This document shows positions 1-64,000 of a DNA stretch of 64,000 nt, one piece after another. The DNA lies in sequence record OR836606.1; one strand, 5' to 3'. How positions within the stretch are numbered: the first letter of the stretch is position 1; every line of letters starts with the position of its first letter. Position numbers and translations under genes: made by a program. The notes under the pieces are model-generated. The model did not search any database, was not told where the DNA came from, and was given only the letters and a program-made list of their open reading frames with translations.

Positions 1-84
1 CCATTTACACTTAATAATGATGGTTTAAGAACTCTACCACATCTATTTTACAAAAAAGGTTTTTCACGTAAATTTCAAGGTAAA

Positions 85-1596
85 ATGTATTTTAAACCGG
101 GGGAAAGGTATTTATTTGCGCCTTTACAAAATGGTATGTCTAAATTAAAAATAACAGACCGAAAAGGTTTTAATATAATTAATGCTACAGAGAACTATCA
201 ATTTAAAGCACCTACAGCTATATTTGATTTAAGAAAAGCTAATGATGAAGATGTAAGTCATTCTAATCTTGAATCAACAAGATTATCTTCAGTAAGTTTT
301 AATCAAGAAACCGGTTTATATGAAGTTAAAGGAGATATTTTAAGTAAATCTGATAAAGAAGATGAAAATTCTGCATCATTTGTTAAAATAACTTTAGATG
401 ATGAAAATGAAAATCCTAGAATGAATATTAAACGTTTATTAAATTATGATTTCTTTGCATTTAATATGGGGTATTCTACGAACTTTAAAGATAATAATCA
501 CCCTACGGCTAAATTAGTTTATGATATCACATTAACATCAAATACTGGTAAAGTTAAAAAAGTAAAGAATATATTCCCTTCAAATAATAAAAATTATAAC
601 ACACAAGGTCAAAAATCATATCTTAAACATATGATGTACAATATAAAGAATATTAAGAAAATGGAAATAGAAGTTAAATTAACAGATTTCATTGATAATG
701 TTGATCCAAATGAAATAATTCAAGTTAGTTTAGATGAATTTGAAATTGCAGGAGTTAGTCATAAAGAATTCGATAATACATTTATTGTAACTAAGGAAGA
801 TTGGTATAATATCGAGCTAGAATATAATTATTCACTTAAAAATCCAGATGGGTCGGATTATTTCTATGATGAAAGTAGATCAGGAATATATTTTAATCCT
901 ATGATAGTTGCATTGAGATCATATGGTACATTTCCTGTAAAAACTCAAACTTATACTGGATTTTATAATAAAACTTTATCTAAACAATCGTTAGGTAATT
1001 ATGGGTATATTAGTTTCATGGAAGGAACAACTAAATTTGATGATGACGCATTGAACTATGTGTATAGTCAAAACTTTAAATTCCCTAAAAATTACATTAT
1101 GACATTTAAATTAATTAATAAGAATAAAACTGGCGGAGCAGGAATTGTATTCGATTATAATACTCAACTTAATTCAGGTTATATGTTTTGGATATCTTCT
1201 CAACAAGAAAATTGGGATGTTCCTTACTTTGATTTGAATGATGAAGATGTTATGACAGATCCTGACCGTATCATGAAAACTGGTTTCTATGAAATTGATA
1301 AAGTATTTGGAAAACCTAAAGAATTATTCCAAGATGAATCAGAAAAACAATTATTTGTTACTAATCACGTTCCATTGGATATTAATAATAAATATATTAA
1401 AATAATTAAAAATGAAAATAGAATTAGAGTATTCATAGATAAGAATAAAAATTTTAATTACCGTAAACCAGATATCGATATTAAAGATATTGAAAATATC
1501 AATATGGAAGGTAAAATGGGTTTCATTTCTGCATTTTCAGGTTTAGAAGTCCAATTCGATAGTTATTATGAATATAAAGATAAATATGATGACTAA
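85..1596 (+). CDS. Hypothetical 503-aa protein, probably virion-associated; C-terminal beta-sandwich (ConA/lectin-like) domain possible
   Basis: Long ORF from the track; beta-rich C-terminus (AGIVFDY...IKIIKNENRIRVFID...GKMGFIS); followed by a terminator hairpin. Confidence 0.5.
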   Translation: MYFKPGERYLFAPLQNGMSKLKITDRKGFNIINATENYQFKAPTAIFDLRKANDEDVSHSNLESTRLSSVSFNQETGLYEVKGDILSKSDKEDENSASFVKITLDDENENPRMNIKRLLNYDFFAFNMGYSTNFKDNNHPTAKLVYDITLTSNTGKVKKVKNIFPSNNKNYNTQGQKSYLKHMMYNIKNIKKMEIEVKLTDFIDNVDPNEIIQVSLDEFEIAGVSHKEFDNTFIVTKEDWYNIELEYNYSLKNPDGSDYFYDESRSGIYFNPMIVALRSYGTFPVKTQTYTGFYNKTLSKQSLGNYGYISFMEGTTKFDDDALNYVYSQNFKFPKNYIMTFKLINKNKTGGAGIVFDYNTQLNSGYMFWISSQQENWDVPYFDLNDEDVMTDPDRIMKTGFYEIDKVFGKPKELFQDESEKQLFVTNHVPLDINNKYIKIIKNENRIRVFIDKNKNFNYRKPDIDIKDIENINMEGKMGFISAFSGLEVQFDSYYEYKDKYDD

Positions 1597-1609
1597 AAGC
1601 AGTATAATT

Positions 1610-1640
1610 GAGGTAATGACATATAATTTGTCATTACCTC
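1610..1640. terminator. Bidirectional intrinsic terminator between convergent genes
   Basis: GAGGTAATGAC / GTCATTACCTC 11-bp inverted repeat followed by a T-run. Confidence 0.75.
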
Positions 1641-1662
1641 TTATTTTTTGCTAAATCAACTT

Positions 1663-1887
1663 TTATTTCATATTTTTTCTAACTAAATAATCTTTTATTT
1701 CTTTAATGTCATATTTTTTAGATACTTCAAACATAAGTTCTCTAAGTTCTTTTAATTCTTTTTCTAGAGAATATTCTTCTTTATCTTTTAATATATCTTT
1801 TTCTACTTGCTTAGCGAATCTAAGTTGCATTCTTGAATAAAGTTCATCCATAGAAGAACCATTATCATTAAAAATATCTGGATTCAT
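1663..1887 (-). CDS. Small hypothetical coiled-coil protein
   Basis: ORF tightly packed in a minus-strand operon. Confidence 0.65.
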   Translation of the reverse strand: MNPDIFNDNGSSMDELYSRMQLRFAKQVEKDILKDKEEYSLEKELKELRELMFEVSKKYDIKEIKDYLVRKNMK

Positions 1888-1892
1888 AACTG

Positions 1893-2174
1893 TTATTTCC
1901 CTCCATTTTTATATAATAATCTATTATATCGGGATTTTATGCTTCTGTTATTAATTTTTTCTTTAGATAAAGCTTCTTTTAGCTCTTTAATTTTTCTTTC
2001 TTTTTCTTTATTATCTTCAACAACTTTACTAGCCAAAGATAAAGCTTTATCAACTCTATTATTTAAATTATAAAATTTCTCTTCTGCTTTCTTAGTTCTA
2101 GCTATAGTTTTCTTTACCGTATTGATAAATTCTTCTGAACTAATTATTCTTTTAATAGCATTCATATACTTCAT
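1893..2174 (-). CDS. Small hypothetical coiled-coil protein
   Basis: ORF with upstream AAGGA SD. Confidence 0.65.
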   Translation of the reverse strand: MKYMNAIKRIISSEEFINTVKKTIARTKKAEEKFYNLNNRVDKALSLASKVVEDNKEKERKIKELKEALSKEKINNRSIKSRYNRLLYKNGGK

Positions 2175-2178
2175 TCCT

Positions 2179-2454
2179 TTATTTAAGATTATCTCTGATA
2201 AAATTCTTTAAATACTTTTTAGTTACTTCAGAATGTGAATTTAATTCGTTAGAAAGACGAACTAATTCTAGTTTCACTTCATTCAATTTCTTTTCATTAG
2301 TTTGATTAGAACTTTCTATTCTATTAATTAATGTACATATGATATCATTTAAATAATGATAATTATCTTTCATAGTATTTAATTTAATTTCATTCATTCT
2401 AGTACGTTCTTCTAATTCGTCCATACGCTTAATTAAACTTTTTTCATTATTCAA
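2179..2454 (-). CDS. Small hypothetical coiled-coil protein
   Basis: ORF with GAGATGTG SD-like element; C-terminus resembles its neighbours. Confidence 0.65.
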   Translation of the reverse strand: MNNEKSLIKRMDELEERTRMNEIKLNTMKDNYHYLNDIICTLINRIESSNQTNEKKLNEVKLELVRLSNELNSHSEVTKKYLKNFIRDNLK

Positions 2455-2474
2455 AATAAAATCACATCTCTTTA

Positions 2475-2723
2475 TTATTTAAAGTTTTCTTTAACAATTT
2501 CGTTAGACAATTTATTTATATAATCATTCTTAAATTCTGTATGCTTAGAAATTGACACTATTGCTTCTTTAAGAAGTTTATTTTCTTTTTTAAGATTTTC
2601 ATTATATGCATAAAGATTATTTACAGCTTTATTTAATTTTTCAATTTCAAAATTAAGACGATCTAAATTAGCTATGCTCCTAAATTCAATAGTTTTCAAT
2701 TTTTCTTTAATTTCTTTATCCAT
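2475..2723 (-). CDS. Small hypothetical protein (paralogue family)
   Basis: AAGGGGTG SD; ends NEIVKENFK like 3191-3379. Confidence 0.7.
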   Translation of the reverse strand: MDKEIKEKLKTIEFRSIANLDRLNFEIEKLNKAVNNLYAYNENLKKENKLLKEAIVSISKHTEFKNDYINKLSNEIVKENFK

Positions 2724-2735
2724 TTTTAATCACCC

Positions 2736-3191
2736 TTATTTAATTAATTTAAATAAATTACGTCCAAATTCCTTATACTTTTTATTTTCTAATATACTGA
2801 AATCAACTAAGCTGCTATCAACTCTAAGTAAATATATTGAATCATCTTTTTTATTTTTATTATTTAATATAAAACTTCCAAAATAGATATTACCTTCATT
2901 AGGTTTTTCTTTTTTAACGTTTACTGCATTTTCATTAAATTCAAATTTATAAATGAAACCTAGTAATTGTATTGGACCGTTTTTAAATATATGATAATCG
3001 AAATTATTTTCAAATTTATGGTCTTCATTATTAATTTTCTCAATTAATTCATCTTTAATAACTTCATTATAAAAAGATTCATCCACTTGACTTAATGGCC
3101 TTAAATATGATTCTTCATCTACCTTTGGTTCTAACATTTTAATTTTTTGATCTAAAGTTAATTCTTTGGCAATAACTTTTTCATTTGACAT
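2736..3191 (-). CDS. Hypothetical protein
   Basis: AAGGAGA SD; 151-aa ORF. Confidence 0.7.
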   Translation of the reverse strand: MSNEKVIAKELTLDQKIKMLEPKVDEESYLRPLSQVDESFYNEVIKDELIEKINNEDHKFENNFDYHIFKNGPIQLLGFIYKFEFNENAVNVKKEKPNEGNIYFGSFILNNKNKKDDSIYLLRVDSSLVDFSILENKKYKEFGRNLFKLIK

Positions 3192-3379
3192 TATTTTAAA
3201 TTCTCCTTAACAATTTCATTTACTATTTTATTTAATTCCTTTTCATCATAACCACTATTCTTTTTAATATTAATTATAAATTTTTTTAATTCTTTATTTT
3301 CTTCTTTTATCTTATTTGTATAGAAATTATCTATGCTCATGGAAATACCTTTTGAATTTACGTTTATAATTGAAGACAT
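3191..3379 (-). CDS. Small hypothetical protein (paralogue family)
   Basis: AAGGGG SD; ends NEIVKENLK. Confidence 0.7.
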   Translation of the reverse strand: MSSIINVNSKGISMSIDNFYTNKIKEENKELKKFIINIKKNSGYDEKELNKIVNEIVKENLK

Positions 3380-3391
3380 CTTAAATTCCCC

Positions 3392-3655
3392 TTACATGAA
3401 TTTTTTATTTAAATCTTTATAAATTAATTTTTTTAATTCTTTTCTATCATATTTATTTTCTTGATATAGTTTAAAAAGGAAACGATTGAGTTCCCTATTC
3501 TCTTCTTTAAGTTTATTAATCTCATCAATTTTATCTCGCCCTGATAAATTTCTACCTATACTATTTATATTTTTAGAAATATTATTCATTGCTGCTTGTA
3601 AATGATTTTTATTAATTTTACTACTCGCATTATTATTATTATTATTATTATCCAC
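3392..3655 (-). CDS. Small hypothetical protein with poly-Asn N-terminus (paralogue family)
   Basis: AAGGATG SD, GTG start, short AAT trinucleotide run; KLKEENREL motif. Confidence 0.7.
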   Translation of the reverse strand: MDNNNNNNNASSKINKNHLQAAMNNISKNINSIGRNLSGRDKIDEINKLKEENRELNRFLFKLYQENKYDRKELKKLIYKDLNKKFM

Positions 3656-3675
3656 TTATATCATCCTTATACATA

Positions 3676-4884
3676 TTATTGAACTACAATCAAATTCTTT
3701 TTAGCACGAGTGATAGCTGTGTATAATGACTTAAATCTATCTTTACTCATATTTTCACTAAATACTATTACATTATCAAATTCAGAACCTTGAGATTTAT
3801 GAATAGTGATTCCGTATGCAAAATTAAATGGATTTACTTTCATACCAAAATCAGACATCTCAGTTACATATCGTTTCTTAAATATTTTATTAATTTCATT
3901 ATCTCTGTGTCTTAGATCAAATAATTCTTGTTGATCTCCAATAGTGCCTTCAAAAATTAAATCATCATAATATATTCTACTAAATCTTTCCTTTTCAAAA
4001 CCTTTAGGTTTAAAATCCATTTGAGTTGATTTAGTCATAGGTTTTTTCTTACCAGATCTAGTTATATTTCCAATTAGACCGTTAGTTAAATATTGAGTTA
4101 TATCACCTTCATTAACTACTTTAGACCAATTATTTTTTAAACACATAATTTTTTCATCCTCTTTAGGGAATGGATTATTTTCAACATCGATATTTAATAT
4201 TTGACTTCTATAGAATCTATTAAATTGATCTACCGTTCTATTATAGCTCATTAAAACTTGATCTGCATTCTTATACATGTCTAAAGTTAATTCATCTGAA
4301 GTAATTACATGTACATTATCTCCATAAGAACCGTATTCTAAATCTTTACCATTACGAACTAAATTAGCTGCAACAAGTATAGGATTATCTAATGACTGTC
4401 TTACTGGTTCATCTAAGAATATGTCAGGTTTATCTAATAATTCATTTCTTCCTGATAAGCTTTTAAGCTGTGCGGGGTCTCCTAAACAAAGTATAGGTAT
4501 ACCAAAACTTTGAATTTCTTCTATCATCTTCATAGGAACCATTGAAACTTCGTCTATGATTATTAACTTAATATCACTTGGTAACTCATCTTTTAATGTA
4601 AAATTTACTTTACCAGTTTTCTCATCCATAAAATGATTATAAATAGTTCTATGGATTGTAGTTGCATTTAATCCTCTTTTGACTAACACACCTGCAGCCA
4701 TTCCTGTATATGCTATAAAAGAAACATTAGCTTCATGTAAACCTAAAGAATCGATTATTTTAGTCATTGTATAGGACTTCCCACTTCCAGCGATGCCTGA
4801 TAATACAAAAGGTCTATGACTATCATTATTATACCATTCTTTAGCTAATCTTAACCCTTCTTCTTGTTTTTTATTTAACCCCAT
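3676..4884 (-). CDS. dda: Dda/RecD-like SF1B ATP-dependent DNA helicase
   Basis: GIAGSGKS Walker A, DEVSMV, GDPAQL, ITIHKSQGSEFDNV, LYTAITRAKK; GAGGTG SD favours ATG at 4884 over the track start 4902. Confidence 0.9.
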   Translation of the reverse strand: MGLNKKQEEGLRLAKEWYNNDSHRPFVLSGIAGSGKSYTMTKIIDSLGLHEANVSFIAYTGMAAGVLVKRGLNATTIHRTIYNHFMDEKTGKVNFTLKDELPSDIKLIIIDEVSMVPMKMIEEIQSFGIPILCLGDPAQLKSLSGRNELLDKPDIFLDEPVRQSLDNPILVAANLVRNGKDLEYGSYGDNVHVITSDELTLDMYKNADQVLMSYNRTVDQFNRFYRSQILNIDVENNPFPKEDEKIMCLKNNWSKVVNEGDITQYLTNGLIGNITRSGKKKPMTKSTQMDFKPKGFEKERFSRIYYDDLIFEGTIGDQQELFDLRHRDNEINKIFKKRYVTEMSDFGMKVNPFNFAYGITIHKSQGSEFDNVIVFSENMSKDRFKSLYTAITRAKKNLIVVQ

Positions 4885-5228
4885 TATCTTAATACACCTC
4901 AATCAAATTTATTATATTTTTAAACGTCATTGATCTTTAATTAATATAAATTGGTTATTCAGATTTTATAAAATTTTTACTTATAAATTTTTAAAATTCT
5001 GTACTAATATATTACTTATATTAGTAAGTAATTATAAATTTAATAATTAGTATTAATATAAATATTATTAATAAATATATTTTTAATTAATAAAATATAT
5101 TAATACTTTGGATCATAGAAAACTCTAATAATAAAAATTTATAAACTTCAATTAATAATATAAATATATATTATTTTAATGGAGTTAGTAAGAATATTAA
5201 CTTCAAATAATTTTATATAAGGAGAGAT

Positions 5229-6119
5229 TTGGATATGGCAATTACAAGAAAGAAAATTACAAAAGAAAAAGAGGATTTAACTGTATTAGAATCGGCTAAG
5301 ATCAAATTATCAGAGGAACAAGGATATGAGGGAGATACAATTACATTTGATATCGAAACTATTCCAGAGAAATATGACAGAAAGAATTTAGTTTTAATCC
5401 CTGAAGATGATAATGTTATTAAGATTAATTATGATAAAAAAGAAATTTTCATCAATTCAGATGAACTTAAAGATGTTGAAATTAATCTTAAAGATATTCC
5501 AACAGAAAGTTCTTATGATAAAGTAACTGTAACAGCTTCAGGTATAAATCCAGAAAAAGCAAAAGAAATTAAGCAAAAAGAAACTAAGCAAGAAGAAGTT
5601 AAAGAAGAAGTTAAGAATCCAGTATTAAAAGAGAAAAAACAAAGTACAAAAGCTAAATCAAATCAGAAGGTTGGTAAAAAGAAAATGACTAATAAAAAGA
5701 AGAATGTTAAAAAATTCAGTGAGAAATCTTATACTAAAGAAGAACTTATTAACGACTTATTATTAAATCTAGAAGAGAATGAATATTCTAAAAAAGAATT
5801 AAGTGATATTATTAATAAAATTGATGAACTTAGAGAAAATGCATTAGTTAAAGGTAAAACAGTAACTATGAAAAATGTACATTTCTCTCGTAAATTAGTT
5901 AAAGGTCGTATTCATAACGCTAAAATGGAAACAATTAAACAAGCATCATTTGTACCACCTCATATTGCTATGGTAGCTAAAGTGGAAAATGAAGATAAAA
6001 AAGTAATTAAAGGTGAAGAAATTAATAAAGATAACTTTAAAACAGATGATGGTAAAGATATTAAAGTTTCAGATGTCAATGCCAAATATGAAGAAGAATA
6101 CAAAAAACGTTTTAGATAA
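5229..6119 (+). CDS. Two-domain protein: N-terminal beta-rich (Ig-like?) domain plus C-terminal HU/IHF-like DNA-binding domain
   Basis: TKEELINDL...SKKELSDII...ENALVKGKTVTM...FSRK...GRIHN follows the HU pattern; AAGGAG SD (start 5229 or 5235). Confidence 0.55.
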   Translation: MDMAITRKKITKEKEDLTVLESAKIKLSEEQGYEGDTITFDIETIPEKYDRKNLVLIPEDDNVIKINYDKKEIFINSDELKDVEINLKDIPTESSYDKVTVTASGINPEKAKEIKQKETKQEEVKEEVKNPVLKEKKQSTKAKSNQKVGKKKMTNKKKNVKKFSEKSYTKEELINDLLLNLEENEYSKKELSDIINKIDELRENALVKGKTVTMKNVHFSRKLVKGRIHNAKMETIKQASFVPPHIAMVAKVENEDKKVIKGEEINKDNFKTDDGKDIKVSDVNAKYEEEYKKRFR

Positions 6120-6133
6120 GACCAATTAAAAAT

Positions 6134-6802
6134 ATGGGGGAATTGTCAATGAAACATTTTTATAAGAAAAGAGAATCTATTGAATTAGATTTAAAAGCTA
6201 TGTATACAAATCATGTAGATGTAATTTCTCGTTACGATTTTGGTGATGAGGAGTTACATCAAATGGTAGATAGATTCATACCTCAAATAGTTGAAGAAAT
6301 TCATGAATTCAATTATGAAATAAATCAAATTACTAATAATCCTGAATGCAATCAATCTCGAAAGTTTGAATATATTAATAATGCATCAAAAGAATTATTA
6401 GATATTGTCCTTTACTTAATATCTATCAATTCAACATTATTAAGTAAGTATATGGACAATAAATTTCTTCAAAAAGATATTATCAATTATAATGAGACTC
6501 TCCTTTTAGCTAACGATAAAAGTATTAATGATTATAATAGACTTAATGGTATTAAAATGAAATTGAATGAATATTTAGTTGAATATATGGGATTGATTAG
6601 ACGTTCATTACCTAATAGAAAATATCATCAAGATAAAGAAGAAATTAGTCAAGAAGAACAAAATAAAATAGTGAATAATTCATTTTATATCACTCACAAA
6701 ATGATCGTATCTTTATTAGATACATTATTTACTAATTTAGTTTATACTAAAAATCTAGATGATGTATTGAATAAAATACAAGATGTAGTTAAAAATAAAT
6801 AA
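6134..6802 (+). CDS. All-alpha NTP pyrophosphohydrolase (MazG/dimeric dUTPase-like)
   Basis: IVEEIHEF...KELLDIVLYL matches the EExxE...ExxD metal-binding pattern; real start possibly 6149. Confidence 0.6.
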   Translation: MGELSMKHFYKKRESIELDLKAMYTNHVDVISRYDFGDEELHQMVDRFIPQIVEEIHEFNYEINQITNNPECNQSRKFEYINNASKELLDIVLYLISINSTLLSKYMDNKFLQKDIINYNETLLLANDKSINDYNRLNGIKMKLNEYLVEYMGLIRRSLPNRKYHQDKEEISQEEQNKIVNNSFYITHKMIVSLLDTLFTNLVYTKNLDDVLNKIQDVVKNK

Positions 6803-6807
6803 TATTA

Positions 6808-6868
6808 ATTCATCCTAACACATTTAGTCCTTAACTGGATTATTTGTGTTAGGATGAATATTTTATTT
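6808..6868 (+). terminator. Intrinsic terminator
   Basis: ATTCATCCTAACACA / TGTGTTAGGATGAAT 15-bp stem plus long T-run. Confidence 0.8.
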
Positions 6869-6908
6869 TTTTTTTATCTTTTAATTTAATCTATATGATT
6901 CTGATAGA

Positions 6909-6920
6909 AACATATATGTA
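6909..6920 (+). promoter_or_regulatory. AR9-type late promoter (AACA-N6-TA)
   Basis: AACA TATATG TA just upstream of the 1981-aa tail gene. Confidence 0.6.
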
Positions 6921-6954
6921 TTAAGAAAATCATGTTAGGGGGGAATTATGAAAC

Positions 6955-9900
6955 TTGGCTAAAAATAATAAAAATAAAAAGAATATTAGACAATTAGAAA
7001 ATAACAATAAATCAACTGTTATTAAAAATTCTTCTAAAAATACCGGCCGTATTCTTTTTAATGCGTTTATAAAATCTAACCCGTCATTAGATGCTATAGT
7101 GGGAGATTCAGGTTTAAAATTATTTAACAATGATGAAAGAAGATTAAAAAATTTTTCTGAAGTTAAAGGTTCTACTAATGATCTAATAAAAACTTTAAAA
7201 AATAAATCTAATGAAAACGATCTTTTTTCAAGTAGTAATGAAAAATTATCTAATGAAAAACCTGAATATGAATCAGTAACAGAATATATTGATAATCCTG
7301 ATGGAACTAAATCTGAAATTGTTAGTCTGTCAGATAAAAAGAAATCTAAAATAACAAATTCACCTCTAATAGCGATGAATAATTTGGCTGAGATAAATCA
7401 AAGAGGATTTGTTGGAACGAATATTGCAATGAACAATTATTCTCTATCAATACAAGCAACTAATAGCCTTATATATTCAGCCTTATCAAATTTAAGTACA
7501 ATACAAAATGGTATATATCAAAATACTCTAATGGAAGAAAATACTAAAAGAGATAAACAATCTAAATTACAATCCATAATAAATGGAAATATTAGTTTAT
7601 TAAAATATTTAGATGAGAAAACTAATCCTGAAAATTTATTAATGGGTATGATGACCGGAGAACAACTTAAATCAATGTTAATGGGAGTAGCTAAAAACCC
7701 TATTGAATTTGCTGCAACTCAAGGAGCTAAAATTGCATTTAATAAACTTCTATATGGTGATATTGGCGGGTATGATCCTGAAGGTAGTAATAAAAACATA
7801 TTTAACAGATTGAATAAAAGATTTGATCCTCAAAATATAGGATCTATGCTTATTAATAGAAATCTTGTTGAAGATAATAAACTTACTAAAGGTTTAGAAA
7901 GATTAACCGGTAATGATAATAAGTATATATCTAATTTAGGAAATGCTCTTTCAGATAGACTAAATCAATTAAAAGAAGAAGTATTGGGTGACGGTAAGGG
8001 CAGTATTTCTCTAAAAAATAAACGTAAAAAAGATACTCCGGTTCAATTTGATATGGAATCTCATACGTCTATTAATAAAGTTATACCGGACTTCTTATCT
8101 AGAATTCAAGGTAATTTGATAGCTAAAAAAGAAGGTCGTTCAGGCGGATTAGCAGATAATGCTGAATTAGGTAGTATTTATAATTATCGAAAAGGTATTT
8201 GGGAAAATCGAAGATCTGCTAAGAAAAATGCATTAGATGAAATTAAATCAGAATCTTTATTCAATTTTAAAGATACTTATTTAGGTAAAGAATTATTATC
8301 TAAATTAGATAATGATGAAGAAAGAACTAAAGAAGTTTTAACTGAATTAACTAAAATAGACAAACCTATTAAAGAAATTTCTAAACTTAAAGAGATAATT
8401 AATCAAAAAAATATAAATGTTAGCACTGAATCATTATCGGAAGTGTTTGAAAAGAATTCAGCTAAATTCAATACTGATTTATTCAATATTAAGAAATCTA
8501 TTTCAAATACTCTTGATAAAAAAGATAATTCAAGAATAATGTCATTTACTGAAATAGAAGGTTTAAATAAATCTAATTCAACATATTCTAGATCTAACAA
8601 TGATGATGATATTAATCAGATTAAAGATTTTGGCAATATTAACTGGGAAAATAGTGATTTAGAAGAAATTAAAAATATTTTCTTAGAAATAGAAAGAAAA
8701 TTAAATAATGACTTCAGTAGCGGTAATATTAATAATAATAAAGAATTTATTAATAATAAAGTCGATACAATCAATAATATTATAGACAAAGGCAAAATTT
8801 TCTCTGTTTTAAGTGGGAATAATGAATCTCATGCTTCTGTAATGGATAAGTTAAATAGTCTTTCTAATGCAGTTAATAAAGCTAAAGAATATAAAGAAAA
8901 TCCTACAAGTGCTATTAAAGATATAGCCTCTTCCTTAACTAACAGTGTCAGTCTTCCTCAAGAAAACAACCAATTAATGCGAAATAATGAATATCAATAT
9001 CAAAATGTAAATCATCAATCTAGCATTATAGATAATAATCCAGTAATGGATTTAATGAATAATATTCCCGTCTTAAATAGTTTAACGATTAATAACAATG
9101 AAGCTAATAAAGATGCTTACATTAAAGAACCAAGTAAAACTATAGATGATTTAACCAAAGAAGAAAAAGAAAAGAAAGCTAAAAGCACGATAATTGATTT
9201 AGTTAACACTGCTTTTGGTAATGACCCAACTATTAAAAAAGATATGGAAGATTCCCAAGATACTGGAGCTTTAGAAAGAATGAAACAAGGTCTTTCAACT
9301 GCTGATGCTGGAAAACTTGGAGAAAATGTTATGTCTACAATGACTGGGTCTAGTAAGAAAGAAATTGCTGAATCTATTAGAGGTAATATAAACTTTGGAA
9401 AAGGCGGAGAAGCTGAGAAATCTATTGGCACTAAAAAGATGATGAACGGAATGCTTGATTTTAGTAAAATGGGACCAGTTTTATTTGCTGGAACTTCTGC
9501 AGCTGTATTAGGTTCATTAATGAAAGGTAGAAATAGTAAGAAAGATTTAGAAGTCAGTGAAAAAGGATTTTTATCATCTGCTGGAGGATTTTTAGGTAAC
9601 GCCGCTATGCTAGGTGCTGGAGGATTCTTGGCTGCTAAATTTGGTCCTAAACTATTATCTAAATTATTACCGGGTGGAGTAGGTAAATTCTTCACTAGTA
9701 TGCCTGGTATGTTAGGTAAAATAGGCGGCGGAATTAAAAATATAGCTGGGAAATTTGGATTAGGAAAATTATTTAGAGGTATTAAAGGTGCTCCTAAAAA
9801 AATAGGTAACGTATTTAAAGGTATTGGAAAATTTGCTAAAGATAAACTACCTACTGTTAAGTCTTTAGGTAAAATGGTTATAGGTAAAGGTGCAGGATTG

Positions 9901-12900
9901 GTTAAAAAGGGATTAAGTACCGGTAAAACTATAGGTAAAGTAGCTAAAAGTGGTATATCTAAGATATTTAATAAAAAGAATGCTTCAGCTGCTACTAAAG
10001 GATTAAGCAAATTTGCTTCTAAAGGTTTTAACAGAGCTAAATCTATCGGTAAAGGTTTATTTGGTGGTTCTAAGAAACTTGGAGGGAAAGCTTTTGGTGC
10101 TATAGGTAAAGCTAAAAATAAATTATTTGGTAAAGGTGCAGCGAAAGCTGGAGGAAAATTTGCATTAAAGGCAGGATTGAAAACAGCATTACCATTCATA
10201 CCATTTGTTGGACCAGTGATTGGTGCAGCGATGTGGGCTCCTGATATCATTAAGACTATTAAACACCCTATAGAATCATTAAAACATCCAATTAAAACAT
10301 TGGGCAGCTTTTTCGGAATTGGAGAACATCCAGGTGATAAAATAGAAGATGAAGCTAAAAGTAAAGAAGAAAAACATACTGAAGATGAAACAGGTTTAGG
10401 ACGACTAATATTAAGCACGACTAAGCTAATGTTTAGAGCTTCCCCTATGTTCCCACTAGCTAAAGTTGGAGGGAATATGTTTAAAACAGTTACTGATAAT
10501 AAAATGCAATCCGGTCCAAAAGCTGAAGAAAATATTCAAAAAGATATATTCATGAGCACTCCTTTAGGTAGTTTATATCAAATTGCTAAAGGCGGAATCG
10601 ATTTCTCTAAATATGGTAAAGGTGAAATTGGAGATTGGTTCAGTCGTTTCTTAGTTAAAATGGAAGAAATGGTTGTTGCAATGTCTAAAATGAGAAATTC
10701 TAGTGGTTCTGGAAGTTCAAGTGGTAGTAGCTCAGGTGGAGATCAGCTTAAAGGAGATGAAATAGAAATAGATAAAAATGCTCCTTCTATTACTTCACAA
10801 GGTATTTTAAATAAAATACCTGATGACGCTGCCGGCGCTTGGTTGAAGAAACATGAGTTCTGGCAACCATTTGGTAATTATCAAGGATTAGCATTTAATG
10901 GAAGCTCAAAACACTGGGGTATAGATATTGGTATGCCTACAGGAACTGATGTATTGGCAATTGTACCGGGTACTGTTTCTAATGTCTTCGTTGATCATGG
11001 CGGAGGTAATATAATAGAGATTAAAAATGGCGGAATATACACTTGGTATATGCATAATAGTAAAATAATTGCCAAAAAAGGTGACAAAGTCCAAGTAGGT
11101 CAAAAAATCTCAGTTTCAGGTAATACAGGAGCTCAAACAACCGCACCTCACCTTCACTTCCAAGTCATGAAAGGTAGACCTTCAAATGAAACTGCTATAG
11201 ATCCAGCACCATATGTTTTCGCAAAAGTTAAAGGAAAAGGCGGAGACAAAGATGATGATAAAAAATCTGATAGTAGTGCTAAAAAAAGTAAGAAGAAAAA
11301 AGGTGATGATGGCGGTGGACACTCTGTTATCGGTGATTTAAATTCACATTCCATTCAGAGGGATATTAAAAGAAAAAGAGCTCAAGATATTAAAAATAGA
11401 AAAATCCAAGATCGCGTTATTAGACGAGAAGAACAAAGCTTAGCTAAGGCTGAAAGAGAAGACGCATTAAATGTTAAAAAAGTAGCCAAAAAAGTTAATA
11501 ATATATTCAAGAAATTAAAAGATTTAAAAGGAACTAAAGGTACACTTAAATCTTCAAATCAATTTAATAAAGTATTAATTGTTGGTGATGATACAATTAA
11601 TGATGCATCCGTAGATCTTAAAAAGAAAATTAAAGGTGCTAAAGTCGAATCTTCTAATGGTAAAGCATATAGTTTTGGACCATCATCAGGTAGAAAAATA
11701 CTTCAAGAAAATGTTTCTGAATATAATAAGAAAGGTATAGCTATTGTTATACAGCTAGGTATGAATGGTGGATTATCGACAGGAGAAGTTACAGAAATAC
11801 AACATATGTATGATAAAGCACATGTATACTTTGTGACTAATGCAATTAGTAAAAAATTAGAGAATGATACAGAACTATCTAATGCAATAGATGATCTGAA
11901 TGATTCATTAAAGATGTCTGCTGAAAATATAATCGAATGGGATAAAAAAGCATCTGAATCATTGTTTAATGAAGACGGAATCACTCTTAATAATAGAGGT
12001 AGAATGATCTTTGTTGATCTTATTAAATTGTATATAAACCCATATATTGGCGGAGGCGGTAGCTCTGATGAAGAAAAAATAGATAAGGATATAGATAAAG
12101 AAGAATCTAAAGCTGAGAAGAAAAAATCTAAAGAAAAAGATGAAGAGGAAAATAATGAAGAAACTTCAGATGATGAAGATAAAGGCTCTTCTGCCGAAGG
12201 ATCTTCTGAGTATAGTTTTAAAAATGGTACTTGGTACGGATCTATAACTGGAAGAGATGATAGAAGAATGGATGAAGAAGAACAAGAGGAATTAAATGAT
12301 CGTTTAATGAAACGATACGCTAAAATTTATGGCATTGATTACGAAGAAGCTAAAAGAATTGATCAAGAACAACAAGAAAAGAAAAAATCTGAAGCAGGAA
12401 ACAAAAAGTCTGAATCAAGTGCATCAAGTTCTAATAGCGATAGTTCTTCTGAAAATTCATCAAATAATTCTAGTTCCTCAGCATCAACTTCTAAACCAAA
12501 TAGCAATGTAAATATCGGAAACCCTCCTATATTCCAATTACCTACATTAGCTAACAGCGGATTTTCCAATATTAATAGAGGTAATAATACTTTTAATAAT
12601 CAAGGTAGTAAAAATACTCAAACAATTAATAATAATTATCAAACCGGACAAAGTGGTATTATTAATAATGAAAAAGTAAATAAAGAATTTATAAAAGGTA
12701 AGAATAGAGTAACTAACCATTATAATAAAATTGTAAATAATCATAAAAATTCTAAAATTGAAAATGGCAATTCTGGTTATACTTATGATTATGAAAAATT
12801 ATGGTATTCAGATGATTTAGTAAGAATGTTAGCTAATATTGATAGAAACACATTAGAGTCTACTAAAGAATTAGATCGTTTATTAGAAGAATTGAAATAG
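6955..12900 (+). CDS. Giant tail-associated (tape-measure-like) lysin with M23 peptidase and a degenerate OatA-like SGNH domain
   Basis: M23 motifs HWGID, YMHNS, HLHF (about 10900-11200); SGNH-like block 11566-12040; G/K/A-rich amphipathic segment; GGGGGA SD with TTG start. Confidence 0.8.
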   Translation: MAKNNKNKKNIRQLENNNKSTVIKNSSKNTGRILFNAFIKSNPSLDAIVGDSGLKLFNNDERRLKNFSEVKGSTNDLIKTLKNKSNENDLFSSSNEKLSNEKPEYESVTEYIDNPDGTKSEIVSLSDKKKSKITNSPLIAMNNLAEINQRGFVGTNIAMNNYSLSIQATNSLIYSALSNLSTIQNGIYQNTLMEENTKRDKQSKLQSIINGNISLLKYLDEKTNPENLLMGMMTGEQLKSMLMGVAKNPIEFAATQGAKIAFNKLLYGDIGGYDPEGSNKNIFNRLNKRFDPQNIGSMLINRNLVEDNKLTKGLERLTGNDNKYISNLGNALSDRLNQLKEEVLGDGKGSISLKNKRKKDTPVQFDMESHTSINKVIPDFLSRIQGNLIAKKEGRSGGLADNAELGSIYNYRKGIWENRRSAKKNALDEIKSESLFNFKDTYLGKELLSKLDNDEERTKEVLTELTKIDKPIKEISKLKEIINQKNINVSTESLSEVFEKNSAKFNTDLFNIKKSISNTLDKKDNSRIMSFTEIEGLNKSNSTYSRSNNDDDINQIKDFGNINWENSDLEEIKNIFLEIERKLNNDFSSGNINNNKEFINNKVDTINNIIDKGKIFSVLSGNNESHASVMDKLNSLSNAVNKAKEYKENPTSAIKDIASSLTNSVSLPQENNQLMRNNEYQYQNVNHQSSIIDNNPVMDLMNNIPVLNSLTINNNEANKDAYIKEPSKTIDDLTKEEKEKKAKSTIIDLVNTAFGNDPTIKKDMEDSQDTGALERMKQGLSTADAGKLGENVMSTMTGSSKKEIAESIRGNINFGKGGEAEKSIGTKKMMNGMLDFSKMGPVLFAGTSAAVLGSLMKGRNSKKDLEVSEKGFLSSAGGFLGNAAMLGAGGFLAAKFGPKLLSKLLPGGVGKFFTSMPGMLGKIGGGIKNIAGKFGLGKLFRGIKGAPKKIGNVFKGIGKFAKDKLPTVKSLGKMVIGKGAGLVKKGLSTGKTIGKVAKSGISKIFNKKNASAATKGLSKFASKGFNRAKSIGKGLFGGSKKLGGKAFGAIGKAKNKLFGKGAAKAGGKFALKAGLKTALPFIPFVGPVIGAAMWAPDIIKTIKHPIESLKHPIKTLGSFFGIGEHPGDKIEDEAKSKEEKHTEDETGLGRLILSTTKLMFRASPMFPLAKVGGNMFKTVTDNKMQSGPKAEENIQKDIFMSTPLGSLYQIAKGGIDFSKYGKGEIGDWFSRFLVKMEEMVVAMSKMRNSSGSGSSSGSSSGGDQLKGDEIEIDKNAPSITSQGILNKIPDDAAGAWLKKHEFWQPFGNYQGLAFNGSSKHWGIDIGMPTGTDVLAIVPGTVSNVFVDHGGGNIIEIKNGGIYTWYMHNSKIIAKKGDKVQVGQKISVSGNTGAQTTAPHLHFQVMKGRPSNETAIDPAPYVFAKVKGKGGDKDDDKKSDSSAKKSKKKKGDDGGGHSVIGDLNSHSIQRDIKRKRAQDIKNRKIQDRVIRREEQSLAKAEREDALNVKKVAKKVNNIFKKLKDLKGTKGTLKSSNQFNKVLIVGDDTINDASVDLKKKIKGAKVESSNGKAYSFGPSSGRKILQENVSEYNKKGIAIVIQLGMNGGLSTGEVTEIQHMYDKAHVYFVTNAISKKLENDTELSNAIDDLNDSLKMSAENIIEWDKKASESLFNEDGITLNNRGRMIFVDLIKLYINPYIGGGGSSDEEKIDKDIDKEESKAEKKKSKEKDEEENNEETSDDEDKGSSAEGSSEYSFKNGTWYGSITGRDDRRMDEEEQEELNDRLMKRYAKIYGIDYEEAKRIDQEQQEKKKSEAGNKKSESSASSSNSDSSSENSSNNSSSSASTSKPNSNVNIGNPPIFQLPTLANSGFSNINRGNNTFNNQGSKNTQTINNNYQTGQSGIINNEKVNKEFIKGKNRVTNHYNKIVNNHKNSKIENGNSGYTYDYEKLWYSDDLVRMLANIDRNTLESTKELDRLLEELK

Positions 12901-12923
12901 ATAACAGGAGGTGGAACTAATAA

Positions 12924-15900
12924 TTGGCTAGAAATAAAAAATTTAACACTAGTAAGATAGAGAAGGAGTTTAGAAATAACTCCTCCTCTAAATCTTCTAG
13001 AAAATATATAGATACTGAATTTAATAAAAATTTAAATAATATAAATTCTAACGATATGAAACGTATGATGGATCAAAACAATCCATTAAAAGCAGTTAAA
13101 GAATTAAAGAATAAAAAGAAAAAGCAACTACAAAAGATAAGTGAATCAACTAGAGATTTATCTAAAGAAGCTTTAGAATCTACTAAAAATACCTTTAAAA
13201 CTGGAGAAACAATTCAAGATAAAGGATCATTAAAAAACTTCAATAGTATGGGTATGGATTTCAGTGGAGATTTTGAAGATTTTAGTTTTGATGATAGTTT
13301 TTCAGATATAGATTCCGACATAGATAATTCTTTAGATGATGGAGATTTCAAATTTGATGACTTTGATAAGGAAGATGATAATAAATCTAAAATAGTGTCT
13401 TCCACAACAATTATCAATAATGACGGTTCTTCTGCTAAATCTACAGCACTATTAACTTCTTCTGTTTCTAATCTTTCTCAAATAAACACTACTGGATTTA
13501 CTTCTATGATTAATAACCTTAATTTAATGAGGGAAGCTAATGATAATATTAGAGAAAGTATGTTCCAGAACTTAAACGGATTAATTCAAACTAGTAATGC
13601 TATTAGACAAAATACTAAAATTAAAAATATATCCGAAATAAAGAATAGTAATTCATTAGAAGACTTATTTTTATCAAATATAACTTTATCAAATATATTA
13701 GAAGGATCTCAAGAAGAAGGATTTAAAGATAAAGCTAAAGACTTCATCAAAAAACAAGGAACAGAATTACTTAAAGAAGTTATTGGTTCTAAAAAACAAG
13801 GAATTAAAAGTTCAGGTTTAGTTGATTTAGCTAAAGGTAAAGCTTTTGATTTCCTTAATAATGAAGATACTTTTATAGAGAAAGCGGTTGGCAAATTTGC
13901 TAATAAAAAACTTAGTCCTTTTAGAGATAATGATAATGGTACTAAACAAAGGAAAAGAGATAAAAGAAGAGATGATTTACTTGAAGACGTTAAATTAGGT
14001 AAAAGCAAGTTAATTGATAAAATATTTGATAATGTAACTGGCGGTATATCAACTGCTAATAAAAAAGATAGAAATCAAAAAGTTGCTTTTGATGTGGAAA
14101 CTCATAATACAATTAATACAGTTATCCCTGGCTATTTATCTAAAATAGTTGGTTTAACTTCAGAAGATGGTCAAGAAATCCACTATGATTATGATTCAGG
14201 TTCTTTTAAAACTTCCAAATCTATTAAAAATGATATAGAAAAAAGAGTTAATAAAACTATCAAAGAATCTAGTTTTACTAAAGAATTTGAAAATATGGCT
14301 TCTGAAATGGGTATTGATCTGTTTAATAATGAAAGTAATAAAAATAAAGCCACATCTAAAATTAAAGAAATTATTTCTAGAAATATTAACAAAAGTGATG
14401 AACTTGATCAAATTAAATCTAATGACCCAAATGACCCATTTAATATTCTTCTAGATAAAATATTTAATGATAAAGAAGCTAAAACTAGTTTAACTAAAAC
14501 TAGAATGCAATTAAATAAAGAATCTAAAGATATTAAGAGAAAATTATCGGGTAGTTCTATAAATGCTCTTAATGACAAGAGTAAAAGAAAAGGTACTTCT
14601 AAAAATATTACATCCAAATTAAGTAATGGAAATAAAAGTGGTATTCTTAGTACTAACAAAGATACTTTATACGATAATATTAACTTTAATATCGTTAATA
14701 GAGATATAAGTGAGATCAAAAAGATTGTTTCTAGAATAAATAATAAAATACCTGAGAAAAGATATAATAATTCTAACGATAGTAAGTCAAGTGACTTTAT
14801 TAATAATACAAATCAATCTAATGATAATATTTCCAGAGAAATAGATCCTAGAGAGCAAACTTTAAACCAAAATACTTCTTCTAGATCAAATCAGAATAGA
14901 GAATATGATAATACTAAAAATGGAGATAATGGATCTACTATTATTCCTAATGAACAAATTTTAGAAGATGGACAAACAAAATCGTCTGAAAGTTCAGATA
15001 ATAAAGATTTTATAGATAGAATAGAAGAAGCTCAAGATCTTATCGATAGCAATAAATATGTTAAAGAGAAATTTGACAAATATAAAAATAAAGGTAAAAA
15101 CTTTGCTAAAGAAAAAATAGGTAAATTGTCCAATACTAAATTAGGTAGTAAAATAACTAGTATGGGCGGTGCTTTAACTGGTAAATTTGCTGCTGGCGGT
15201 GCTTTAATGGCAGGTGCAGGTAGTAGACTTAAAGGAAAACTTAAGGCTAGAGCTACTAGAATGGCTGCTGGAAAAGGTACTAAAAAAGCTATAGGTAAAG
15301 GATTACTTAAAGCAGGTTCTAAAGTAGGTGCTCGTGTTGGGTTAAATGCTATTCCCGTAGTTGGACAAATTGCATCATTAGCATTAGCCGGTCCAGATAT
15401 TATTAGAACAATAGCCAATCCAATAGAATCGTTAAAACATCCAATTAAAACATTAGGTAGTATTATTGGTTTCAATGACCACCCTTCTAAAACTAAAAAA
15501 GAACAAGAAAAGTTAGATTCAACTCAACCTGGCGGAGAAAATTTTGCAATTGATCCTTTAGTTGATACTAAAATGAATGGATCTATAGATAAATCTTCAA
15601 TTATTGGAGATTTTATTAAAGATAATCCATTATTAGCTTCCACTCCTTTATTAGGATTAGCAGGAATGGGTTTATATAAATCAATTGTAAAACCGGCATT
15701 CGGTTTAGGTATGAATATGGTTCAAAAAACTACCGGTATGGCTAAGAGTTTTGGAGATCAAACTGATATGGCTATGGAAGAGAAAACAAGTGGCTTTGGC
15801 GGTTTGATTAAAAAAGTTGTCGGCGGTGCTTCTATGTTAATGATGGCACCTTTGGCATTGGCTGGTAAAGGTTTAAGTAATTTAACTGGTATGACTTCAA

Positions 15901-18626
15901 CGCTTCTTCAAGGAGGAACTGGTCTAATTAAATCTGGTTGGAATTGGTTAAACGAAAAATTCTCTAGTTATGAAGAAGAAATGGGAAATATGAGTAAAGA
16001 AATGACTGAAGCTAGTAAAGAAGAATTAAGTTCATATCAAGAAGGAATTGAAAGTGAAGCATCTGATAGAGCTAAAAAAGAGATAGCGGAAATGCAAGGT
16101 ATGTCAGATAAAGCTAATAAAGATGCTGAAAAACAAGTAAAAGAATCCGCAGAAAAAACCAGAGACGATATTAAAAAAGATGTAGATGAAACTATGAAGA
16201 ATTCACCATTATCAATAATGGGTAGAATTGGTCATCAAATGAATAAATTGATGCCTAAAAATCTTATGAGTAAACTTAAGAAAACTCCTAAAAAATTAGC
16301 TGAAACTATGATGCGTATGTCTCCTTTTTATACTTTATTAAGTAAGAAGAAAAAGAAAAAATCTAAATTAGATATAAATGAGCCAGGCGGAGAAGTAGTT
16401 AATACTATTGGAGACTGGTTTGATAAGCTCGGCGGTATGATGAATGATATCATGGCTGGTTTTATGGCCGGCTCTGGATCAAGTTCAGCGGAAGCCTCTG
16501 AAATCTCAGATGGCGATGCAGCTTCAGTAGGCGGAGAAGGCGCTGAGAAAATATGGAATTTCCTAACTGGTAAGGGACTATCAGAAGAACAAGTTGCAGG
16601 TATATTAGGTAACTTTGAACATGAATCTGGAAATAGACCAGATAGAGTTCAAGGAGATGTAGCATTTGACGAAGCAAAAGCAAATAGTTCTATATCAGGT
16701 TATGGTATAGGTATTGCTCAATGGGATAATGTCCGTAGACAAGGTTTAATGAAGTATGCTAAAAAACAAGGTAAAAAATGGAGTGACTTGGATTTACAAT
16801 TAGATTATTTATGGTATGAATTACAAGGTCCCGAAAGTGCTGCGTTTTCACATCTTAAATCTACTAAAACAGTAGAACAAGCTGCTGCTTCATGGGTGAG
16901 TAAATATGAAAGAGCGGGTGTACCTGCATTAGGAAACCGTGTATCCTCAGGAAATGCTTTTCTTAAAAAATTTAGTGGTTCTTCTAAAAAATCAACTAAG
17001 AAAAAAGGCGGCGGTGGAGGAGGCTCTAATACAATAGATACTGCTTACTTAAAACAATTTTCTAATATGAGTTCTTCCACTAAAAATATTAATGTAAGAA
17101 AAGTTGCTTATAAAAATAAAGGACTAATTAAAGGAAATCCTCCTATTCAAAAAGGCGGCGGTGGAGGAGGCAGTAGTGGCAACGTTCAAGCTAAAATTAA
17201 GAAAGCTGTAGAATGGGCCAAGAAACAAGTTGGAGCTTCTTACTCACAACCTAACCGTGATGGTGCTAATTCATTTGACTGTTCAAGTTTAGTCTATCGT
17301 TCTTATAGAAAAGCAGGATTAACTGATGTTCCACAAGGTGCTACTACACATACTTTTTGGGATGGAGGTACTCCTTTCGAAAAAATAAACCCTAAAAAAG
17401 ATGGATTAAAAGTTGGAGATATTATTTTATGCGCTAATGTGGAACACGTAACAATCTATATCGGTAATGGAAAACAAGTAGAGTCAAATGGAGTTGAAGG
17501 CGTTGTTATCAACAGTGCGAATAAATATAAAAATCAATTTGGTATAGATGGATACATGCGTTATAAAGGCGGCGGACCAAGTGATGGAGGATCTGATAGT
17601 GAAGAGTCTGGAGGAGATTCTCCAGGCGCTTCAGAATACAGCTTTAAAAATGGCACTTGGTACGGATCAATTACTGGTCGTGATGATAACCGTATGGATG
17701 AAGAAGAACAAGAAGCTTTAAATGACCGTTTAATGAAACGTTATGCTCAGATATATGGAATTGATTATGAAGAAGCTAAGAAAATTGACCAAGAACAACA
17801 AGAAAAACTTAAATCTGAAGCTGGCAAGAAAAAATCTGAGTCAGGATCTTCATCTGGTTCGGAAGGATCAACGGGTTCATCTAGTTCAAGTGGATCTGAT
17901 GGAAGAGATGGGTCAAATGGACAAGATGGATCATCTTCATCAACTTCAGGTCAATCTCAACAACAAGGTTCAGGAAATTCTTCTGGAGGAAGTACTGTAA
18001 TTAACAATGGAGGAAATACTAATTCTACTATAGTTAATAATAATTATACTTCACCAGGTGCCGCTACTAGTAATTCAACTACCCAACAAATAATTCAAGG
18101 GAATAATAATACTGTAAGAAATATTTATAATATCACTAATAATTATAATAATTCCACGGTATCTTACAAAAATGGTCCTATGAAAGTTGATAATCAAAAA
18201 CGCATGGATTTAGATGAAATTACTAAGCATACAAGCAATATTGATAAGAATACGGCTAAAATGTTAGAACAGCTTAAGAAAATGTCATTTAAAGGTAATA
18301 ACTCTATTATTAATAATAAAGGTAATAATATCTTTAATAACACTACTATCAATGATAAAGGTGACTTAGTTGACCCTAAAGGTAATGTAATTATCAAAGA
18401 AATTAATAAAGAAATTGATAAAATCATTAAGGACAATTTACAAAATAACCCAGATATTATTAATAATGGTAATATTAATCCTAATGATTCATATAATCCT
18501 GGTACTGGTGGAAATAACGGTCCTTCACAAGGAGATCCAGATCTTCAAGAAGCTATTAATAGATCTTATGGAGATCAATTTAATATTGACGTGAGATCTG
18601 CTATACCAGTATTTTCAGGTAAATAA
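12924..18626 (+). CDS. Giant tail-associated lysin with phage-tail lysozyme and NlpC/P60 domains; paralogue of the upstream gene
   Basis: AGILGNFEHES...GIAQW...QLDYL...YERAG lysozyme signature; FDCSSLV...GDII...HVTIY NlpC/P60 signature; blocks shared with 6955-12900. Confidence 0.85.
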   Translation: MARNKKFNTSKIEKEFRNNSSSKSSRKYIDTEFNKNLNNINSNDMKRMMDQNNPLKAVKELKNKKKKQLQKISESTRDLSKEALESTKNTFKTGETIQDKGSLKNFNSMGMDFSGDFEDFSFDDSFSDIDSDIDNSLDDGDFKFDDFDKEDDNKSKIVSSTTIINNDGSSAKSTALLTSSVSNLSQINTTGFTSMINNLNLMREANDNIRESMFQNLNGLIQTSNAIRQNTKIKNISEIKNSNSLEDLFLSNITLSNILEGSQEEGFKDKAKDFIKKQGTELLKEVIGSKKQGIKSSGLVDLAKGKAFDFLNNEDTFIEKAVGKFANKKLSPFRDNDNGTKQRKRDKRRDDLLEDVKLGKSKLIDKIFDNVTGGISTANKKDRNQKVAFDVETHNTINTVIPGYLSKIVGLTSEDGQEIHYDYDSGSFKTSKSIKNDIEKRVNKTIKESSFTKEFENMASEMGIDLFNNESNKNKATSKIKEIISRNINKSDELDQIKSNDPNDPFNILLDKIFNDKEAKTSLTKTRMQLNKESKDIKRKLSGSSINALNDKSKRKGTSKNITSKLSNGNKSGILSTNKDTLYDNINFNIVNRDISEIKKIVSRINNKIPEKRYNNSNDSKSSDFINNTNQSNDNISREIDPREQTLNQNTSSRSNQNREYDNTKNGDNGSTIIPNEQILEDGQTKSSESSDNKDFIDRIEEAQDLIDSNKYVKEKFDKYKNKGKNFAKEKIGKLSNTKLGSKITSMGGALTGKFAAGGALMAGAGSRLKGKLKARATRMAAGKGTKKAIGKGLLKAGSKVGARVGLNAIPVVGQIASLALAGPDIIRTIANPIESLKHPIKTLGSIIGFNDHPSKTKKEQEKLDSTQPGGENFAIDPLVDTKMNGSIDKSSIIGDFIKDNPLLASTPLLGLAGMGLYKSIVKPAFGLGMNMVQKTTGMAKSFGDQTDMAMEEKTSGFGGLIKKVVGGASMLMMAPLALAGKGLSNLTGMTSTLLQGGTGLIKSGWNWLNEKFSSYEEEMGNMSKEMTEASKEELSSYQEGIESEASDRAKKEIAEMQGMSDKANKDAEKQVKESAEKTRDDIKKDVDETMKNSPLSIMGRIGHQMNKLMPKNLMSKLKKTPKKLAETMMRMSPFYTLLSKKKKKKSKLDINEPGGEVVNTIGDWFDKLGGMMNDIMAGFMAGSGSSSAEASEISDGDAASVGGEGAEKIWNFLTGKGLSEEQVAGILGNFEHESGNRPDRVQGDVAFDEAKANSSISGYGIGIAQWDNVRRQGLMKYAKKQGKKWSDLDLQLDYLWYELQGPESAAFSHLKSTKTVEQAAASWVSKYERAGVPALGNRVSSGNAFLKKFSGSSKKSTKKKGGGGGGSNTIDTAYLKQFSNMSSSTKNINVRKVAYKNKGLIKGNPPIQKGGGGGGSSGNVQAKIKKAVEWAKKQVGASYSQPNRDGANSFDCSSLVYRSYRKAGLTDVPQGATTHTFWDGGTPFEKINPKKDGLKVGDIILCANVEHVTIYIGNGKQVESNGVEGVVINSANKYKNQFGIDGYMRYKGGGPSDGGSDSEESGGDSPGASEYSFKNGTWYGSITGRDDNRMDEEEQEALNDRLMKRYAQIYGIDYEEAKKIDQEQQEKLKSEAGKKKSESGSSSGSEGSTGSSSSSGSDGRDGSNGQDGSSSSTSGQSQQQGSGNSSGGSTVINNGGNTNSTIVNNNYTSPGAATSNSTTQQIIQGNNNTVRNIYNITNNYNNSTVSYKNGPMKVDNQKRMDLDEITKHTSNIDKNTAKMLEQLKKMSFKGNNSIINNKGNNIFNNTTINDKGDLVDPKGNVIIKEINKEIDKIIKDNLQNNPDIINNGNINPNDSYNPGTGGNNGPSQGDPDLQEAINRSYGDQFNIDVRSAIPVFSGK

Positions 18627-18685
18627 AGTTAATGATTTAAATAAATAGAAGAACAACTTTTTTATATAGTAAAAATTATGCGGAT

Positions 18686-20245
18686 ATGACAATTTATTAT
18701 ATGTCATATCCGCATATATTATTTCAGAAATTAAAAAAGGATGTGAAATCTAAATTGCCTAATGAAAAAGATATAAAAGAACAAATTGAAAAAGCTGAGA
18801 AAAAAGCCAAAGAAAAAGAAATGGAAAAGCTTAATATTAGAGATGAAGATATAGCATTAATACCTCAGCCTGATGAAGGTAAAGGAGATTACGATTTCCA
18901 TGAATATGATCCTAGTCAAAATGATTTAGGTGTATTTAAAGACGCTACAGGTAATACTCGTGACATTTCTGAGTATGGAGCTTCTGATAAAACTAAATTG
19001 AGAAATGTTAAAGGGGAGTTAGATGTATTTGGAATGCCTATGTACTATTCTAGCTTAGATGATCCTAATAGAAGAATATATAAAAGAACATTTGAGTTAG
19101 ATTTGCCTTTAGTATTTATAATGCCAGGTATGCCTAAATTAAATGGTAAACTATTTGGTAAACCGGGTGAAGGAAAATTATGGAGTTTTGGAGAAGGTTT
19201 AGACAGATTAGCAAATACTACTGCTGGTTTAGTCGGTATAGGTAATACTAAAGATGGGCGTATGGTTAGTTTTGAACCTAAAATGAGTGAGTACTATAAA
19301 TACGTGCAAACTATGGGAAGTCAATTACATGCTTCTATGGGTTTAAAAGGTTCATTTGATTTGGGTGGCTCTCTAGATGATAAAAACTATGGATTAGCTT
19401 ATTATGCTGATAAAGCTACTAGTGTATCTGAATCTGGAATGCATGAATATAATCAATCTGATATAGCTTCTCAAATTAATAATAAAAACCAAGAAATTCG
19501 TGAAGAAAAAGAAATGGCTCGTATTGGAGGAGCTTCTATTTTAGGTAAAATTACAAGATCTATTAAAGATAGTATCAATGATATGGTTGCAAGTATGCCA
19601 GTATTGGGTGGTATAGTTGGTAACTTTATGGAAAACCTAGATGGTGCGTCTATGTATTATCCTGATATTTGGATGAATTCAACTTTTGACCGTACTTATA
19701 ATTTAGAATTTAAATTCTATAGTGCGTATGGAGATCCTCAATCTATTTTTGAAAATGTATACTTGCCATTTATGTCATTATTAGTATTAGCTTTACCTTT
19801 ACAAGATTCTATTTTCTCATATAAACAACCATTCATTGTTAGAGCAAATTGTCCTGGTAGATTTGAATGCCATACAGGTATTATAACATCAATGAATATA
19901 GTTCGTGGAGAAGAAGGTACATGGACAGCAGATGGTTTCCCTAGAGAAATAACAGTTTCACTAAATGTAAGAGATATGTACCCTAACTTAATGGCATCAA
20001 AATCATTCCAACGTATGAAATTTAATACAGGTTTAATTTCTTATATTGATTGTTTAGCAGGTATTAGAAGAGATCAACTATCAATTATAGATAAAGCTCA
20101 AATTAATATGCAAAATCAATATTCAAGAAGTATGCAAGTGTTAAAAGGAAGAGTATTTAAACAGCAAATAGATGATACAATTTATGGTTATAAATCTCAA
20201 ACAAACCCTCATCCTAACAGTGCTATTGGAAGTACATTATCATAA
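18686..20245 (+). CDS. Putative baseplate hub / tail-tube initiator protein
   Basis: C-terminal YNLEFKF...LALP...IITSMNIVRG...DGFPREITVSL pattern typical of tube-fold baseplate proteins; follows the tail lysins. Confidence 0.45.
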   Translation: MTIYYMSYPHILFQKLKKDVKSKLPNEKDIKEQIEKAEKKAKEKEMEKLNIRDEDIALIPQPDEGKGDYDFHEYDPSQNDLGVFKDATGNTRDISEYGASDKTKLRNVKGELDVFGMPMYYSSLDDPNRRIYKRTFELDLPLVFIMPGMPKLNGKLFGKPGEGKLWSFGEGLDRLANTTAGLVGIGNTKDGRMVSFEPKMSEYYKYVQTMGSQLHASMGLKGSFDLGGSLDDKNYGLAYYADKATSVSESGMHEYNQSDIASQINNKNQEIREEKEMARIGGASILGKITRSIKDSINDMVASMPVLGGIVGNFMENLDGASMYYPDIWMNSTFDRTYNLEFKFYSAYGDPQSIFENVYLPFMSLLVLALPLQDSIFSYKQPFIVRANCPGRFECHTGIITSMNIVRGEEGTWTADGFPREITVSLNVRDMYPNLMASKSFQRMKFNTGLISYIDCLAGIRRDQLSIIDKAQINMQNQYSRSMQVLKGRVFKQQIDDTIYGYKSQTNPHPNSAIGSTLS

Positions 20246-20275
20246 AATATTATAGAAAAGAGTTGAGTTATTATA

Positions 20276-22441
20276 ATGAAGCTTTATAGAATAGAAGAAT
20301 TAATTGACAGAAATAATAATGGTGAAATTGTTATTACTAAAATTAAAGATAATGAAAATAGACCATTGATTACAACCAAAACTAAAAAGAAAGAAAAATT
20401 ATTATTAAAAATAGAATTTGATTCTGAAGAATATAAAAAATTATCTTTTAATGAATATGAAGAGGTTAATCTATTTGAATCAACTTCATATATTAAAAAA
20501 GAATATGGTATTGAAAATCCCATATTAAAACAAAACGAATTAACTAAAGATGTTTTAGTATATGAAGAAAGACCTTATGAATTAATTGGTGAATTAAAAT
20601 ATGATTTATTCACTATTTATTATAATTACTTAGGTAAAATGGAAAGAATATACGATACCAACTATATAGGTAATATCGAGTATGAAGATTTAAATTTTAA
20701 TAATTTGGTAGAAAGAGAGGTGAAAATTGAGCCGTATCCGCCAATTTATAGAGATAATAATAAATACCCTAAAGATTATGCGTTTAATCAAAAAATATTA
20801 AAAGAATCTGAATTAGTAGATGGAATTATATATAATGGTTTAATAGAAGATGGAAGAATATTCTATGATGCATATTTAGGAGATACTTATAGAACTAGAG
20901 AAAGTGATTTCGATGGAGCATATAAGCGTAATTCAGGATATGACAGGTTCTTAGGAAAAGGATATGTGACTATAGAAGATGGAATATTAGAAATGAAAAT
21001 TAATATCCCTAAATCTTCTTATTATGAAGTAAGATTTGGTGCTGGAAACCATTATAATAATGGTACAGTAAATAAAGTGTTTATAGATAATGTAGGAAGT
21101 TATTTTAGAACTCCTACGAATAGAAGTTTAGTTTGGTTTAGATCTATATTAGAAAAATATAATGACACAACAGATGAATATTTTGAAGAGGAACCAATAT
21201 ATTTAGAAAAAGGAACTCATACATTTAAATTTGAATATGATAAAAACTTCTCTACTAAAGAAAATGATATAGATGTTATATTACTAAAAGAAGTTGAATT
21301 TCCTGAAGCTAAAAATCCTTTCTATTCTAAAAAAGAAAATTATTTCAAAGTAGGAACTAGAACTATAATACCTATCAAAGATTTCTATATAGATAACGAT
21401 TCTTATAATCAAGGAACTGGTAAAACTTTAGAGACTTTTAAAATAGATAATAATGCCACGAATATAGAAGAAGTTAGTAGTTTATCTGATAAATTTTCTT
21501 TAACTACAGGAACTGTCAAGAATATTGTAACTTTAACTGAATCTGGAATGTATGATTTTAAAATATTGTTTAGAAGAAAATTTAATAATGATGAAATAAA
21601 GAATTCTAAACAAGAGGAAGCTGTAGTAAATATTAATGGTAAAAACTATATTGCTAAGGTTCATGAAGATCATAACAATTTGTGTACTTTAGGTCTTTAT
21701 AAAAGATTTCCCGAAATGAATATAGATGAATATATCAATGAAATTTATCTTAGAAAAGAAAATAATATACAAATAACTACAGCTGATGAAAATAATTTCT
21801 TATTTGATTCTCTTATTATAAATTCAAATACTGTTAAGAAACATTCAGATGTTAATAAAAAGGCATTAGTATATCCTAATATTAAAAATTATTATTTTAT
21901 ATATGAAGATTATGTAATGACCAATGGAAATAATGAATTAAATAATATTGATTCAGATACTGACCCTAGATCATTTGATAGTATTCAATCATACAGTAAT
22001 GAAGGAATTGAGTATTATATTAAAGAAGAACCAATACATTATGCGCTTAATAATTTTGACTGGAAAGATAAAAAATTAAAATATGAAGTTCATTATAAGA
22101 ATAATATTCAAGGATTAGAAATTAAAGTTCCTATTGAATCTTATTACTTGCCTAAATTATTAATGATTCATGATGATATGGATTTTGATAGATATATGAT
22201 ATTTAAGCCTTATATATTTGAATCTATCAAATATACATCTAATGATTTAAGTTATGAAAATTATATACAAAAATTTAGTAAATATGATTCTAAATTAGTT
22301 CCTTTACAAAATTATACAGATGAATTATTATCAGAAATGATATATGACCTTGGAGAAGATTGGAAAGATAGACTATTGAACGAGGTAGTAAATCTGGATG
22401 ACATAACATTTTGTCATATTTACAGCAGAATTAATAAATAA
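20276..22441 (+). CDS. Virion protein with two probable CBM6/CBM35-like carbohydrate-binding modules
   Basis: YYEVRF...VFID...IYLEKGTHTFKF...IDVILL and GMYDFKI...VVNINGK...IYLRKENNIQIT...FDSLII. Confidence 0.45.
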   Translation: MKLYRIEELIDRNNNGEIVITKIKDNENRPLITTKTKKKEKLLLKIEFDSEEYKKLSFNEYEEVNLFESTSYIKKEYGIENPILKQNELTKDVLVYEERPYELIGELKYDLFTIYYNYLGKMERIYDTNYIGNIEYEDLNFNNLVEREVKIEPYPPIYRDNNKYPKDYAFNQKILKESELVDGIIYNGLIEDGRIFYDAYLGDTYRTRESDFDGAYKRNSGYDRFLGKGYVTIEDGILEMKINIPKSSYYEVRFGAGNHYNNGTVNKVFIDNVGSYFRTPTNRSLVWFRSILEKYNDTTDEYFEEEPIYLEKGTHTFKFEYDKNFSTKENDIDVILLKEVEFPEAKNPFYSKKENYFKVGTRTIIPIKDFYIDNDSYNQGTGKTLETFKIDNNATNIEEVSSLSDKFSLTTGTVKNIVTLTESGMYDFKILFRRKFNNDEIKNSKQEEAVVNINGKNYIAKVHEDHNNLCTLGLYKRFPEMNIDEYINEIYLRKENNIQITTADENNFLFDSLIINSNTVKKHSDVNKKALVYPNIKNYYFIYEDYVMTNGNNELNNIDSDTDPRSFDSIQSYSNEGIEYYIKEEPIHYALNNFDWKDKKLKYEVHYKNNIQGLEIKVPIESYYLPKLLMIHDDMDFDRYMIFKPYIFESIKYTSNDLSYENYIQKFSKYDSKLVPLQNYTDELLSEMIYDLGEDWKDRLLNEVVNLDDITFCHIYSRINK

Positions 22442-22453
22442 TTCAAAAATATT

Positions 22454-22483
22454 CCCCTAATACTAAATTAATAGTATTAGGGG
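22454..22483. terminator. Bidirectional terminator between convergent genes
   Basis: CCCCTAATACT / AGTATTAGGGG stem with A/T runs on both sides. Confidence 0.75.
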
Positions 22484-22503
22484 ATTTTATTTGAGAAAAT
22501 CTA

Positions 22504-23310
22504 TTATTTAAGATCTCCGTTACCAGAGCCGGTGATTCCGCCTTTATTATAGTCGAAATCAGATAAGTTGTCACCAGCAGTTTTAGGTGCAGCTGGATCG
22601 AACATACCTTGTTCAGTGAAGCTGTAAATTTCATTAAGTTTAGATTTAGCAAAATCATTTACACGTGAAGAGATTTCCATATTACCTGCAAAGTCTTGCT
22701 CAATTTGTGCTTCTTCATGAGTTTCCATAGTGTAGTTATGGTGATCAAGAGAAATACGAGTAGGCATTACTGCAGTGTAATAAGCAGCGAATTCAATATT
22801 ATTTTTAGATGTATTATTAGCATCCGGACGAGTTTGGATATATAATAATTCACCTGTATGGTTTTTAGCAGCATATTCTAAATTATGAATTTTAGGATAA
22901 GTTGCAATACCAGTACGAGGATCACGGATACCAGATACCCAATATTGATACATATTTTTAATTGGACTACCAGAAAATTCTTGGTGAGTCATTTGGAAAC
23001 CAGTGTTTCCTTTTGTAATACTAGCGGCTGTACGATAGTTATTACCATTAAACGTATGCATATATTCATTTGTAGTCATTTCAATATTTTCTAAACCTTG
23101 GAATGATTTAAAGTTCTTTTGTGTCATAGCTTTAAATCCAGGGAATTGTTTTTCAACCCAAGAAGGAATTTTAGTCCATACTATGAACGAATAACCAGTT
23201 ACGAATGGATCAAACTCAAGAGTTTGAAGGTTCATATGTCCATTATAGAACCATTTGTTCTTAGCGATGTTATTGTCAAACACACGCTGATTTTTACTTG
23301 GTAAAATCAT
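22504..23310 (-). CDS. Tail tube protein
   Basis: Directly downstream of the sheath; 268 aa; QYWVSGIRDP...Y...P tube-like pattern; AAAGGAG SD. Confidence 0.7.
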   Translation of the reverse strand: MILPSKNQRVFDNNIAKNKWFYNGHMNLQTLEFDPFVTGYSFIVWTKIPSWVEKQFPGFKAMTQKNFKSFQGLENIEMTTNEYMHTFNGNNYRTAASITKGNTGFQMTHQEFSGSPIKNMYQYWVSGIRDPRTGIATYPKIHNLEYAAKNHTGELLYIQTRPDANNTSKNNIEFAAYYTAVMPTRISLDHHNYTMETHEEAQIEQDFAGNMEISSRVNDFAKSKLNEIYSFTEQGMFDPAAPKTAGDNLSDFDYNKGGITGSGNGDLK

Positions 23311-23421
23311 ATATTATTTTCTCCTTTTCATTAATCTTATTTACATAAATGTATATTATAGAAGTTTATATATCATCTTCATACTTATAATTTAATATAA
23401 GATCTTTATTTATATAATAAA

Positions 23422-23455
23422 ATAGGATACGACTGTATATTAAGTCGTATCCTAT
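23422..23455 (-). terminator. Hairpin (terminator or stabiliser) between sheath and tube
   Basis: ATAGGATACGACT / AGTCGTATCCTAT 13-bp stem. Confidence 0.6.
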
Positions 23456-23463
23456 AAATTTAA

Positions 23464-26400
23464 TTATTTTTCAACATTAATGTCAATGAAGATACGTTCA
23501 ATAACATTATTGAATTTAACAGAAATTTTAATACGTACAATACGTTGAGATTTATCATATTCATCTGCGCTAACTTCAGCTTGAATAGTTTCACAGCTAC
23601 GGTTAGATACATAACGAGTAAGATAAGCATTCAACTCTGTACTCATAATTGAACGAGTTTCATCATCATTTAATTCAAATTGGTAATCAGAAACAAGAGT
23701 TTCTGCATCACGTTTAATTTGGTTTAATGTAAAGATATTATTCAAGTTAGATAATGGACCATCAGATTTAATAGAAGTCATCTGTGCACCAAATTTAGTT
23801 TTATCAATATCTTTTTCAATGTAGTTGATTTTAGAAGTATAAAGTTTTTCTTTATAAGGTTCATTAGGAGCCCAAGATAAAGCTTTATGGCCTTCAACTA
23901 AACCACGTCTAGGACCCGCAATTGGGAAATGTAAACCAGAGTTAACAGCTTGATAAGGAATCATTGAAGCTAAACGATAAGTTGGAGTGAAACGAATGTC
24001 TCTACCAGTGTACTCATCATAATAAGTTAAATCTTGAGAGTAAATAGCTGTATACTCAGAAGAAACAGCAAATTCTTCTTTTCTCCATCTAATTGCATCT
24101 TCAGGACTAACTGGATAACGATCAGTAACTGTGTCGGCTAAGAATACAAAGTCTTTACGAACATTTTTAGCTAATTCAGAGATAGCGAACTTAACTTCAT
24201 TAGAATAACGAGCATCAAGTACAACATCAAATGGATAAGCTTTAGTGTTTGTAATTTCTTCGTCTACTAAACCTTTATAAGCTTTAATTAATTCACGATT
24301 AACTGCATTTTTACGATCCTTATATGAAATATCTTCAGCATATGAGAAGTCGCCATCAGAACCGAATAAGAATTTAACTGGACTAGAAATATCAATAAGG
24401 TTTGTATTGAAGTATTTAGAGTTAGCCTTATTCAAGTTAGCAACTGCTAATTCAATATTTTGATGAGCGTTTAATGTAATATCTCTTTCTGTATAGTTAG
24501 AACGAGTTTGAATCATTTCGTCAATATTTTTACGGAAGATAGAAATATCATAATAGATTGTATTAACCGCAATACGGACTGCACGAGCAACTTTGTATAC
24601 AGAAGCCACTGATACAGCTCTATTAATTAAATCTACTAATTGATTAGCAATTTCATTACAAGTTACGAATACTTCTTCACGGTTAACAGCGTTATCTTCC
24701 ATTAATCCTAATGTAATATCGTCAACTAACATTTGTTTGTCAGCCAATGAATTTAACATGGATTCTGGAGAAACTAAGTCACGTTCTGAATCTTCATCGT
24801 CACCATCAGGAGTAGTGTTAATAAAATTAATTGCTTCTTCAGGGAGTCCTTCACGTACTGCTGGCATTAAGTTATCTATTACATAACGTAATTCTGTTTC
24901 AGTATCATTTAATACTTTAGCCATTCCTTCTAAGTTAGTTACAGATTTCATACCAATACGTAATTCAGCGATATCATTTGTAATATCTAAGATATTAGAT
25001 TTATGTTGAATACCGAAGATACGGATTTGGTCTTTCTGAGCTAATACATCACGTAATTCTTTAACATCAGCTTGATATTTAGGATTTGAAGAAATACCTG
25101 AATTAGATTTATAAACTAATTCGTAAGCAGCATTAAGTTTATTACCATTATCTAAGAATTCATTTAATAATAAAGAACCAATTTCTTCTGTTCCAGAAAG
25201 AACTGCAGAAAGGTTTTCTTCATTTGAATCTTCAAAATAAGTGTTATAATCTTGAACTAAACGTTCAGCTGCTCCAGCAGGTTTACCACCGAAATTAATT
25301 TCAGAAGGTTTGAATTTTCCAGCTAATTCTTCTTCAACTGCTTCTGCATCATTAATATCTGCAGATACATCTTCTTGATTTAATTTTTCAGAAACTAAAT
25401 TATCTTTAATAATTTTAGGTAAGTTACCTGTATCATCATCAAATAAACCATTAGATGGCACAATAATTTTATTCAATAATGATTTAAATTCTGTAAAATT
25501 ATCAGAACGTAAAGTTTTGTATTGATCTCTCATATAAGAAAGACGGTCTGAATCTGTAACGAAAGTTTTTTCACGCATACCATTATCTAATGAAATTAAT
25601 GCGTTTTCAACTGGATCATTAAAATCAGGTTTATTCAATACGTGTTTACCACTAATAGTTACTGGTAGACCTTTGTTATTATAACGGTGTAAAGCAATAT
25701 GAACATCTTCCGTTTGTTTAGTTTCTTCTGAATAGAAAGTTTCAGGAGTTCCATCAATACTAATTTTAGATTTACCAGAAATAACATCAATACTTGCAGG
25801 ATGTACATTAGGGTTAATTTCTTTAGCTAGATTTTGGAAGTTTTCTAGATTAAATTTGATGTTAATGTATTTAGAATAACGATTAACAACTTCTTCAATA
25901 AACATTGATTCACCGGTATCTGAAATCGAATCTGGATCAAATGTAACTAAGAATGGACCATCAATTACGTTAACGTTACCAAAATCATCAAATTCAAGAA
26001 CTTCTAAGTTGTAAACACGTTCAGTACGACCACTAGTGTCATAAGAAGTATTTAGAGTTAAACGAATACCTAAATCATTATAAGATTCACCACGACCATT
26101 AGGATAAGCTAAAAGTAAGAAGTTATTGTTATAACCATCTACTGTTTGCTCATTACCACGGTCTAAAGTAATTTCATTAACTAATTCTTCAATATTTCTA
26201 TTATTTTTCTTAACAAATGCAATTGTTGGACGAATTTTGACATCGTCAATTTTAACCAATTCATTTGATTCTGTTAAAACTTTTTTACCATCTTTTTGTA
26301 CTCTACTTTGTACGTTTAATATAGCATGTGAATAAGTTGCATTTTGCGGTAGAATACGTAATACATAAGCTTGACCACCAGAACGTAACCAGTTCACGAT

Positions 26401-26616
26401 GTTATAAGCAGATTGACCGTATTTCGTATAGTTTGGTTCACCATATTTAAAAATAAATTCTTCTTCAGTACCTACAAAATCAATAACTCCATCTTTACCT
26501 TTTTCAAAAGTGTCTGCAGCAAATAATGTTACTGGACCTTCAGCTGTTTGATAACTATTTTGATAAGAGTTGATTTGTGTTTGTACAGAAGGATGGAGAT
26601 ACATAAAGTCTGCCAT
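23464..26616 (-). CDS. Contractile tail sheath protein (1050 aa)
   Basis: N-terminal EEEFIFKYGEP...LRSGGQAYVLR; C-terminal AGPRRG, INYIE, VKFNNVIERIFIDINVE; GAAAGGAAGG SD. Confidence 0.9.
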   Translation of the reverse strand: MADFMYLHPSVQTQINSYQNSYQTAEGPVTLFAADTFEKGKDGVIDFVGTEEEFIFKYGEPNYTKYGQSAYNIVNWLRSGGQAYVLRILPQNATYSHAILNVQSRVQKDGKKVLTESNELVKIDDVKIRPTIAFVKKNNRNIEELVNEITLDRGNEQTVDGYNNNFLLLAYPNGRGESYNDLGIRLTLNTSYDTSGRTERVYNLEVLEFDDFGNVNVIDGPFLVTFDPDSISDTGESMFIEEVVNRYSKYINIKFNLENFQNLAKEINPNVHPASIDVISGKSKISIDGTPETFYSEETKQTEDVHIALHRYNNKGLPVTISGKHVLNKPDFNDPVENALISLDNGMREKTFVTDSDRLSYMRDQYKTLRSDNFTEFKSLLNKIIVPSNGLFDDDTGNLPKIIKDNLVSEKLNQEDVSADINDAEAVEEELAGKFKPSEINFGGKPAGAAERLVQDYNTYFEDSNEENLSAVLSGTEEIGSLLLNEFLDNGNKLNAAYELVYKSNSGISSNPKYQADVKELRDVLAQKDQIRIFGIQHKSNILDITNDIAELRIGMKSVTNLEGMAKVLNDTETELRYVIDNLMPAVREGLPEEAINFINTTPDGDDEDSERDLVSPESMLNSLADKQMLVDDITLGLMEDNAVNREEVFVTCNEIANQLVDLINRAVSVASVYKVARAVRIAVNTIYYDISIFRKNIDEMIQTRSNYTERDITLNAHQNIELAVANLNKANSKYFNTNLIDISSPVKFLFGSDGDFSYAEDISYKDRKNAVNRELIKAYKGLVDEEITNTKAYPFDVVLDARYSNEVKFAISELAKNVRKDFVFLADTVTDRYPVSPEDAIRWRKEEFAVSSEYTAIYSQDLTYYDEYTGRDIRFTPTYRLASMIPYQAVNSGLHFPIAGPRRGLVEGHKALSWAPNEPYKEKLYTSKINYIEKDIDKTKFGAQMTSIKSDGPLSNLNNIFTLNQIKRDAETLVSDYQFELNDDETRSIMSTELNAYLTRYVSNRSCETIQAEVSADEYDKSQRIVRIKISVKFNNVIERIFIDINVEK

Positions 26617-26694
26617 ATGTTTTGTAACCTTCCTTTCGAATATTTACATCTATGTGATTAATTTCAATAGATTTTATATTATAATCAAATTTTA

Positions 26695-26706
26695 TAATAG
26701 TATGTT
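26695..26706 (-). promoter_or_regulatory. AR9-type late promoter for the sheath operon
   Basis: AACA TACTAT TA on the minus strand. Confidence 0.6.
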
Positions 26707-26743
26707 TAATTTAGAAAACTATATACAGCGATGTGTTTTATGT

Positions 26744-26962
26744 TTATTTTAAACTTTCTTCCATTATTCTTAAAACTTCATCCTTAAATTCATCAGGTAT
26801 TTGGTTCCAATTAATTATCTCATGAAATAATAAGAATGACAAATAAGGAGGATATTTCTTTTTATTAAAGTTAAACTCAATAAATGTTAATACACTTCTA
26901 GATAATTTAAGTAATACTTTTGATACTTTCCAGAATATTTCCATAATATATTTCACTTCCAT
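26744..26962 (-). CDS. Hypothetical protein
   Basis: 72-aa ORF adjacent to 26966-27712. Confidence 0.5.
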   Translation of the reverse strand: MEVKYIMEIFWKVSKVLLKLSRSVLTFIEFNFNKKKYPPYLSFLLFHEIINWNQIPDEFKDEVLRIMEESLK

Positions 26963-26965
26963 TAA

Positions 26966-27712
26966 TTAGTATTTCATAACATCTTCTAAAGGAGATCGTT
27001 TCTCTTTACCACCCTTAGCAGTTCTACCTATAGATGTTACAATTGTATCATCCATGCCTTCAAATGTAAATGAAGCAAATGTGGAGTTAAGGTTAGGTAA
27101 TTTCTTAAGGTTATAGTTAATATAATCTAAAGGTCCAACATTCTGATTTTTATTTAAAGCTATTCTGTAAGGTGTTTCTACATTTTCTTTATATCTACAT
27201 AATTCAGCAATAATCAATTCATAAGTTAATGAATTAGATTTAAGGTTTACTTTATTACTATCTAATACATCATAATGGAGTTTAATAATATCATTATAAT
27301 CTATGAAGGTAGGTAGTTTCCCTGCATGGAATAAGAATAAGAAATTTTTAACCGTTTCAGCAGATTGTTCAATGTTAACATTAGCTACAAATTGACAACC
27401 TGTTCTTAATCTAAAAACTTCATACTGTATTGAATCCATATTGTCTGATAATTTTCCATCAAACTTAAAATTCTCTACATAATTAAAATCAATAGGATTA
27501 GGATATTTCATCTTTCTTAGTACACCTTGTTTACCTTCTTCAGCCTGTTTTTCAGTTTTAATTTCAAATTGGAACATTCCATAAGTATTAATATATTCAC
27601 CACGGTGTTCAGATAAACCTTTTTTAAATTGCTCCCTTGGAATATAAATGTCTAATATTTCACCAGTGAATATAATAGAATTTCCATCTCTTTTAAGTTC
27701 TTTAAGTTTCAA
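26966..27712 (-). CDS. Possible split RNA polymerase beta-prime C-terminal subunit (virion RNAP)
   Basis: YELIIAELCR and STFASFTFEGMDDTI...SPLE resemble the beta-prime C-terminal regions (HIEVIVRQM; SAASFQET); late promoter upstream. Confidence 0.5.
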   Translation of the reverse strand: MKLKELKRDGNSIIFTGEILDIYIPREQFKKGLSEHRGEYINTYGMFQFEIKTEKQAEEGKQGVLRKMKYPNPIDFNYVENFKFDGKLSDNMDSIQYEVFRLRTGCQFVANVNIEQSAETVKNFLFLFHAGKLPTFIDYNDIIKLHYDVLDSNKVNLKSNSLTYELIIAELCRYKENVETPYRIALNKNQNVGPLDYINYNLKKLPNLNSTFASFTFEGMDDTIVTSIGRTAKGGKEKRSPLEDVMKY

Positions 27713-27746
27713 TCCATTTTATCTCCTTTCTCATTAATTGAATTAA

Positions 27747-27758
27747 TATATCTTTGTT
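27747..27758 (-). promoter_or_regulatory. AR9-type late promoter
   Basis: AACA AAGATA TA on the minus strand, downstream of the nrdF terminator. Confidence 0.55.
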
Positions 27759-27783
27759 ACAGATCAAAATTTAGCGTAAAAAA

Positions 27784-27815
27784 TCCCCTAACAATCAATT
27801 AAGAATGTTAGGGGA
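27784..27815 (-). terminator. Terminator after nrdF
   Basis: TCCCCTAACA / TGTTAGGGGA stem followed by TTTTT on the minus strand. Confidence 0.75.
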
Positions 27816-27826
27816 ATACATGTAAA

Positions 27827-28897
27827 TTAATCTATATAATAACTATGACTAAATCTATCATCCGCTTTATTTTTATATGAATCGATTATATTCTTATTAA
27901 GTTCATTAATATCAATTGAATCATAATCTTCTTCTTTAGTATTTTCAGCTTTACCTAATAAATAACCATTTCCTTCTTGAGAGAAGAAATCGTGATTTCC
28001 AGTTGATGTCTTTAATCCTGCCATTACAATAGGATTTACATCTTCGTCAGTAGTTTCGAAAATAGGATCTAATTTAAGGTTTAATAATGCTTTATTGGCA
28101 TTGTATTGAGCAAACAATTTAACATCTTCAGCCCAACCAATTTCAGTATAAACTTCTTCAATGAATTCACATTCAACTTGATAAAGTTCAAATAGTAAGT
28201 TAGTTACCCACATTTTAGTTTCATTTTTTTCTTCTTCACTTAATTTTTCAAATCTCTTACTGAATTTATATCCAATATATGAACCATGAACAGACTCATC
28301 TCTTAAAATTAATTTTATAATTTCAAGAACTGATTTAAGACTATCTTTCAATCTTAAAGGAGTATAGAAACCTGAATAGAATAAGAATGATTCTAAAAAT
28401 ACTGAAGCTGCTTGAACTTTAAGAATGTCTCCAGATTGATAAGCTTCATTTATTAATTTAATTTTCTTTTGTACATATTTATTATTTTCTGCCCATTCAA
28501 AGTTTTCATCTACTTCTTTTGAAGTACATAATGTAGTAAAAATAGTACTATAACTACGAGCATGAATTGATTCCATAAAACCAATATTTCTTAATACGTC
28601 TTCTTCTAATGTAGTTAATGCGCTATGCATTAAAGCATCAGAACCTTCACGAGACTGAAGTGTATCTAAAATAGTTAATTCAGCAAATACTTTATTAACT
28701 ACCCCTTTAGTAACATCATCAGTGTTAGACCAAGCTTTAATATCATTTGAGACTGGAATACGTGTTGATGTCCAAAATTGAGACACTAAAGTATCATATG
28801 TCATAATATCTACATAATCATCTACTCTATTCCAGTTTACAGGTGTATAATAACCTTTATCTTTTGTATAACTTGTTAAGAAATCTCCTCTATCCAT
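27827..28897 (-). CDS. nrdF: Class Ib ribonucleotide reductase beta subunit
   Basis: LTILDTLQ, MESIHARSYSTIF, LESFLFYSGFY, IILRDES-like LILRDESVHG iron-ligand motifs. Confidence 0.95.
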   Translation of the reverse strand: MDRGDFLTSYTKDKGYYTPVNWNRVDDYVDIMTYDTLVSQFWTSTRIPVSNDIKAWSNTDDVTKGVVNKVFAELTILDTLQSREGSDALMHSALTTLEEDVLRNIGFMESIHARSYSTIFTTLCTSKEVDENFEWAENNKYVQKKIKLINEAYQSGDILKVQAASVFLESFLFYSGFYTPLRLKDSLKSVLEIIKLILRDESVHGSYIGYKFSKRFEKLSEEEKNETKMWVTNLLFELYQVECEFIEEVYTEIGWAEDVKLFAQYNANKALLNLKLDPIFETTDEDVNPIVMAGLKTSTGNHDFFSQEGNGYLLGKAENTKEEDYDSIDINELNKNIIDSYKNKADDRFSHSYYID

Positions 28898-28938
28898 ATT
28901 ATCTTAAACTCCTTCTTTTAATTTTAAATATTATGAAT

Positions 28939-28963
28939 TAGGATAGAATAAACATCTATCCTA
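28939..28963 (-). terminator. Hairpin between nrdE and nrdF
   Basis: TAGGATAGA / TCTATCCTA stem. Confidence 0.45.
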
Positions 28964-28975
28964 ATATTTCATTAA

Positions 28976-31339
28976 TTATATACTACAGCTTTCACATTCA
29001 ACAATACCTTGAGAACTTTCATCATGATCAGGTGAATAAATACGAGTATAATACATAGATTTAATACCTTTACTATAAGCATAGTTACGTAATCTACTAA
29101 TATCACGAGTAGTAGTTTCTTTATCTAAAGAATCTTTTTTCCATTCATAAAGTTCTGGATCAAGTTCATTCATTAAGTAAATATTCATAGAAATACCTTG
29201 ATCTACGTGATATTGAGCTTCTGAATATAAATCAATCATATCTCTCATATCTAATTGGTAAGCATTTTTCTTAAAGTATTCAAAGTTGTCTGGTGTAATA
29301 CCTGGCGCTGGATAGAAAGTAGTGCCTGTTTTACCTTCTACACGTTCTTCAATTAACTCAACAATAGGATGAATTGAAGGCGATACTTCTCTAACATAGC
29401 CAATAGACCCATTAGGAGCTACAGCTAATCTATTCTGATTGTATAAACCATCCATAACAATATTATTTCTTAATTGTTCCCAATCGCTATCAGATGGAAT
29501 AAAAATGTCTTTAAATAATTCTTTAACTTTTTCAGTACGTGGTTGAATATTTTTACCAATATAACGTTTATCAAAATAAGAACCATCAGCATATTCAGTT
29601 TTCTCAAATAAATAGAATGATTCATTTTTCTCTTTAGCAATTTTATTTGATTCAACTAATGTCCAATAATTTAATAACATGAAATAAATATTAGTGAAAT
29701 CTTTAGATTCTTCAGAACCATATTGAATGTGGTTTTCAGCTAAGAAAGTGTGTAATCCCATAGCACCTAAACCAACTGTATGAAATAAATCATTTCCTTT
29801 TTTAATTGTAGGTACAGCTTCGATATTAGATTTTTCAGATACTGAATTTAAACTTCTTAACATAGTTCCTACTGATTTACCAAAATCTTCCGATTTCATT
29901 AAACCGGATACAATAGTTGAAGCTAAGTTACATGAAATATCTGTTCCTGTTTTAACATATTGTTGATTATCATCAACTAATGAAGGATATTGTACCTGCA
30001 AAATTTCTGAACACAAATTACTCATTTTAATTTTACCATGACTGATTGGATTAGCTCTATTAGCTGTATCAATATTAATGATATAAGGATATCCAGATTC
30101 TTGTTGTAATTTACTAATTGTGGTTTCTAAATCACGAGCATACATTTTATCTTTACTAATACGTTTATCATCTACAAAGATATCATAATAAGTATTAAAG
30201 TCAATACTGTCGAAATCCAAATCGTAATATTTTTTAATGTCATATGGGCTAAATGTATATAATGATTTATTTTCTTTAACTAACTGATAATATTTGTCTG
30301 GAACGGTTAAACCTAATGAAATAGTTTTTAATCTCACTTTCTCATCAGCATTTTCTTTCTTAGTATCTAAGAATTTCACTACATCTTTATGGAAAATATT
30401 TAAATAGAGCGCACCTGCACCATTACGTTGCATTTATATTAACTATATGAATTTCATATAGATTAGACTATATCTTATACTTCTAATAAGTATTATTATA
30501 TTTAATCGTTGGACAATCATAAAGATTGATGCTGATTAAGTTTATAAACTTTTCCAGCAATTAATAATATTTATACTGAGCCATTAAAATTAACCCAGTT
30601 GATTTACATATGATAATGTATCTTCAAATACTTTCATAACCGGAACTACTCCTGAAGCGGCACCTTCTACACCTTTAATTGGATCATTATCTGCACGTAG
30701 ATTTGATAAACTGATTCCACAGCCTCCGCCTCTTTTACTTAATTGAGCTACGTTAGTAACAGTTCTATAAATTGAAGCTAGAGAATCTTCCATTGTAACT
30801 AAGAAACAACTTATTAACTCACCAGAACGTTTTCTACCTGAATTGAGAAATGTCGGTGTAGCGGGTTGGAAAGTTCCTGTAATGATTTCTTTAGCGATAT
30901 TCTTAGCTAATTCTTCATCTCCATCAGCTAAATATAAAGCTACAAATAAAATTCTATCTTCATATAGTTCTAATAAAATCTCCCCAGCATCATCTTTCAT
31001 TGCATACTGTTCATAGAATTTTTTAGCCCCCAATAAGCGAGTAAATCTATGCTTATAAGCCATTAATTCTTTCATTAATCCTTTAATGAACTCAAAATCA
31101 TAATTATTGATCATATCGCCATCAATATAATCATTATCAACTAGATAATTAATTTTTTCTTTATATGTTTTAAAGTATCTTACATTCTTATTAACTGAAT
31201 CTAAGAAATATTTTTTAACTGAAGCTAATTCAAATTCTAAATCTAAATTACCGTCTTTTAATTGTGACCCTCTTGAGTTTAATTCGTTATATGAATAATC
31301 TTTAAATTTTTCTGAAGTTAAATCAATTTCTTTTGGCAT
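28976..31339 (-). CDS. nrdE: Class Ib RNR alpha subunit, spliced: join(30593-31339, 28976-30430), 733 aa
   Basis: FQPATPTFLN, SCF, SNLCSEI, CNL, VAPNGS, KSMYYTR, C-terminal CESC; splicing gives YVNQLG|QRNGAG. Confidence 0.92.
30431..30592 (-). ncRNA. Minimal group I intron (162 nt) in nrdE
   Basis: Exon ends in U, intron ends in G; P1 ACUGGGU/GCUCAGU with U.G at the splice site; core AAUUGCUGGAAA, AAUCAGCA, CAACGAUUAAA, AAGAUAUAGUC; removal restores the frame. Confidence 0.9.
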
Positions 31340-31368
31340 TTTATTAAAGTCTCCTTTTATATAGCTTA

Positions 31369-32082
31369 TTAATTTATTTCTTGTATTGCTTTTAAAATTT
31401 CTCTTTTATTATAATTTATCATTTCTTTATCATACTTCATGATAACTTTTTCCAAATTCTTTACAATATCTTCGAAAATTTTTTCTGACTTTGGATATTT
31501 TAAACCAAATCTTGTTGGTTCATAAACTAATATATGTTCGATACTACTTAAAGTGTTAGAAAAAGAGTACCAAAATGATATTTGATCTGAAGATTTCCTA
31601 AAAGATAAAGTTCTTAAATCTTTTATCTTAGATTTTTTAGATATTTTTGTAGGTTTACCATTTGGTTTAAAATAATATGATACGTCTGAAGAGTTTATTT
31701 TCTTATCCTTCAAAAAACCTCCATTTTTATTAATTTCAGAAATTCCTTCTTTTATATAATTCGGAGAATTTTCTATAAAATTAATCATAAGTTTTTTACC
31801 GGATTTCTGAAATTGTTCATGGTCCATTGTATTTAATTTATCTTCTTTTAATTCATTCCATTTATCAATAAATAATTTTAATATATTTTCTTCTATATGA
31901 GAATTGGAGGTTTTTATAGAAAATGAATTATTTTTTATATTTCCATTCTTTTTATAATCTTCATTTACTTTTTGATAATATTTTAATATACCCTTACTGA
32001 TATTATCATTTTCATTTTCTATTTTTTGACTATTGTTTTTAAATGATTTAACTGAGCTGTAATGAATTATATTTTCTTCCAT
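31369..32082 (-). CDS. Hypothetical protein inserted between nrdI and nrdE
   Basis: AAGGAGA SD; 237-aa ORF. Confidence 0.65.
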   Translation of the reverse strand: MEENIIHYSSVKSFKNNSQKIENENDNISKGILKYYQKVNEDYKKNGNIKNNSFSIKTSNSHIEENILKLFIDKWNELKEDKLNTMDHEQFQKSGKKLMINFIENSPNYIKEGISEINKNGGFLKDKKINSSDVSYYFKPNGKPTKISKKSKIKDLRTLSFRKSSDQISFWYSFSNTLSSIEHILVYEPTRFGLKYPKSEKIFEDIVKNLEKVIMKYDKEMINYNKREILKAIQEIN

Positions 32083-32106
32083 ATTTTAAATTCTCCTTAC
32101 GGTATG

Positions 32107-32511
32107 TTAACTTATAATACTAGAGTTACTTAACATTTCTAATTTTTTATTTAATTCTAAATGCTCATTTTTTATTCCATGAAGCTCAATTCCCATTATT
32201 AATTTTTTATTGAAATCTTTACATAATTTTTTAGGTGTAGTCAAGAATTCATAATTGAGATTTCTATTACCTGAACCAACTATACCTACACAGTTCATTA
32301 AATTATTACCCTTATTAAAGAATTTTTCTATATGATTATATACTGCATGCGGAGTATTATAAGAACCGCAAATAAGAACATATTCTTCATTAATTTCTAT
32401 ATCTTCACAATTATTTTTATTAAGTTCAATAGGTTCGCCGATTATTGATTTATCTAATTTATGTGCAAATATTTTACTATTACCTGTTAATGTAAAATAA
32501 ACTAATCTCAT
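32107..32511 (-). CDS. nrdI: NrdI flavodoxin
   Basis: VYFTLTGNS...F, GIVGSGNRN motifs; within the nrd cluster. Confidence 0.9.
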   Translation of the reverse strand: MRLVYFTLTGNSKIFAHKLDKSIIGEPIELNKNNCEDIEINEEYVLICGSYNTPHAVYNHIEKFFNKGNNLMNCVGIVGSGNRNLNYEFLTTPKKLCKDFNKKLIMGIELHGIKNEHLELNKKLEMLSNSSIIS

Positions 32512-32550
32512 TTAAATCTCTCCAAAATATAAAATTTTTCGTTAAAAAGA

Positions 32551-32581
32551 GATCCATCATAGGTTATCCCTATGATAGATC
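32551..32581 (-). terminator. Intrinsic terminator
   Basis: GATCTATCATAGG / CCTATGATGGATC stem plus TCTTTTT on the minus strand. Confidence 0.6.
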
Positions 32582-32592
32582 AATTATATTTC

Positions 32593-32793
32593 TTAATATC
32601 CTACTTGACGATAATCCCATTTCCAATAAGTTCCATCTGATGAGAATGAATAATTCCAACCTTCAATACTAAAGTTATAGTTGTATTCTCCTTCATGAAC
32701 AGCTTTTGTATTTAATTCATTATCGTTATTTCTAGCTTTCTCAGCTAATTTTTTAAAATCCACTTCTTCTGGACTGTTAAAAATAGTTTGCAT
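32593..32793 (-). CDS. Hypothetical protein
   Basis: AAAGGAG SD; 66 aa. Confidence 0.6.
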   Translation of the reverse strand: MQTIFNSPEEVDFKKLAEKARNNDNELNTKAVHEGEYNYNFSIEGWNYSFSSDGTYWKWDYRQVGY

Positions 32794-32819
32794 AACTAAA
32801 ATCTCCTTTATTATATTAA

Positions 32820-33059
32820 TTAAGCATTAACTGTAGATAAAATTTGATTTAATTTAGCAGGATCATTACCAACGATTACATCTGTTCCAAAATCAATTAC
32901 AGGCAATGATTGATAACCTTTAGATAAAAGTTCTTCTTTAGCACTTTCATCTTCATCAATATTAATTTCAGTATAATCAACACCTTTATTATTTAAAAAC
33001 ATTTTACTGAAACCACATTTAGCGCAGTTATTCTTAGTATAAAATTTAATTTGTTCCAT
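32820..33059 (-). CDS. nrdH: NrdH glutaredoxin-like redoxin
   Basis: YTKNNCAKC CxxC, GYQSLPVI. Confidence 0.9.
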   Translation of the reverse strand: MEQIKFYTKNNCAKCGFSKMFLNNKGVDYTEINIDEDESAKEELLSKGYQSLPVIDFGTDVIVGNDPAKLNQILSTVNA

Positions 33060-33101
33060 CTTTTAATCAAACCTCTTTCTTATAATTTTTAATAATATAT
33101 T

Positions 33102-33848
33102 TTAGTATTTCTTAAGAATACCATTTATTACTTTGATAAAGTCTTCGTTCTGATCTAATTTATTGCCGAATTTTCCAATATAGTCAACATTTTCAGAAAG
33201 AGATTTTATATAGTAAGGATATTTTTCATAATTTTGCGACATGTATGAACCTAATGAACACATAAATTTGTATAATATATTTGATTCTTTAAAACTATCA
33301 TTATCTAAAGCATTTTTTAAATTATCATAAATTCCTTCTAAATCAATGTAGTTATATTCATTATTTTCATTTCCATGTAACTTATTATATCTATAAATTT
33401 TCATATTTAATTTTTCATTTAATTTTTTAAGTTTATTTTCACTAACAGGCAATTTACTAATATTAATATTCTCTACAAGATGTTTAGCTTCTTTACTATC
33501 TTTAATTTGCTGAATAATATTTTCAATATATTTAGTGTCTTTTATCTTTATATTTTTAAGAGGTTTAAGTCTTTCAGGAATATCATCTTCACTATCAAAA
33601 CTTAAATCACCATTGATAAAGTCCAATTTTTCTTGGTATCTATTAACTTTAGCATCTACTGAAATAGTATCATTAAGACTAATACTGTCTTTACCATAAT
33701 ATGAAGCTATTTCTTTATTAATCTTTTCTTTAGTTTCTTCTAATTCTTTCTCAATTTTTTCATTTTCTTTTTCAAATTCCTCATTAGCCCGTTCTATATC
33801 TTGTTCTAATTTTTCTAAATTCAATTCTTTGTTCTTATCTTCAGTCAT
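33102..33848 (-). CDS. Hypothetical protein
   Basis: AAGGAG SD; acidic coiled-coil N-terminus. Confidence 0.7.
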   Translation of the reverse strand: MTEDKNKELNLEKLEQDIERANEEFEKENEKIEKELEETKEKINKEIASYYGKDSISLNDTISVDAKVNRYQEKLDFINGDLSFDSEDDIPERLKPLKNIKIKDTKYIENIIQQIKDSKEAKHLVENINISKLPVSENKLKKLNEKLNMKIYRYNKLHGNENNEYNYIDLEGIYDNLKNALDNDSFKESNILYKFMCSLGSYMSQNYEKYPYYIKSLSENVDYIGKFGNKLDQNEDFIKVINGILKKY

Positions 33849-33872
33849 TTTAGTTTTTCTCCTTATATATTA

Positions 33873-34682
33873 TTATTTATACTTATTTATAAAATAATAT
33901 TGAACTTCTCGATGTAATACATTATTTTCTATAAAAGAATCTTTAAATACATTAATTAAATGGTTTTCAAATCTAACATCTGTTACAGACTGTTCTACTA
34001 ACATTCTATCAATTTGATAGTTGTTTAATTCAGATTCTTCATCATAGATAATGGTCTCTATTACATCTTCATTATCAGGAATATGAATACTGTCAATAAT
34101 CTCAGGAATGGAATATACTAAAGGAGTATAATCGTTATCAATAACTTTCTTTAAGTTATTATATGAAAGAGAATTAATGACATCATCGTCCATACTGTCT
34201 TTATAAGTTTTAGCTAATTGCATTATATTCTTTTCAATATAGTTAATAAATAAATTATTTAAAGTTTCTTTTTTATTTAATACAAAGAAATTATACAATG
34301 ATTTAATGTATTGAGCTTTATCTTCAATTAAAATATCTTCTGGAAATTCTAAAGAAAACTGGTAAGTAGTTTCAATAGATTCTTGAATTTCATTAAGAAT
34401 ATCATGATAAACTTGTTTAGTTTTAATTAAAATATCATTATCTTCTTTATATCTTTCTAAAATAAATTTAAATCTAATTTCAAAGTATTCAAAAAAATCT
34501 TTATGGTATTGATTAATATAAAATTGTCTTGTATTTGAATTTTCAATTTGTTCCTTAATATTATCAATCATAATATCTTCAGATATATTCATAATGACTT
34601 CATCATATTCTTCTTTTACCATTTCTAAATCATCTTTATCGTCAATTAAATATGTTTTTGTCAATTTATTTTCACCATCCAT
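33873..34682 (-). CDS. Hypothetical acidic protein
   Basis: 269-aa ORF downstream of the terminase. Confidence 0.7.
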   Translation of the reverse strand: MDGENKLTKTYLIDDKDDLEMVKEEYDEVIMNISEDIMIDNIKEQIENSNTRQFYINQYHKDFFEYFEIRFKFILERYKEDNDILIKTKQVYHDILNEIQESIETTYQFSLEFPEDILIEDKAQYIKSLYNFFVLNKKETLNNLFINYIEKNIMQLAKTYKDSMDDDVINSLSYNNLKKVIDNDYTPLVYSIPEIIDSIHIPDNEDVIETIIYDEESELNNYQIDRMLVEQSVTDVRFENHLINVFKDSFIENNVLHREVQYYFINKYK

Positions 34683-34756
34683 TTTTTATATACTATTTTA
34701 CTAAAATATCTAATACAATCTAGTTAGATTTGTTTTATAAAAATTTGCGATAATAA

Positions 34757-34789
34757 ATAGGTAATGACAAATAATATGTCATTACCTAT
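34757..34789 (-). terminator. Terminator after the terminase gene
   Basis: ATAGGTAATGACA / TGTCATTACCTAT 13-bp stem. Confidence 0.7.
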
Positions 34790-34796
34790 AATATAT

Positions 34797-37700
34797 TTAA
34801 TCTAATAGATTCATTATTCTTTTTGATTTCTGATCTGGAGAAGAATTGTTATTCTGTAATAAAGGATTACTAGGGAGATTACCATCAATAATTCCACTAA
34901 TACGTTTCATGGATGCAATATCTTTTCTTCTAGCTTGTCTTTCTTTTTCAATTTCTTCTGCATTATCTCCATCTGCAGATACCATTGAACCGTATTTAAC
35001 TTTAACAAATTTCTTAATGTCTTTCTCATAGTAATAAGCATATAAACAAAATAGATAACTCATAAGTAAATCGTCATGTCCGCCATCAGGGTGATCAATT
35101 CTACCTTTTTTCATTTGAAGGGATTTTATTTGTTGGAATAATGGTTTATTATTAACTAAATAAGGTTTTTCTTCAACAATCATTGATAAAATTTCATTGA
35201 GCATTAGATCTGCTATATAAATTCATGAGTTTAATTTAATTAAAATGAATTTATTCGACTTCGTCATCACTCTGACTTACTTTGCACTTTAAGTTTTTTC
35301 GTTATAAACTACTTCAACAGAAAGCTTTAATCAAAGCAGAGGTTAAAGCTCTTAAGTCATCGCATTTGGACATTTAGAGGAATAAGACCTCATTTAGCCT
35401 GCCCAACAAAACGCTTACCATACAGTTTTAAATTGACAGCAGCGTTATAATCTCTATCCATTTTATGTCCACAATCACAGGAATACCATCTATCTGATAG
35501 TTTCAACTTATCTTCTTTAGTTAGAATTTGGCCACAATTAGAACATAATTGAGTTGATGGAAACCATCTGTCAGCTACAATAATAGTATTACCATTGCTT
35601 TCAGCTTTTTGTTCAAGTAAAGTCCTAAACTGTCTCCAATTGGACTGTGCGATTGATTTGGATAGTTTTCTATTTTTAATCATATTTGAAACCTGTAAAT
35701 CTTCAATAGTTATATATTGATAATTGTTAATCAAGTTAGTAGTAATCTTATGAAGATAATCTTTTTTAATATTATTAATTCTATACCATACTTTTTGTAT
35801 TTTGGTTTTCAATACATTGTATTTATTAGAACCATAAACTTTTTTAGATAATCTTTTTTGGTAGTATTTGATTTTATTATAGAGTGAGATTAGTTTATTA
35901 TTTAATGAATGGTATTTTTTAAATTTACCGAAATCATCATTAATAATAGCTAAATCTTTTACACCTAAATCAATACCTACATGACTATTGTTATGAATTA
36001 ATTTTTTACTGTTATCAACTTTCATTACTATCGAAGCGAAATACCTACCAGCATATTTGGATATAGTTACTTCTTGTATAGAATTATAATCTTTGTTTAA
36101 AGGTTCTTTCATTTTAATTAATGAATTTACACCACGCAATTTAAGTTTATTATTTTTCTCACCTTTAATTTGAATAGCGTAAGGATCTTTCCTATAGAAC
36201 CTTGCTCTTAATTTAGATTTCTTTTTAGATTTAAATTTAGGATATTTACCATATCCTTTCCACATCATATTAAATGCTTTACCTAGATCTTCTGTAGAAG
36301 TTTCAATTATCATGATAATTTGATCTTTCTCCCAATCTTCTTTACATTTTTTAAGTTCATCACGAACTCTACGATGAGTTGGTTTTGGTAAAGATTTATC
36401 AATTTGATAATTATTCCACATATATTTCCATTTATTAAGTGCCTTGTTATAAATATAACGACTATATCCAAAAGCTTGATTAAATATCTCTCGTTGTTCT
36501 TTATTAGGTTTCAATTCGATTTTTATAGATTTGTACATGTGATTTTCACCTCGATTCATATTTCTAAATGATTTAGAATTTATAATTCATTGTTTAATAT
36601 ATCGAGGTAAAAATTATTTTAATTAAATTAAACTCACGAATTCCAGAAATCCCTTTCAGGTTCTGTTAAATAGCAAGACTATATCATGATCCATTAAATC
36701 AATGGACCCCTCGCACTTCGAAAAACTTCTGATGAAGTTAATCTACTCTACTCACTTCACATAGTATTTCAACTATGCTTATTCAGGTTAATCAAACCTG
36801 TGCTTTCGATAGTCGTTGAACGTTTATCCATCATGTGGACACTTCGCTGCTAGACTTCCCATTGTTTACAAACTTTAGCGATCTAGGGTTTTCACCTAGA
36901 CTTGTTTTCAGCATAGTTCATCTTAGAGATTTTTTCTGTCTTTCGACTGCATGTCACGCTATCCATTACTGGCATACGTTGTAGCTCTCTAAGCTTTAGG
37001 GTTTTACAAGCAATTCACGAGGTATTTTTACCACTAATTTCATGAATTAAAATTAGTTTAATTTACTTATATAGTAGCAGAGCGTGAAACATGAATTAAT
37101 AAGAATTTAAGTCTTAATTCACTTAAAATATCTTAAATTAAAACTGTTTCGTTACTCTAGATTTTTTAGTTGTATCAATACCATATCTTCTTACTTGTTT
37201 GGTAACTTTATTAGTGCTATTTCTAGGAATTTCATTAAATACTTGCTTATTAACTTCAACTTGTTTTTCTGCTACTCTATTCTTTAATGAGTAGAAAATA
37301 TTGTCTCCAATACCATCAGTTTGAATCATATCTTCTATCATTACAGTACCTGCATAGTTACGTTCAGGTATTAATACTGCATTAGGTATATAAAGCGTAA
37401 TAAGTTCTTTAATTAATTTTCTAAAAGTAGGTCCATTAATTACATTATTTTGGAAAATCATTACAGGCTCTAATGTACCTGGATCAACTACAGTAAATGC
37501 AGTATTATCTCGACCAAGACCACCAGATATATCAATACCAACAAGCCAGTTCTTTTCATGCATATTATCCATCTTTTTAACCATATAAACATAATAAGTT
37601 TTACCATTTATTTTAAAATCAATAGTATTATATATCTCTTTATTTGCATATAATGATAATTCTGACATTTGTTGTTCATCAAATAAAGAATCATCGTTAC

Positions 37701-39379
37701 TAAACGCCCATTCAAGAAGTATCTCACGTTTAACTGCTTCTAAAGAACCAATTTGACGTTTTTGCTTTTCTAACCAAGCATCATCTTTACCTAATTCTTT
37801 ATATGAATATTCTATATAGATGAATGAATTGCCTGAATTACTTTCCATATACTCTTCTAATTTTTCATTACCCTCTTCTTCAGAATTAATGTAATAATCA
37901 TATATTTTTTCTGTCCATTGTGCTGCATCATTCATTTGCTCAAAGAAGAACTGTCCTTGAGGTACATCCAAAGTACTCATATTTTTTATCCTATATTAAT
38001 TTAATATAGATAAGACTATATCTTAGTATATTATAATACCATTTATTATTTAGTCGTTAAACAAGTATTATCAACTTGATGCTGATTGTCTTAATAAAGA
38101 TTTTCCAGCAATTAAATAAATAAGCCCAGTTTAATTTTAGGCGTTGTTGTAATTAGAAGACCATAAGGTGTGCCATTTTTCTTAGCTATTGCAGATGCTG
38201 TAGAAACTGCCTTTTAATATTAATCTACATGGATTCCATATAGAATAGACTATATCTTAGTATTATATTAATACTATTTATTATTTAGTCGTTGAACACT
38301 ATAAATAGCGATGCTGATCGTCTTAATAAAGATTTTCCAGCAATTAAATAAATAAGCCCGCATTAATTTCAGGCCTCATTGCTTCAAACATTGTTTGGTT
38401 GTGTGGAATGAATGCCCACTCATCCAACCAGACCATAGGTCATTATGTTAACTATATTTAAAAAATATAGATCAGACTATATCATACTCATATAAATAAG
38501 TGAATATATTTAGTCGTTGAACACTATAATTAGTGATGCTGATTAAGATAATAATCTATTCCAGCAATTAATATTCTTTTACTACTGCAACTATCTACAG
38601 TAGAACCACGCTATTTTAGACTATATCTTCAATTTTATAATTGTCTTTTATTTAGTCGTTGAACACATATGTGATGCTGATCAAATTAAATAATTTGTCC
38701 CAGCAATTAAAAAGATTTATAGCAAGCCATGATATTAACCTGCTTTATTTGCACTCTCACTGTTAGTCGGAGGTGAAACTGTTTTAATAGTATTGTTATT
38801 ACTAGCTAATTGAAATTCGTTGATCTTATCTCTATCATTTTTATCTCCAAAATTAGCTAATACATATTCAGGTAAACATTTCTCTTTAAATAAGTTTTTA
38901 AGACGTTTTAAGTTCTCAGTTGTATCTGAATAAGATTTGTGTGTAAATAACATTGTATAGTTACTACCTACTAATAACATTATCCATGAATAATAACATA
39001 CTGCTGAATATGTTTTATAGTGCTGACGTGGAAGCATTATAGCTGTATCTAAATTGTGTAACATACAAAATGTCATCGCCATATTACCTCTATGAAGTTC
39101 ATACATAACCTTACCGCCAGGAACAGGAACTCTTATAACTTCCCTTAAATAAAACCATATATTAATTTTAGCTTCCCTTAATACACGGGTTTTCATTTCA
39201 TCAGAAAGTTCAGGATCCCAAGGATCTACTCCTACAAGATTTTTATCATATAGAGTTAATGGAATCCCATAATTTCTGACGTTGTTCTTCTTAAGATCCC
39301 TAGCCACTCTTAAAAAACTAACATTATTAGTTTTATAATCGTAATAAACTTTTTTCTTTAATTTTGGTTTAATTGTCAT
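34797..39379 (-). CDS. terL: Terminase large subunit in six exons: 38738-39379, 38597-38610, 38371-38440, 38139-38210, 37155-37977, 34797-35209 (677 aa)
   Basis: Walker A LPRQHYKT; splicing gives KAG|RGSTV|PMVWLDEWAF...MRP|AVS...ITTTP|STL...KKSR|DLML; nuclease motifs GIDISGG, ERN, HDDLLM; exon total 2034 nt is divisible by 3. Confidence 0.88.
35210..35400 (-). ncRNA. Putative TnpB omega-RNA scaffold (guide would extend into terminase exon 6)
   Basis: Structured non-coding right end after the tnpB stop (AAGAGCTTTAA/TTAAAGCTTT, TGACTT/AAGTCA); position follows known TnpB biology; 5' boundary approximate. Confidence 0.6.
35390..36538 (-). CDS. tnpB: TnpB RNA-guided nuclease (IS200/IS605/IS607 family), 382 aa
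   Basis: HTH N-terminus IKIELKPNKEQ; RuvC GIDLG, IEDL, DRDYNAA all intact; CSNCG/CDCG zinc finger; GAGGTG SD favours ATG at 36538. Confidence 0.92.
   Translation of the reverse strand: MYKSIKIELKPNKEQREIFNQAFGYSRYIYNKALNKWKYMWNNYQIDKSLPKPTHRRVRDELKKCKEDWEKDQIIMIIETSTEDLGKAFNMMWKGYGKYPKFKSKKKSKLRARFYRKDPYAIQIKGEKNNKLKLRGVNSLIKMKEPLNKDYNSIQEVTISKYAGRYFASIVMKVDNSKKLIHNNSHVGIDLGVKDLAIINDDFGKFKKYHSLNNKLISLYNKIKYYQKRLSKKVYGSNKYNVLKTKIQKVWYRINNIKKDYLHKITTNLINNYQYITIEDLQVSNMIKNRKLSKSIAQSNWRQFRTLLEQKAESNGNTIIVADRWFPSTQLCSNCGQILTKEDKLKLSDRWYSCDCGHKMDRDYNAAVNLKLYGKRFVGQAK
36548..36608 (-). promoter_or_regulatory. Hairpin sequestering the tnpB SD, with an internal late promoter (36583-36594)
   Basis: ACCTCGAT pairs with ATCGAGGT, which contains the SD; AACA ATGAAT TA lies between the arms. 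Confidence 0.65.
37978..38138 (-). ncRNA. Minimal group I intron (161 nt), terminase intron 4
   Basis: After ...ACGCCU, ends AUG; P1 GCCU/GGGC; AAUUGCUGGAAA, AAUCAGCAUCA, UUUAACGACUAAA, AAGAUAUAGUC. Confidence 0.88.
38211..38370 (-). ncRNA. Minimal group I intron (160 nt), terminase intron 3
   Basis: After AGGCCU, ends AAG; P1 AGGCCU/GGGCUU; full core motifs. Confidence 0.9.
38441..38596 (-). ncRNA. Minimal group I intron (156 nt), terminase intron 2
   Basis: P1 CUACUGU/GCAGUAG with terminal U.G; ends AUG; full core motifs. Confidence 0.9.
38611..38737 (-). ncRNA. Minimal group I intron (127 nt), terminase intron 1
   Basis: P1 AGCAGGU/GCUUGCU; P4 UGCUG/CAGCA; P5 CAAAUU/AAUUUG; P7 GACUA/UAGUC; P8 CAAUU/AAUUG; ends UAG only 8 nt after P7. 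Confidence 0.88.
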
Positions 39380-39398
39380 ATTTATTTCAACTCACTTT

Positions 39399-40562
39399 CT
39401 ATACATTTAATCTATCTGATTTTTTAATTAATGTTTGAATATCAGAAAGTTGTTGTTTTAATTCATTTTTAACTTCTTTATCATTATTAGGGTTACTTAT
39501 TTCAAATTTTAATGTTTTAATAATAGCTTCAATTGAATCCGTTGGATAGTCTCTATAGTCTCTAATAAACAATCTACTTGGATATAATAATTTCCTAACA
39601 ATTTTACCTAATAAAGTTTTACCTTTTTTATTTTCAGATTTAGTTCTAAATGATTTGTATATGATATCATAAAAATTTATAATTTCAGTAGAATAACCGT
39701 ATAACGTAGGTAACTGATTAGCCGATCTTTCTGAAAGGTTGTAGTTCATTTTACCCACTCTTTCATTATCTAAAAGATTTAAAGTTACATTAGCTATAAA
39801 AGAACTGCCTAACACCAGTGGTAATACTCCTGTCAATGAAGTTAATCCAGCAACTAAAACTGTCATAGCTATAATCATAGGACCTGCGAATTTTAAATTT
39901 CTAGTTGTATCAGATTCAATGTCCTTAGTATACTGAAATTGAACTGGCTTGTTATCTTTATATTTTAATTCAAAAGCGGGTTCTTTTCCTTGGCTTAATA
40001 CTTTAATTTCGATAGGTAAAAATAGATTATGTCCCATTTCATGCAATAATAATGCAGTACACATTCTTTCATTAAAATTACTAAAAGTCACTTCTTTAGA
40101 AGATTTTTTCTTTTCTAAAAAGTATCTTATTGAAGATAACTCAATAAATACCTCAATTTCCCTAGGTTTAGCGTAATGTATACCATTTTTCTCTTCCATA
40201 ACTATTTTTGTTATGCCATCAATAGTATCTCTTATTTGTTCTGGCTTAATTAAAGTATAAGCCACTGATCTTACTCTAAATTTATCTTTACCTTTAGGAT
40301 CAGCTTCAACAAATTTTAATTGCATATTAGCATTAAATAATTTTTTAGTAATTTTAGAAATATTATTAGCTATTTTATTTATTTCATGTTTATCAATTAA
40401 ATCAAATTCAGATTTATCGAAATTATAGCTATCTAATAAAGTTTTAAATTCTTCATCTATTTCTCTAAGTAATGAAGTATTTTTACTGAAATTAAAAGCA
40501 TCTTCATTAATATTCATTATTTTATTAATTTTATTCAATTGGCATTCTTTTCGTAAATCCAT
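39399..40562 (-). CDS. HExxH zinc-metallopeptidase-like protein with hydrophobic segments
   Basis: LLLHEMGH, downstream SERSA, hydrophobic stretch; paralogue of 40590-41696. Confidence 0.6.
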   Translation of the reverse strand: MDLRKECQLNKINKIMNINEDAFNFSKNTSLLREIDEEFKTLLDSYNFDKSEFDLIDKHEINKIANNISKITKKLFNANMQLKFVEADPKGKDKFRVRSVAYTLIKPEQIRDTIDGITKIVMEEKNGIHYAKPREIEVFIELSSIRYFLEKKKSSKEVTFSNFNERMCTALLLHEMGHNLFLPIEIKVLSQGKEPAFELKYKDNKPVQFQYTKDIESDTTRNLKFAGPMIIAMTVLVAGLTSLTGVLPLVLGSSFIANVTLNLLDNERVGKMNYNLSERSANQLPTLYGYSTEIINFYDIIYKSFRTKSENKKGKTLLGKIVRKLLYPSRLFIRDYRDYPTDSIEAIIKTLKFEISNPNNDKEVKNELKQQLSDIQTLIKKSDRLNV

Positions 40563-40589
40563 AATTAAATAATAATCTCCCTTCTTTAT

Positions 40590-41696
40590 TTATATATCAG
40601 GTGTTAACCTATCAGACATTTTTATTAATTTCTGAATGTCACTAATAGTTTTCTTTATTTCTTCTTTAGTTTTAGCATCATTATTACTATTAGATAATTC
40701 TTTTTGTAATATTTTCACATTACTCTCTATTATATCTGTTTCCCAATCTTTATAATCTCTTATAAAAAGGTTGAAAGGATATAATAATTTATTTTTAATT
40801 TTATTAATTTTACTGTTGTTATATATTGGTGGTTTACTACCTTCTAATTTATCTATCTCTCTAACTATTATTGTAGTTTTAGTTAATTCTCTAGCATAAC
40901 CATATAAATTAGGAAGATAATCTGCAGTTCTTTCAGTTAAATTATAATCTTTATTATTTTTATTTTTCTTTATATTTCTGTTTAAAAAAACAGTTGTAAC
41001 CATTCCACTTCCGATACCTATAGGTGCATTAACAATACTTAAAAAGATAAAGAATAAAGTCATAGCAGATATCATAGGTATAGCAAATTTTTTATTTCTT
41101 TTTTCATCTTCTTCAATATCTTTTGAGTAAGAAAACATTTGAGGTGGATTATCTTTATATTTCAATTCAAATTTAGGAGTTTTTCCTTTATTAAGTACAT
41201 TTAATTCTAAAGGTAAAATTAAATTATGTCCTATTTCATGAAGTAAGACTGAAGTTAATAAACTTCCATCAAATAGATTGTCTATTATTTTATTTTTACC
41301 TTTTAATAAAATACAGTATCTTATAAAGTTTAACTCCATATCAACTATTATTTTAGTCGGTTTAGCATAATATATCCCATTTTTTTCTTCAGAGACTATT
41401 TTTAATAATCCCAATGCTATATCTTTTGCTTGTTTTTCATTCCATCTTGTTTGACCTATGAAATTACATGAATAATATTTAGAATCATTCAATTCTAAGA
41501 AATTAAATCTCAAATCAGTGTTAAATAATTCATTACATATTTTCTCTATTTCTTTTTCTTTATTTTTAAAATTAAAGTCAATAAATTCTTCTTTATTAAG
41601 ATCATATGAATTTATTAATTCATTAAATACATTATCAATTAATTTTAGCTTATTCTTATTTTTACTATTAATAAACATATCTTCGTTAAGAAGCAA
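40590..41696 (-). CDS. HExxH zinc-metallopeptidase-like protein with hydrophobic segments
   Basis: VLLHEIGH, downstream TERTAD, hydrophobic stretch; tandem paralogue. Confidence 0.6.
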   Translation of the reverse strand: MLLNEDMFINSKNKNKLKLIDNVFNELINSYDLNKEEFIDFNFKNKEKEIEKICNELFNTDLRFNFLELNDSKYYSCNFIGQTRWNEKQAKDIALGLLKIVSEEKNGIYYAKPTKIIVDMELNFIRYCILLKGKNKIIDNLFDGSLLTSVLLHEIGHNLILPLELNVLNKGKTPKFELKYKDNPPQMFSYSKDIEEDEKRNKKFAIPMISAMTLFFIFLSIVNAPIGIGSGMVTTVFLNRNIKKNKNNKDYNLTERTADYLPNLYGYARELTKTTIIVREIDKLEGSKPPIYNNSKINKIKNKLLYPFNLFIRDYKDWETDIIESNVKILQKELSNSNNDAKTKEEIKKTISDIQKLIKMSDRLTPDI

Positions 41697-41729
41697 GTTC
41701 TCTCACACCTTTTTCTTTTTATAAAATAA

Positions 41730-41759
41730 ACCCATACATTCACTAAGGAATGTATGGGT
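41730..41759 (-). terminator. Terminator after the major capsid gene
   Basis: ACCCATACATTC / GAATGTATGGGT 12-bp stem plus T-run. Confidence 0.8.
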
Positions 41760-41789
41760 AATATAAATAACAAAAATAAAGTATTACTC

Positions 41790-43394
41790 TTATCGAGCGT
41801 ATACTGAACCGTTGTTGTTTTTGATTGTAATACGTCCAATGATCGGAACGAATGATTCAACTGTATATCTACGAGTCATCATCATGTTAGGAACATTAGG
41901 GTTACGAGTATTTAAGTAACCTCCACCATTTACAACATTGAATGTGTAAGGGTAGAACATAAATGTTTTATAGTTATCTTGTTGAGGGACAGCAATAATA
42001 GTCAATTCACCTTGACGAACTAAGTCAGAACCGATAATACGGTAGTTAGCAGTACCTGAAGCAGCACCTAATGAATAGTTAATTTTGATTCCGTTAGAAT
42101 ACGCATCAGCGTTACGGTCTCCACCATTGAAAGTCCAAGAAACGTTAGGAATTAAACGAACGTCTAATGGGTTACCAACGATAACGAATTGAACATCATA
42201 TAATTTATAATCATTTTTCATTGATTGAGTAGTGTGGTCGATTACTTCACGTAAACCTTCTAACCAATCTTTAGGATGTGCGCTGTAATCACTATGTGGG
42301 AATACATCGAAGCTGAAATGATATTTAGCATCAGTTTCTTTATATTCACGATCTAAGAATTCAATAATGTCTAAGTCAACTTTTTGACTAGATAATTGAG
42401 ACATAGTTTCTGATAAACGAGCAACGCCATCGATATCATAAGTAGCTTTCATATCTTGAATTACTTCAAGAGGTACTGTAGCTTCGATGTGTTGAGCTGT
42501 ATCAATAACAACATCTTTACGAGTTAATCCAAGTTCAACGTTTGTAGCTGAAGTATGTTGTTCTGAAGCTACATAACCTTTGACTTTAACATCAGTTAAT
42601 TTACCTGAAGCAGAAGTCAAAGTAAGTTCACCTGAAGAAACATCCACTTTACCTAAGATAGTGTCAGTTTCAACTTCACCATCACCATTTGTAGGATATT
42701 TAATTTGTCCTACTAATGTGTCATTGTCTTGTAATTTAACTACGTTAGAACCTAATTCAACGAATCCAGCTTCAGAAGTACGTTCATCATATGAATCGCT
42801 CCATTTAGCTTCAACGATTTTGAATTTACGATCTAAACGGTCAATACCTTTACGAACTTCTTTACCTTCTTTTAATCCAGTAAATAAATCGTAGTCAGTA
42901 ATTTTTCCACCGTCAACTTGGATATCTTCTTTAATTTGAACTAATCCAACTAGAGTTTCAGGAGTGTTGTTAATTGATTCTGGTAAAGCATGTCGGTTAC
43001 CATCTGCATCTACAACATATGGAGTTAAGATTGGAACTGTAAAGTTTGGTTTATTAGCAACTTGAGTTGGTAGAGCTTCAGTTAAAGCTAAACGAGCCCA
43101 TAGTTTAACTAAAATAGGCATAGAAAGTGAAGCGTAAGGTTGGATAGGACCCATTGAAGATTCCATTAAGATTTCTTCACGAGTATTGTCTAACATTCCA
43201 GCTAAAGCTTCTCCTTCAGCAGCGTCAAAACCTTCTAATAATTGATCTTTATAACTTTCAAATACTGCATCATCAGTAGCAATAGCAGCGAAATCTCCGC
43301 CGATAGTACTAAGATTATATGATTCATTAATAGAATTTTCAATATCTTCTAAACGAATCGAAAATTCATCTTTAATTCTGTTTGGGTTTAACAT
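41790..43394 (-). CDS. Major capsid protein (534 aa precursor)
   Basis: Strong SD, own late promoter and terminator; HK97-fold-like order (MGPIQP...; EVIQDMKATYDID; VIVGNP; RY at C-terminus); near protease and terminase. Confidence 0.8.
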   Translation of the reverse strand: MLNPNRIKDEFSIRLEDIENSINESYNLSTIGGDFAAIATDDAVFESYKDQLLEGFDAAEGEALAGMLDNTREEILMESSMGPIQPYASLSMPILVKLWARLALTEALPTQVANKPNFTVPILTPYVVDADGNRHALPESINNTPETLVGLVQIKEDIQVDGGKITDYDLFTGLKEGKEVRKGIDRLDRKFKIVEAKWSDSYDERTSEAGFVELGSNVVKLQDNDTLVGQIKYPTNGDGEVETDTILGKVDVSSGELTLTSASGKLTDVKVKGYVASEQHTSATNVELGLTRKDVVIDTAQHIEATVPLEVIQDMKATYDIDGVARLSETMSQLSSQKVDLDIIEFLDREYKETDAKYHFSFDVFPHSDYSAHPKDWLEGLREVIDHTTQSMKNDYKLYDVQFVIVGNPLDVRLIPNVSWTFNGGDRNADAYSNGIKINYSLGAASGTANYRIIGSDLVRQGELTIIAVPQQDNYKTFMFYPYTFNVVNGGGYLNTRNPNVPNMMMTRRYTVESFVPIIGRITIKNNNGSVYAR

Positions 43395-43457
43395 AAATTT
43401 TTTCTGCTCCTTTTCTTAAATATATTAGCGTGTAGTTTATATTTATTAATTTTATTA

Positions 43458-43469
43458 TATAAATTTGTT
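43458..43469 (-). promoter_or_regulatory. AR9-type late promoter of the capsid gene
   Basis: AACA AATTTA TA on the minus strand. Confidence 0.6.
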
Positions 43470-43581
43470 TATAAAAAATAATCATTATTTGTAATGAAAT
43501 ATTTCTTTTTATATGTTAATGTTATTAATGTTATTAATTTTATAAATATTAACAAAAAAGAATAAAATCTGAAATATAAAA

Positions 43582-44190
43582 CTATTTGCTTTTTTTGTCT
43601 TTATTCAATTTATTATATTCTTTTAAATAAATATTGAAGATTTCATTATAAGTATTTTCAAACTTCTTATAAAGTTTTTTACATTTATCAGCATCAATAT
43701 TATTTATAAATTTATTGTTAAATAAATTAATACTGTCAATTAAACTGTCTAAGTTATTTGAAGTTTGTATTGTAATTTCATTCATTTTTTCTTTTTCATT
43801 TTTATCAAATAATTTCATATTTTTTTCATTTATAATATCTTTAAATTTTAATGAAACAGATATCAAATCATTTAGTTTATTAAATATTTGTAATTTTAGA
43901 TATTTATCAGAATTAGTTTCTTTAGGTTCATTATTTTCTTCTTCAGATTGATCATCTTCATTATTGTTATCTTGACTATCTTCTTCGGTTTCTGTATTTT
44001 CTTCTGAAGATTCTTCATTATCACTATTGGCATCTTCAGAACTTGTATCATCTGTATTAGTATCTGGAGAATCATTATTAGTTTCATCATCTTCAGCTTC
44101 ATTAAGAATATTATTACCATTTAATAATTTTTTAATTGATTCAGATAAAAGATCTCTATTATTAATAGTCATATGATGACCCACTATCAT
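43582..44190 (-). CDS. Hypothetical head/scaffold protein with an acidic linker
   Basis: ORF with ILNEAEDDE followed by a D/E/N-rich tract; located in the head module. Confidence 0.55.
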   Translation of the reverse strand: MIVGHHMTINNRDLLSESIKKLLNGNNILNEAEDDETNNDSPDTNTDDTSSEDANSDNEESSEENTETEEDSQDNNNEDDQSEEENNEPKETNSDKYLKLQIFNKLNDLISVSLKFKDIINEKNMKLFDKNEKEKMNEITIQTSNNLDSLIDSINLFNNKFINNIDADKCKKLYKKFENTYNEIFNIYLKEYNKLNKDKKSK

Positions 44191-45181
44191 TTACATCTCC
44201 ACGAGAAATCGCATTCTTAGTTTTTTCAATAGATTTCTTTTGGAAATTAGCTTTCTTAAGTTGAACTTCTAAATCTGATTTTAATATTCTTAATTCTTTT
44301 CTTTTTTCTTCATCATCAGTTGAATCAATTCTGTTTTCTAAAGTTTGAATTCTTTCTTCTAATACAATGATAAGTCTATTAAGTTCATTACCTTTAGTTG
44401 CATTATAAACAATTACAGTCAATAAACCTATTAAAGCCGTTTTAGCTTTACCAATACCTGCTGAACTAATTTTTAAACCAATACAGAATAAAATTCCAGT
44501 TAATAGAGCTCTTACGAATCTAATACGATTAGCTTTAGCTAATTGTTTATCATTCATATTTTTAGAAGAAGCTGTTGCTTTTTTAACAGAGCTAATTAAT
44601 TTATTTAAATTTTTTTCAGCAACTTTGGGGTCTTTAGAAGTTTCAAAACTACTATCAAGACCATCAAGATAATCTTCATCATCGTCATCATCATAAGCTT
44701 CATTAAGATAATTCATATTACCCTCCATTAAGAAGTTAATAACAGCTTTTCTTTCTAATTTAGAATCAGCAGGGCTTTCAGCTAGTGCTACAGTCAATTG
44801 TTTAAAATTAAATTCTGTATTAATATTAGAACTAAAATCTTCTTTATATAAACTATCTATGTATCCGTTATTTGGGACACGTTTATTAATATAAAGAGTG
44901 TTATATTTATCTTTTAAAAATTCTATTTTATGAAGAACCATATTAACTGCCATTTCAGACTGTTCATTTTCAATTTCAAATCTTTCTAACGAATCTTTTA
45001 AAGTAACAAGATATTTAACAGATTTTCTAACTTGATCGCTTGTAAAAGAATCCACATCTGCATACTTTTCAATGTCAATTAATTTATCATATAAATCAAC
45101 AGGAAAAGAATCATTATCTGTTTGTTCTATGAAATATTTTAAATCACTTTCTACTTCATTGAAATTCTTCAAGTATTTCAC
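44162..45181 (-). CDS. Hypothetical head-associated protein
   Basis: 339 aa; YLNEAYDDDD, hydrophobic segment, C-terminal coiled coil; late promoter upstream. Confidence 0.6.
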   Translation of the reverse strand: MKYLKNFNEVESDLKYFIEQTDNDSFPVDLYDKLIDIEKYADVDSFTSDQVRKSVKYLVTLKDSLERFEIENEQSEMAVNMVLHKIEFLKDKYNTLYINKRVPNNGYIDSLYKEDFSSNINTEFNFKQLTVALAESPADSKLERKAVINFLMEGNMNYLNEAYDDDDDEDYLDGLDSSFETSKDPKVAEKNLNKLISSVKKATASSKNMNDKQLAKANRIRFVRALLTGILFCIGLKISSAGIGKAKTALIGLLTVIVYNATKGNELNRLIIVLEERIQTLENRIDSTDDEEKRKELRILKSDLEVQLKKANFQKKSIEKTKNAISRGDVNDSGSSYDY

Positions 45182-45209
45182 ATCCTATTCATATTTTCAT
45201 TAAGGTTAA

Positions 45210-45247
45210 TATTCTATTGTTAAAATTGCTTATCAAACATTTAAATA
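45210..45247. promoter_or_regulatory. Back-to-back late promoters (45210-45221 minus; 45236-45247 plus)
   Basis: AACA ATAGAA TA (minus) and AACA TTTAAA TA (plus) in a short divergent intergenic gap. Confidence 0.6.
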
Positions 45248-45283
45248 TTCTAAATTTAATATATGAAAGGAAGTTAAATAAAT

Positions 45284-46645
45284 ATGTCTAAAGATATAAA
45301 AGCTTATCTTATTAATGAATCTAACACAACTTCTCAACCAGAAGTAGTTCAAGATAATAATAAATCGGTTAGATTCATTGCTGAGTTACAAGAAGCTGAT
45401 AGACAAAACCGTAATGGTCGTGTTTATCGTAAAGATGTTATTCAAAGTGGTTTAGATAGTCCAGTAATACAAGAAAAATTAGCAAGAAAAACTTTTTATG
45501 GTGAGTTTTAGGTTAAATGGCTCACATTAAATTATATTAATTGCTGGAAAAGATTATTATCTTAATCAGCATCAACTTAATACAAGTTGTTCAACGACTA
45601 AATATATAGCCTAGATGATATAGTCTAACCTTTATTAAAATGATAAAGAATAATAATTTGCAGGACATCCTTTAAGTGATGAACCTAAACGACAAATGTA
45701 TATTGATCAACGTAATATTTCTCATATCGTTACTAGAACATGGTGGAATGGTAATAAATTAATGGCAGAAGTAGAAACGGCACAAACAGCAGCTGGTAAA
45801 GATATGAAAGGTTTAATCGGACAAAAGTCTGACGTATCTTTCTCAATGCGTGGTTTCAGTAAAATTAATAGAACACCTTCTGGCGAAGTTGAAGTTACTA
45901 AACCTTTAAGATTAATCTGTTAAATTGTAGCAGCTTTATATAGAAATATATATTGAAAAAGAATATTAATTGCTAAGAAGTTTAATTAAGCCAATTAGCA
46001 TCAACTTAATACAAGTTGTTCAACGACTAAATATATTTACTCTTAATAAGAGTATGATATAGTCTAATCTTAATAGTAAGATCTATTAAGTTAATATAAT
46101 GTACGATAAAATAAACCTTGTCGCTTCTTAAAGCAATTTAAGAATGATAAAACTATTAATTGCTAAAATCTTTTATTAAAGTAATTAGCATCAACTTAAT
46201 AAAAGTTGTTCAAAGACTAAATATAGTTTATCCTTTTATAGGATAATGATATAGTCTGATCTATATTATACTAATATAGATAACATAAATGTGGGTAGTA
46301 ATTCCATCTCATCAAGATTCTTACATTCAAAATATTATTTCAGAAGGACACAATAATTATAATCCTAATGATTTACAAATGGTAAATGAATCAATTGATA
46401 TGTTCACTAATGGTAAAATTACTGAATTTTCTCCTAGAGAAGTTTTAACTTATATTAAAGAAAATTCAGATAATGTAAAATACATTGCTGAAGATATGGG
46501 GTTTGCTGGAGTTGATGAATCTAATATCAGTTATGATAAAGGATCTCAATTAGCTTCAATTAGAGAAAGTAATAAAACTATTAAAGTTTTCTTAGAAGAA
46601 TCTGTTCTTAATGGACTTGATGATTTCTATAGAAACTTTAAATAA
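45284..46645 (+). CDS. Prohead core protease (T4 gp21-like) in four exons: 45284-45506, 45661-45920, 46102-46107, 46292-46645 (280 aa)
   Basis: NRNGRVY; splicing gives GE-S-GHP; ISHIV; SFSMRG; IC|YD|WVVIPSH; exon total 843 nt is divisible by 3. Confidence 0.9.
45507..45660 (+). ncRNA. Minimal group I intron (154 nt), protease intron 1
   Basis: P1 GUGAGU/GCUCAC; AAUUGCUGGAAA, AAUCAGCAUCA, GUUCAACGACUAAA, GAUAUAGUC; ends UUG. Confidence 0.9.
45921..46101 (+). ncRNA. Minimal group I intron (181 nt), protease intron 2
   Basis: P1 CUGU/GCAG; compensatory P4 UGCUAA/UUAGCA; R and S elements; ends AUG. Confidence 0.88.
46108..46291 (+). ncRNA. Minimal group I intron (184 nt), protease intron 3
   Basis: P1 CGAU/GUCG; P4 UGCUAA/UUAGCA; GUUCAAAGACUAAA; GAUAUAGUC; ends AUG. 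Confidence 0.88.
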
Positions 46646-46669
46646 TATGTATGGATGTGATTAAAGGTT

Positions 46670-47383
46670 ATGTTAACCAATACAGAAATACTTAATTATA
46701 TTGAACGTGATGTAGGTTTCATGTTCACTGATTTAGAATTAAAACCTGATGATATTATTAAAACAGTGGAAAGATTCACTATTCCTACATTTAGTAAATT
46801 TCATCCTAAACAAGAAAGAGTAATTGTAAAACCAGAAGATAAAGTAGAAGGTACTACAAATATATATTATATTGATTCTGAAAATCCTATAGTTAATATT
46901 AATAGAGTAATTGGAGCTAATAATCCTATTACTAATTTAACAGGGTATGCAGGTAACATGAGCTCTTATGCAGGATTTGCTATGGGTAACCCAATTGATG
47001 GACAAATGATGTCTGATTTAATGGCGATCAATTTATCTCCATCTACTTTTAGATATCATCATCCTAATAAAATAGAAATATTGAATTCTGCTGTAATCGG
47101 TTCAGTTAATTTACTAATTGTTCTAAATACTTATCATGATAAACATTTTGGTTCTATACCAAATAATATGCATGATTATTTCTTAGAATTAGCTTCTTAT
47201 GATGTTCAAATATCATTATATGCTATGAGAAGTAGATTCCAGAACTTACAAACTACTTTTGGAGAGTTAAATCTTAATATGGATGATTTACGTGAAGCAA
47301 AAGATAAACGTAAAGAATTAGTAGAAAAGATGGAAAATTATTCTATATTTAATAGTAACAGAAAGAAATTATATTTCGGTTAA
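46670..47383 (+). CDS. Putative neck/head-completion protein
   Basis: Co-oriented after the protease; 237 aa; positional inference. Confidence 0.4.
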   Translation: MLTNTEILNYIERDVGFMFTDLELKPDDIIKTVERFTIPTFSKFHPKQERVIVKPEDKVEGTTNIYYIDSENPIVNINRVIGANNPITNLTGYAGNMSSYAGFAMGNPIDGQMMSDLMAINLSPSTFRYHHPNKIEILNSAVIGSVNLLIVLNTYHDKHFGSIPNNMHDYFLELASYDVQISLYAMRSRFQNLQTTFGELNLNMDDLREAKDKRKELVEKMENYSIFNSNRKKLYFG

Positions 47384-47390
47384 TAAAATA

Positions 47391-47430
47391 CCCCAATACC
47401 ATTTTTCTATGGTATTGGGGATTTATTTTT
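47391..47430 (+). terminator. Intrinsic terminator
   Basis: CCCCAATACCA / TGGTATTGGGG stem plus T-run. Confidence 0.8.
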
Positions 47431-47752
47431 TATTTATATAAGGAGTAAATCATAAATAAAGATTAAAATAGAAATTTAATCATTAAGCGAGCAATTTTTT
47501 ATTATAAAAACTTAATACGCTAATATATTGTAAGTTATTTATAAATTTGACATGGCAGTTTGTCCAATAAAGCTTATAAGCTTTATCAAATTAGCTAAAA
47601 AAATTATAAATAGCAAAGTTTTATACTATACGAAGTTAATAGCAAAATGACTTTGAAATCAGAGCACAAACATAAGACAAAACAAAAGGTAAAACAATAT
47701 AGAAATCTAAATTTCTATATTTATATTGTTAGTAACAAAATATAAATAAATT

Positions 47753-48376
47753 TTATTTCATTACATTATAAATATTAAATTGATTTTTTAATCGCTGTTT
47801 ATCAAATCTATTCATAGGTTTAGTTTCAAAACGATTTTCATCAAGATGATCGAGATAATCATCTCTATAAATTTCATCTAACAATTTTATCTCATGAAAA
47901 CTTAATCTATGTCTTTTACATAAAGGTACTAGTAATTTATCTGCTAAATGTTTAAACATACGCGTATCAGGGTTATATAAATTAAAATCATCAGCTATAG
48001 CTATTAAAAGACTATTCCTATACTTCTGAGGTATAATTCCTTTATCTGCTAATTCTTGAAGATAATAACTAGGTTTATAATCAGATAATCCTTCCATAAC
48101 AGCGTAATCTTTATCTATCAATTCTACATAATAGTGCATAGGTAATGCTCTAATATTAGCATGTCTAATTAGATAATTCTGAACTTTACCCCAAGAATAT
48201 TTATAAGATCCTTTAAGTAAATCTCTATCACTAAATTTATTTTCCTTAAGTATTAAATTATTCATATGAGTAATTATTACATGTGTTTGAAAAGTATTAC
48301 TTCTTCTTCGTCTATCTTGTTTAATTTCATAATACATTTTTTTAGTAACCTCGTTTCTAACAATAACTAATTGCAT
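47753..48376 (-). CDS. Divergent Amidase_2-like (N-acetylmuramoyl-L-alanine amidase) protein
   Basis: HVIITH, PMHYYV, NSLLIAIADDF...P...L..L, SFHE in the amidase-2 order; N-terminus overlaps the previous gene so the start is uncertain. Confidence 0.4.
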   Translation of the reverse strand: MQLVIVRNEVTKKMYYEIKQDRRRRSNTFQTHVIITHMNNLILKENKFSDRDLLKGSYKYSWGKVQNYLIRHANIRALPMHYYVELIDKDYAVMEGLSDYKPSYYLQELADKGIIPQKYRNSLLIAIADDFNLYNPDTRMFKHLADKLLVPLCKRHRLSFHEIKLLDEIYRDDYLDHLDENRFETKPMNRFDKQRLKNQFNIYNVMK

Positions 48377-49025
48377 TGTATTTTTCTATTAATTTGTTAA
48401 ATGTAATTGGGCCAACTTCTCCATCTTGTTTAAGGTTATTATCTTTTTGGAATTGTAATAATGATTCTAACATAGTTCTATCGAATATATAGTTTTTACT
48501 ATCATATTTATTGACAGAATATCCTAGACCATACAATGTTATTCCTACTACATTAACGTCATTTCCTGTCATGTTTTCTTCTCTATACATAAGCAATCTA
48601 TAATAATTCCCTTTTATTTGTCTTCTATTAGGAATATGAGGTTCTTCAGGTTTATATTTTCTTGGAAGATGCATGTCATAATAGTATGGAAATTTAGGAT
48701 TTCCATTATGGAATTTAAGTAAAACTCTGTCATATAATTCAGGTTTTCTTAAAGGTTTATCAAGATCATTATTCATCAAAGGTTGACAAACTAAATAATT
48801 TCCAATATCAATATTCTCAGATATATTTAAATCTTCTATATTGATAATATTCGATGCATATAGGTTTCTTTTGATATTTCTTGGGGAATCCTGCAAGTTA
48901 GTCATTATCAGCTCAAACACAAATAGCTTAACTTCATATTTTGTATCAAAATCTGAGTTATCTATAACTACGGCTTCAAAATCCCTTCCGAAGTCAAATT
49001 CTTTAAACGATTTTTTATAATTCAT
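48357..49025 (-). CDS. Baseplate spike-like protein: gp5-type OB fold plus C-terminal peptidoglycan-binding domain
   Basis: AVVIDNSD...KPELYDRVLLKFHNGNPKFP; LLQFQKDNNLKQDGEVGPIT (PG_binding_1 pattern). Confidence 0.6.
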   Translation of the reverse strand: MNYKKSFKEFDFGRDFEAVVIDNSDFDTKYEVKLFVFELIMTNLQDSPRNIKRNLYASNIINIEDLNISENIDIGNYLVCQPLMNNDLDKPLRKPELYDRVLLKFHNGNPKFPYYYDMHLPRKYKPEEPHIPNRRQIKGNYYRLLMYREENMTGNDVNVVGITLYGLGYSVNKYDSKNYIFDRTMLESLLQFQKDNNLKQDGEVGPITFNKLIEKYNAISYC

Positions 49026-49094
49026 AGTATCTTCATCAATGCTCCTTTTTTCTATAAATTTTTTCTATAATGTAAGTACTGGAGGAAAACGCTA

Positions 49095-49313
49095 TTGATA
49101 CAGCTTATTATCCTTTGCCTCTTAATATATTTCTTATTGATAAGTCTACCATTAATTATAAGAACTAAATTAATTCTTAATTATTTAGAAGACATATCTA
49201 TAAGAATTAATATAATAGAAAAAGAAAATAGAAATCAAAGAAAAATAATAGATAAATTATCTACTTTTAATGAAATCTTGTTAGAAGAGATAAAAGAACA
49301 AGATAAAAAATAA
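49095..49313 (+). CDS. Small membrane protein (one TM helix plus coiled coil)
   Basis: GGAGG SD; hydrophobic N-terminus. Confidence 0.6.
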   Translation: MIQLIILCLLIYFLLISLPLIIRTKLILNYLEDISIRINIIEKENRNQRKIIDKLSTFNEILLEEIKEQDKK

Positions 49314-49317
49314 ATAT

Positions 49318-49347
49318 ACCACAACGATATCAATTTATCGTTGTGGT
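49318..49347. terminator. Bidirectional terminator
   Basis: ACCACAACGATA / TATCGTTGTGGT 12-bp stem between convergent genes. Confidence 0.75.
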
Positions 49348-49354
49348 TATTTTA

Positions 49355-50191
49355 TTAAATATAAATAATATATTCTATATCTAATCCATCTGATAAGTTC
49401 TTCAAAGAACGACTATCAAATGTAAGTCTTGTAGCCAATTCAGTACCATCAAATTTATTTTCATTTTCATTATATTTAGCTAACCATAAACCTAACTCAT
49501 TTACAATAGAACCTCTAGCTTCATCTGGTTCCACTGACATTTTTAATGAAAATGCAACTGATCCATCTTCATTATCAATAATCCATCCTTTTGAATCTCC
49601 AAGAGGATTTTCTTTAGTCGCATTAGTAAAACGTTTACCATAGAAACTAGTAGTTCCATCTTGTTTATCTTCAGGGAGATAATATTTTTTTCTCTGTTCT
49701 TCAGATAATTCTTCAATCATACTAGGATTATTTGCAGTTAAATCGGAATTTTCTTTATCCGGATTTTCTACTACAAATGGAATTGGTCTGTTTAATTTTT
49801 GATCTGAATACTTAACCGTATAAGGTGAAAAGGCGGCATTGTTAACATCCGCACCACCTGACCCAATTGAAAATAAACAAATTGTACGATCAGGGGTATC
49901 ATCTGCATTATAATTTGAAGGTACACCTTTACCAAATAATTTTTCTAATAACCAAACACGAGTTCTCATTAAAACTAAATTTTCTTCTTGATGTATTAAT
50001 TCACCCGTTTTAGGATTAGAAAATTTAACAATACCTTTAATATAATTCCCGATATTTTCTTTAAAATCTGATTTGTTATCAATAGCATTAGACACTCTTG
50101 ATTCTACTCTTGAGCTTATCTCATCTATTTTTTCTTGTTCCATAGCTTTACTTTCAACAAGTCTTCTTGAAAATCTATCAAAATTAAACAA
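49355..50191 (-). CDS. Putative baseplate / tail-collar structural protein
   Basis: IGSGG...VNELGLW...TRLTF pattern; tail module context; AAGGGAG SD. Confidence 0.45.
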   Translation of the reverse strand: MFNFDRFSRRLVESKAMEQEKIDEISSRVESRVSNAIDNKSDFKENIGNYIKGIVKFSNPKTGELIHQEENLVLMRTRVWLLEKLFGKGVPSNYNADDTPDRTICLFSIGSGGADVNNAAFSPYTVKYSDQKLNRPIPFVVENPDKENSDLTANNPSMIEELSEEQRKKYYLPEDKQDGTTSFYGKRFTNATKENPLGDSKGWIIDNEDGSVAFSLKMSVEPDEARGSIVNELGLWLAKYNENENKFDGTELATRLTFDSRSLKNLSDGLDIEYIIYI

Positions 50192-50195
50192 GCTT

Positions 50196-52760
50196 TTAAT
50201 CTCCCTTCTTAACTATTGAGAATTTCAGTTCATCTCTAATCTCAATATTTTCTTTTCTATTAATTTTGTCAGTAATATTTTTATTATCAAGCGTATTTAT
50301 TTTATCTACTTTTTTAGAGTTTCCATTATATTTAATATTAGATTCATCTATCAAATTTATACTATTTTCAAATTTATCATCTAATTTAAATAATAGACTA
50401 GTATAAATTAAATCAGTTGAATAGGATTTAAATAATGTAATTAAAATAGTGATATAGTCTCTGATAAAATTAACTATACCTACAAAATTACTATTAGTAA
50501 AATACTGTTCTTTTAAATTTAAATGGTTATCAATACTGCTGACTAATTCAAAAATCCGTTCTCTAAAAATAGTTTCTCTATCAAATGTATCTTCATCGTA
50601 TATTTCCGATTCTACAATAGTATAATAATACAAATCAGGTTCTTTAAATTTAAGATAATCTGAATAAGTCTTAAAACCATTAAATACATCATTACTAGAA
50701 TTATTAATAAATAGTTGTTTATGCAGTGTAATAAATTTTTTTCTTAAATGTGGATCATCTGCATTATATATTAGTTCTTCTAGTTCTTTACGGAATTTCT
50801 CATTATGTTTATACATATCAATAATATCATAAATATTTATTAAGTCTTTATCAGAATCATCGTAAACTAATATATCTGAAATATATGATTTTAATGCAGG
50901 ATATCTAGATATTTGTTTTTTAGAAGTGTATTGATTATTTTTAATTGAATAATCTATAGATTTCCTAATTGCATTAACTATATTTTCGATAGTTTCTCCA
51001 TTTTTATTATCTTTATATCTTTTATATGATTCATTTAAAAATCTAACATTCATAACTTTAACAAAATCTTTTAATTCTTTATCAATTGAATCATCTTCAA
51101 TCATTATTTTATATACATCTTCTCTATTAATTCTTCCATCTCTTACCATTACATTTAAGAATTTCTTATATATTTTCATAAAGTTTTCATAATAAGAAAT
51201 ATTTTTAAATAAAAAGTTTCTTTCTGGTTTTGATATTTGAGTCCATAAATATCTCATGCCATCAATGATTAAATCATTTTCAATATAATATTCTAATTGT
51301 GTTGATCCATTTTCACCAGTTAGCATTTCAGAAATAAATTTAAATTGTCTTTGAGCTAAATCAGAAGATTCATATTCATTTATAATATCTTCATAACTTA
51401 ATGTATTTCTATTTTTAAATTTCTTAATATTAAGAAAATTTAGTTCTCTAGCAAAAACGATATAATCCGATTTATCAAATTGTCTAGAATAAATATAACT
51501 ACGAATATCATCTACAGTTTCTTTTATATCTGAATTAAAATTATACGCATATATATTCATATTTTTATCATTTTTAATTCTATCATTCCATTTAATATAA
51601 TTTATGACAAGAGTATTAAGCGTAACAATTCCGTCAAAAACATTAAACTTCCTAGAACTAATTCTTGTATTAGTCATATTAAAACTATCATCTTCAATAA
51701 TATTTTTATCTTCTTTCATTGAGTTAATTAAACTGTATAGAAATGATAAAGATTTACTATTATTAATTATATCTATGACAGCATCAGTAGAAAGATATTT
51801 AGTTTGTATTACGTTAAATGCTTTATCCATAATTTCTTCTTTAGTATTTCTCCAATATGGATCAAGATCAACAATTTCATTGTAACTATACTGATTATCT
51901 TTATATGGATTAAAATTGTCATTTACATTGGTTTTATAAAATTTTAAATCATTTGAATGTTTAGCTAAGTAATATTTATTAATATCAATAGAATTAATAG
52001 AGAATATTTCTTCAATTATAGGAAATATTTCATTAGTGCCTTTATTTCTAATTAATTCATTTAATCTCTTGTAAGTTCTTCTTTGATATTCAAGCGGGAA
52101 CTCGTCAAAATAATCCAAACCATTAGATATAAATGCATTTTTAAGATCCCTCTTTGTATATCTATCAACATCAAATATTCTATACATAGTTTTATTAATA
52201 TATCTATGTAAAGTTGCATTAATTAGATACATATAAAACATTTCTCTGTAATATATTTGATTATTAAATGCTCTAGTGTGAGTTACTTTTTTAAAATATT
52301 CAACTGATTCTGTATAGCTTTCCAATAATAAAGATTCTTCTTTACTATCTAGAGTCTTATTAAGTGCCTTTATTATTTGAAAATCACTAGTCGTTCTTGA
52401 ATCGTACGGATCAATATTATATAAATTTTTTAACTTACCATAATATGGATTTTTTTCTTTATATGTTCTTAATATACTATCTCTATCGAAAACTGAATAA
52501 TAATCGTCAAGAGTGTTATCTTTAGCTCTTATATATAAATCAGATTCCATCATTGAATCATTTGATTCTAATTTATCTGCCATTGATTGATCTTTAATAA
52601 TTAGACCTTGACAATACTTAATGACATCATCTAAATTTTCTATATCTTCTTCAGTAAATGCTTTATAAAAATAGAGAGGATTGTATTTTCTTAAATCATC
52701 TTTACTGAATCTATTAAAATCATTAAATTCTATAGCCATTATATCTCTTTTAATCCTCAC
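50196..52760 (-). CDS. Putative baseplate wedge protein
   Basis: LIRNKGTNEIFPIIEEIF (KGT motif of wedge proteins); late promoter upstream. Confidence 0.55.
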   Translation of the reverse strand: MRIKRDIMAIEFNDFNRFSKDDLRKYNPLYFYKAFTEEDIENLDDVIKYCQGLIIKDQSMADKLESNDSMMESDLYIRAKDNTLDDYYSVFDRDSILRTYKEKNPYYGKLKNLYNIDPYDSRTTSDFQIIKALNKTLDSKEESLLLESYTESVEYFKKVTHTRAFNNQIYYREMFYMYLINATLHRYINKTMYRIFDVDRYTKRDLKNAFISNGLDYFDEFPLEYQRRTYKRLNELIRNKGTNEIFPIIEEIFSINSIDINKYYLAKHSNDLKFYKTNVNDNFNPYKDNQYSYNEIVDLDPYWRNTKEEIMDKAFNVIQTKYLSTDAVIDIINNSKSLSFLYSLINSMKEDKNIIEDDSFNMTNTRISSRKFNVFDGIVTLNTLVINYIKWNDRIKNDKNMNIYAYNFNSDIKETVDDIRSYIYSRQFDKSDYIVFARELNFLNIKKFKNRNTLSYEDIINEYESSDLAQRQFKFISEMLTGENGSTQLEYYIENDLIIDGMRYLWTQISKPERNFLFKNISYYENFMKIYKKFLNVMVRDGRINREDVYKIMIEDDSIDKELKDFVKVMNVRFLNESYKRYKDNKNGETIENIVNAIRKSIDYSIKNNQYTSKKQISRYPALKSYISDILVYDDSDKDLINIYDIIDMYKHNEKFRKELEELIYNADDPHLRKKFITLHKQLFINNSSNDVFNGFKTYSDYLKFKEPDLYYYTIVESEIYDEDTFDRETIFRERIFELVSSIDNHLNLKEQYFTNSNFVGIVNFIRDYITILITLFKSYSTDLIYTSLLFKLDDKFENSINLIDESNIKYNGNSKKVDKINTLDNKNITDKINRKENIEIRDELKFSIVKKGD

Positions 52761-52779
52761 TTTCTTATTTTATATTTAA

Positions 52780-52791
52780 TAAAAAGTTGTT
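52780..52791 (-). promoter_or_regulatory. AR9-type late promoter
   Basis: AACA ACTTTT TA on the minus strand. Confidence 0.6.
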
Positions 52792-53180
52792 AAGTAACAT
52801 TATATATTTTATATAATATTTTAATTTATTATAAAGGTATCAGGATAATACATATATAAGAAATCTTCTTACAATTATATTAACTTGATATAGATTTATT
52901 AAAACTTAATATTATAAAGAAGAATTAATATATTTATATTTAAATATAAATATATTAATTCACACTTTTAATTTTTTATAATTAAAGAATCTTTATTAAG
53001 TTAATATAAATTACTGTATTTATTAATTTTATCATAATTTTTTTAATAATTGAATTAATAATTAATTATAGTTGCTTTTGAATAACTATTTAAATATAAA
53101 TTTTTAATAAATTGATATAATAATTATATATAGATTAGTAAATAATAATTTTTAAAAATAAGGGGGATTAGGGGGTAGAA

Positions 53181-53270
53181 AATTTTTTAATAAATATATT
53201 TTTAATTAATAAATTTTTAATAAATATATTTTTAATTAATAAATTTTTAATAAATATATTTTTAATTAAT
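53181..53270. repeat. Three tandem 30-bp A/T-only repeats in a long AT-rich intergenic region
   Basis: Unit AAATTTTTAATAAATATATTTTTAATTAAT x3, preceded by AGGGGGATTAGGGGG. Confidence 0.85.
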
Positions 53271-53279
53271 AAAAAGGAT

Positions 53280-53924
53280 TTGATAAATAAAATGAATAAT
53301 ATAGATATAAAATACAAAAGTGATAATATTAATAATAAAGTTAAATTAAATAGAAATAATAGAATCAATAATATATTAATTAAAAAAGATTCAAATAATA
53401 ATACAACATTAGTAAATAAAAAAAGTAAATTTCAAATATCAAGTTTATACTTTGAAATAGAATCAGAAAATAGTTTAAAGAAATTTATTAAGAATGTAGA
53501 AGGATTGGTAAGAAGATCAAATGAATATAAAAAGTATTTATCAATATTAAAAGAAGAATATAATTTAAAAAATGATATAACAATGTCAAATTTATCGGAT
53601 GATATGGTTACAATGGAATATCATCACTTTCCTTTTACATTATATGAAATTGTAGAAATAGTAGTTAATAGAGCTATTATGGAAGACGAACAATTCACAT
53701 CAATAGATATAGCAGAAAGAGTTATGAAATTACATTTCGATAATAAAGTAGGCTTAGTATTATTATCCAAAACAAATCATCAATTAGCTCATGCAGGTAA
53801 AATTATCATTCCACTATCTTCAATATTTGGTAAAGTAAATGAATTTGTTTCGTATTATAAAGACTATATGTTAGATCATCAAATAGAACAGTATAATGAA
53901 TTATTAGACGCTTCAAATATATAA
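53280..53924 (+). CDS. Hypothetical protein with a possible HNH-like motif
   Basis: MEYHH...VLLSKTNHQLAH pattern. Confidence 0.45.
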   Translation: MINKMNNIDIKYKSDNINNKVKLNRNNRINNILIKKDSNNNTTLVNKKSKFQISSLYFEIESENSLKKFIKNVEGLVRRSNEYKKYLSILKEEYNLKNDITMSNLSDDMVTMEYHHFPFTLYEIVEIVVNRAIMEDEQFTSIDIAERVMKLHFDNKVGLVLLSKTNHQLAHAGKIIIPLSSIFGKVNEFVSYYKDYMLDHQIEQYNELLDASNI

Positions 53925-54004
53925 TAAAATTATAAACATTATTTAAATATATATTATATAAATGAGATTAATAATAGTTAAATAATCTTAAATAATTTTT
54001 ATAA

Positions 54005-54808
54005 ATGGAGATGAAATGGATAATGGAAGAATTAAACCAAGCAATTGAATTATTTAATAATGACTTAGAAAGAATTAATGAAGATATTTCAAATGTATTA
54101 ATGAAAGAGATGAAAGAAGAATCTAATAGAAAAGAATTAGAAATCTTAGAAGAACGATTAGGTTCAACTGGAGATAGTAAAACATTTAGAGATTTTTATA
54201 GTATGAAAATGATTAGAAGAAAATCAGATAATATTACTGGTTTGTCATATTCTGATTTTATTAAATTCTTTACTGATGAAAATGAATTAAACAGTGAAGA
54301 AAATTTTGCAAGAAATATTATGGATTTCTTATCTATGTCTAGAAGTGTAAATATTAGTGAATTTCTTCCAGAAGGACAAAGTAATATTAGTGAAAGAGTA
54401 TTTGCATTAATGTTAAGTTATACCGATGAAAATATGGGAACTAATTTAAACTTTCAAGAAATATATAATATAATTTTAGTGACTTATATTGATTTATTTG
54501 TATACTATAATAAATCAGATTTAATTAAAGGTAATGATATCACTAAAAAAGATAATAAAATTATTAAGAATTTTTCAGATTCAATTATTAATGAATTTTT
54601 AAATGAATCTATTAAAGCCATGCAAGCTAGTGAAGCTATTAAAATTAATTCAAGAAAAATTCCTAAGAATATTAATCCGATAGAAATGATATCTTTAGAA
54701 CAAATAGGCAAAATTAAAGCTGAAGAAGCTGAAGGAACTTCTAAAGAATTAAATGCTAATATGCTTTTAGTAAAAACTATTCTTGAATATAGAGCTAATG
54801 TAAAATAA
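54005..54808 (+). CDS. Hypothetical protein
   Basis: 267-aa helical ORF followed by a terminator. Confidence 0.65.
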   Translation: MEMKWIMEELNQAIELFNNDLERINEDISNVLMKEMKEESNRKELEILEERLGSTGDSKTFRDFYSMKMIRRKSDNITGLSYSDFIKFFTDENELNSEENFARNIMDFLSMSRSVNISEFLPEGQSNISERVFALMLSYTDENMGTNLNFQEIYNIILVTYIDLFVYYNKSDLIKGNDITKKDNKIIKNFSDSIINEFLNESIKAMQASEAIKINSRKIPKNINPIEMISLEQIGKIKAEEAEGTSKELNANMLLVKTILEYRANVK

Positions 54809-54815
54809 TAAAATT

Positions 54816-54847
54816 GAGGTAACTATCATTAATTTGATAGTTACCTC
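54816..54847. terminator. Bidirectional terminator
   Basis: GAGGTAACTATCA / TGATAGTTACCTC 13-bp stem. Confidence 0.75.
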
Positions 54848-54863
54848 TAATATTTTATTTTTT

Positions 54864-56126
54864 TTAAAATATATCCATTTTGTATAAATCTTTTTTTCTT
54901 CCTTGATTTATTAATTCATTTATCATATTAATCTTACGTGTATCTGTATACATTACAAGTGTATGAACTTTATTATCTTCAGGTTCTTTTACAATTAATT
55001 CAAAAGTATCATAATCAACAAAATATTCATTTTTACTCATAGGTTTATTATTCTTAAATAGTTTAAATTCTACAATTTTTTGAATATCTCCATTAATTTT
55101 ATTAATCTCTTTAATTGAGTTTATAACATCTTTTTCCAATATTTCTTCAATCTGAGTTGAATCAAATTTAACATTCATTTCAGTATTAAAGTTTCTTTCT
55201 AATAGTAACTTCATTCCTCTTTCATTCTCTTTAGGAATCATATCTTGTAAAATAGCAATATCAAATTGTAAAACATCATCTGAAATTGAATCAATTTCTC
55301 TTTGAATATTAAAGTCATCTTCAATTTCTAATATATAGCTACCAGGTACCCACAATTCAGCAGATATCGCATATCTAACCGAAGCTGATTTATTTATTAA
55401 ATTAGTTATTTCTTTTTCATAATTAGTTAAATCAGGGTAATTTAATAATATATTAGTGGTATAATCATAAGTATATTTTTCTTTGCCTGTAGATAAATCT
55501 TTTTTATTAGTAATTGGACCTAATCCATTTGTCATTAAATAATCATTCAATTGCATTCTATCTTTATTGTTATTAATATCTAAACCTAATTTTCTACATA
55601 TATTAACAATAAATATCTCTGGTAATTTTGTTGGTATTCTTATTCCGTTAGCGTAATTATATCCACCATTTTCAAATGTTTGATTAATGTGATTAAGAAC
55701 ATTCCAAGCGCCCATTTCTGTTTGTAATAATATACCATAATTAAATACTATTTTATATCTTTGAGGTACTGTATATATTCTAATTCCTCTTGTATCATCT
55801 TCAAATATTAATCTATAATTTCTTTTAAGATTTTTCATTATAAATCTATCAGTTTTATGCCACATAGGTAAACCTGACATAAAACCATCTCCTAATTCAA
55901 ATTGAGTATTCATTGATAAATGAGGAAATCCTCTTTTACGTTCTTTCATATCTTTTAATGAATTTGAATTAAGGGAAGTATTTACATAAGTTGAAACAAA
56001 AAAATTGCTAGGGAACATTGATTTAAAATAGTTCCACATAAATGATTGCACTCCTGATATAACGCTAGATAATGAAGGCGATGCAGTACACATGGAATAA
56101 CCATTTTCTTTTCCTAAATGAGGCAT
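54864..56126 (-). CDS. Hypothetical structural protein (tail-completion-like?)
   Basis: 420-aa ORF with AGGTAG SD; function inferred from context only. Confidence 0.4.
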   Translation of the reverse strand: MPHLGKENGYSMCTASPSLSSVISGVQSFMWNYFKSMFPSNFFVSTYVNTSLNSNSLKDMKERKRGFPHLSMNTQFELGDGFMSGLPMWHKTDRFIMKNLKRNYRLIFEDDTRGIRIYTVPQRYKIVFNYGILLQTEMGAWNVLNHINQTFENGGYNYANGIRIPTKLPEIFIVNICRKLGLDINNNKDRMQLNDYLMTNGLGPITNKKDLSTGKEKYTYDYTTNILLNYPDLTNYEKEITNLINKSASVRYAISAELWVPGSYILEIEDDFNIQREIDSISDDVLQFDIAILQDMIPKENERGMKLLLERNFNTEMNVKFDSTQIEEILEKDVINSIKEINKINGDIQKIVEFKLFKNNKPMSKNEYFVDYDTFELIVKEPEDNKVHTLVMYTDTRKINMINELINQGRKKDLYKMDIF

Positions 56127-56243
56127 ATATCTCTACCTACTTTCTATTAGTTTCATAATAAATAAAATGTTGAGTAATTTTTTAAAATGCTATAATAACT
56201 TAATTTATATTATAAATATTAATTTAAAAGGAGTTTTCTAAAA

Positions 56244-56666
56244 ATGGTAGAAACAATTGAACAAGTTACAATTAAAAATAAAGATTTGCAAACTGTATAT
56301 GATGTGTTATTTAACATCCCACTTAATGGTAATAAATCTAGACATAGAACTAAATTTGTAAATAATATCAAAGAGGCGTATGAAGAATATGCTAAAGATA
56401 GACAAGATATGATTAATGAATTTTCTAAAAAAGATGAAAATGGTAATATTATTAAAGATCCTAAAGACTCAAGAAGTATCATCCTTAATATAGATGAATT
56501 TCCGAATGCTAAAGAAGATATATTGGCTATTGATGAAGAAAAAGCAGTAATTGTTGTTAGAGATAAATATATTTTATTAGATATTATTGATAATATGGAA
56601 ATTCAACTATCAGGGGAAAAAGCTATTATTATTGATACGTTAGCTGAACAATTAGAAGAATATTAA
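56244..56666 (+). CDS. DUF1617-like phage tail-region protein
   Basis: LNGNKSRHRTKF...EEYAKDRQDMINEFSKKDENGN pattern; AAAAGGAG SD. Confidence 0.55.
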   Translation: MVETIEQVTIKNKDLQTVYDVLFNIPLNGNKSRHRTKFVNNIKEAYEEYAKDRQDMINEFSKKDENGNIIKDPKDSRSIILNIDEFPNAKEDILAIDEEKAVIVVRDKYILLDIIDNMEIQLSGEKAIIIDTLAEQLEEY

Positions 56667-56678
56667 TAATTGATATGA

Positions 56679-56690
56679 AACACATTAATA
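56679..56690 (+). promoter_or_regulatory. AR9-type late promoter
   Basis: AACA CATTAA TA upstream of the giant fibre gene. Confidence 0.6.
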
Positions 56691-56720
56691 TCAATTAAAT
56701 GAAAGGATGGTGAATTAAAT

Positions 56721-59700
56721 TTGATTAGTATTCTAGATAAAGAACGTAAAAGAATTGAAGGTAAATTAGTTTCAGGAACTTTTGAAAATGTAATTTCCTA
56801 CGAGAAATTAGTATATGATTTTAGTAAGAAAACTGAAATCATTAACATTGAATTCAAAAGTAAAAACTATATTTCAGAAAATACACATATAATTATTAAA
56901 GATGAAAGCAAGAATAATTCTGAATTTGTATGTATTAAAGAAGATGGTTTAAAATCTTCATTAATCCCTGCTTATGTAAAAGATTTAAATAATATTTTTA
57001 TGAATTCCAATAAAGAATTAAAGGGACAATTAAAATCAATATTGAGTACTTTATTACTAAATACAGGATATAATATCGAGTATAATGATTTGGTTGTTGA
57101 TGAAGAAATTACTTTATCTAAAAGTAATAAATCAGTATTCGAAAAATTATTGGATATTTTATTTGAAAAAGATTTATCTATTAGACATAAGTATGATATT
57201 AATACAAATGAAAGAGCTTTAATAATTAATAAAGGTAAAGATTTAAGAAAATCTAATCCTAAAGAAATTTCTGGTAGAATTCCTGGTTTTGAATTTAATG
57301 TAGATAAACCAAATATTAAAACTGGTTTAATTATGTATAATGAAAATAACGAATCTATTACCGTTAAAGATTCATTAAACCAAGCTAGATTTATTAAAGA
57401 TGAAAATTATATATTTGATACTATGGAAGTTAAAGGAAAAACCAGAGATGAAATGGAAGAAATCGCTTTTAAGTACCTCAATGACAGTTCTTTGAATGCT
57501 ATAGATTTAAAAATGACTGGTTTAGTATTAAGAAATTGGACTAACTGTCATTATAATAAATTTATATCAAGTCAAATATTCATCAATTATAAAAATATAA
57601 AACCTGAATTAATCGCAGGTTTTCAAATATATAAATTAGAGAGAAGTTTATTCGATTACAATATAGAGAAATTTAACTTCTTTGCTAAGTATAAAAATTC
57701 TAATGAAATTTATAAACCTGAAATGTTAGAGAATTATACTAAATATGCTAATGATGACATCTTTATTAAAGACAATACATCTTCTAAAAATAATAATGTT
57801 AAATTAGTTGAATCTTTAGTTAATAAACAATTAGAATCATTTAAAAATTATATTAATGATATTAGCGGTGATAAATATAATGGCGTAGATGGATTAAGTG
57901 TATTGCAATCAAATAAAGAACTTAATTTTGATGCCATTATTTCCGATTTTAATTTAATTAAATCTCAAAAAGATCAAGTTGTTAACCAATTAAAATCTAT
58001 ATTTGATTCAGCTTATCTTAAAGAAGATTCAATTAAGATTCAAGTTAGAGATAAAATTAATGAGATTGATAATGAATTTAATAAAATTAAATCTGAAGTT
58101 AATAAGCTTAATAGGGCCGACCAAAATGAATCATTAATGAAAGATATTAATAAATCTTTTGTAGAATTCTATTTTGTAGTTAATAGTACCAAACGTATTA
58201 TTGAGTTATCTAATGAAGCTATTAATTTGGAAATGAATAAACTTCAAAATGAATATTCTCATGGCATTAAAGATAGTGTGTTTTCTGAAATTGGAAGAGT
58301 TTTAGGATTATCTTATGATAGTAAAACTCAAAAATTAACAGGAGATATTAATGTAACTGAAGATATCAATGAAGTAAAAACTTCTTTAGAATTAATGAAA
58401 ATTAAAGTTGCTAGAATTGAAAATGAACTTAATGATTCTGATAGAGAACTAAAAGAAAGCTTAATTCAATTAAAAGAAAATATATCAAAAGTATTAGGTT
58501 TACCTCTTAACTCTGAATCTGGTTTAATAGATGGTACTATAGATAAACAGGATACGTTTGATCTTATCCAAGAACATATTCAAAAAACTAAAGATGAAAT
58601 TGCTGAAACTAAATCCAACTTAGAGAATGCTAAAACAGAATTAGAAAAACAAAAAGATGAATTAGATCAAAAATCTAAAGACATAGATAAAGCTATGGCT
58701 GAAGCTAATAGAGTTAGAGAAGATTTAGGTCAAGAATTAGAATTATCAAAGAAAGAATTTAATTATTACATGGATTCTCGTGGAGATAATTTAATTTTTA
58801 ACGGTAATGCAGATCAAGGAGATGAATCAAACTTTCCTGGAATGTATTATGATAATTCAGATGCCTTCCAATCAGCAGCTTCATTTAGAATGGAAGGATT
58901 TAACGCTACCGTTTCTTCTGAAAGATTAATACCAATTAATCCGGAGAAAACATACAAACTCTCTATGTTTATGAAAAATAATACTTCTCTTCCTTCTTCT
59001 ATAGGTCATTTAAGTTATGATAAAGACGGACAATTGATAGAATCTCAACATGTAATGGGTAGTGAGAAACCTGTAATTGAACTAGCTCAAGAATTAAGAC
59101 AAGGAGATAAAGTTATTTATTTCAAAAGTCTTGATGGTCTCGATGACACTTATAGATTTCAATCTGCACCTTTAGAAGATGAAGATGATACACCTGTTTA
59201 TGATTATGATAGAGGTGGATCGGTTATATTACCTAGTGATGCAGACGATATTCTTTCTATAGATGATCCTAACGCATTACCTGATGAAGAAGATAAAGTG
59301 ATATATGCAGATGATACTCCTGAAGAAGATAAAACTATAGAACCTGATGTCCCGATGCCTGATTCTGATCAACCAGTTGAAACTAATTCAACACCTTTAG
59401 ATGAAGAAGAAGCTATTAAAAATATGACTAATAACTACAACGTATCTAATGCTGGAATTATTAATAGAAATATTAATCCTAATTTAACAGATTATAATGA
59501 TAATCATTCATTAGTTATTTGGAATTTCAAGAGTAATGATGGTTATAATTATGGAGAATCAACATATTCTAGAAATGTATTCATGAACGGTTGGGATTTT
59601 GGAGCTATTGATAGAGAAAATAATTGTATCTATTTAAATAGACCTTTTGATTTAATTAACTATGATTCTGAAGATGGAAGTTTCCCTGCTGACACTAAAG

Positions 59701-62700
59701 TATCAGGAACATTTACTGACAGTAATGTAGAATGGTCTTTAATTAAGGATGAAGATATTCCTAATGCAGAAGAAGATGATGATCCTGAAGAATTTAATGG
59801 ATGGTATCATCGTCAAAGTTTAATAACTAAAGAGAATGTTAGAGGCACTAATGGTTTTCTATATGGCGCTTTTTACATGACTTTATACTTTAAAGTAAAC
59901 CAATCTGAAGATTCAGATATAATTGAATTTGAAGATGGATCGAATGAACCTAAATTCTGGGTTACTAATTTAGAAATGTATGACGTTACTGGATTAGAGT
60001 CAGTTAAGAAAACAGTCATAGATACCAATGAATTAGTTGCCACTATGATGACTAAAAAAGAAATGGATGATTATCGTAAACAAGTGGTTGATAGTTTCTC
60101 TAACGTTAGTCAAACAGTGGAAGCTATTAGACAAGAAGTAACTAAAAAAATAGAAGATCTAGATGATGAAATAATTAGAGATATAAGTTCTAGACTAGAA
60201 ACTGTTGCAGGAGAAATTTCTGCTATATCTGAAGAACAAAAAGTAACTAAAGAAAATATTACTAATTTAGAGGGTAGTCTAAAAGTAGCCACTGATAATA
60301 TCACAACATTAGTTTCTAGAATAGATAGAAGTGATGAAAATTATTCATCTCTATTTACTGAAGTAGAACAACTTGATAATAGATATACAGTTACTGCTGA
60401 AAAAGTTGAAAAACAAGGTGAGAATATTACGGACCTCTCAGGTAAATTAACAGTTGCTAATGATACCATAACTCAAGAAGTCATAGATAGAAAATCTGCG
60501 GTTAATGACGTTATGGAATCTTCTAAAGCTCTAATTAAAGTTGAATCCGATAGAATTACTAATTTGGTAACTAGACAAGAAGCTACAGATAATACTGTAT
60601 CTAATTTAGAAACTAATATTACTGCTGAAATTGGTAGAATTGATCAAAGAGTTACTTCTGAAACTAGTACTGAAGCTCTAGCAGGTAAAATTAAAATTGG
60701 TACTAAGAATATGCTATCTGGTACTGAAAAATTTGATTTACCTTTTTTAGCTAGCATTACTAAAAGAGATAATAATGGTATTACTTATGCTAATACTAAA
60801 ACAGGTTTAGCTGAAGTTTCTCAAATAGTTGCAGTTAAACCTAATACGAATTATGTGTTAAGTTATGATGCTTATTCAGCAGCCGCCTCTCCAGTAATTA
60901 AAACACCTATTACAAGAGCTTCAAGTCTAACTAATGAGATTTCACCTAAAGATTATCTTATTACTATGGCTGAATCTGCTAAGACATTGACAACAACTCC
61001 TACTCGTTATGAGCTGAGATTCAATTCTAGAACAAACAATTTCATTAAAATTCAGTTCACTGCAGATAATGCGACTAAAGATACTTATGTGGGTCATATT
61101 CAATTAGAAGAAGGAAATGTATCTTCCGCTTGGGATATTTCTCCGGGGGATTATAAGAGTAGATTTACTAAAAATGAAACTCGTATAACGCAAACTGAGA
61201 GAGATATAAATTTAAATACTTCTTCTATTACAGAATTAGATAATAAGACTACTAATCAATATAGTCAACTAAAATTAGAAACTGATAAAATTACTTCCAT
61301 AGTTAGTAAGCAGGAAGAAATGGACGGAAAAATTTCTGCCAACACTTCTAGTATTAAACAATTACCAAATAGTATTTTATTAGAATCTAGAAAGATTACT
61401 AACGAAGAAGTTGATAAGGTTATTCTTAAAAACCCTAACTTAGCTTTAAGAACGAGAAGTAGAACAGATAAGAATAACATTGAAGTAGTAAATGGTTTAG
61501 CATTTAATACTCCTATAACATCTTCTTCTAACTGGGAATTCTGGGGATATGATAAAACAGCTTATGATATAGCCAAATCAAGTTACCAAATGTATTTGGA
61601 TTCCTTAGCTGAGGGAGTGACTGACTATGCTGAAAACTTATTAATTGGTACTACTTTGTCTAAACCGCCTGAAGGTTTTGGTTCTCCAATGGTAAGAATA
61701 CTTACAGATGAATATGGTGATCGTTATGCCGATGTTACTAAACTAGCCTTTTCAAATTCAGGTATTGTTTTTTCTAGAACAGCACCTAATTCGACTTCAT
61801 TATCTGCTAATACTAAGTATAGATTGAGTTTTGAATATAGTACAAGAGATGTTATAGGATTTAATTATCTCTATATTATGACTGAAGGTTCAGCCCCTAA
61901 TATAAGTCTTACATCATTATTGTCAATAGAACAAGGTTCTCCAACTGTATTAAGCTCATCATTAGACGGTGACAAAAAGGAATGGAATACATGGACCGGT
62001 ACATTTACTCTTAATACAGATGTTGATTCGGGTTCTATTATGATTGCACATACCAACTCTAATGGCTCTAGATTCTTAATTAAGAACGTCATGTTAACTG
62101 AAGGTGAAGCTATATACCCTTGGAATCCTAACACATTAGACTTAAGTGAAGAAGTCGGTGGAGAACAAGAAGTTAATGCAGGGTTATACTTTGATCTAGA
62201 AGGCAATTTTAAACCAGTACCAAAGCAACCTGTAATAGATTACTACAATGACAATGGAGATTATGTATTAATAGATACAAATCAGATTCCTAGTGATATT
62301 AACAATATGTTACTTAATACTAGATTTCAATCTAATGATTCATCTGGTTGGAGAGATTGGACTCCTTCTTCAGGAATTAGGGAAGTAAGACCTATATCGG
62401 ATAAAACTATCGGTTTTAAATATGCTCTTTATTTTAAAACAACTGTTGAAAGGAAACAACATGGTTGGGCTCAAGATAATATCACGGTTATGCCTGGTGA
62501 AATGTATACAGCTAGTTGTTATGTTTTCTTTACGTCTGGTTCTAAGGGTAACTTTGTTATTCAAGAAGGATACTCTTCAGCTACTGGAGGATGGAAATCT
62601 AAAGATTTCAGAGTAACTAGTGATATGATAGGTAAATGGGTGAGACTTTCTTGGACCTTTATGGCTAGAAATGAAGTCACTAATATTTATTTCGGTCAGA

Positions 62701-64000
62701 ATAGTACTTCTGGACCTGGTGAATTAATTACAGCCATGATGACCGGTTTTCAATTAGAGCACGGTTCCGTATTAAGTGAATATACTTCTGGAGTATCTGA
62801 TGGATACTATGGAATAATATCAGAACCTAACTCATTTGCTATTAAAAAAGATGAAGAATTGCAAATTGACTTTGATTATAAAGGTGTTGGTGCAGTAGGT
62901 TTACAAGAAAGCTTTATTGTTAATGGAGACAATCTAAATGATACTGGTCCAGCATATAGAACTTATTTAAATGAATTAAGAACTGATCTAGATAAACTTA
63001 GATATGATAACGAATGGAGAACTTACTCATTTAAGGTAAATCCTACCTTTACAGCAACTAATGGGCGTGTTGTATTGGCTTCAGATCAACGAATGAATGA
63101 GAATGCTACTGGAATTTCTGGTGTACGTAATGTTAAAGTGTATAATAAAGAAATACCTAACCAAAATATAACCGGTACTAACTTCTTATTTGAGAAAAAG
63201 TTAGAAGTAGGTACTTCATACAAACTTAATGCAATACTTAATAAAATTAATGAAGCATCTCCTATAACGGAAGTCACTATTATATTCAATGATAGAAGTA
63301 CAAATAACTTTGAAGAGTTTAATTTAAGACCTTCATTTAGTTCTGGTAAAGCTACTTTAAATTATACATTTGTGCCTAAGAAGAATGGTTTAGATGAAGT
63401 TATTATACTTCATGGAAATAAATCTCAACAAGAAACATCCAATCTTATGGAAATATCTGAATTGTCTCTAATAGAAGGCACTTCATTACCTAATCCTTAT
63501 AAGTGGTATCCTAATACCAGAGACACTACAGAATCATTTAAAGAGATTGTATCCCAAATCAATTTAACCCCTGAAACTATTTCTATTAATGCCGATAAAA
63601 TTAATTTGGGTGATGGAGACTTAATTGTAGAGAATAATACAGTTAAAGTCAAGTCTCTTTCTCTTAACCATTTAAGAGGTGGTACGGCGACTTTCGGAGG
63701 AACTGATTATATAGAAGACCCTAACAGCTGGGAATCTATAACTAACCCTGATGGAACTGTTGTTCAAGTTAATAAAAAGATAGCATATAAATATCCTGAT
63801 GGTGTAATTAAAATGCTAGATTCAACTAACAAAGACCAAACTTCTGTAGAAATTAAATCTAGAGGTGCTAGTTGGTTTAAAGAGTTAACTGTGGATAAGC
63901 TTAATGTGTCTAATATCAATGGCGAAATCAATAACTATGTTAGAGAAAATCCTAATACTATTACGTATTATGTAATTGGCAGTTCAGGAAGTGATACCGA
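56721..64000 (+). CDS. Giant tail fibre / receptor-binding protein (>2400 aa, runs off the window; missing from the ORF track)
   Basis: AAAGGATGG SD plus TTG at 56721; frame open wherever I spot-checked it; Tal-like N-terminus, coiled coils, several CBM-like repeats (NLIFNG, NMLSGT, NLLIGT, NMLLNTRF), ends TITYYV. Confidence 0.8.
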   Translation, partial: MISILDKERKRIEGKLVSGTFENVISYEKLVYDFSKKTEIINIEFKSKNYISENTHIIIKDESKNNSEFVCIKEDGLKSSLIPAYVKDLNNIFMNSNKELKGQLKSILSTLLLNTGYNIEYNDLVVDEEITLSKSNKSVFEKLLDILFEKDLSIRHKYDINTNERALIINKGKDLRKSNPKEISGRIPGFEFNVDKPNIKTGLIMYNENNESITVKDSLNQARFIKDENYIFDTMEVKGKTRDEMEEIAFKYLNDSSLNAIDLKMTGLVLRNWTNCHYNKFISSQIFINYKNIKPELIAGFQIYKLERSLFDYNIEKFNFFAKYKNSNEIYKPEMLENYTKYANDDIFIKDNTSSKNNNVKLVESLVNKQLESFKNYINDISGDKYNGVDGLSVLQSNKELNFDAIISDFNLIKSQKDQVVNQLKSIFDSAYLKEDSIKIQVRDKINEIDNEFNKIKSEVNKLNRADQNESLMKDINKSFVEFYFVVNSTKRIIELSNEAINLEMNKLQNEYSHGIKDSVFSEIGRVLGLSYDSKTQKLTGDINVTEDINEVKTSLELMKIKVARIENELNDSDRELKESLIQLKENISKVLGLPLNSESGLIDGTIDKQDTFDLIQEHIQKTKDEIAETKSNLENAKTELEKQKDELDQKSKDIDKAMAEANRVREDLGQELELSKKEFNYYMDSRGDNLIFNGNADQGDESNFPGMYYDNSDAFQSAASFRMEGFNATVSSERLIPINPEKTYKLSMFMKNNTSLPSSIGHLSYDKDGQLIESQHVMGSEKPVIELAQELRQGDKVIYFKSLDGLDDTYRFQSAPLEDEDDTPVYDYDRGGSVILPSDADDILSIDDPNALPDEEDKVIYADDTPEEDKTIEPDVPMPDSDQPVETNSTPLDEEEAIKNMTNNYNVSNAGIINRNINPNLTDYNDNHSLVIWNFKSNDGYNYGESTYSRNVFMNGWDFGAIDRENNCIYLNRPFDLINYDSEDGSFPADTKVSGTFTDSNVEWSLIKDEDIPNAEEDDDPEEFNGWYHRQSLITKENVRGTNGFLYGAFYMTLYFKVNQSEDSDIIEFEDGSNEPKFWVTNLEMYDVTGLESVKKTVIDTNELVATMMTKKEMDDYRKQVVDSFSNVSQTVEAIRQEVTKKIEDLDDEIIRDISSRLETVAGEISAISEEQKVTKENITNLEGSLKVATDNITTLVSRIDRSDENYSSLFTEVEQLDNRYTVTAEKVEKQGENITDLSGKLTVANDTITQEVIDRKSAVNDVMESSKALIKVESDRITNLVTRQEATDNTVSNLETNITAEIGRIDQRVTSETSTEALAGKIKIGTKNMLSGTEKFDLPFLASITKRDNNGITYANTKTGLAEVSQIVAVKPNTNYVLSYDAYSAAASPVIKTPITRASSLTNEISPKDYLITMAESAKTLTTTPTRYELRFNSRTNNFIKIQFTADNATKDTYVGHIQLEEGNVSSAWDISPGDYKSRFTKNETRITQTERDINLNTSSITELDNKTTNQYSQLKLETDKITSIVSKQEEMDGKISANTSSIKQLPNSILLESRKITNEEVDKVILKNPNLALRTRSRTDKNNIEVVNGLAFNTPITSSSNWEFWGYDKTAYDIAKSSYQMYLDSLAEGVTDYAENLLIGTTLSKPPEGFGSPMVRILTDEYGDRYADVTKLAFSNSGIVFSRTAPNSTSLSANTKYRLSFEYSTRDVIGFNYLYIMTEGSAPNISLTSLLSIEQGSPTVLSSSLDGDKKEWNTWTGTFTLNTDVDSGSIMIAHTNSNGSRFLIKNVMLTEGEAIYPWNPNTLDLSEEVGGEQEVNAGLYFDLEGNFKPVPKQPVIDYYNDNGDYVLIDTNQIPSDINNMLLNTRFQSNDSSGWRDWTPSSGIREVRPISDKTIGFKYALYFKTTVERKQHGWAQDNITVMPGEMYTASCYVFFTSGSKGNFVIQEGYSSATGGWKSKDFRVTSDMIGKWVRLSWTFMARNEVTNIYFGQNSTSGPGELITAMMTGFQLEHGSVLSEYTSGVSDGYYGIISEPNSFAIKKDEELQIDFDYKGVGAVGLQESFIVNGDNLNDTGPAYRTYLNELRTDLDKLRYDNEWRTYSFKVNPTFTATNGRVVLASDQRMNENATGISGVRNVKVYNKEIPNQNITGTNFLFEKKLEVGTSYKLNAILNKINEASPITEVTIIFNDRSTNNFEEFNLRPSFSSGKATLNYTFVPKKNGLDEVIILHGNKSQQETSNLMEISELSLIEGTSLPNPYKWYPNTRDTTESFKEIVSQINLTPETISINADKINLGDGDLIVENNTVKVKSLSLNHLRGGTATFGGTDYIEDPNSWESITNPDGTVVQVNKKIAYKYPDGVIKMLDSTNKDQTSVEIKSRGASWFKELTVDKLNVSNINGEINNYVRENPNTITYYVIGSSGSDT

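Follow-up and report, generated by a model that had tools for sequence, protein, structure and literature searches.

In the Staphylococcus phage Twort, the gene orf142, described by Landthaler and Shub in 1999, reportedly carries three group I introns of ~250-330 nt and undergoes exon skipping. The group I intron of the Azoarcus pre-tRNA-Ile is ~205 nt long and is the textbook minimal ribozyme. In the phage MarsHill, Korn et al. state that the gene for the terminase large subunit (TerL) was, among those disrupted by introns, the only one for which the mature peptide 'could not be confidently reconstructed'. In the ribonucleotide reductase gene of phage phiNIT1, a small exon is flanked by two group I introns (NAR 2025, PMC11878797), and in phage SIOphi the variant that dominates in vitro lacks an internal exon through skipping (PMC11878797). 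Micro-exons between organellar introns are also present in mitochondrial cox1 genes, for example the placozoan 1-bp exon (PMC5436844). IStrons combine a group I intron with an IS200/IS605 element (PMC4227781; bioRxiv 10.1101/2023.11.20.567912).

The window analysed here is a 64,000-nt stretch of sequence record OR836606.1, from the Staphylococcus jumbo phage LY01. The TerL gene is on the minus strand of the window. It contains a stretch of 14 nt that is very probably a genuine internal exon (exon 2, the micro-exon). It owes its existence to a pair of compact group I introns, both of the same family, that sit 14 nt apart. A first-pass annotation of this DNA had placed a 14-nt micro-exon between introns 1 and 2, and this arrangement, with both introns of group I, is borne out by the letters, the folds and the intronless homologues. 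Splicing in infected cells, its autocatalysis, its order and its efficiency we infer from the sequence.

Exons of the TerL gene

The TerL gene contains five intervening sequences, four small group I introns and one larger insert, beyond the two introns of the first-pass annotation (Table 1). When the six exons are joined, they form a 2034-nt ORF of 677 aa. This length equals that of the TerL coding sequence of phage S6, which is uninterrupted, and the two proteins align without gaps and are identical at 657 of 677 aa. Exon 1 has 92.7% nucleotide identity to nt 1-641 of S6 TerL, with tblastn coverage across all of its residues, and exon 5 has 94.6% nucleotide identity to S6. Exon 3 contains a Walker B-like LDE, and exon 6 is the nuclease C-terminus with HDDLLMS. 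The ORF of exon 5 opens with an ATG created at the boundary of intron 4 and exon 5. No terminase family is matched by Pfam in the LY01 TerL fragments or in the intact S6 TerL; the gene is identified by depositor annotation in relatives and by the match to T4 gp17.

Table 1. Features of the TerL gene; positions are counted from the first letter of the window.
Feature	Position	Strand	Length	Description
Exon 1	38738..39379	-	642 nt	aa 1-214; ends ..ANKAG, last base T
Intron 1	38611..38737	-	127 nt	group I; P1, P3-P8, putative P10; without P2 or P9
Micro-exon (exon 2)	38597..38610	-	14 nt	CGTGGTTCTACTGT; R215 G S T and two thirds of V219
Intron 2	38441..38596	-	156 nt	group I; P1, P3-P9; ends ..ATAATG
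Exon 3	38371..38440	-	70 nt	third base of V219 followed by PMVWLDEWAFIPHNQTMFEAMRP
Intron 3	38211..38370	-	160 nt	group I; helices, covariance model, Rfam
Exon 4	38139..38210	-	72 nt	AVSTASAIAKKNGTPYGLLITTTP
Intron 4	37978..38138	-	161 nt	group I; helices, covariance model
Exon 5	37155..37977	-	823 nt	aa 267-540 and first base of D541
Fifth intervening sequence	35210..37154	-	1945 nt	larger group-I-like core; each boundary may shift one base
TnpB ORF in fifth intervening sequence	35390..36559			Pfam OrfB_IS605, Cas12f1-like TNB and HTH domains
Exon 6	34797..35209	-	413 nt	includes stop; aa 541-677

The plus strand at the micro-exon reads ACAGTAGAACCACG, which is CGTGGTTCTACTGT on the gene strand. 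The micro-exon is flanked by the 127-nt intervening sequence upstream and the 156-nt one downstream. Its frame runs through R-G-S-T and two bases of a valine codon, which is completed by the A at 38440. This coding assignment had been made in the first-pass annotation and is confirmed by S6, SA1 and PALS_2, which have 14 nt for RGST(V) at the site. Read from the letters, the predicted mature junctions are GGT-CGTGGTTCTACTGT-ACCT, and in the joined frame the tryptic peptide across the micro-exon would start GSTVPMVWLDEW. Skipping of the micro-exon shifts the frame, as had been proposed, and translation of that joined sequence ends at a stop at codon 221. The unspliced TerL transcript has a stop at codon 215.

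The micro-exon had also been said to supply a terminase motif, and its RG aligns with the conserved R245-G246 of T4 gp17, ten residues ahead of the Walker B Asp255 and Glu256. At the motif T4 gp17 reads RGNS, whereas LY01 TerL reads RGST. The label 'RG-x-T' is the first-pass annotation's own. Both intron sites lie where the ATPase domain is most conserved.

In S6, SA1 and PALS_2 the site is uninterrupted and reads KAG-RGSTV-PMVWLDEW. In S6, where the protein continues from ...KAG, 16 nt lie between the flanking HSPs (1+14+1). Protein alignment of TerL failed because of the 14-nt exon. The micro-exon differs at 5, 4 and 6 of 14 nt from the sequences in S6, Madawaska and Machias, all of which encode RGST. 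Across four relatives the difference is 4-6 of 14 nt; three encode RGST and AH12 encodes RGGT. These comparisons support selection on the micro-exon peptide.

The sites of introns 1 and 2 are occupied independently, with one, both or neither filled across the relatives. Intron 1 is not present in S6, SA1 or PALS_2; intron 2 is not present in these three phages or in AH12; intron 4 is not present in MarsHill, S6 or SA1. Of introns 1 and 2, AH12 has only the first, in a 206-nt copy with P9. The first intron of Machias and PB50 lies 15 nt further upstream, which leaves a 29-nt exon. Open reading frames are present within intron 1 or intron 2 of Madawaska, Machias and PB50. For an intron of Machias near codon 241, a U ahead of the 5' splice site could not be reconciled with a terminal G, and its boundary is placed to within one base. 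Among the sequenced relatives, no DNA with LY01-type letters and free of all four introns was found.

The inclusion of the micro-exon in the mRNA is inferred from the intronless homologues, the synonymous divergence and the viability of the phages. TerL is essential, the phages concerned are plaque-forming isolates and the unspliced RNA stops at codon 215, so splicing would be necessary. It is very improbable that TerL is instead left unspliced, either as separate polypeptides (aa 1-214, aa 267-540 and perhaps more) or as a pseudogene with another terminase doing the packaging. Such a reading would fit the GenBank records, which show fragment ORFs only: hypothetical proteins in LY01 and two 'terminase large subunit' coding sequences in MarsHill. 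It would also fit the ATG that starts the exon-5 ORF. However, the fragments would miss aa 215-266, which include the RG motif, the Walker B-like LDE and the TTTP motif and lie within the sole segment that aligns with T4 gp17. The small exons keep the protein sequence through synonymous change, the joined frame is exact, and in the intervening sequences the ribozyme folds covary and the signatures at the splice sites are exact.

Group I structure of the introns

The core P, Q, R and S elements (AATTGCTGG, ATCAGCATC, GTTCAACGACTAAAT and (A/T)GATATAGTCT) are present in that order in all four small TerL introns. The R element is observed 8 times in the window, with 0.2 expected. The mini-introns of LY01 are 127-184 nt long and contain no ORF. 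With boundaries taken from intronless homologues, 12/12 introns follow a 5' exon whose last base is T and have G as their own last base; the best P1 also ends exactly at the splice site in all 12 introns examined. Intron 1 begins with TAA, the stop of the exon-1 ORF, ends in ..AAAATAG and has only 7 nt 3' of P7. Intron 2 scores 126.7 bits with covariance model R1. In the same window, a 6-nt micro-exon is seen in the prohead protease gene.

P1 of intron 1 is AGCAGGT/GCTTGCT (AGCAGGU/GCUUGCU in RNA), with U.G at the 5' splice site. Its putative P10 is CGTGGT/ATCATG, 6 bp formed with nt 1-6 of the micro-exon, and the guide part for P10 is immediately 5' of the P1 strand. P1 of intron 2 is CTACTGT/GCAGTAG, 7 bp; its 5' strand is nt 8-14 of the micro-exon, its guide lies 8 nt into the intron, and the splice-site U pairs with G. 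Together these pairings would occupy 13 of the 14 nt. Two proposals of the first-pass annotation are upheld: half of the micro-exon forms the 7-bp P1 of intron 2, where the Rfam group I model aligns an identical hairpin, and one exon serves as both a 3' exon and a 5' substrate. The P10 pairing with intron 1 comes in addition to that annotation. P10 of intron 2 is weak, with 4 bp only and an offset of 2 nt.

The guide pairings covary among relatives. P1 of intron 1 is AGCCGGT/GCCGGCT in Madawaska and AGCGGGT/GCTCGCT in AH12, and its P10 is AGAGG/CCTTT in Madawaska. P1 of intron 2 is GCACCGT/GCAGTGC in Machias, with two compensatory pairs and one C.A mismatch. In tests of cognate against non-cognate strands, the P1 exon/guide score is 13.1 for cognate and 7.2 for non-cognate pairs, and 0/20,000 permutations score as high. 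P3, which crosses P7, has a mean score of 13.5 for cognate and 9.2 for non-cognate strands, again with 0/20,000 permutations as high; the cognate strands that pair include TCTTTT/AAAAGA, GAATAT/ATATTC, AAACTAT/ATAGTTT and CTCTAT/ATAGAG.

P4, P5, P6 and P7 are predicted unaided by RNAalifold. In alignment A3 (20 local copies), pairing holds in 96.6% of cells, and compensatory changes account for 16/31 pairs. In the independent alignment A4 (45 distinct IMG/VR copies), 96.0% of cells pair and 20/31 pairs are compensatory. Both alignments are fitted to the model, and these values are biased toward it. In the controls for A3 and A4, 0/500 shuffles pair as well as the real alignment, and slid controls reach 28-47%. 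A MAFFT alignment (A1) was dropped, as it is too poor in the P3, P8 and P9 loops for column-wise counts, and was replaced by the cognate versus non-cognate test and the model-fitted alignment.

The Rfam group I model RF00028 matches intron 1 at 42.1 bits (E 6.4e-10, 171-nt search), intron 2 at 23.7 bits (E 4.9e-4) and intron 3 at 47.8 bits (E 2.9e-11), all under the gathering cut-off of 50 and with significant E-values only in short searches of 171-411 nt. The Rfam alignments place P1-P9 where expected and give the same P1 hairpins for introns 1 and 2. No Rfam group I match is returned in 3.5-kb or whole-window searches. The family is lost in searches of at least 3.5 kb because its scores are just below the Rfam cut-off and because of speed filters. 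A non-group-I element, suggested by the empty long searches, is countered by the sub-threshold yet significant matches in the short ones. The shortfall is a matter of sensitivity and not a contradiction. The core elements and covarying helices support the assignment of introns 1 and 2 as group I introns, with putative self-splicing.

The fifth intervening sequence appears to be IStron-like. A 33-nt inverted repeat flanks its TnpB ORF on either side. It also shows elements that resemble R and S, together with a terminal G, and TnpA is absent. No group I match is found in it by Rfam. It is missing from S6 and six other relatives and from the DNA contigs of two runs (X1 and X4). A U ahead of its 5' splice site could not be reconciled with the terminal G, and its boundaries are placed to within one base.

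Proposed splicing of the 14-nt exon

In the proposed pathway, each intron would fold to a standard group I core of P3-P8, to which intron 2 would add P9. The guide of intron 1 would pair with the end of exon 1 (P1) and with nt 1-6 of the micro-exon (CGUGGU/AUCAUG, P10), and the guide of intron 2 would pair with nt 8-14 (CUACUGU/GCAGUAG, P1). The two pairings on the micro-exon do not overlap, and therefore either intron could splice first. Guanosine would attack 3' of the U in each U.G pair and the freed exon would attack after the terminal G. Removal of all five intervening sequences would yield the 2034-nt mRNA and the 677-aa TerL.

In two contigs from RNA libraries (X18 and X25), exon 1 runs directly into the exact 14 nt and on through exons 3 to 5, with exactly 160 nt left out at intron 3. 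These contigs are metagenomic, have a depth of 3-4 and are ~95% identical to LY01. Their joints are seen in neither of two DNA runs examined, and no excised-intron reads were seen in the RNA-library runs. LY01 itself was not found in any public RNA run, with a best word share of 0.22. The contigs are suggestive of the joined form; they could stem from an unsampled intronless relative, and RNA libraries can contain DNA.

Both contigs include the 14 nt, which counts against a second reading in which, alongside the joined form, a considerable fraction of transcripts leaves out the micro-exon and a 220-aa truncated product tunes or delays the terminase. By this route, exon 1 would attack intron 2 at its 3' splice site. 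Group I introns reportedly cause exon skipping in Twort orf142, and they do so in phage SIOphi (PMC11878797), the 3' splice sites of introns 1 and 2 are just 170 nt apart, and the frame would stop at codon 221. However, the end of exon 1 (..CAGGU) makes only 2 bp with the intron 2 guide GCAGUAG, and the end of the micro-exon makes only 2 bp with the intron 1 guide. The guides differ in specificity, and therefore cross-reaction should be poor. The arrangement is also explicable without a regulatory role, and skipping on this scale is unlikely.

Intron 1, without P2 and P9, may depend on a protein or on favourable conditions for its splicing. There is some chance, well short of even, that removal is non-autocatalytic, with a phage or host protein needed or with intron 1 dependent on intron 2. 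The 7 nt after P7 in intron 1 and the absence of P2 and P9 point in this direction, as does the GC content (20-25%), which makes for weak helices. Some phage group I introns are spliced in vivo only; in Bastillevirinae phages, four of the intron-carrying genes tested were spliced only in infected cells and not in vitro (PMC11878797). Against this, the core elements and guide pairings are all intact and covarying, and AH12 keeps the site-1 intron without its site-2 neighbour, though that copy is 206 nt long and has P9.

Distribution and comparison with known systems

With the mini-intron covariance model built here, 269 copies are detected across 80 IMG/VR loci, on contigs of 200-400 kb. These mini-intron arrays fall within other genes, among them an RNA polymerase beta'-like one, and a tblastn search with S6 TerL against the 80 loci found no TerL. 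A scan of IMG/VR for close tandems (an S element, then a P element within 30-60 nt) gave 52 loci, of which only 3 matches in 2 loci fit the mini-intron model, and was set aside as a means of counting micro-exons. Genome papers relying on Rfam report no introns. As a tentative suggestion, the micro-exon may point to a clade of very compact group I introns (~120-185 nt) that is widespread and resides in jumbo phages, packed into catalytic motifs and separated by 6-14-nt exons that are nearly consumed by guides. If true, two ribozymes sharing a 14-nt exon could set the splicing order or gate late TerL via skipping. The natural cores of 127-160 nt and the doubly used 14-nt exon would be handy minimal systems for substrate recognition and exon skipping.

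The Azoarcus intron is longer than the LY01 introns (127-184 nt), of which intron 1 is without P2 and P9 and putatively self-splicing. If the mini-introns self-splice unaided, they would be shorter than any natural group I ribozyme known to be well characterised; a literature search on the smallest group I intron found none. Twort orf142 is likewise a structural gene of a Staphylococcus phage with multiple closely spaced group I introns, but it is another gene in another phage lineage. Like IStrons, the fifth intervening sequence of LY01 contains a TnpB ORF together with group I R- and S-like elements, and its removal is needed to restore TerL. Unlike IStrons, it is without TnpA and without an Rfam match, has a 33-nt inverted repeat and is hosted by a phage structural gene.

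The cox1 micro-exons resemble the LY01 case in that introns are crowded into a conserved catalytic region and exons of a few nt are missed by annotation, whereas those introns are organellar, not viral, and usually large. The phiNIT1 and SIOphi study also concerns phage core genes with several group I introns, a small exon found on close analysis and TerL as a target (PMC11878797). Its introns have a mean length of 802 +/- 342 nt, and endonuclease genes lie in many of them, in contrast to the short, ORF-less introns of LY01, and its splicing is demonstrated by cDNA, whereas that of LY01 is predicted from sequence. Phages and mitochondria already offer cases of small exons flanked by group I introns; LY01 is a new example and no new mechanism, and the understanding of group I splicing is unchanged by it.

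MarsHill is among the closest known systems. It has the same gene and intron family, introns 1-3 and an identical 14-nt exon. LY01 has intron 4 and the TnpB insert as well, and the micro-exon and exact junctions are undescribed in Korn et al. For the TerL of MarsHill-like Staphylococcus jumbo phages, the exon structure given here closes the annotation gap.

A probable 14-nt micro-exon of the terminase gene

The window is 100% identical to Staphylococcus phage LY01 (OR836606.1, 258,897 bp), a jumbo phage with the relatives S6, PALS_2, MarsHill, Madawaska, Machias, AH12, SA1, PB50 and UFV_DC4. In a mechanical ORF list of the minus strand, the large terminase (TerL) appears in pieces only, and these are hypothetical proteins in the GenBank annotation. 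The six TerL exons join to 2034 nt with one open reading frame, in which 657 of 677 residues are those of S6 TerL, gap-free. Unspliced TerL RNA reaches a stop at codon 215. In S6, SA1 and UFV_DC4, the TerL gene is 2034 nt long and uninterrupted.

Features of the window (window positions)
Feature	Position	Strand	Remark
214-aa ORF	39379..38735	-	ORF list
30-aa ORF		-	ORF list; contains MVWLDEWAF
280-aa ORF	37980..37138	-	ORF list
TnpB gene	36559..35390	-	ORF list
135-aa ORF	35204..34797	-	ORF list
TerL exon 1	39379..38738	-	
TerL exon 2 (micro-exon)	38610..38597	-	14 nt
TerL exon 3	38440..38371	-	
TerL exon 4	38210..38139	-	
TerL exon 5	37977..37155	-	
TerL exon 6	35209..34797	-	
Fifth intervening sequence of TerL	35210-37154	-	1945 nt
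33-nt inverted repeat	35220-35252, 36611-36642		flanks the TnpB ORF on both sides
Mini group I intron, LY01 type	30592..30431	-	162 nt; ribonucleotide reductase large-subunit-like gene
Mini group I introns (three)	45507-45660, 45921-46101, 46108-46291	+	prohead core scaffold/protease gene
6-nt exon TACGAT (Tyr-Asp)	46102..46107	+	between the last two protease introns

The micro-exon reads CGTGGTTCTACTGT on the gene strand and lies between ..GATATAGTCTAAAATAG upstream and AGATAGTTGCAGTAGTAAAAG downstream. The P1 of intron 2 has 7 bp (CTACTGT with GCAGTAG), an 8-nt loop and a final U opposite G. The letters, coordinates and 7-bp P1 reported in the first-pass annotation match the window sequence exactly, and the micro-exon observation is confirmed. 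Its omission was expected to shift the frame, and the joined exons without the 14 nt indeed reach a stop at codon 221. The proposed coding of RGST(V) also agrees with the relatives: S6 reads RGSTV there, and the Madawaska and Machias versions are also RGST. Sequence comparison thus supports a reading as a probable internal TerL exon between group I introns.

At this site S6 TerL is ...SANKAG RGSTV PMVWLDEWAFIPHNQTMFEAMRP AVSTASAIAKKNGTPYGLLITTTP STLDVPQ..., and when the S6 gene is aligned to the window by BLAST, the exon 1 and exon 3 matches are separated by exactly 16 S6 bases (the 14 plus one per end). The LY01 micro-exon differs from S6, Madawaska and Machias at 5, 4 and 6 of 14 bases, and RGST is encoded in all. 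Among the codon changes in the relatives, CGT is replaced by AGA, and TCT by AGT or AGC. Because the base differences leave RGST unchanged, the 14 nt are taken to be translated in this frame. The AH12 counterpart encodes RGGT.

In a phmmer search of S6 TerL against PDB, T4 gp17 (3EZK) is the sole match. The best-scoring stretch comprises S6 TerL residues 209-269, contains ..KAGRGSTVPMVWLDEWAFIP.. and places the micro-exon at the equivalents of gp17 R245-F249, just ahead of Walker B D255 and E256. These 61 residues also contain the insertion points of all four mini-introns: three follow codons 214, 242 and 266, and one splits codon 219. We infer that this clustering is the usual choice, by mobile introns, of the most conserved sequence in essential genes.

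Group I identity of the mini-introns

The four related elements that split LY01 TerL (127, 156, 160 and 161 nt; 20-25% GC) share four blocks in fixed order, AATTGCTGG, ATCAGCATC, GTTCAACGACTAAAT and GATATAGTCT. We take these to be the P, Q, R and S elements known from group I introns, an assignment that was then tested. P4 (P with Q), P5, P6 and P7 (R with S) are predicted unguided by RNAalifold from 14 copies. A covariance model from 18 copies, searched against the window and relatives, recovers 21. Both covariation alignments are fitted to the model and biased in its favour, a bias that the slid controls carry equally: 96.6% of cells pair in the local-copy alignment, with 16 of 31 pairs compensatory (0 of 500 shuffles as high; slid controls drop to 28-47%), and 96.0% in the IMG/VR set of 45 distinct copies, with 20 of 31 compensatory. 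In the latter, every pair varies in P5, P6, P8 and P9, and P4 and P7 are nearly invariant.

P1 and P3 are outside the covariance model and were tested as cognate versus other-intron strand pairings. Cognate scores are 13.1 versus 7.2 for P1 and 13.5 versus 9.2 for P3; for each, none of 20,000 permutations reaches the observed sum. All 12 introns whose ends are set by intronless homologues have a final G and follow a T, the last base of the 5' exon.

In Rfam, RF00028 has no match in the whole 64-kb window or a 3.5-kb slice. On sequences of 171-411 nt it scores intron 1 at 42.1 bits (E 6.4e-10), intron 2 at 23.7 bits (E 4.9e-4) and intron 3 at 47.8 bits (E 2.9e-11), all under the 50-bit cut-off, and the alignments put P1 to P9 at independently assigned places. 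P2 is missing from all four introns, and intron 1, with just 7 nt beyond P7, also lacks P9. We conclude that the TerL elements belong to the group I introns and are unusually compact. Since RF00028 detects them only in searches of a few hundred bases, standard pipelines probably under-call the LY01-type family. No introns were detected by Rfam in the UFV_DC4 genome, according to the paper on it.

Other genes in the window are also interrupted. The 6-nt exon of the prohead protease gene is confirmed by comparison with the intronless PALS_2 gene (LICYDWVV, ..KPLRLICYDWVVIPSH.. at that place); the third protease intron has a P1 of only 4 bp (CGAT/GTCG). The reductase mini-intron separates ..SYVNQLG from QRNGAGALY... 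The fifth intervening sequence of TerL, missing from S6 and six other relatives, carries the TnpB ORF and a larger group-I-like core (R-like GTTCAACGACTATCG near 36822, GATATAGTCT at 36676-36685), and has no Rfam match. With the terminal G kept, its 5' splice site falls after G (AGAG/TAAC); otherwise the site would follow U and the terminal base would be A. The arrangement appears IStron-like.

Intron occupancy, guide pairings and RNA contigs

Occupancy of the sites of introns 1 and 2 in TerL
Phage	Site 1	Site 2	Exon between
PALS_2, S6, SA1	none	none	uninterrupted
AH12	206-nt intron	none	runs on into exon 3
LY01, MarsHill	mini-intron	mini-intron	14 nt
Madawaska	intron with 340-aa ORF	mini-intron	14 nt
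Machias (L008), PB50 (L009)	first intron 15 nt upstream of LY01 site 1, after GAGAGT	intron with 336-aa ORF	29 nt

The intron ORFs of the relatives are homing endonucleases in the depositors' annotation; in that of Madawaska, Pfam finds a treble-clef zinc-finger domain alone. Machias and PB50 contain a further intron within codon 241, 4 nt from the LY01 intron 3 site, where U at the 5' splice site and a terminal G are not satisfiable together.

The P1 of intron 1 tracks the exon (AGCAGGT/GCTTGCT in LY01, AGCCGGT/GCCGGCT in Madawaska, AGCGGGT/GCTCGCT in AH12). So does its P10 with the start of the micro-exon (CGTGGT/ATCATG in LY01, AGAGG/CCTTT in Madawaska), whose guide strand is directly 5' of the P1 strand in both. 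The intron 2 P1 of Machias, GCACCGT/GCAGTGC, differs from that of LY01 by two compensatory changes and one C.A mismatch. Through P10 (intron 1) and P1 (intron 2), two non-overlapping guides would together take 13 of the 14 micro-exon bases. The two guide pairings would be separate on the micro-exon, so neither intron would require prior removal of the other. Skipping by guide cross-use would be unfavourable, the end of exon 1 making only 2 bp with the intron 2 guide. In Bastillevirinae phages, some group I introns splice solely in infected cells (PMC11878797).

Over TerL codons 213-221, PALS_2, intronless here, has the exon letters of intron-bearing LY01 (GGT CGT GGT TCT ACT GTA CCT). S6 and SA1 differ synonymously, and the U that precedes each splice site is among the changed bases (GGA ... 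ACC GTT). Co-conversion with the introns, a precise loss of introns in PALS_2, or immunity of S6-type genes at the target site could account for this pattern.

LY01 itself was not found in public sequencing runs. Two RNA and two DNA metagenomic runs were compared with window positions 34700-39500. Both RNA runs yield a contig, of 597 nt in X18 and 255 nt in X25, in which nothing but ACAGTAGAACCACG separates 38738 from 38440; the 160 nt of intron 3 are missing from each, as is intron 4. The same joints are absent from both DNA runs, and no intron RNA was seen in the RNA runs. In no sequenced relative do LY01-type micro-exon letters go together with a lack of all four introns: at site 4, PALS_2 retains an intron with an ORF, and in S6-type genomes the letters are different. 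The contigs look as spliced TerL mRNA would, which is suggestive only at a depth of 3-4, about 95% identity to LY01 and possible DNA contamination of the RNA libraries.

Relatives of the locus (85-99% identical) occur in the indoor and soil DNA metagenomes X1 and X4. In some of these contigs, 35206 or 35210 is joined to 37159 and the TnpB insert is missing; intron 3 is missing from one contig. In nature, the introns are thus present in some copies of the locus and absent from others.

Comparison with known systems

Korn et al. describe TerL as intron-disrupted in MarsHill, Madawaska and Machias, and as the sole such gene not reconstructable, a failure that we attribute to the micro-exon. The intact S6, SA1 and UFV_DC4 genes now serve as alignment references. 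The LY01-type intron model has 269 matches in 80 IMG/VR loci (L064-L143) from 200-400-kb contigs, often in dense arrays; for example, L069 (800-4300, minus strand) has five mini-introns in about 1 kb, inside a gene with an RNA-polymerase beta'-like NADFDGD motif. None of the 80 loci encodes an S6-like TerL. Some apparent inter-intron exons in these loci are just tens of nucleotides long.

The phiNIT1 reductase has a published small exon flanked by two group I introns, and group I exon skipping is described for SIOphi and Twort orf142 (PMC11878797). Mitochondrial cox1 micro-exons can be as short as 1 bp (PMC5436844). A micro-exon between group I introns is thus of a kind already on record, to which LY01 TerL adds a well-supported case. 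The less ordinary aspects of the LY01-type introns are their abundance and their very small size, 127-184 nt, where the Bastillevirinae survey has an average of 802 nt (PMC11878797).

Follow-up and report, generated by a model that had tools for sequence, protein, structure and literature searches.

A six-nucleotide exon between two very small group I introns carries the probable catalytic aspartate of a jumbo phage prohead protease

When two introns in a phage gene lie only six bases apart, are the bases between them a genuine exon and, if so, is that exon a regulatory device or an accident of intron spread? We addressed this question in a 64-kb window that corresponds to the terminal 64 kb of the Staphylococcus jumbo phage LY01 (100% identical), a phage for which our literature search found no paper. 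The gene concerned lies at 45284-46645 on the plus strand and is the T4-gp21-like prohead (head-maturation) protease gene of LY01, interrupted by three mini group I introns that contain no ORF. In the LY01 GenBank record it is annotated as three separate hypothetical ORFs. Read directly, the block 45921-46291 consists of intron 2, the hexamer TACGAT and intron 3 (Table 1). A gp23-like gene beside the protease gene, with a Gp23 score just under the cut-off, provides a head-morphogenesis context.

Table 1. Positions of exons, introns, base-paired elements and the neighbouring capsid gene in the 64-kb window.
Feature	Position	Strand	Description
Exon 1	45284..45506	+	223 nt; ATG at 45284; M1 to first base of Ser75 codon
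Intron 1	45507..45660	+	154 nt; P1 GUGAGU/GCUCAC with U.G at splice site; P8 nearly absent
Exon 2	45661..45920	+	260 nt; GHP histidine H77 and FSMRG serine S136; ends ...LRLIC; aligned to orthologues
Intron 2 P1 hairpin	45917..45933	+	CUGU (exon 2) + UA with guide UAGCAG (45928-45933); U45920.G45930 wobble at splice site
Intron 2	45921..46101	+	181 nt; starts after U of TGT; last base G; in-frame TAA is first codon
Intron 2 guide part for P10	45924..45929	+	AUUGUA; can pair with all six micro-exon bases
Micro-exon TACGAT	46102..46107	+	6 nt; Tyr162-Asp163
Intron 3 P1	46104..46109 with 46118-46123	+	CGAU + AA pairs with UUGUCG
Intron 3	46108..46291	+	184 nt; last base G, then TGG GTA GTA
Intron 3 P10	46293-46296 with 46115-46118	+	GGGU/ACCU, 4 bp; kept in PB50
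Exon 4	46292..46645	+	354 nt including stop codon; begins WVVIPSH; C-terminal scaffold-like part
Major capsid protein gene (gp23-like), neighbour	41793..43394	-	Pfam PF07068 Gp23, E = 1.9e-4, 21.4 bits (cut-off 24.4)

We compared the LY01 exons with the orthologues of phages PALS_2 and SA1, which lack intron 1 and in which the gene is intron-less. Overall, the exon pieces were 99% identical to PALS_2, as was exon 1 on its own, with no frameshifts or stops, and their lengths (223 + 260 + 6 + 354) add up to 843 nt, which is the length of the uninterrupted PALS_2 coding sequence and also of that of SA1. The intact PALS_2 coding sequence reads ...KPLRLICYDWVVIPSHQ..., with TGT TAT GAT TGG as the intron-less DNA at the micro-exon site. 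Joining exons 1 and 2 (GAGT|CA) restores ...FYGESGHP..., and precise removal of the introns, as expected of group I splicing, restores the reading frame. The initial annotation had predicted a real 6-nt exon between two introns and a spliced product reading LIC-YD-WVVIPSH, and alignment to intron-less orthologues bears out both: the PALS_2 and SA1 proteins contain YD at this site (...LRLIC-YD-WVVIPSH...), and the joined LY01 exons match them residue for residue at the junctions. Across an alignment of 13 homologues, exactly two columns, [Y/W]D, separate the residues of exon 2 from those of exon 4. This agreement is far beyond chance, because the frame and residues of the orthologue are reproduced exactly and because each of the two introns is found alone at the same site elsewhere. 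At the level of sequence comparison, TACGAT is thereby confirmed as a genuine 6-nt exon between two separate introns.

The residue at stake is probably catalytic. D163 is invariant in 10 homologues, and a 10-sequence family profile matched T4 gp21 (PDB 5JBL) with E = 1.3e-10, placing H77 and S136 on gp21 H85 and S140, and D163 on an Asp of gp21. In the 5JBL chain, H77 and S136 fall on two Ala positions, which are H85A and S140A, the substitutions of a dead T4 gp21 (PMC12991175); a His/Ser/Asp triad has been described for the gp21 protease family (PMC5694885). The family profile was needed for this assignment, with a single-sequence PDB search using the PALS_2 orthologue reaching 5JBL only at E = 0.018. 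Pfam searches with the separate exon pieces were weak or empty, including a weak single-piece match of exon 2 alone to PF03420 (Peptidase_S77; 15.8 bits versus a cut-off of 27), and the intact orthologue P0001, which is 99% identical, has a precomputed PF03420 match. When the orthologue was modelled with AlphaFold (core pLDDT 70-94), the best PDB matches in Foldseek were 5JBL chains A-C (E-values from 6e-9 to 1.5e-8; target TM-score 0.71-0.72), followed by weaker matches to herpesvirus proteases, which points to a herpesvirus-protease-like fold for the modelled protein. The initial annotation had placed the likely catalytic Asp in the micro-exon, and the invariance of D163 and its alignment to the gp21 Asp beside H85/S140 favour that assignment; we regard D163 as the probable catalytic Asp. 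The LY01 protease shares with T4 gp21 (5JBL; PF03420) the fold, the aligned His/Ser/Asp and, in LY01, an adjoining gp23-like capsid gene, but sequence identity is only about 20%, the LY01-type protein has an extra C-terminal region of about 110 residues (a low-confidence part of the model) that is absent in T4 gp21, and the T4 gene is without introns whereas that of LY01 has three.

The introns themselves were matched by the Rfam model RF00028 (Group I intron) when a 1.5-kb region was searched, with 40.5 bits for intron 1 (E = 1.7e-8), 33.3 for intron 2 (2.3e-6) and 27.8 for intron 3 (1.1e-4). The hits covered the core from one end to the other (model positions 1-253), but all three scores were below the gathering score of 50, a shortfall that we ascribe to missing peripheral elements, and whole-window Rfam scans, at gathering thresholds and at E <= 0.05, found none of the introns. 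A covariance model built here, for which RNAalifold on a MAFFT alignment gave only P4/P5, P7 and P9 and to which P3, P6 and P8 were added by hand, gave introns 1, 2 and 3 scores of 144, 135 and 152 bits. Among 13 copies of the intron family, in an alignment that was itself fitted to this covariance model, 95.2% of cells were paired and two-sided changes occurred in 21 of 35 pairs, compared with at most 46% paired and at most 8 two-sided pairs in slid controls; 0 of 500 shuffles reached the observed level. These copies have a conserved core of P3-P8 and P4-P6 domains with P7, the last of which (GACUA/UAGUC, with a bulged base) is invariant across copies and contributes no covariation.

The ends of the introns agree with this assignment. 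A U.G pair was present at the 5' splice site in 14 of 14 introns examined, with each guide suited to its own exon, and introns 2 and 3 terminate in G (G46101 and G46291) at the junctions set by intron-less orthologues. An unconstrained minimum free energy fold of 45905-46305 contained two separate sets of P1, P2 and P4-P9, of which the set of intron 2 comprised P1, P2, P4/P5, P6, P7, P8 and P9. A homing endonuclease was sought in introns 2 and 3, where only chance ORFs of 28-30 codons were found, and the LAGLIDADG-bearing intron of MarsHill and S6 lies at another site (GGT|GAG) and is unrelated to either. These features suggest that introns 1 to 3 are self-splicing. At 154-184 nt they are well under the size typical of group I introns, stated as 250-500 nt in PMC10964413, and intron 1 is without a proper P8. 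Because the introns are so small and the P8 of intron 1 is deficient, efficient splicing may need a protein helper.

Pairings of the six bases indicate how the micro-exon could be handled by both ribozymes. In the first step of each reaction, an external G would attack after the U of the P1 U.G pair; in the second, the freed 5' exon would attack after the terminal G of the intron, joining the six bases on both sides to give ...Cys-Tyr-Asp-Trp.... In the proposed pathway, P10 formed with the guide of intron 2 would align the 3' exon for ligation, and the last four bases would serve as the 5' strand of intron 3 P1. This P10 (UACGAU/AUUGUA) has six contiguous pairs out of six, which only 0.6% of window hexamers would achieve, and phage AH12 shows a compensatory change in it, with exon UAU and guide AUA versus exon UAC and guide GUA in LY01. 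Four of the six bases had already been assigned to P1 of intron 3 in the initial annotation, correctly so, as CGAU(AA) pairs with (UU)GUCG at 46118-46123. Since both helices use the CGAU of the micro-exon, intron 2 P10 and intron 3 P1 are mutually exclusive, and introns 2 and 3 are unlikely to finish both reactions at once.

Comparison with related phages revealed that the protease gene of close relatives varies in intron content: some have no intron, others have one or two, and in some the introns are located elsewhere. Intron 1 is present in Madawaska, AH12 and PB50. Madawaska and PB50 have intron 3 without intron 2 (TGTTACGAT|intron), while AH12 and Machias have intron 2 without intron 3, plus a different intron 5 nt further on, which produces an 11-nt micro-exon in these two independent isolates (AH12 from China, Machias from the USA). 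Intron 2 is 87% identical to its AH12 counterpart at the same site, intron 3 is 95% identical to that of Madawaska, which occupies the corresponding site by itself, and the two LY01 introns are 74% identical to each other. Both introns occur together in LY01 only (1 of 10 related phages). The same gene was described as an intron-split prohead protease in MarsHill, Madawaska and Machias by Korn et al. (bioRxiv 10.1101/2020.12.14.422802); according to that preprint, the introns were inferred by protein alignment and vary in number and position between phages, and its text, as far as searched, makes no mention of micro-exons or intron RNA structures. In the GenBank annotation of Machias the protease gene, with its 11-nt micro-exon, is joined from only three pieces, whereas the 6-nt case of LY01 appears as separate hypothetical proteins.

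These patterns are best explained, with high probability, by repeated intron invasion, in which TACGAT is a real exon left as a by-product of intron spread, constitutively spliced and without a dedicated regulatory role. The LY01 protease gene would have undergone three invasions by very small ORF-less group I introns, with those at TGT|TAC and GAT|TGG having arisen independently of each other; the two insertion sites are separated by six bases and fall in the stretch of the gene that is most conserved and encodes the active site. Introns are usually located at conserved active-site codons (PMC12908238). The presence of both introns in LY01 is most simply explained if phages carrying one intron apiece recombined. 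The layout of the locus, its junctions, the independence of introns 2 and 3, the covariation in the fold and the conservation of the Asp are shown by the comparisons above; from them we infer that splicing occurs, efficiently and constitutively, and that no regulatory role is attached to the arrangement. The LY01 protease would most likely be made normally after splicing.

The protease gene is not the only one affected. Using the covariance model, we identified at least 33 copies of the mini-intron family in the LY01 genome, ranging from 127 to 184 nt. Default search filters missed the 127-nt terminase intron, which was recovered with filters off. Introns of the same family delimit additional micro-exons, 9 to 19 nt in length, in unrelated LY01 genes, including one of 9 nt in the RNA polymerase beta gene, for which PALS_2 served as a check, one of 14 nt in the terminase gene and further ones of apparently 16, 18 and 19 nt.

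A more far-reaching interpretation, which we consider rather unlikely, is that LY01 and its relatives share an undescribed, high-copy family of ORF-less mini-introns that Rfam misses at its normal thresholds and whose members, well short of the usual 250-500 nt, may be among the smallest natural group I introns. In the 6-nt case, the bases shared by P10 and P1 would then impose an obligatory splicing order and lead to measurable amounts of a skipped, dead protease, which would be built into the prohead core along with the active form. The initial annotation had raised skipping as a possible switch for capsid maturation. Under such programmed alternative splicing, some transcripts would join exon 2 to exon 4 (TGT|TGG) and give a full-length but dead protease without Tyr-Asp, and the ratio of the two products would time or tune head maturation. 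Part of this argument stands, in that skipping would indeed preserve the frame and the Asp to be lost is invariant and aligned with that of T4 gp21. Hybrid folding is conceivable between introns 2 and 3, given their 74% identity and near-identical cores, and intron 2 P10 and intron 3 P1 compete for CGAU. There is also a precedent in Staphylococcus phage Twort, where some transcripts of a three-intron gene are reported to be without one exon (Landthaler and Shub 1999, as related in PMC3073962 and PMC11878797), although the LY01 introns are much smaller than those of Twort and belong to a high-copy family. The proposed switch itself fared less well. The cassette arrangement is not conserved, being confined to one of the ten related phages among protease introns that vary in number and place. 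The guide of intron 2 prefers the micro-exon, forming only 2 contiguous pairs with exon 4 instead of 6 of 6, with duplex energies of -10.4 kcal/mol when exon 2 is combined with the micro-exon versus -5.1 kcal/mol when it is combined with exon 4. Finally, similar micro-exons are present in two further LY01 genes, those for terminase and RNA polymerase, where no such switch is plausible. For these three reasons we favour an accident of intron spread and regard a dedicated switch as improbable, even if skipping may take place at a low level.

It is very unlikely that the gene is simply disabled by poor splicing in LY01, or that the tandem arrangement is an artefact of assembly. The introns are very small and fall below the Rfam threshold, and the GenBank record has three separate hypothetical ORFs, but the exons are as intact as described above when set against orthologues, and the protease is a single-copy head-maturation gene in a phage that was isolated and propagated. 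An identity of only 74% between introns 2 and 3 argues against a simple assembly duplication. The analogous 11-nt micro-exon shared by the independent isolates AH12 and Machias and the additional micro-exons across the LY01 genome also count against a disabled gene or an artefact. Scarcely credible is the reading of the 371-nt block as one composite intron (a twintron or one-step unit) with TACGAT as intronic sequence: excision in one step would preserve the frame too and the Machias annotation has only three pieces, but [Y/W]D separates the residues encoded by exons 2 and 4 in 13 of 13 homologues, each half has a full P1-P9 set of its own together with a U.G pair and a terminal G and is found by itself at these junctions in other phages, and the two complete introns lie side by side with neither nested, which led us to reject removal of 45921-46291 as one unit.

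The LY01 arrangement has a parallel in the mitochondrial cox1 gene of placozoans, where two complete group I introns flank an exon of 1 bp (Osigus et al. 2017, PMC5436844); tiny exons like this one are also mentioned for fungal mitochondrial genes. As in LY01, the placozoan gene is essential and highly conserved, and its micro-exon was overlooked by annotation. The cox1 case is organellar, involves large introns and has RNA-seq support, whereas that of LY01, read from the genome sequence, concerns a bacteriophage protein gene with ORF-less introns of 181 and 184 nt from one recently expanded family. Unlike the cox1 exon, the LY01 micro-exon holds a probable catalytic residue. Our literature search found no paper on phage micro-exons.

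A 6-nt exon between two ribozymes that both recognise its bases is a compact natural system, and the locus is suited to studying the folding of neighbouring group I introns, their competition and reaction order, and the minimum size of a functional exon. It also illustrates a practical problem: standard annotation, with default-threshold Rfam searches and ORF calling, splits essential jumbo-phage genes into 'hypothetical proteins' and overlooks residues that matter as much as a catalytic Asp does.

The high copy number in LY01 raises the further question of fast spread of ORF-less introns between close relatives, and blastn detected no copy of the mini-intron family in four of them. A retron-type reverse transcriptase, considered as a tracker of intron load in view of possible reverse splicing, was rejected as such, being present in 10 of 10 phages, including the four without mini-introns.

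Positions 45200-46700 match the 259-kb jumbo Staphylococcus phage LY01 (OR836606.1) with 100% identity, and the coordinates make the window the final 64,000 bases of this record. The same stretch was matched by nine related Staphylococcus jumbo phages over unequal total lengths, which suggests variable insertions. One protein is encoded in part by an ORF from 45284 and in part by ORF pieces that start at 45661 and 46292; segment boundaries read from the sequence divide its gene into four exons and three introns (I1-I3; see table). The exons total 843 nt, matching the single 843-nt CDS in the homologous region of PALS_2, and each ORF piece is 99% identical to the PALS_2 protease, which reads ...TFYGESGHPLSDEP...DVSFSMRGF...KPLRLICYDWVVIPSHQ.... 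In-frame stops occur at the start of I2 (TAA) and two codons into I1 (TAG), and the LY01 record annotates the gene as three hypothetical proteins.

Segments of the protease gene and other mini-intron features in LY01 (L010 and L011 are pieces of the LY01 record outside the window; all other coordinates are window positions)
Feature	Coordinates	Strand	Length or remark
Protease exon 1	45284-45506	+	223 nt
Protease intron 1 (I1)	45507-45660	+	154 nt
Protease exon 2	45661-45920	+	260 nt
Protease intron 2 (I2)	45921-46101	+	181 nt
Protease micro-exon TACGAT	46102-46107	+	6 nt
Protease intron 3 (I3)	46108-46291	+	184 nt
Protease exon 4	46292-46645	+	354 nt
Terminase intron A	38737..38611	-	127 nt, without P2 and P9
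Terminase micro-exon cgtggttctactgt	38610..38597	-	14 nt
Terminase intron B	38596..38441	-	
Terminase intron C	38370..38211	-	
Terminase intron D	38138..37978	-	
Tandem pair	L011 32285-32624		apparent 16-nt exon
Tandem pair	L010 1170-1531		apparent 18-nt exon
Tandem pair	L011 38558-39247		

The initial annotation proposed two introns six bases apart flanking a 6-nt exon for Tyr-Asp, here Tyr162-Asp163, and the junctions agree with intron-less PALS_2 and SA1. In the DNA alignment these read ...TTAATTTGT TAT GAT TGGGTAGTA..., where LY01 has TGT, intron 2, TACGAT, intron 3 and TGGGTAGTA. A protein alignment of 13 homologues (29-100% identical) leaves exactly two columns between the end of exon 2 (...LIC) and the start of exon 4 (WVV). 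The claim survived a check for orthologues lacking Tyr-Asp here, because all 13 homologues fill both columns with Tyr/Trp-Asp.

Exon 2 alone gave a weak match to Pfam Peptidase_S77 (T4 gp21 prohead protease), and precomputed annotation of an intact orthologue contains this domain. A ten-homologue profile matched the T4 gp21 structure 5JBL (E = 1.3e-10), which was also the sole strong fold match when the orthologue was modelled with AlphaFold (core pLDDT 70-94; E = 6e-9, target TM-score 0.71), and a gp23-like capsid gene adjoins the protease gene. In the profile alignment, H77 and S136 fall on two alanines in the 5JBL chain that correspond to H85A and S140A, the mutations of a "catalytically dead" gp21 used elsewhere (PMC12991175), and D163 on a gp21 Asp. 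All three residues are invariant in ten full-length homologues, and the family triad is given as His, Ser and Asp (PMC5694885; PMC7411985). The identity of the micro-exon, and its Asp as the predicted catalytic residue, are well supported.

In a search of the 1.5-kb region, all three introns matched RF00028 over the full model at scores below the gathering score (E = 1.7e-8, 2.3e-6 and 1.1e-4 for I1, I2 and I3), and Rfam scans of the whole window reported none of them. We built our own covariance model on seven intron copies within the window. Across 13 copies from four phages, in an alignment fitted to this model, standard pairs made up 95.2% of the cells of six helices (P3, P4, P5, P6, P8 and P9), and two-sided changes were seen at 21 of the 35 pairs. 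None of 500 shuffles reached these values, and shifting the 3' partners by 1-3 columns left at most 46% paired and at most 8 two-sided pairs. The 5' splice site carries a U.G pair in every intron examined, and each intron ends in G; the guide sequences vary by site, each matching its own 5' exon. An unconstrained minimum-energy fold of 45905-46305 gave I2 and I3 each a complete set of P1, P2, P4/P5, P6, P7 (GACUA/UAGUC), P8 and P9 of its own; neither I2 nor I3 held a meaningful ORF. By sequence and predicted fold, I1, I2 and I3 are group I introns, whose splicing we infer. Separately, I1 of LY01, Madawaska and AH12 has almost wholly lost P8 (ATATAGCCTAGATGATATAG), and the PB50 copy at the I1 site (L007 1773-1947) keeps the hairpin (CTTAATTTAATTAAG); any remaining splicing of I1 would take place without a normal P8.

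As first annotated, four of the six exon bases belong to the I3 P1, in which CGAU (46104-46107) plus AA pairs with UUGUCG (46118-46123). The I2 guide AUUGUA (45924-45929) can also pair with all six micro-exon bases, extending its P1 helix as P10; of all hexamers in the window, only 0.6% would do so. AH12 has the Tyr codon TAT and AUA in place of GUA in the guide, a compensatory change. Because both helices use CGAU, I2 P10 and I3 P1 are predicted to compete for it. In contrast, both helices fit side by side on the 14-nt terminase micro-exon, and they overlap by one base on an 11-nt exon in AH12. Splicing could proceed in either order, with the required pairing still available after the first step.

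Relatives indicate that I2 and I3 are separate introns. Madawaska and PB50 carry only the downstream intron, after TGTTACGAT. In AH12 and Machias only the upstream intron is present, after TGT; it is followed by the 11-nt exon TATGACTGGGT and, five bases beyond the I3 site, a different intron. LY01 I2 is 87% identical to the same-site AH12 intron and I3 95% to the Madawaska intron, versus 74% between I2 and I3. MarsHill and S6 have another intron, LAGLIDADG-encoding, between GGT and GAG four bases upstream of the I1 site, and none near Tyr-Asp. Across the clade, introns thus occupy at least five different sites in the protease gene, two of which LY01 combines six bases apart. The MarsHill intron (L003 802-1967) spans 1.17 kb, with its homing endonuclease ORF, adjacent to the catalytic His codon. 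The 11-nt exon (within 990-1345 of AH12, L005, and of Machias, L008) encodes Tyr-Asp-Trp plus two bases of Val, the next intron lying between TGGGT and TGTA. The I2 homologue there ends ...GATGTACG, four bases longer than that of LY01, as though it had taken in TACG, a part of the exon.

Searched with our covariance model, the whole LY01 record contained 32 family copies at ≥89 bits plus the 127-nt terminase copy, at least 33 in 259 kb. By blastn we counted about 24 in Machias, 23 in AH12, 17 in PB50 and 10 each in Madawaska and MarsHill, with no blastn-detectable copy in PALS_2, S6, DC4 or SA1. Several LY01 copies form tandem clusters. Four tandem mini-introns interrupt the non-virion RNA polymerase beta-subunit gene (L009, a further record piece, 40370-41145, minus strand), which has an apparent 19-nt exon and a 9-nt micro-exon, CCATCAGGT (Pro-Ser-Gly), whose counterpart in the intron-less PALS_2 gene is CCGTCTGGT. 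Four more split the large terminase gene (39379..34797, minus strand), leaving its Walker B (LDEWAF) and TTTP motifs on exons of 70 and 72 nt.

Skipping of the micro-exon was initially suggested as a switch of capsid maturation. The arithmetic is right, as skipping would keep the frame and remove the Asp, and transcripts without one exon are reported for the three-intron gene of phage Twort (PMC3073962). A dedicated regulatory role is nevertheless not supported: the tandem I2-I3 arrangement is found in only one of ten relatives, the I2 guide suits the micro-exon rather than exon 4 (-10.4 versus -5.1 kcal/mol; 6 versus 2 contiguous pairs), and micro-exons from the same intron family occur genome-wide in LY01. 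Introns commonly target conserved sequence encoding active sites (PMC12908238). On the simplest reading a mobile mini-intron family does the same here, and among several near-collisions that arose by accident the 6-nt exon is the tightest, every statement about actual splicing in LY01 being drawn from sequence.

In mitochondria, group I introns are known to flank micro-exons as short as the 1 bp of placozoan cox1 (PMC5436844), and a preprint (bioRxiv 10.1101/2020.12.14.422802) notes protease-gene introns in MarsHill, Madawaska and Machias from protein alignments. Our literature search turned up neither a phage micro-exon nor this mini-intron family, whose 127-184 nt contrast with the 250-500 nt given as typical of group I introns in the abstract of PMC10964413. 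LY01 provides a natural system in which to study interacting ribozymes, and its case is a warning for annotation. The Machias CDS joins three pieces where the DNA implies four, and the PB50 record (L007 1554-2212) calls protease exon 1 'terminase large subunit' and exon 2 'homing endonuclease', both probably errors caused by introns. Several database homologues, the metagenomic P0012, P0013 and P0017, begin exactly at ...ME(S/A)GHPLS, the I1 site, which suggests that gene callers truncated intron-split protease genes in other uncultured phages too. The DC4 protease (280 residues) was detected in virions, and Rfam gave the DC4 authors no introns (PMC10638138). For MarsHill, Korn et al. (bioRxiv 10.1101/2020.12.14.422802) were unable to reconstruct the large terminase gene.

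In LY01 the interval of about 37140..35205 (minus strand), after the terminase exon ending at 37138, opens with a larger, different group I-like element, marked by GTTCAACGACTA at about 36820 and by GATATAGTCT at 36676-36685. An IS605-type TnpB ORF comes next (35393-36559; Pfam OrfB_IS605 4e-22, Cas12f1-like TNB 4e-20), and then the C-terminal terminase exon (35204..34797). Element and TnpB together look like an IStron inside the gene; Rfam gave no match at this locus. Conservation of a retron-type reverse transcriptase (L010 23811-25313, LY01 record 73311-74813) extends to all ten Staphylococcus jumbo phages, with or without mini-introns, and we therefore rejected the idea that it tracks intron load. 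A further family copy (30426-30599, minus strand; 123 bits) lies in a ribonucleotide-reductase-like gene, between ...VNQLG and QRNGAGALYLNIFHKD....
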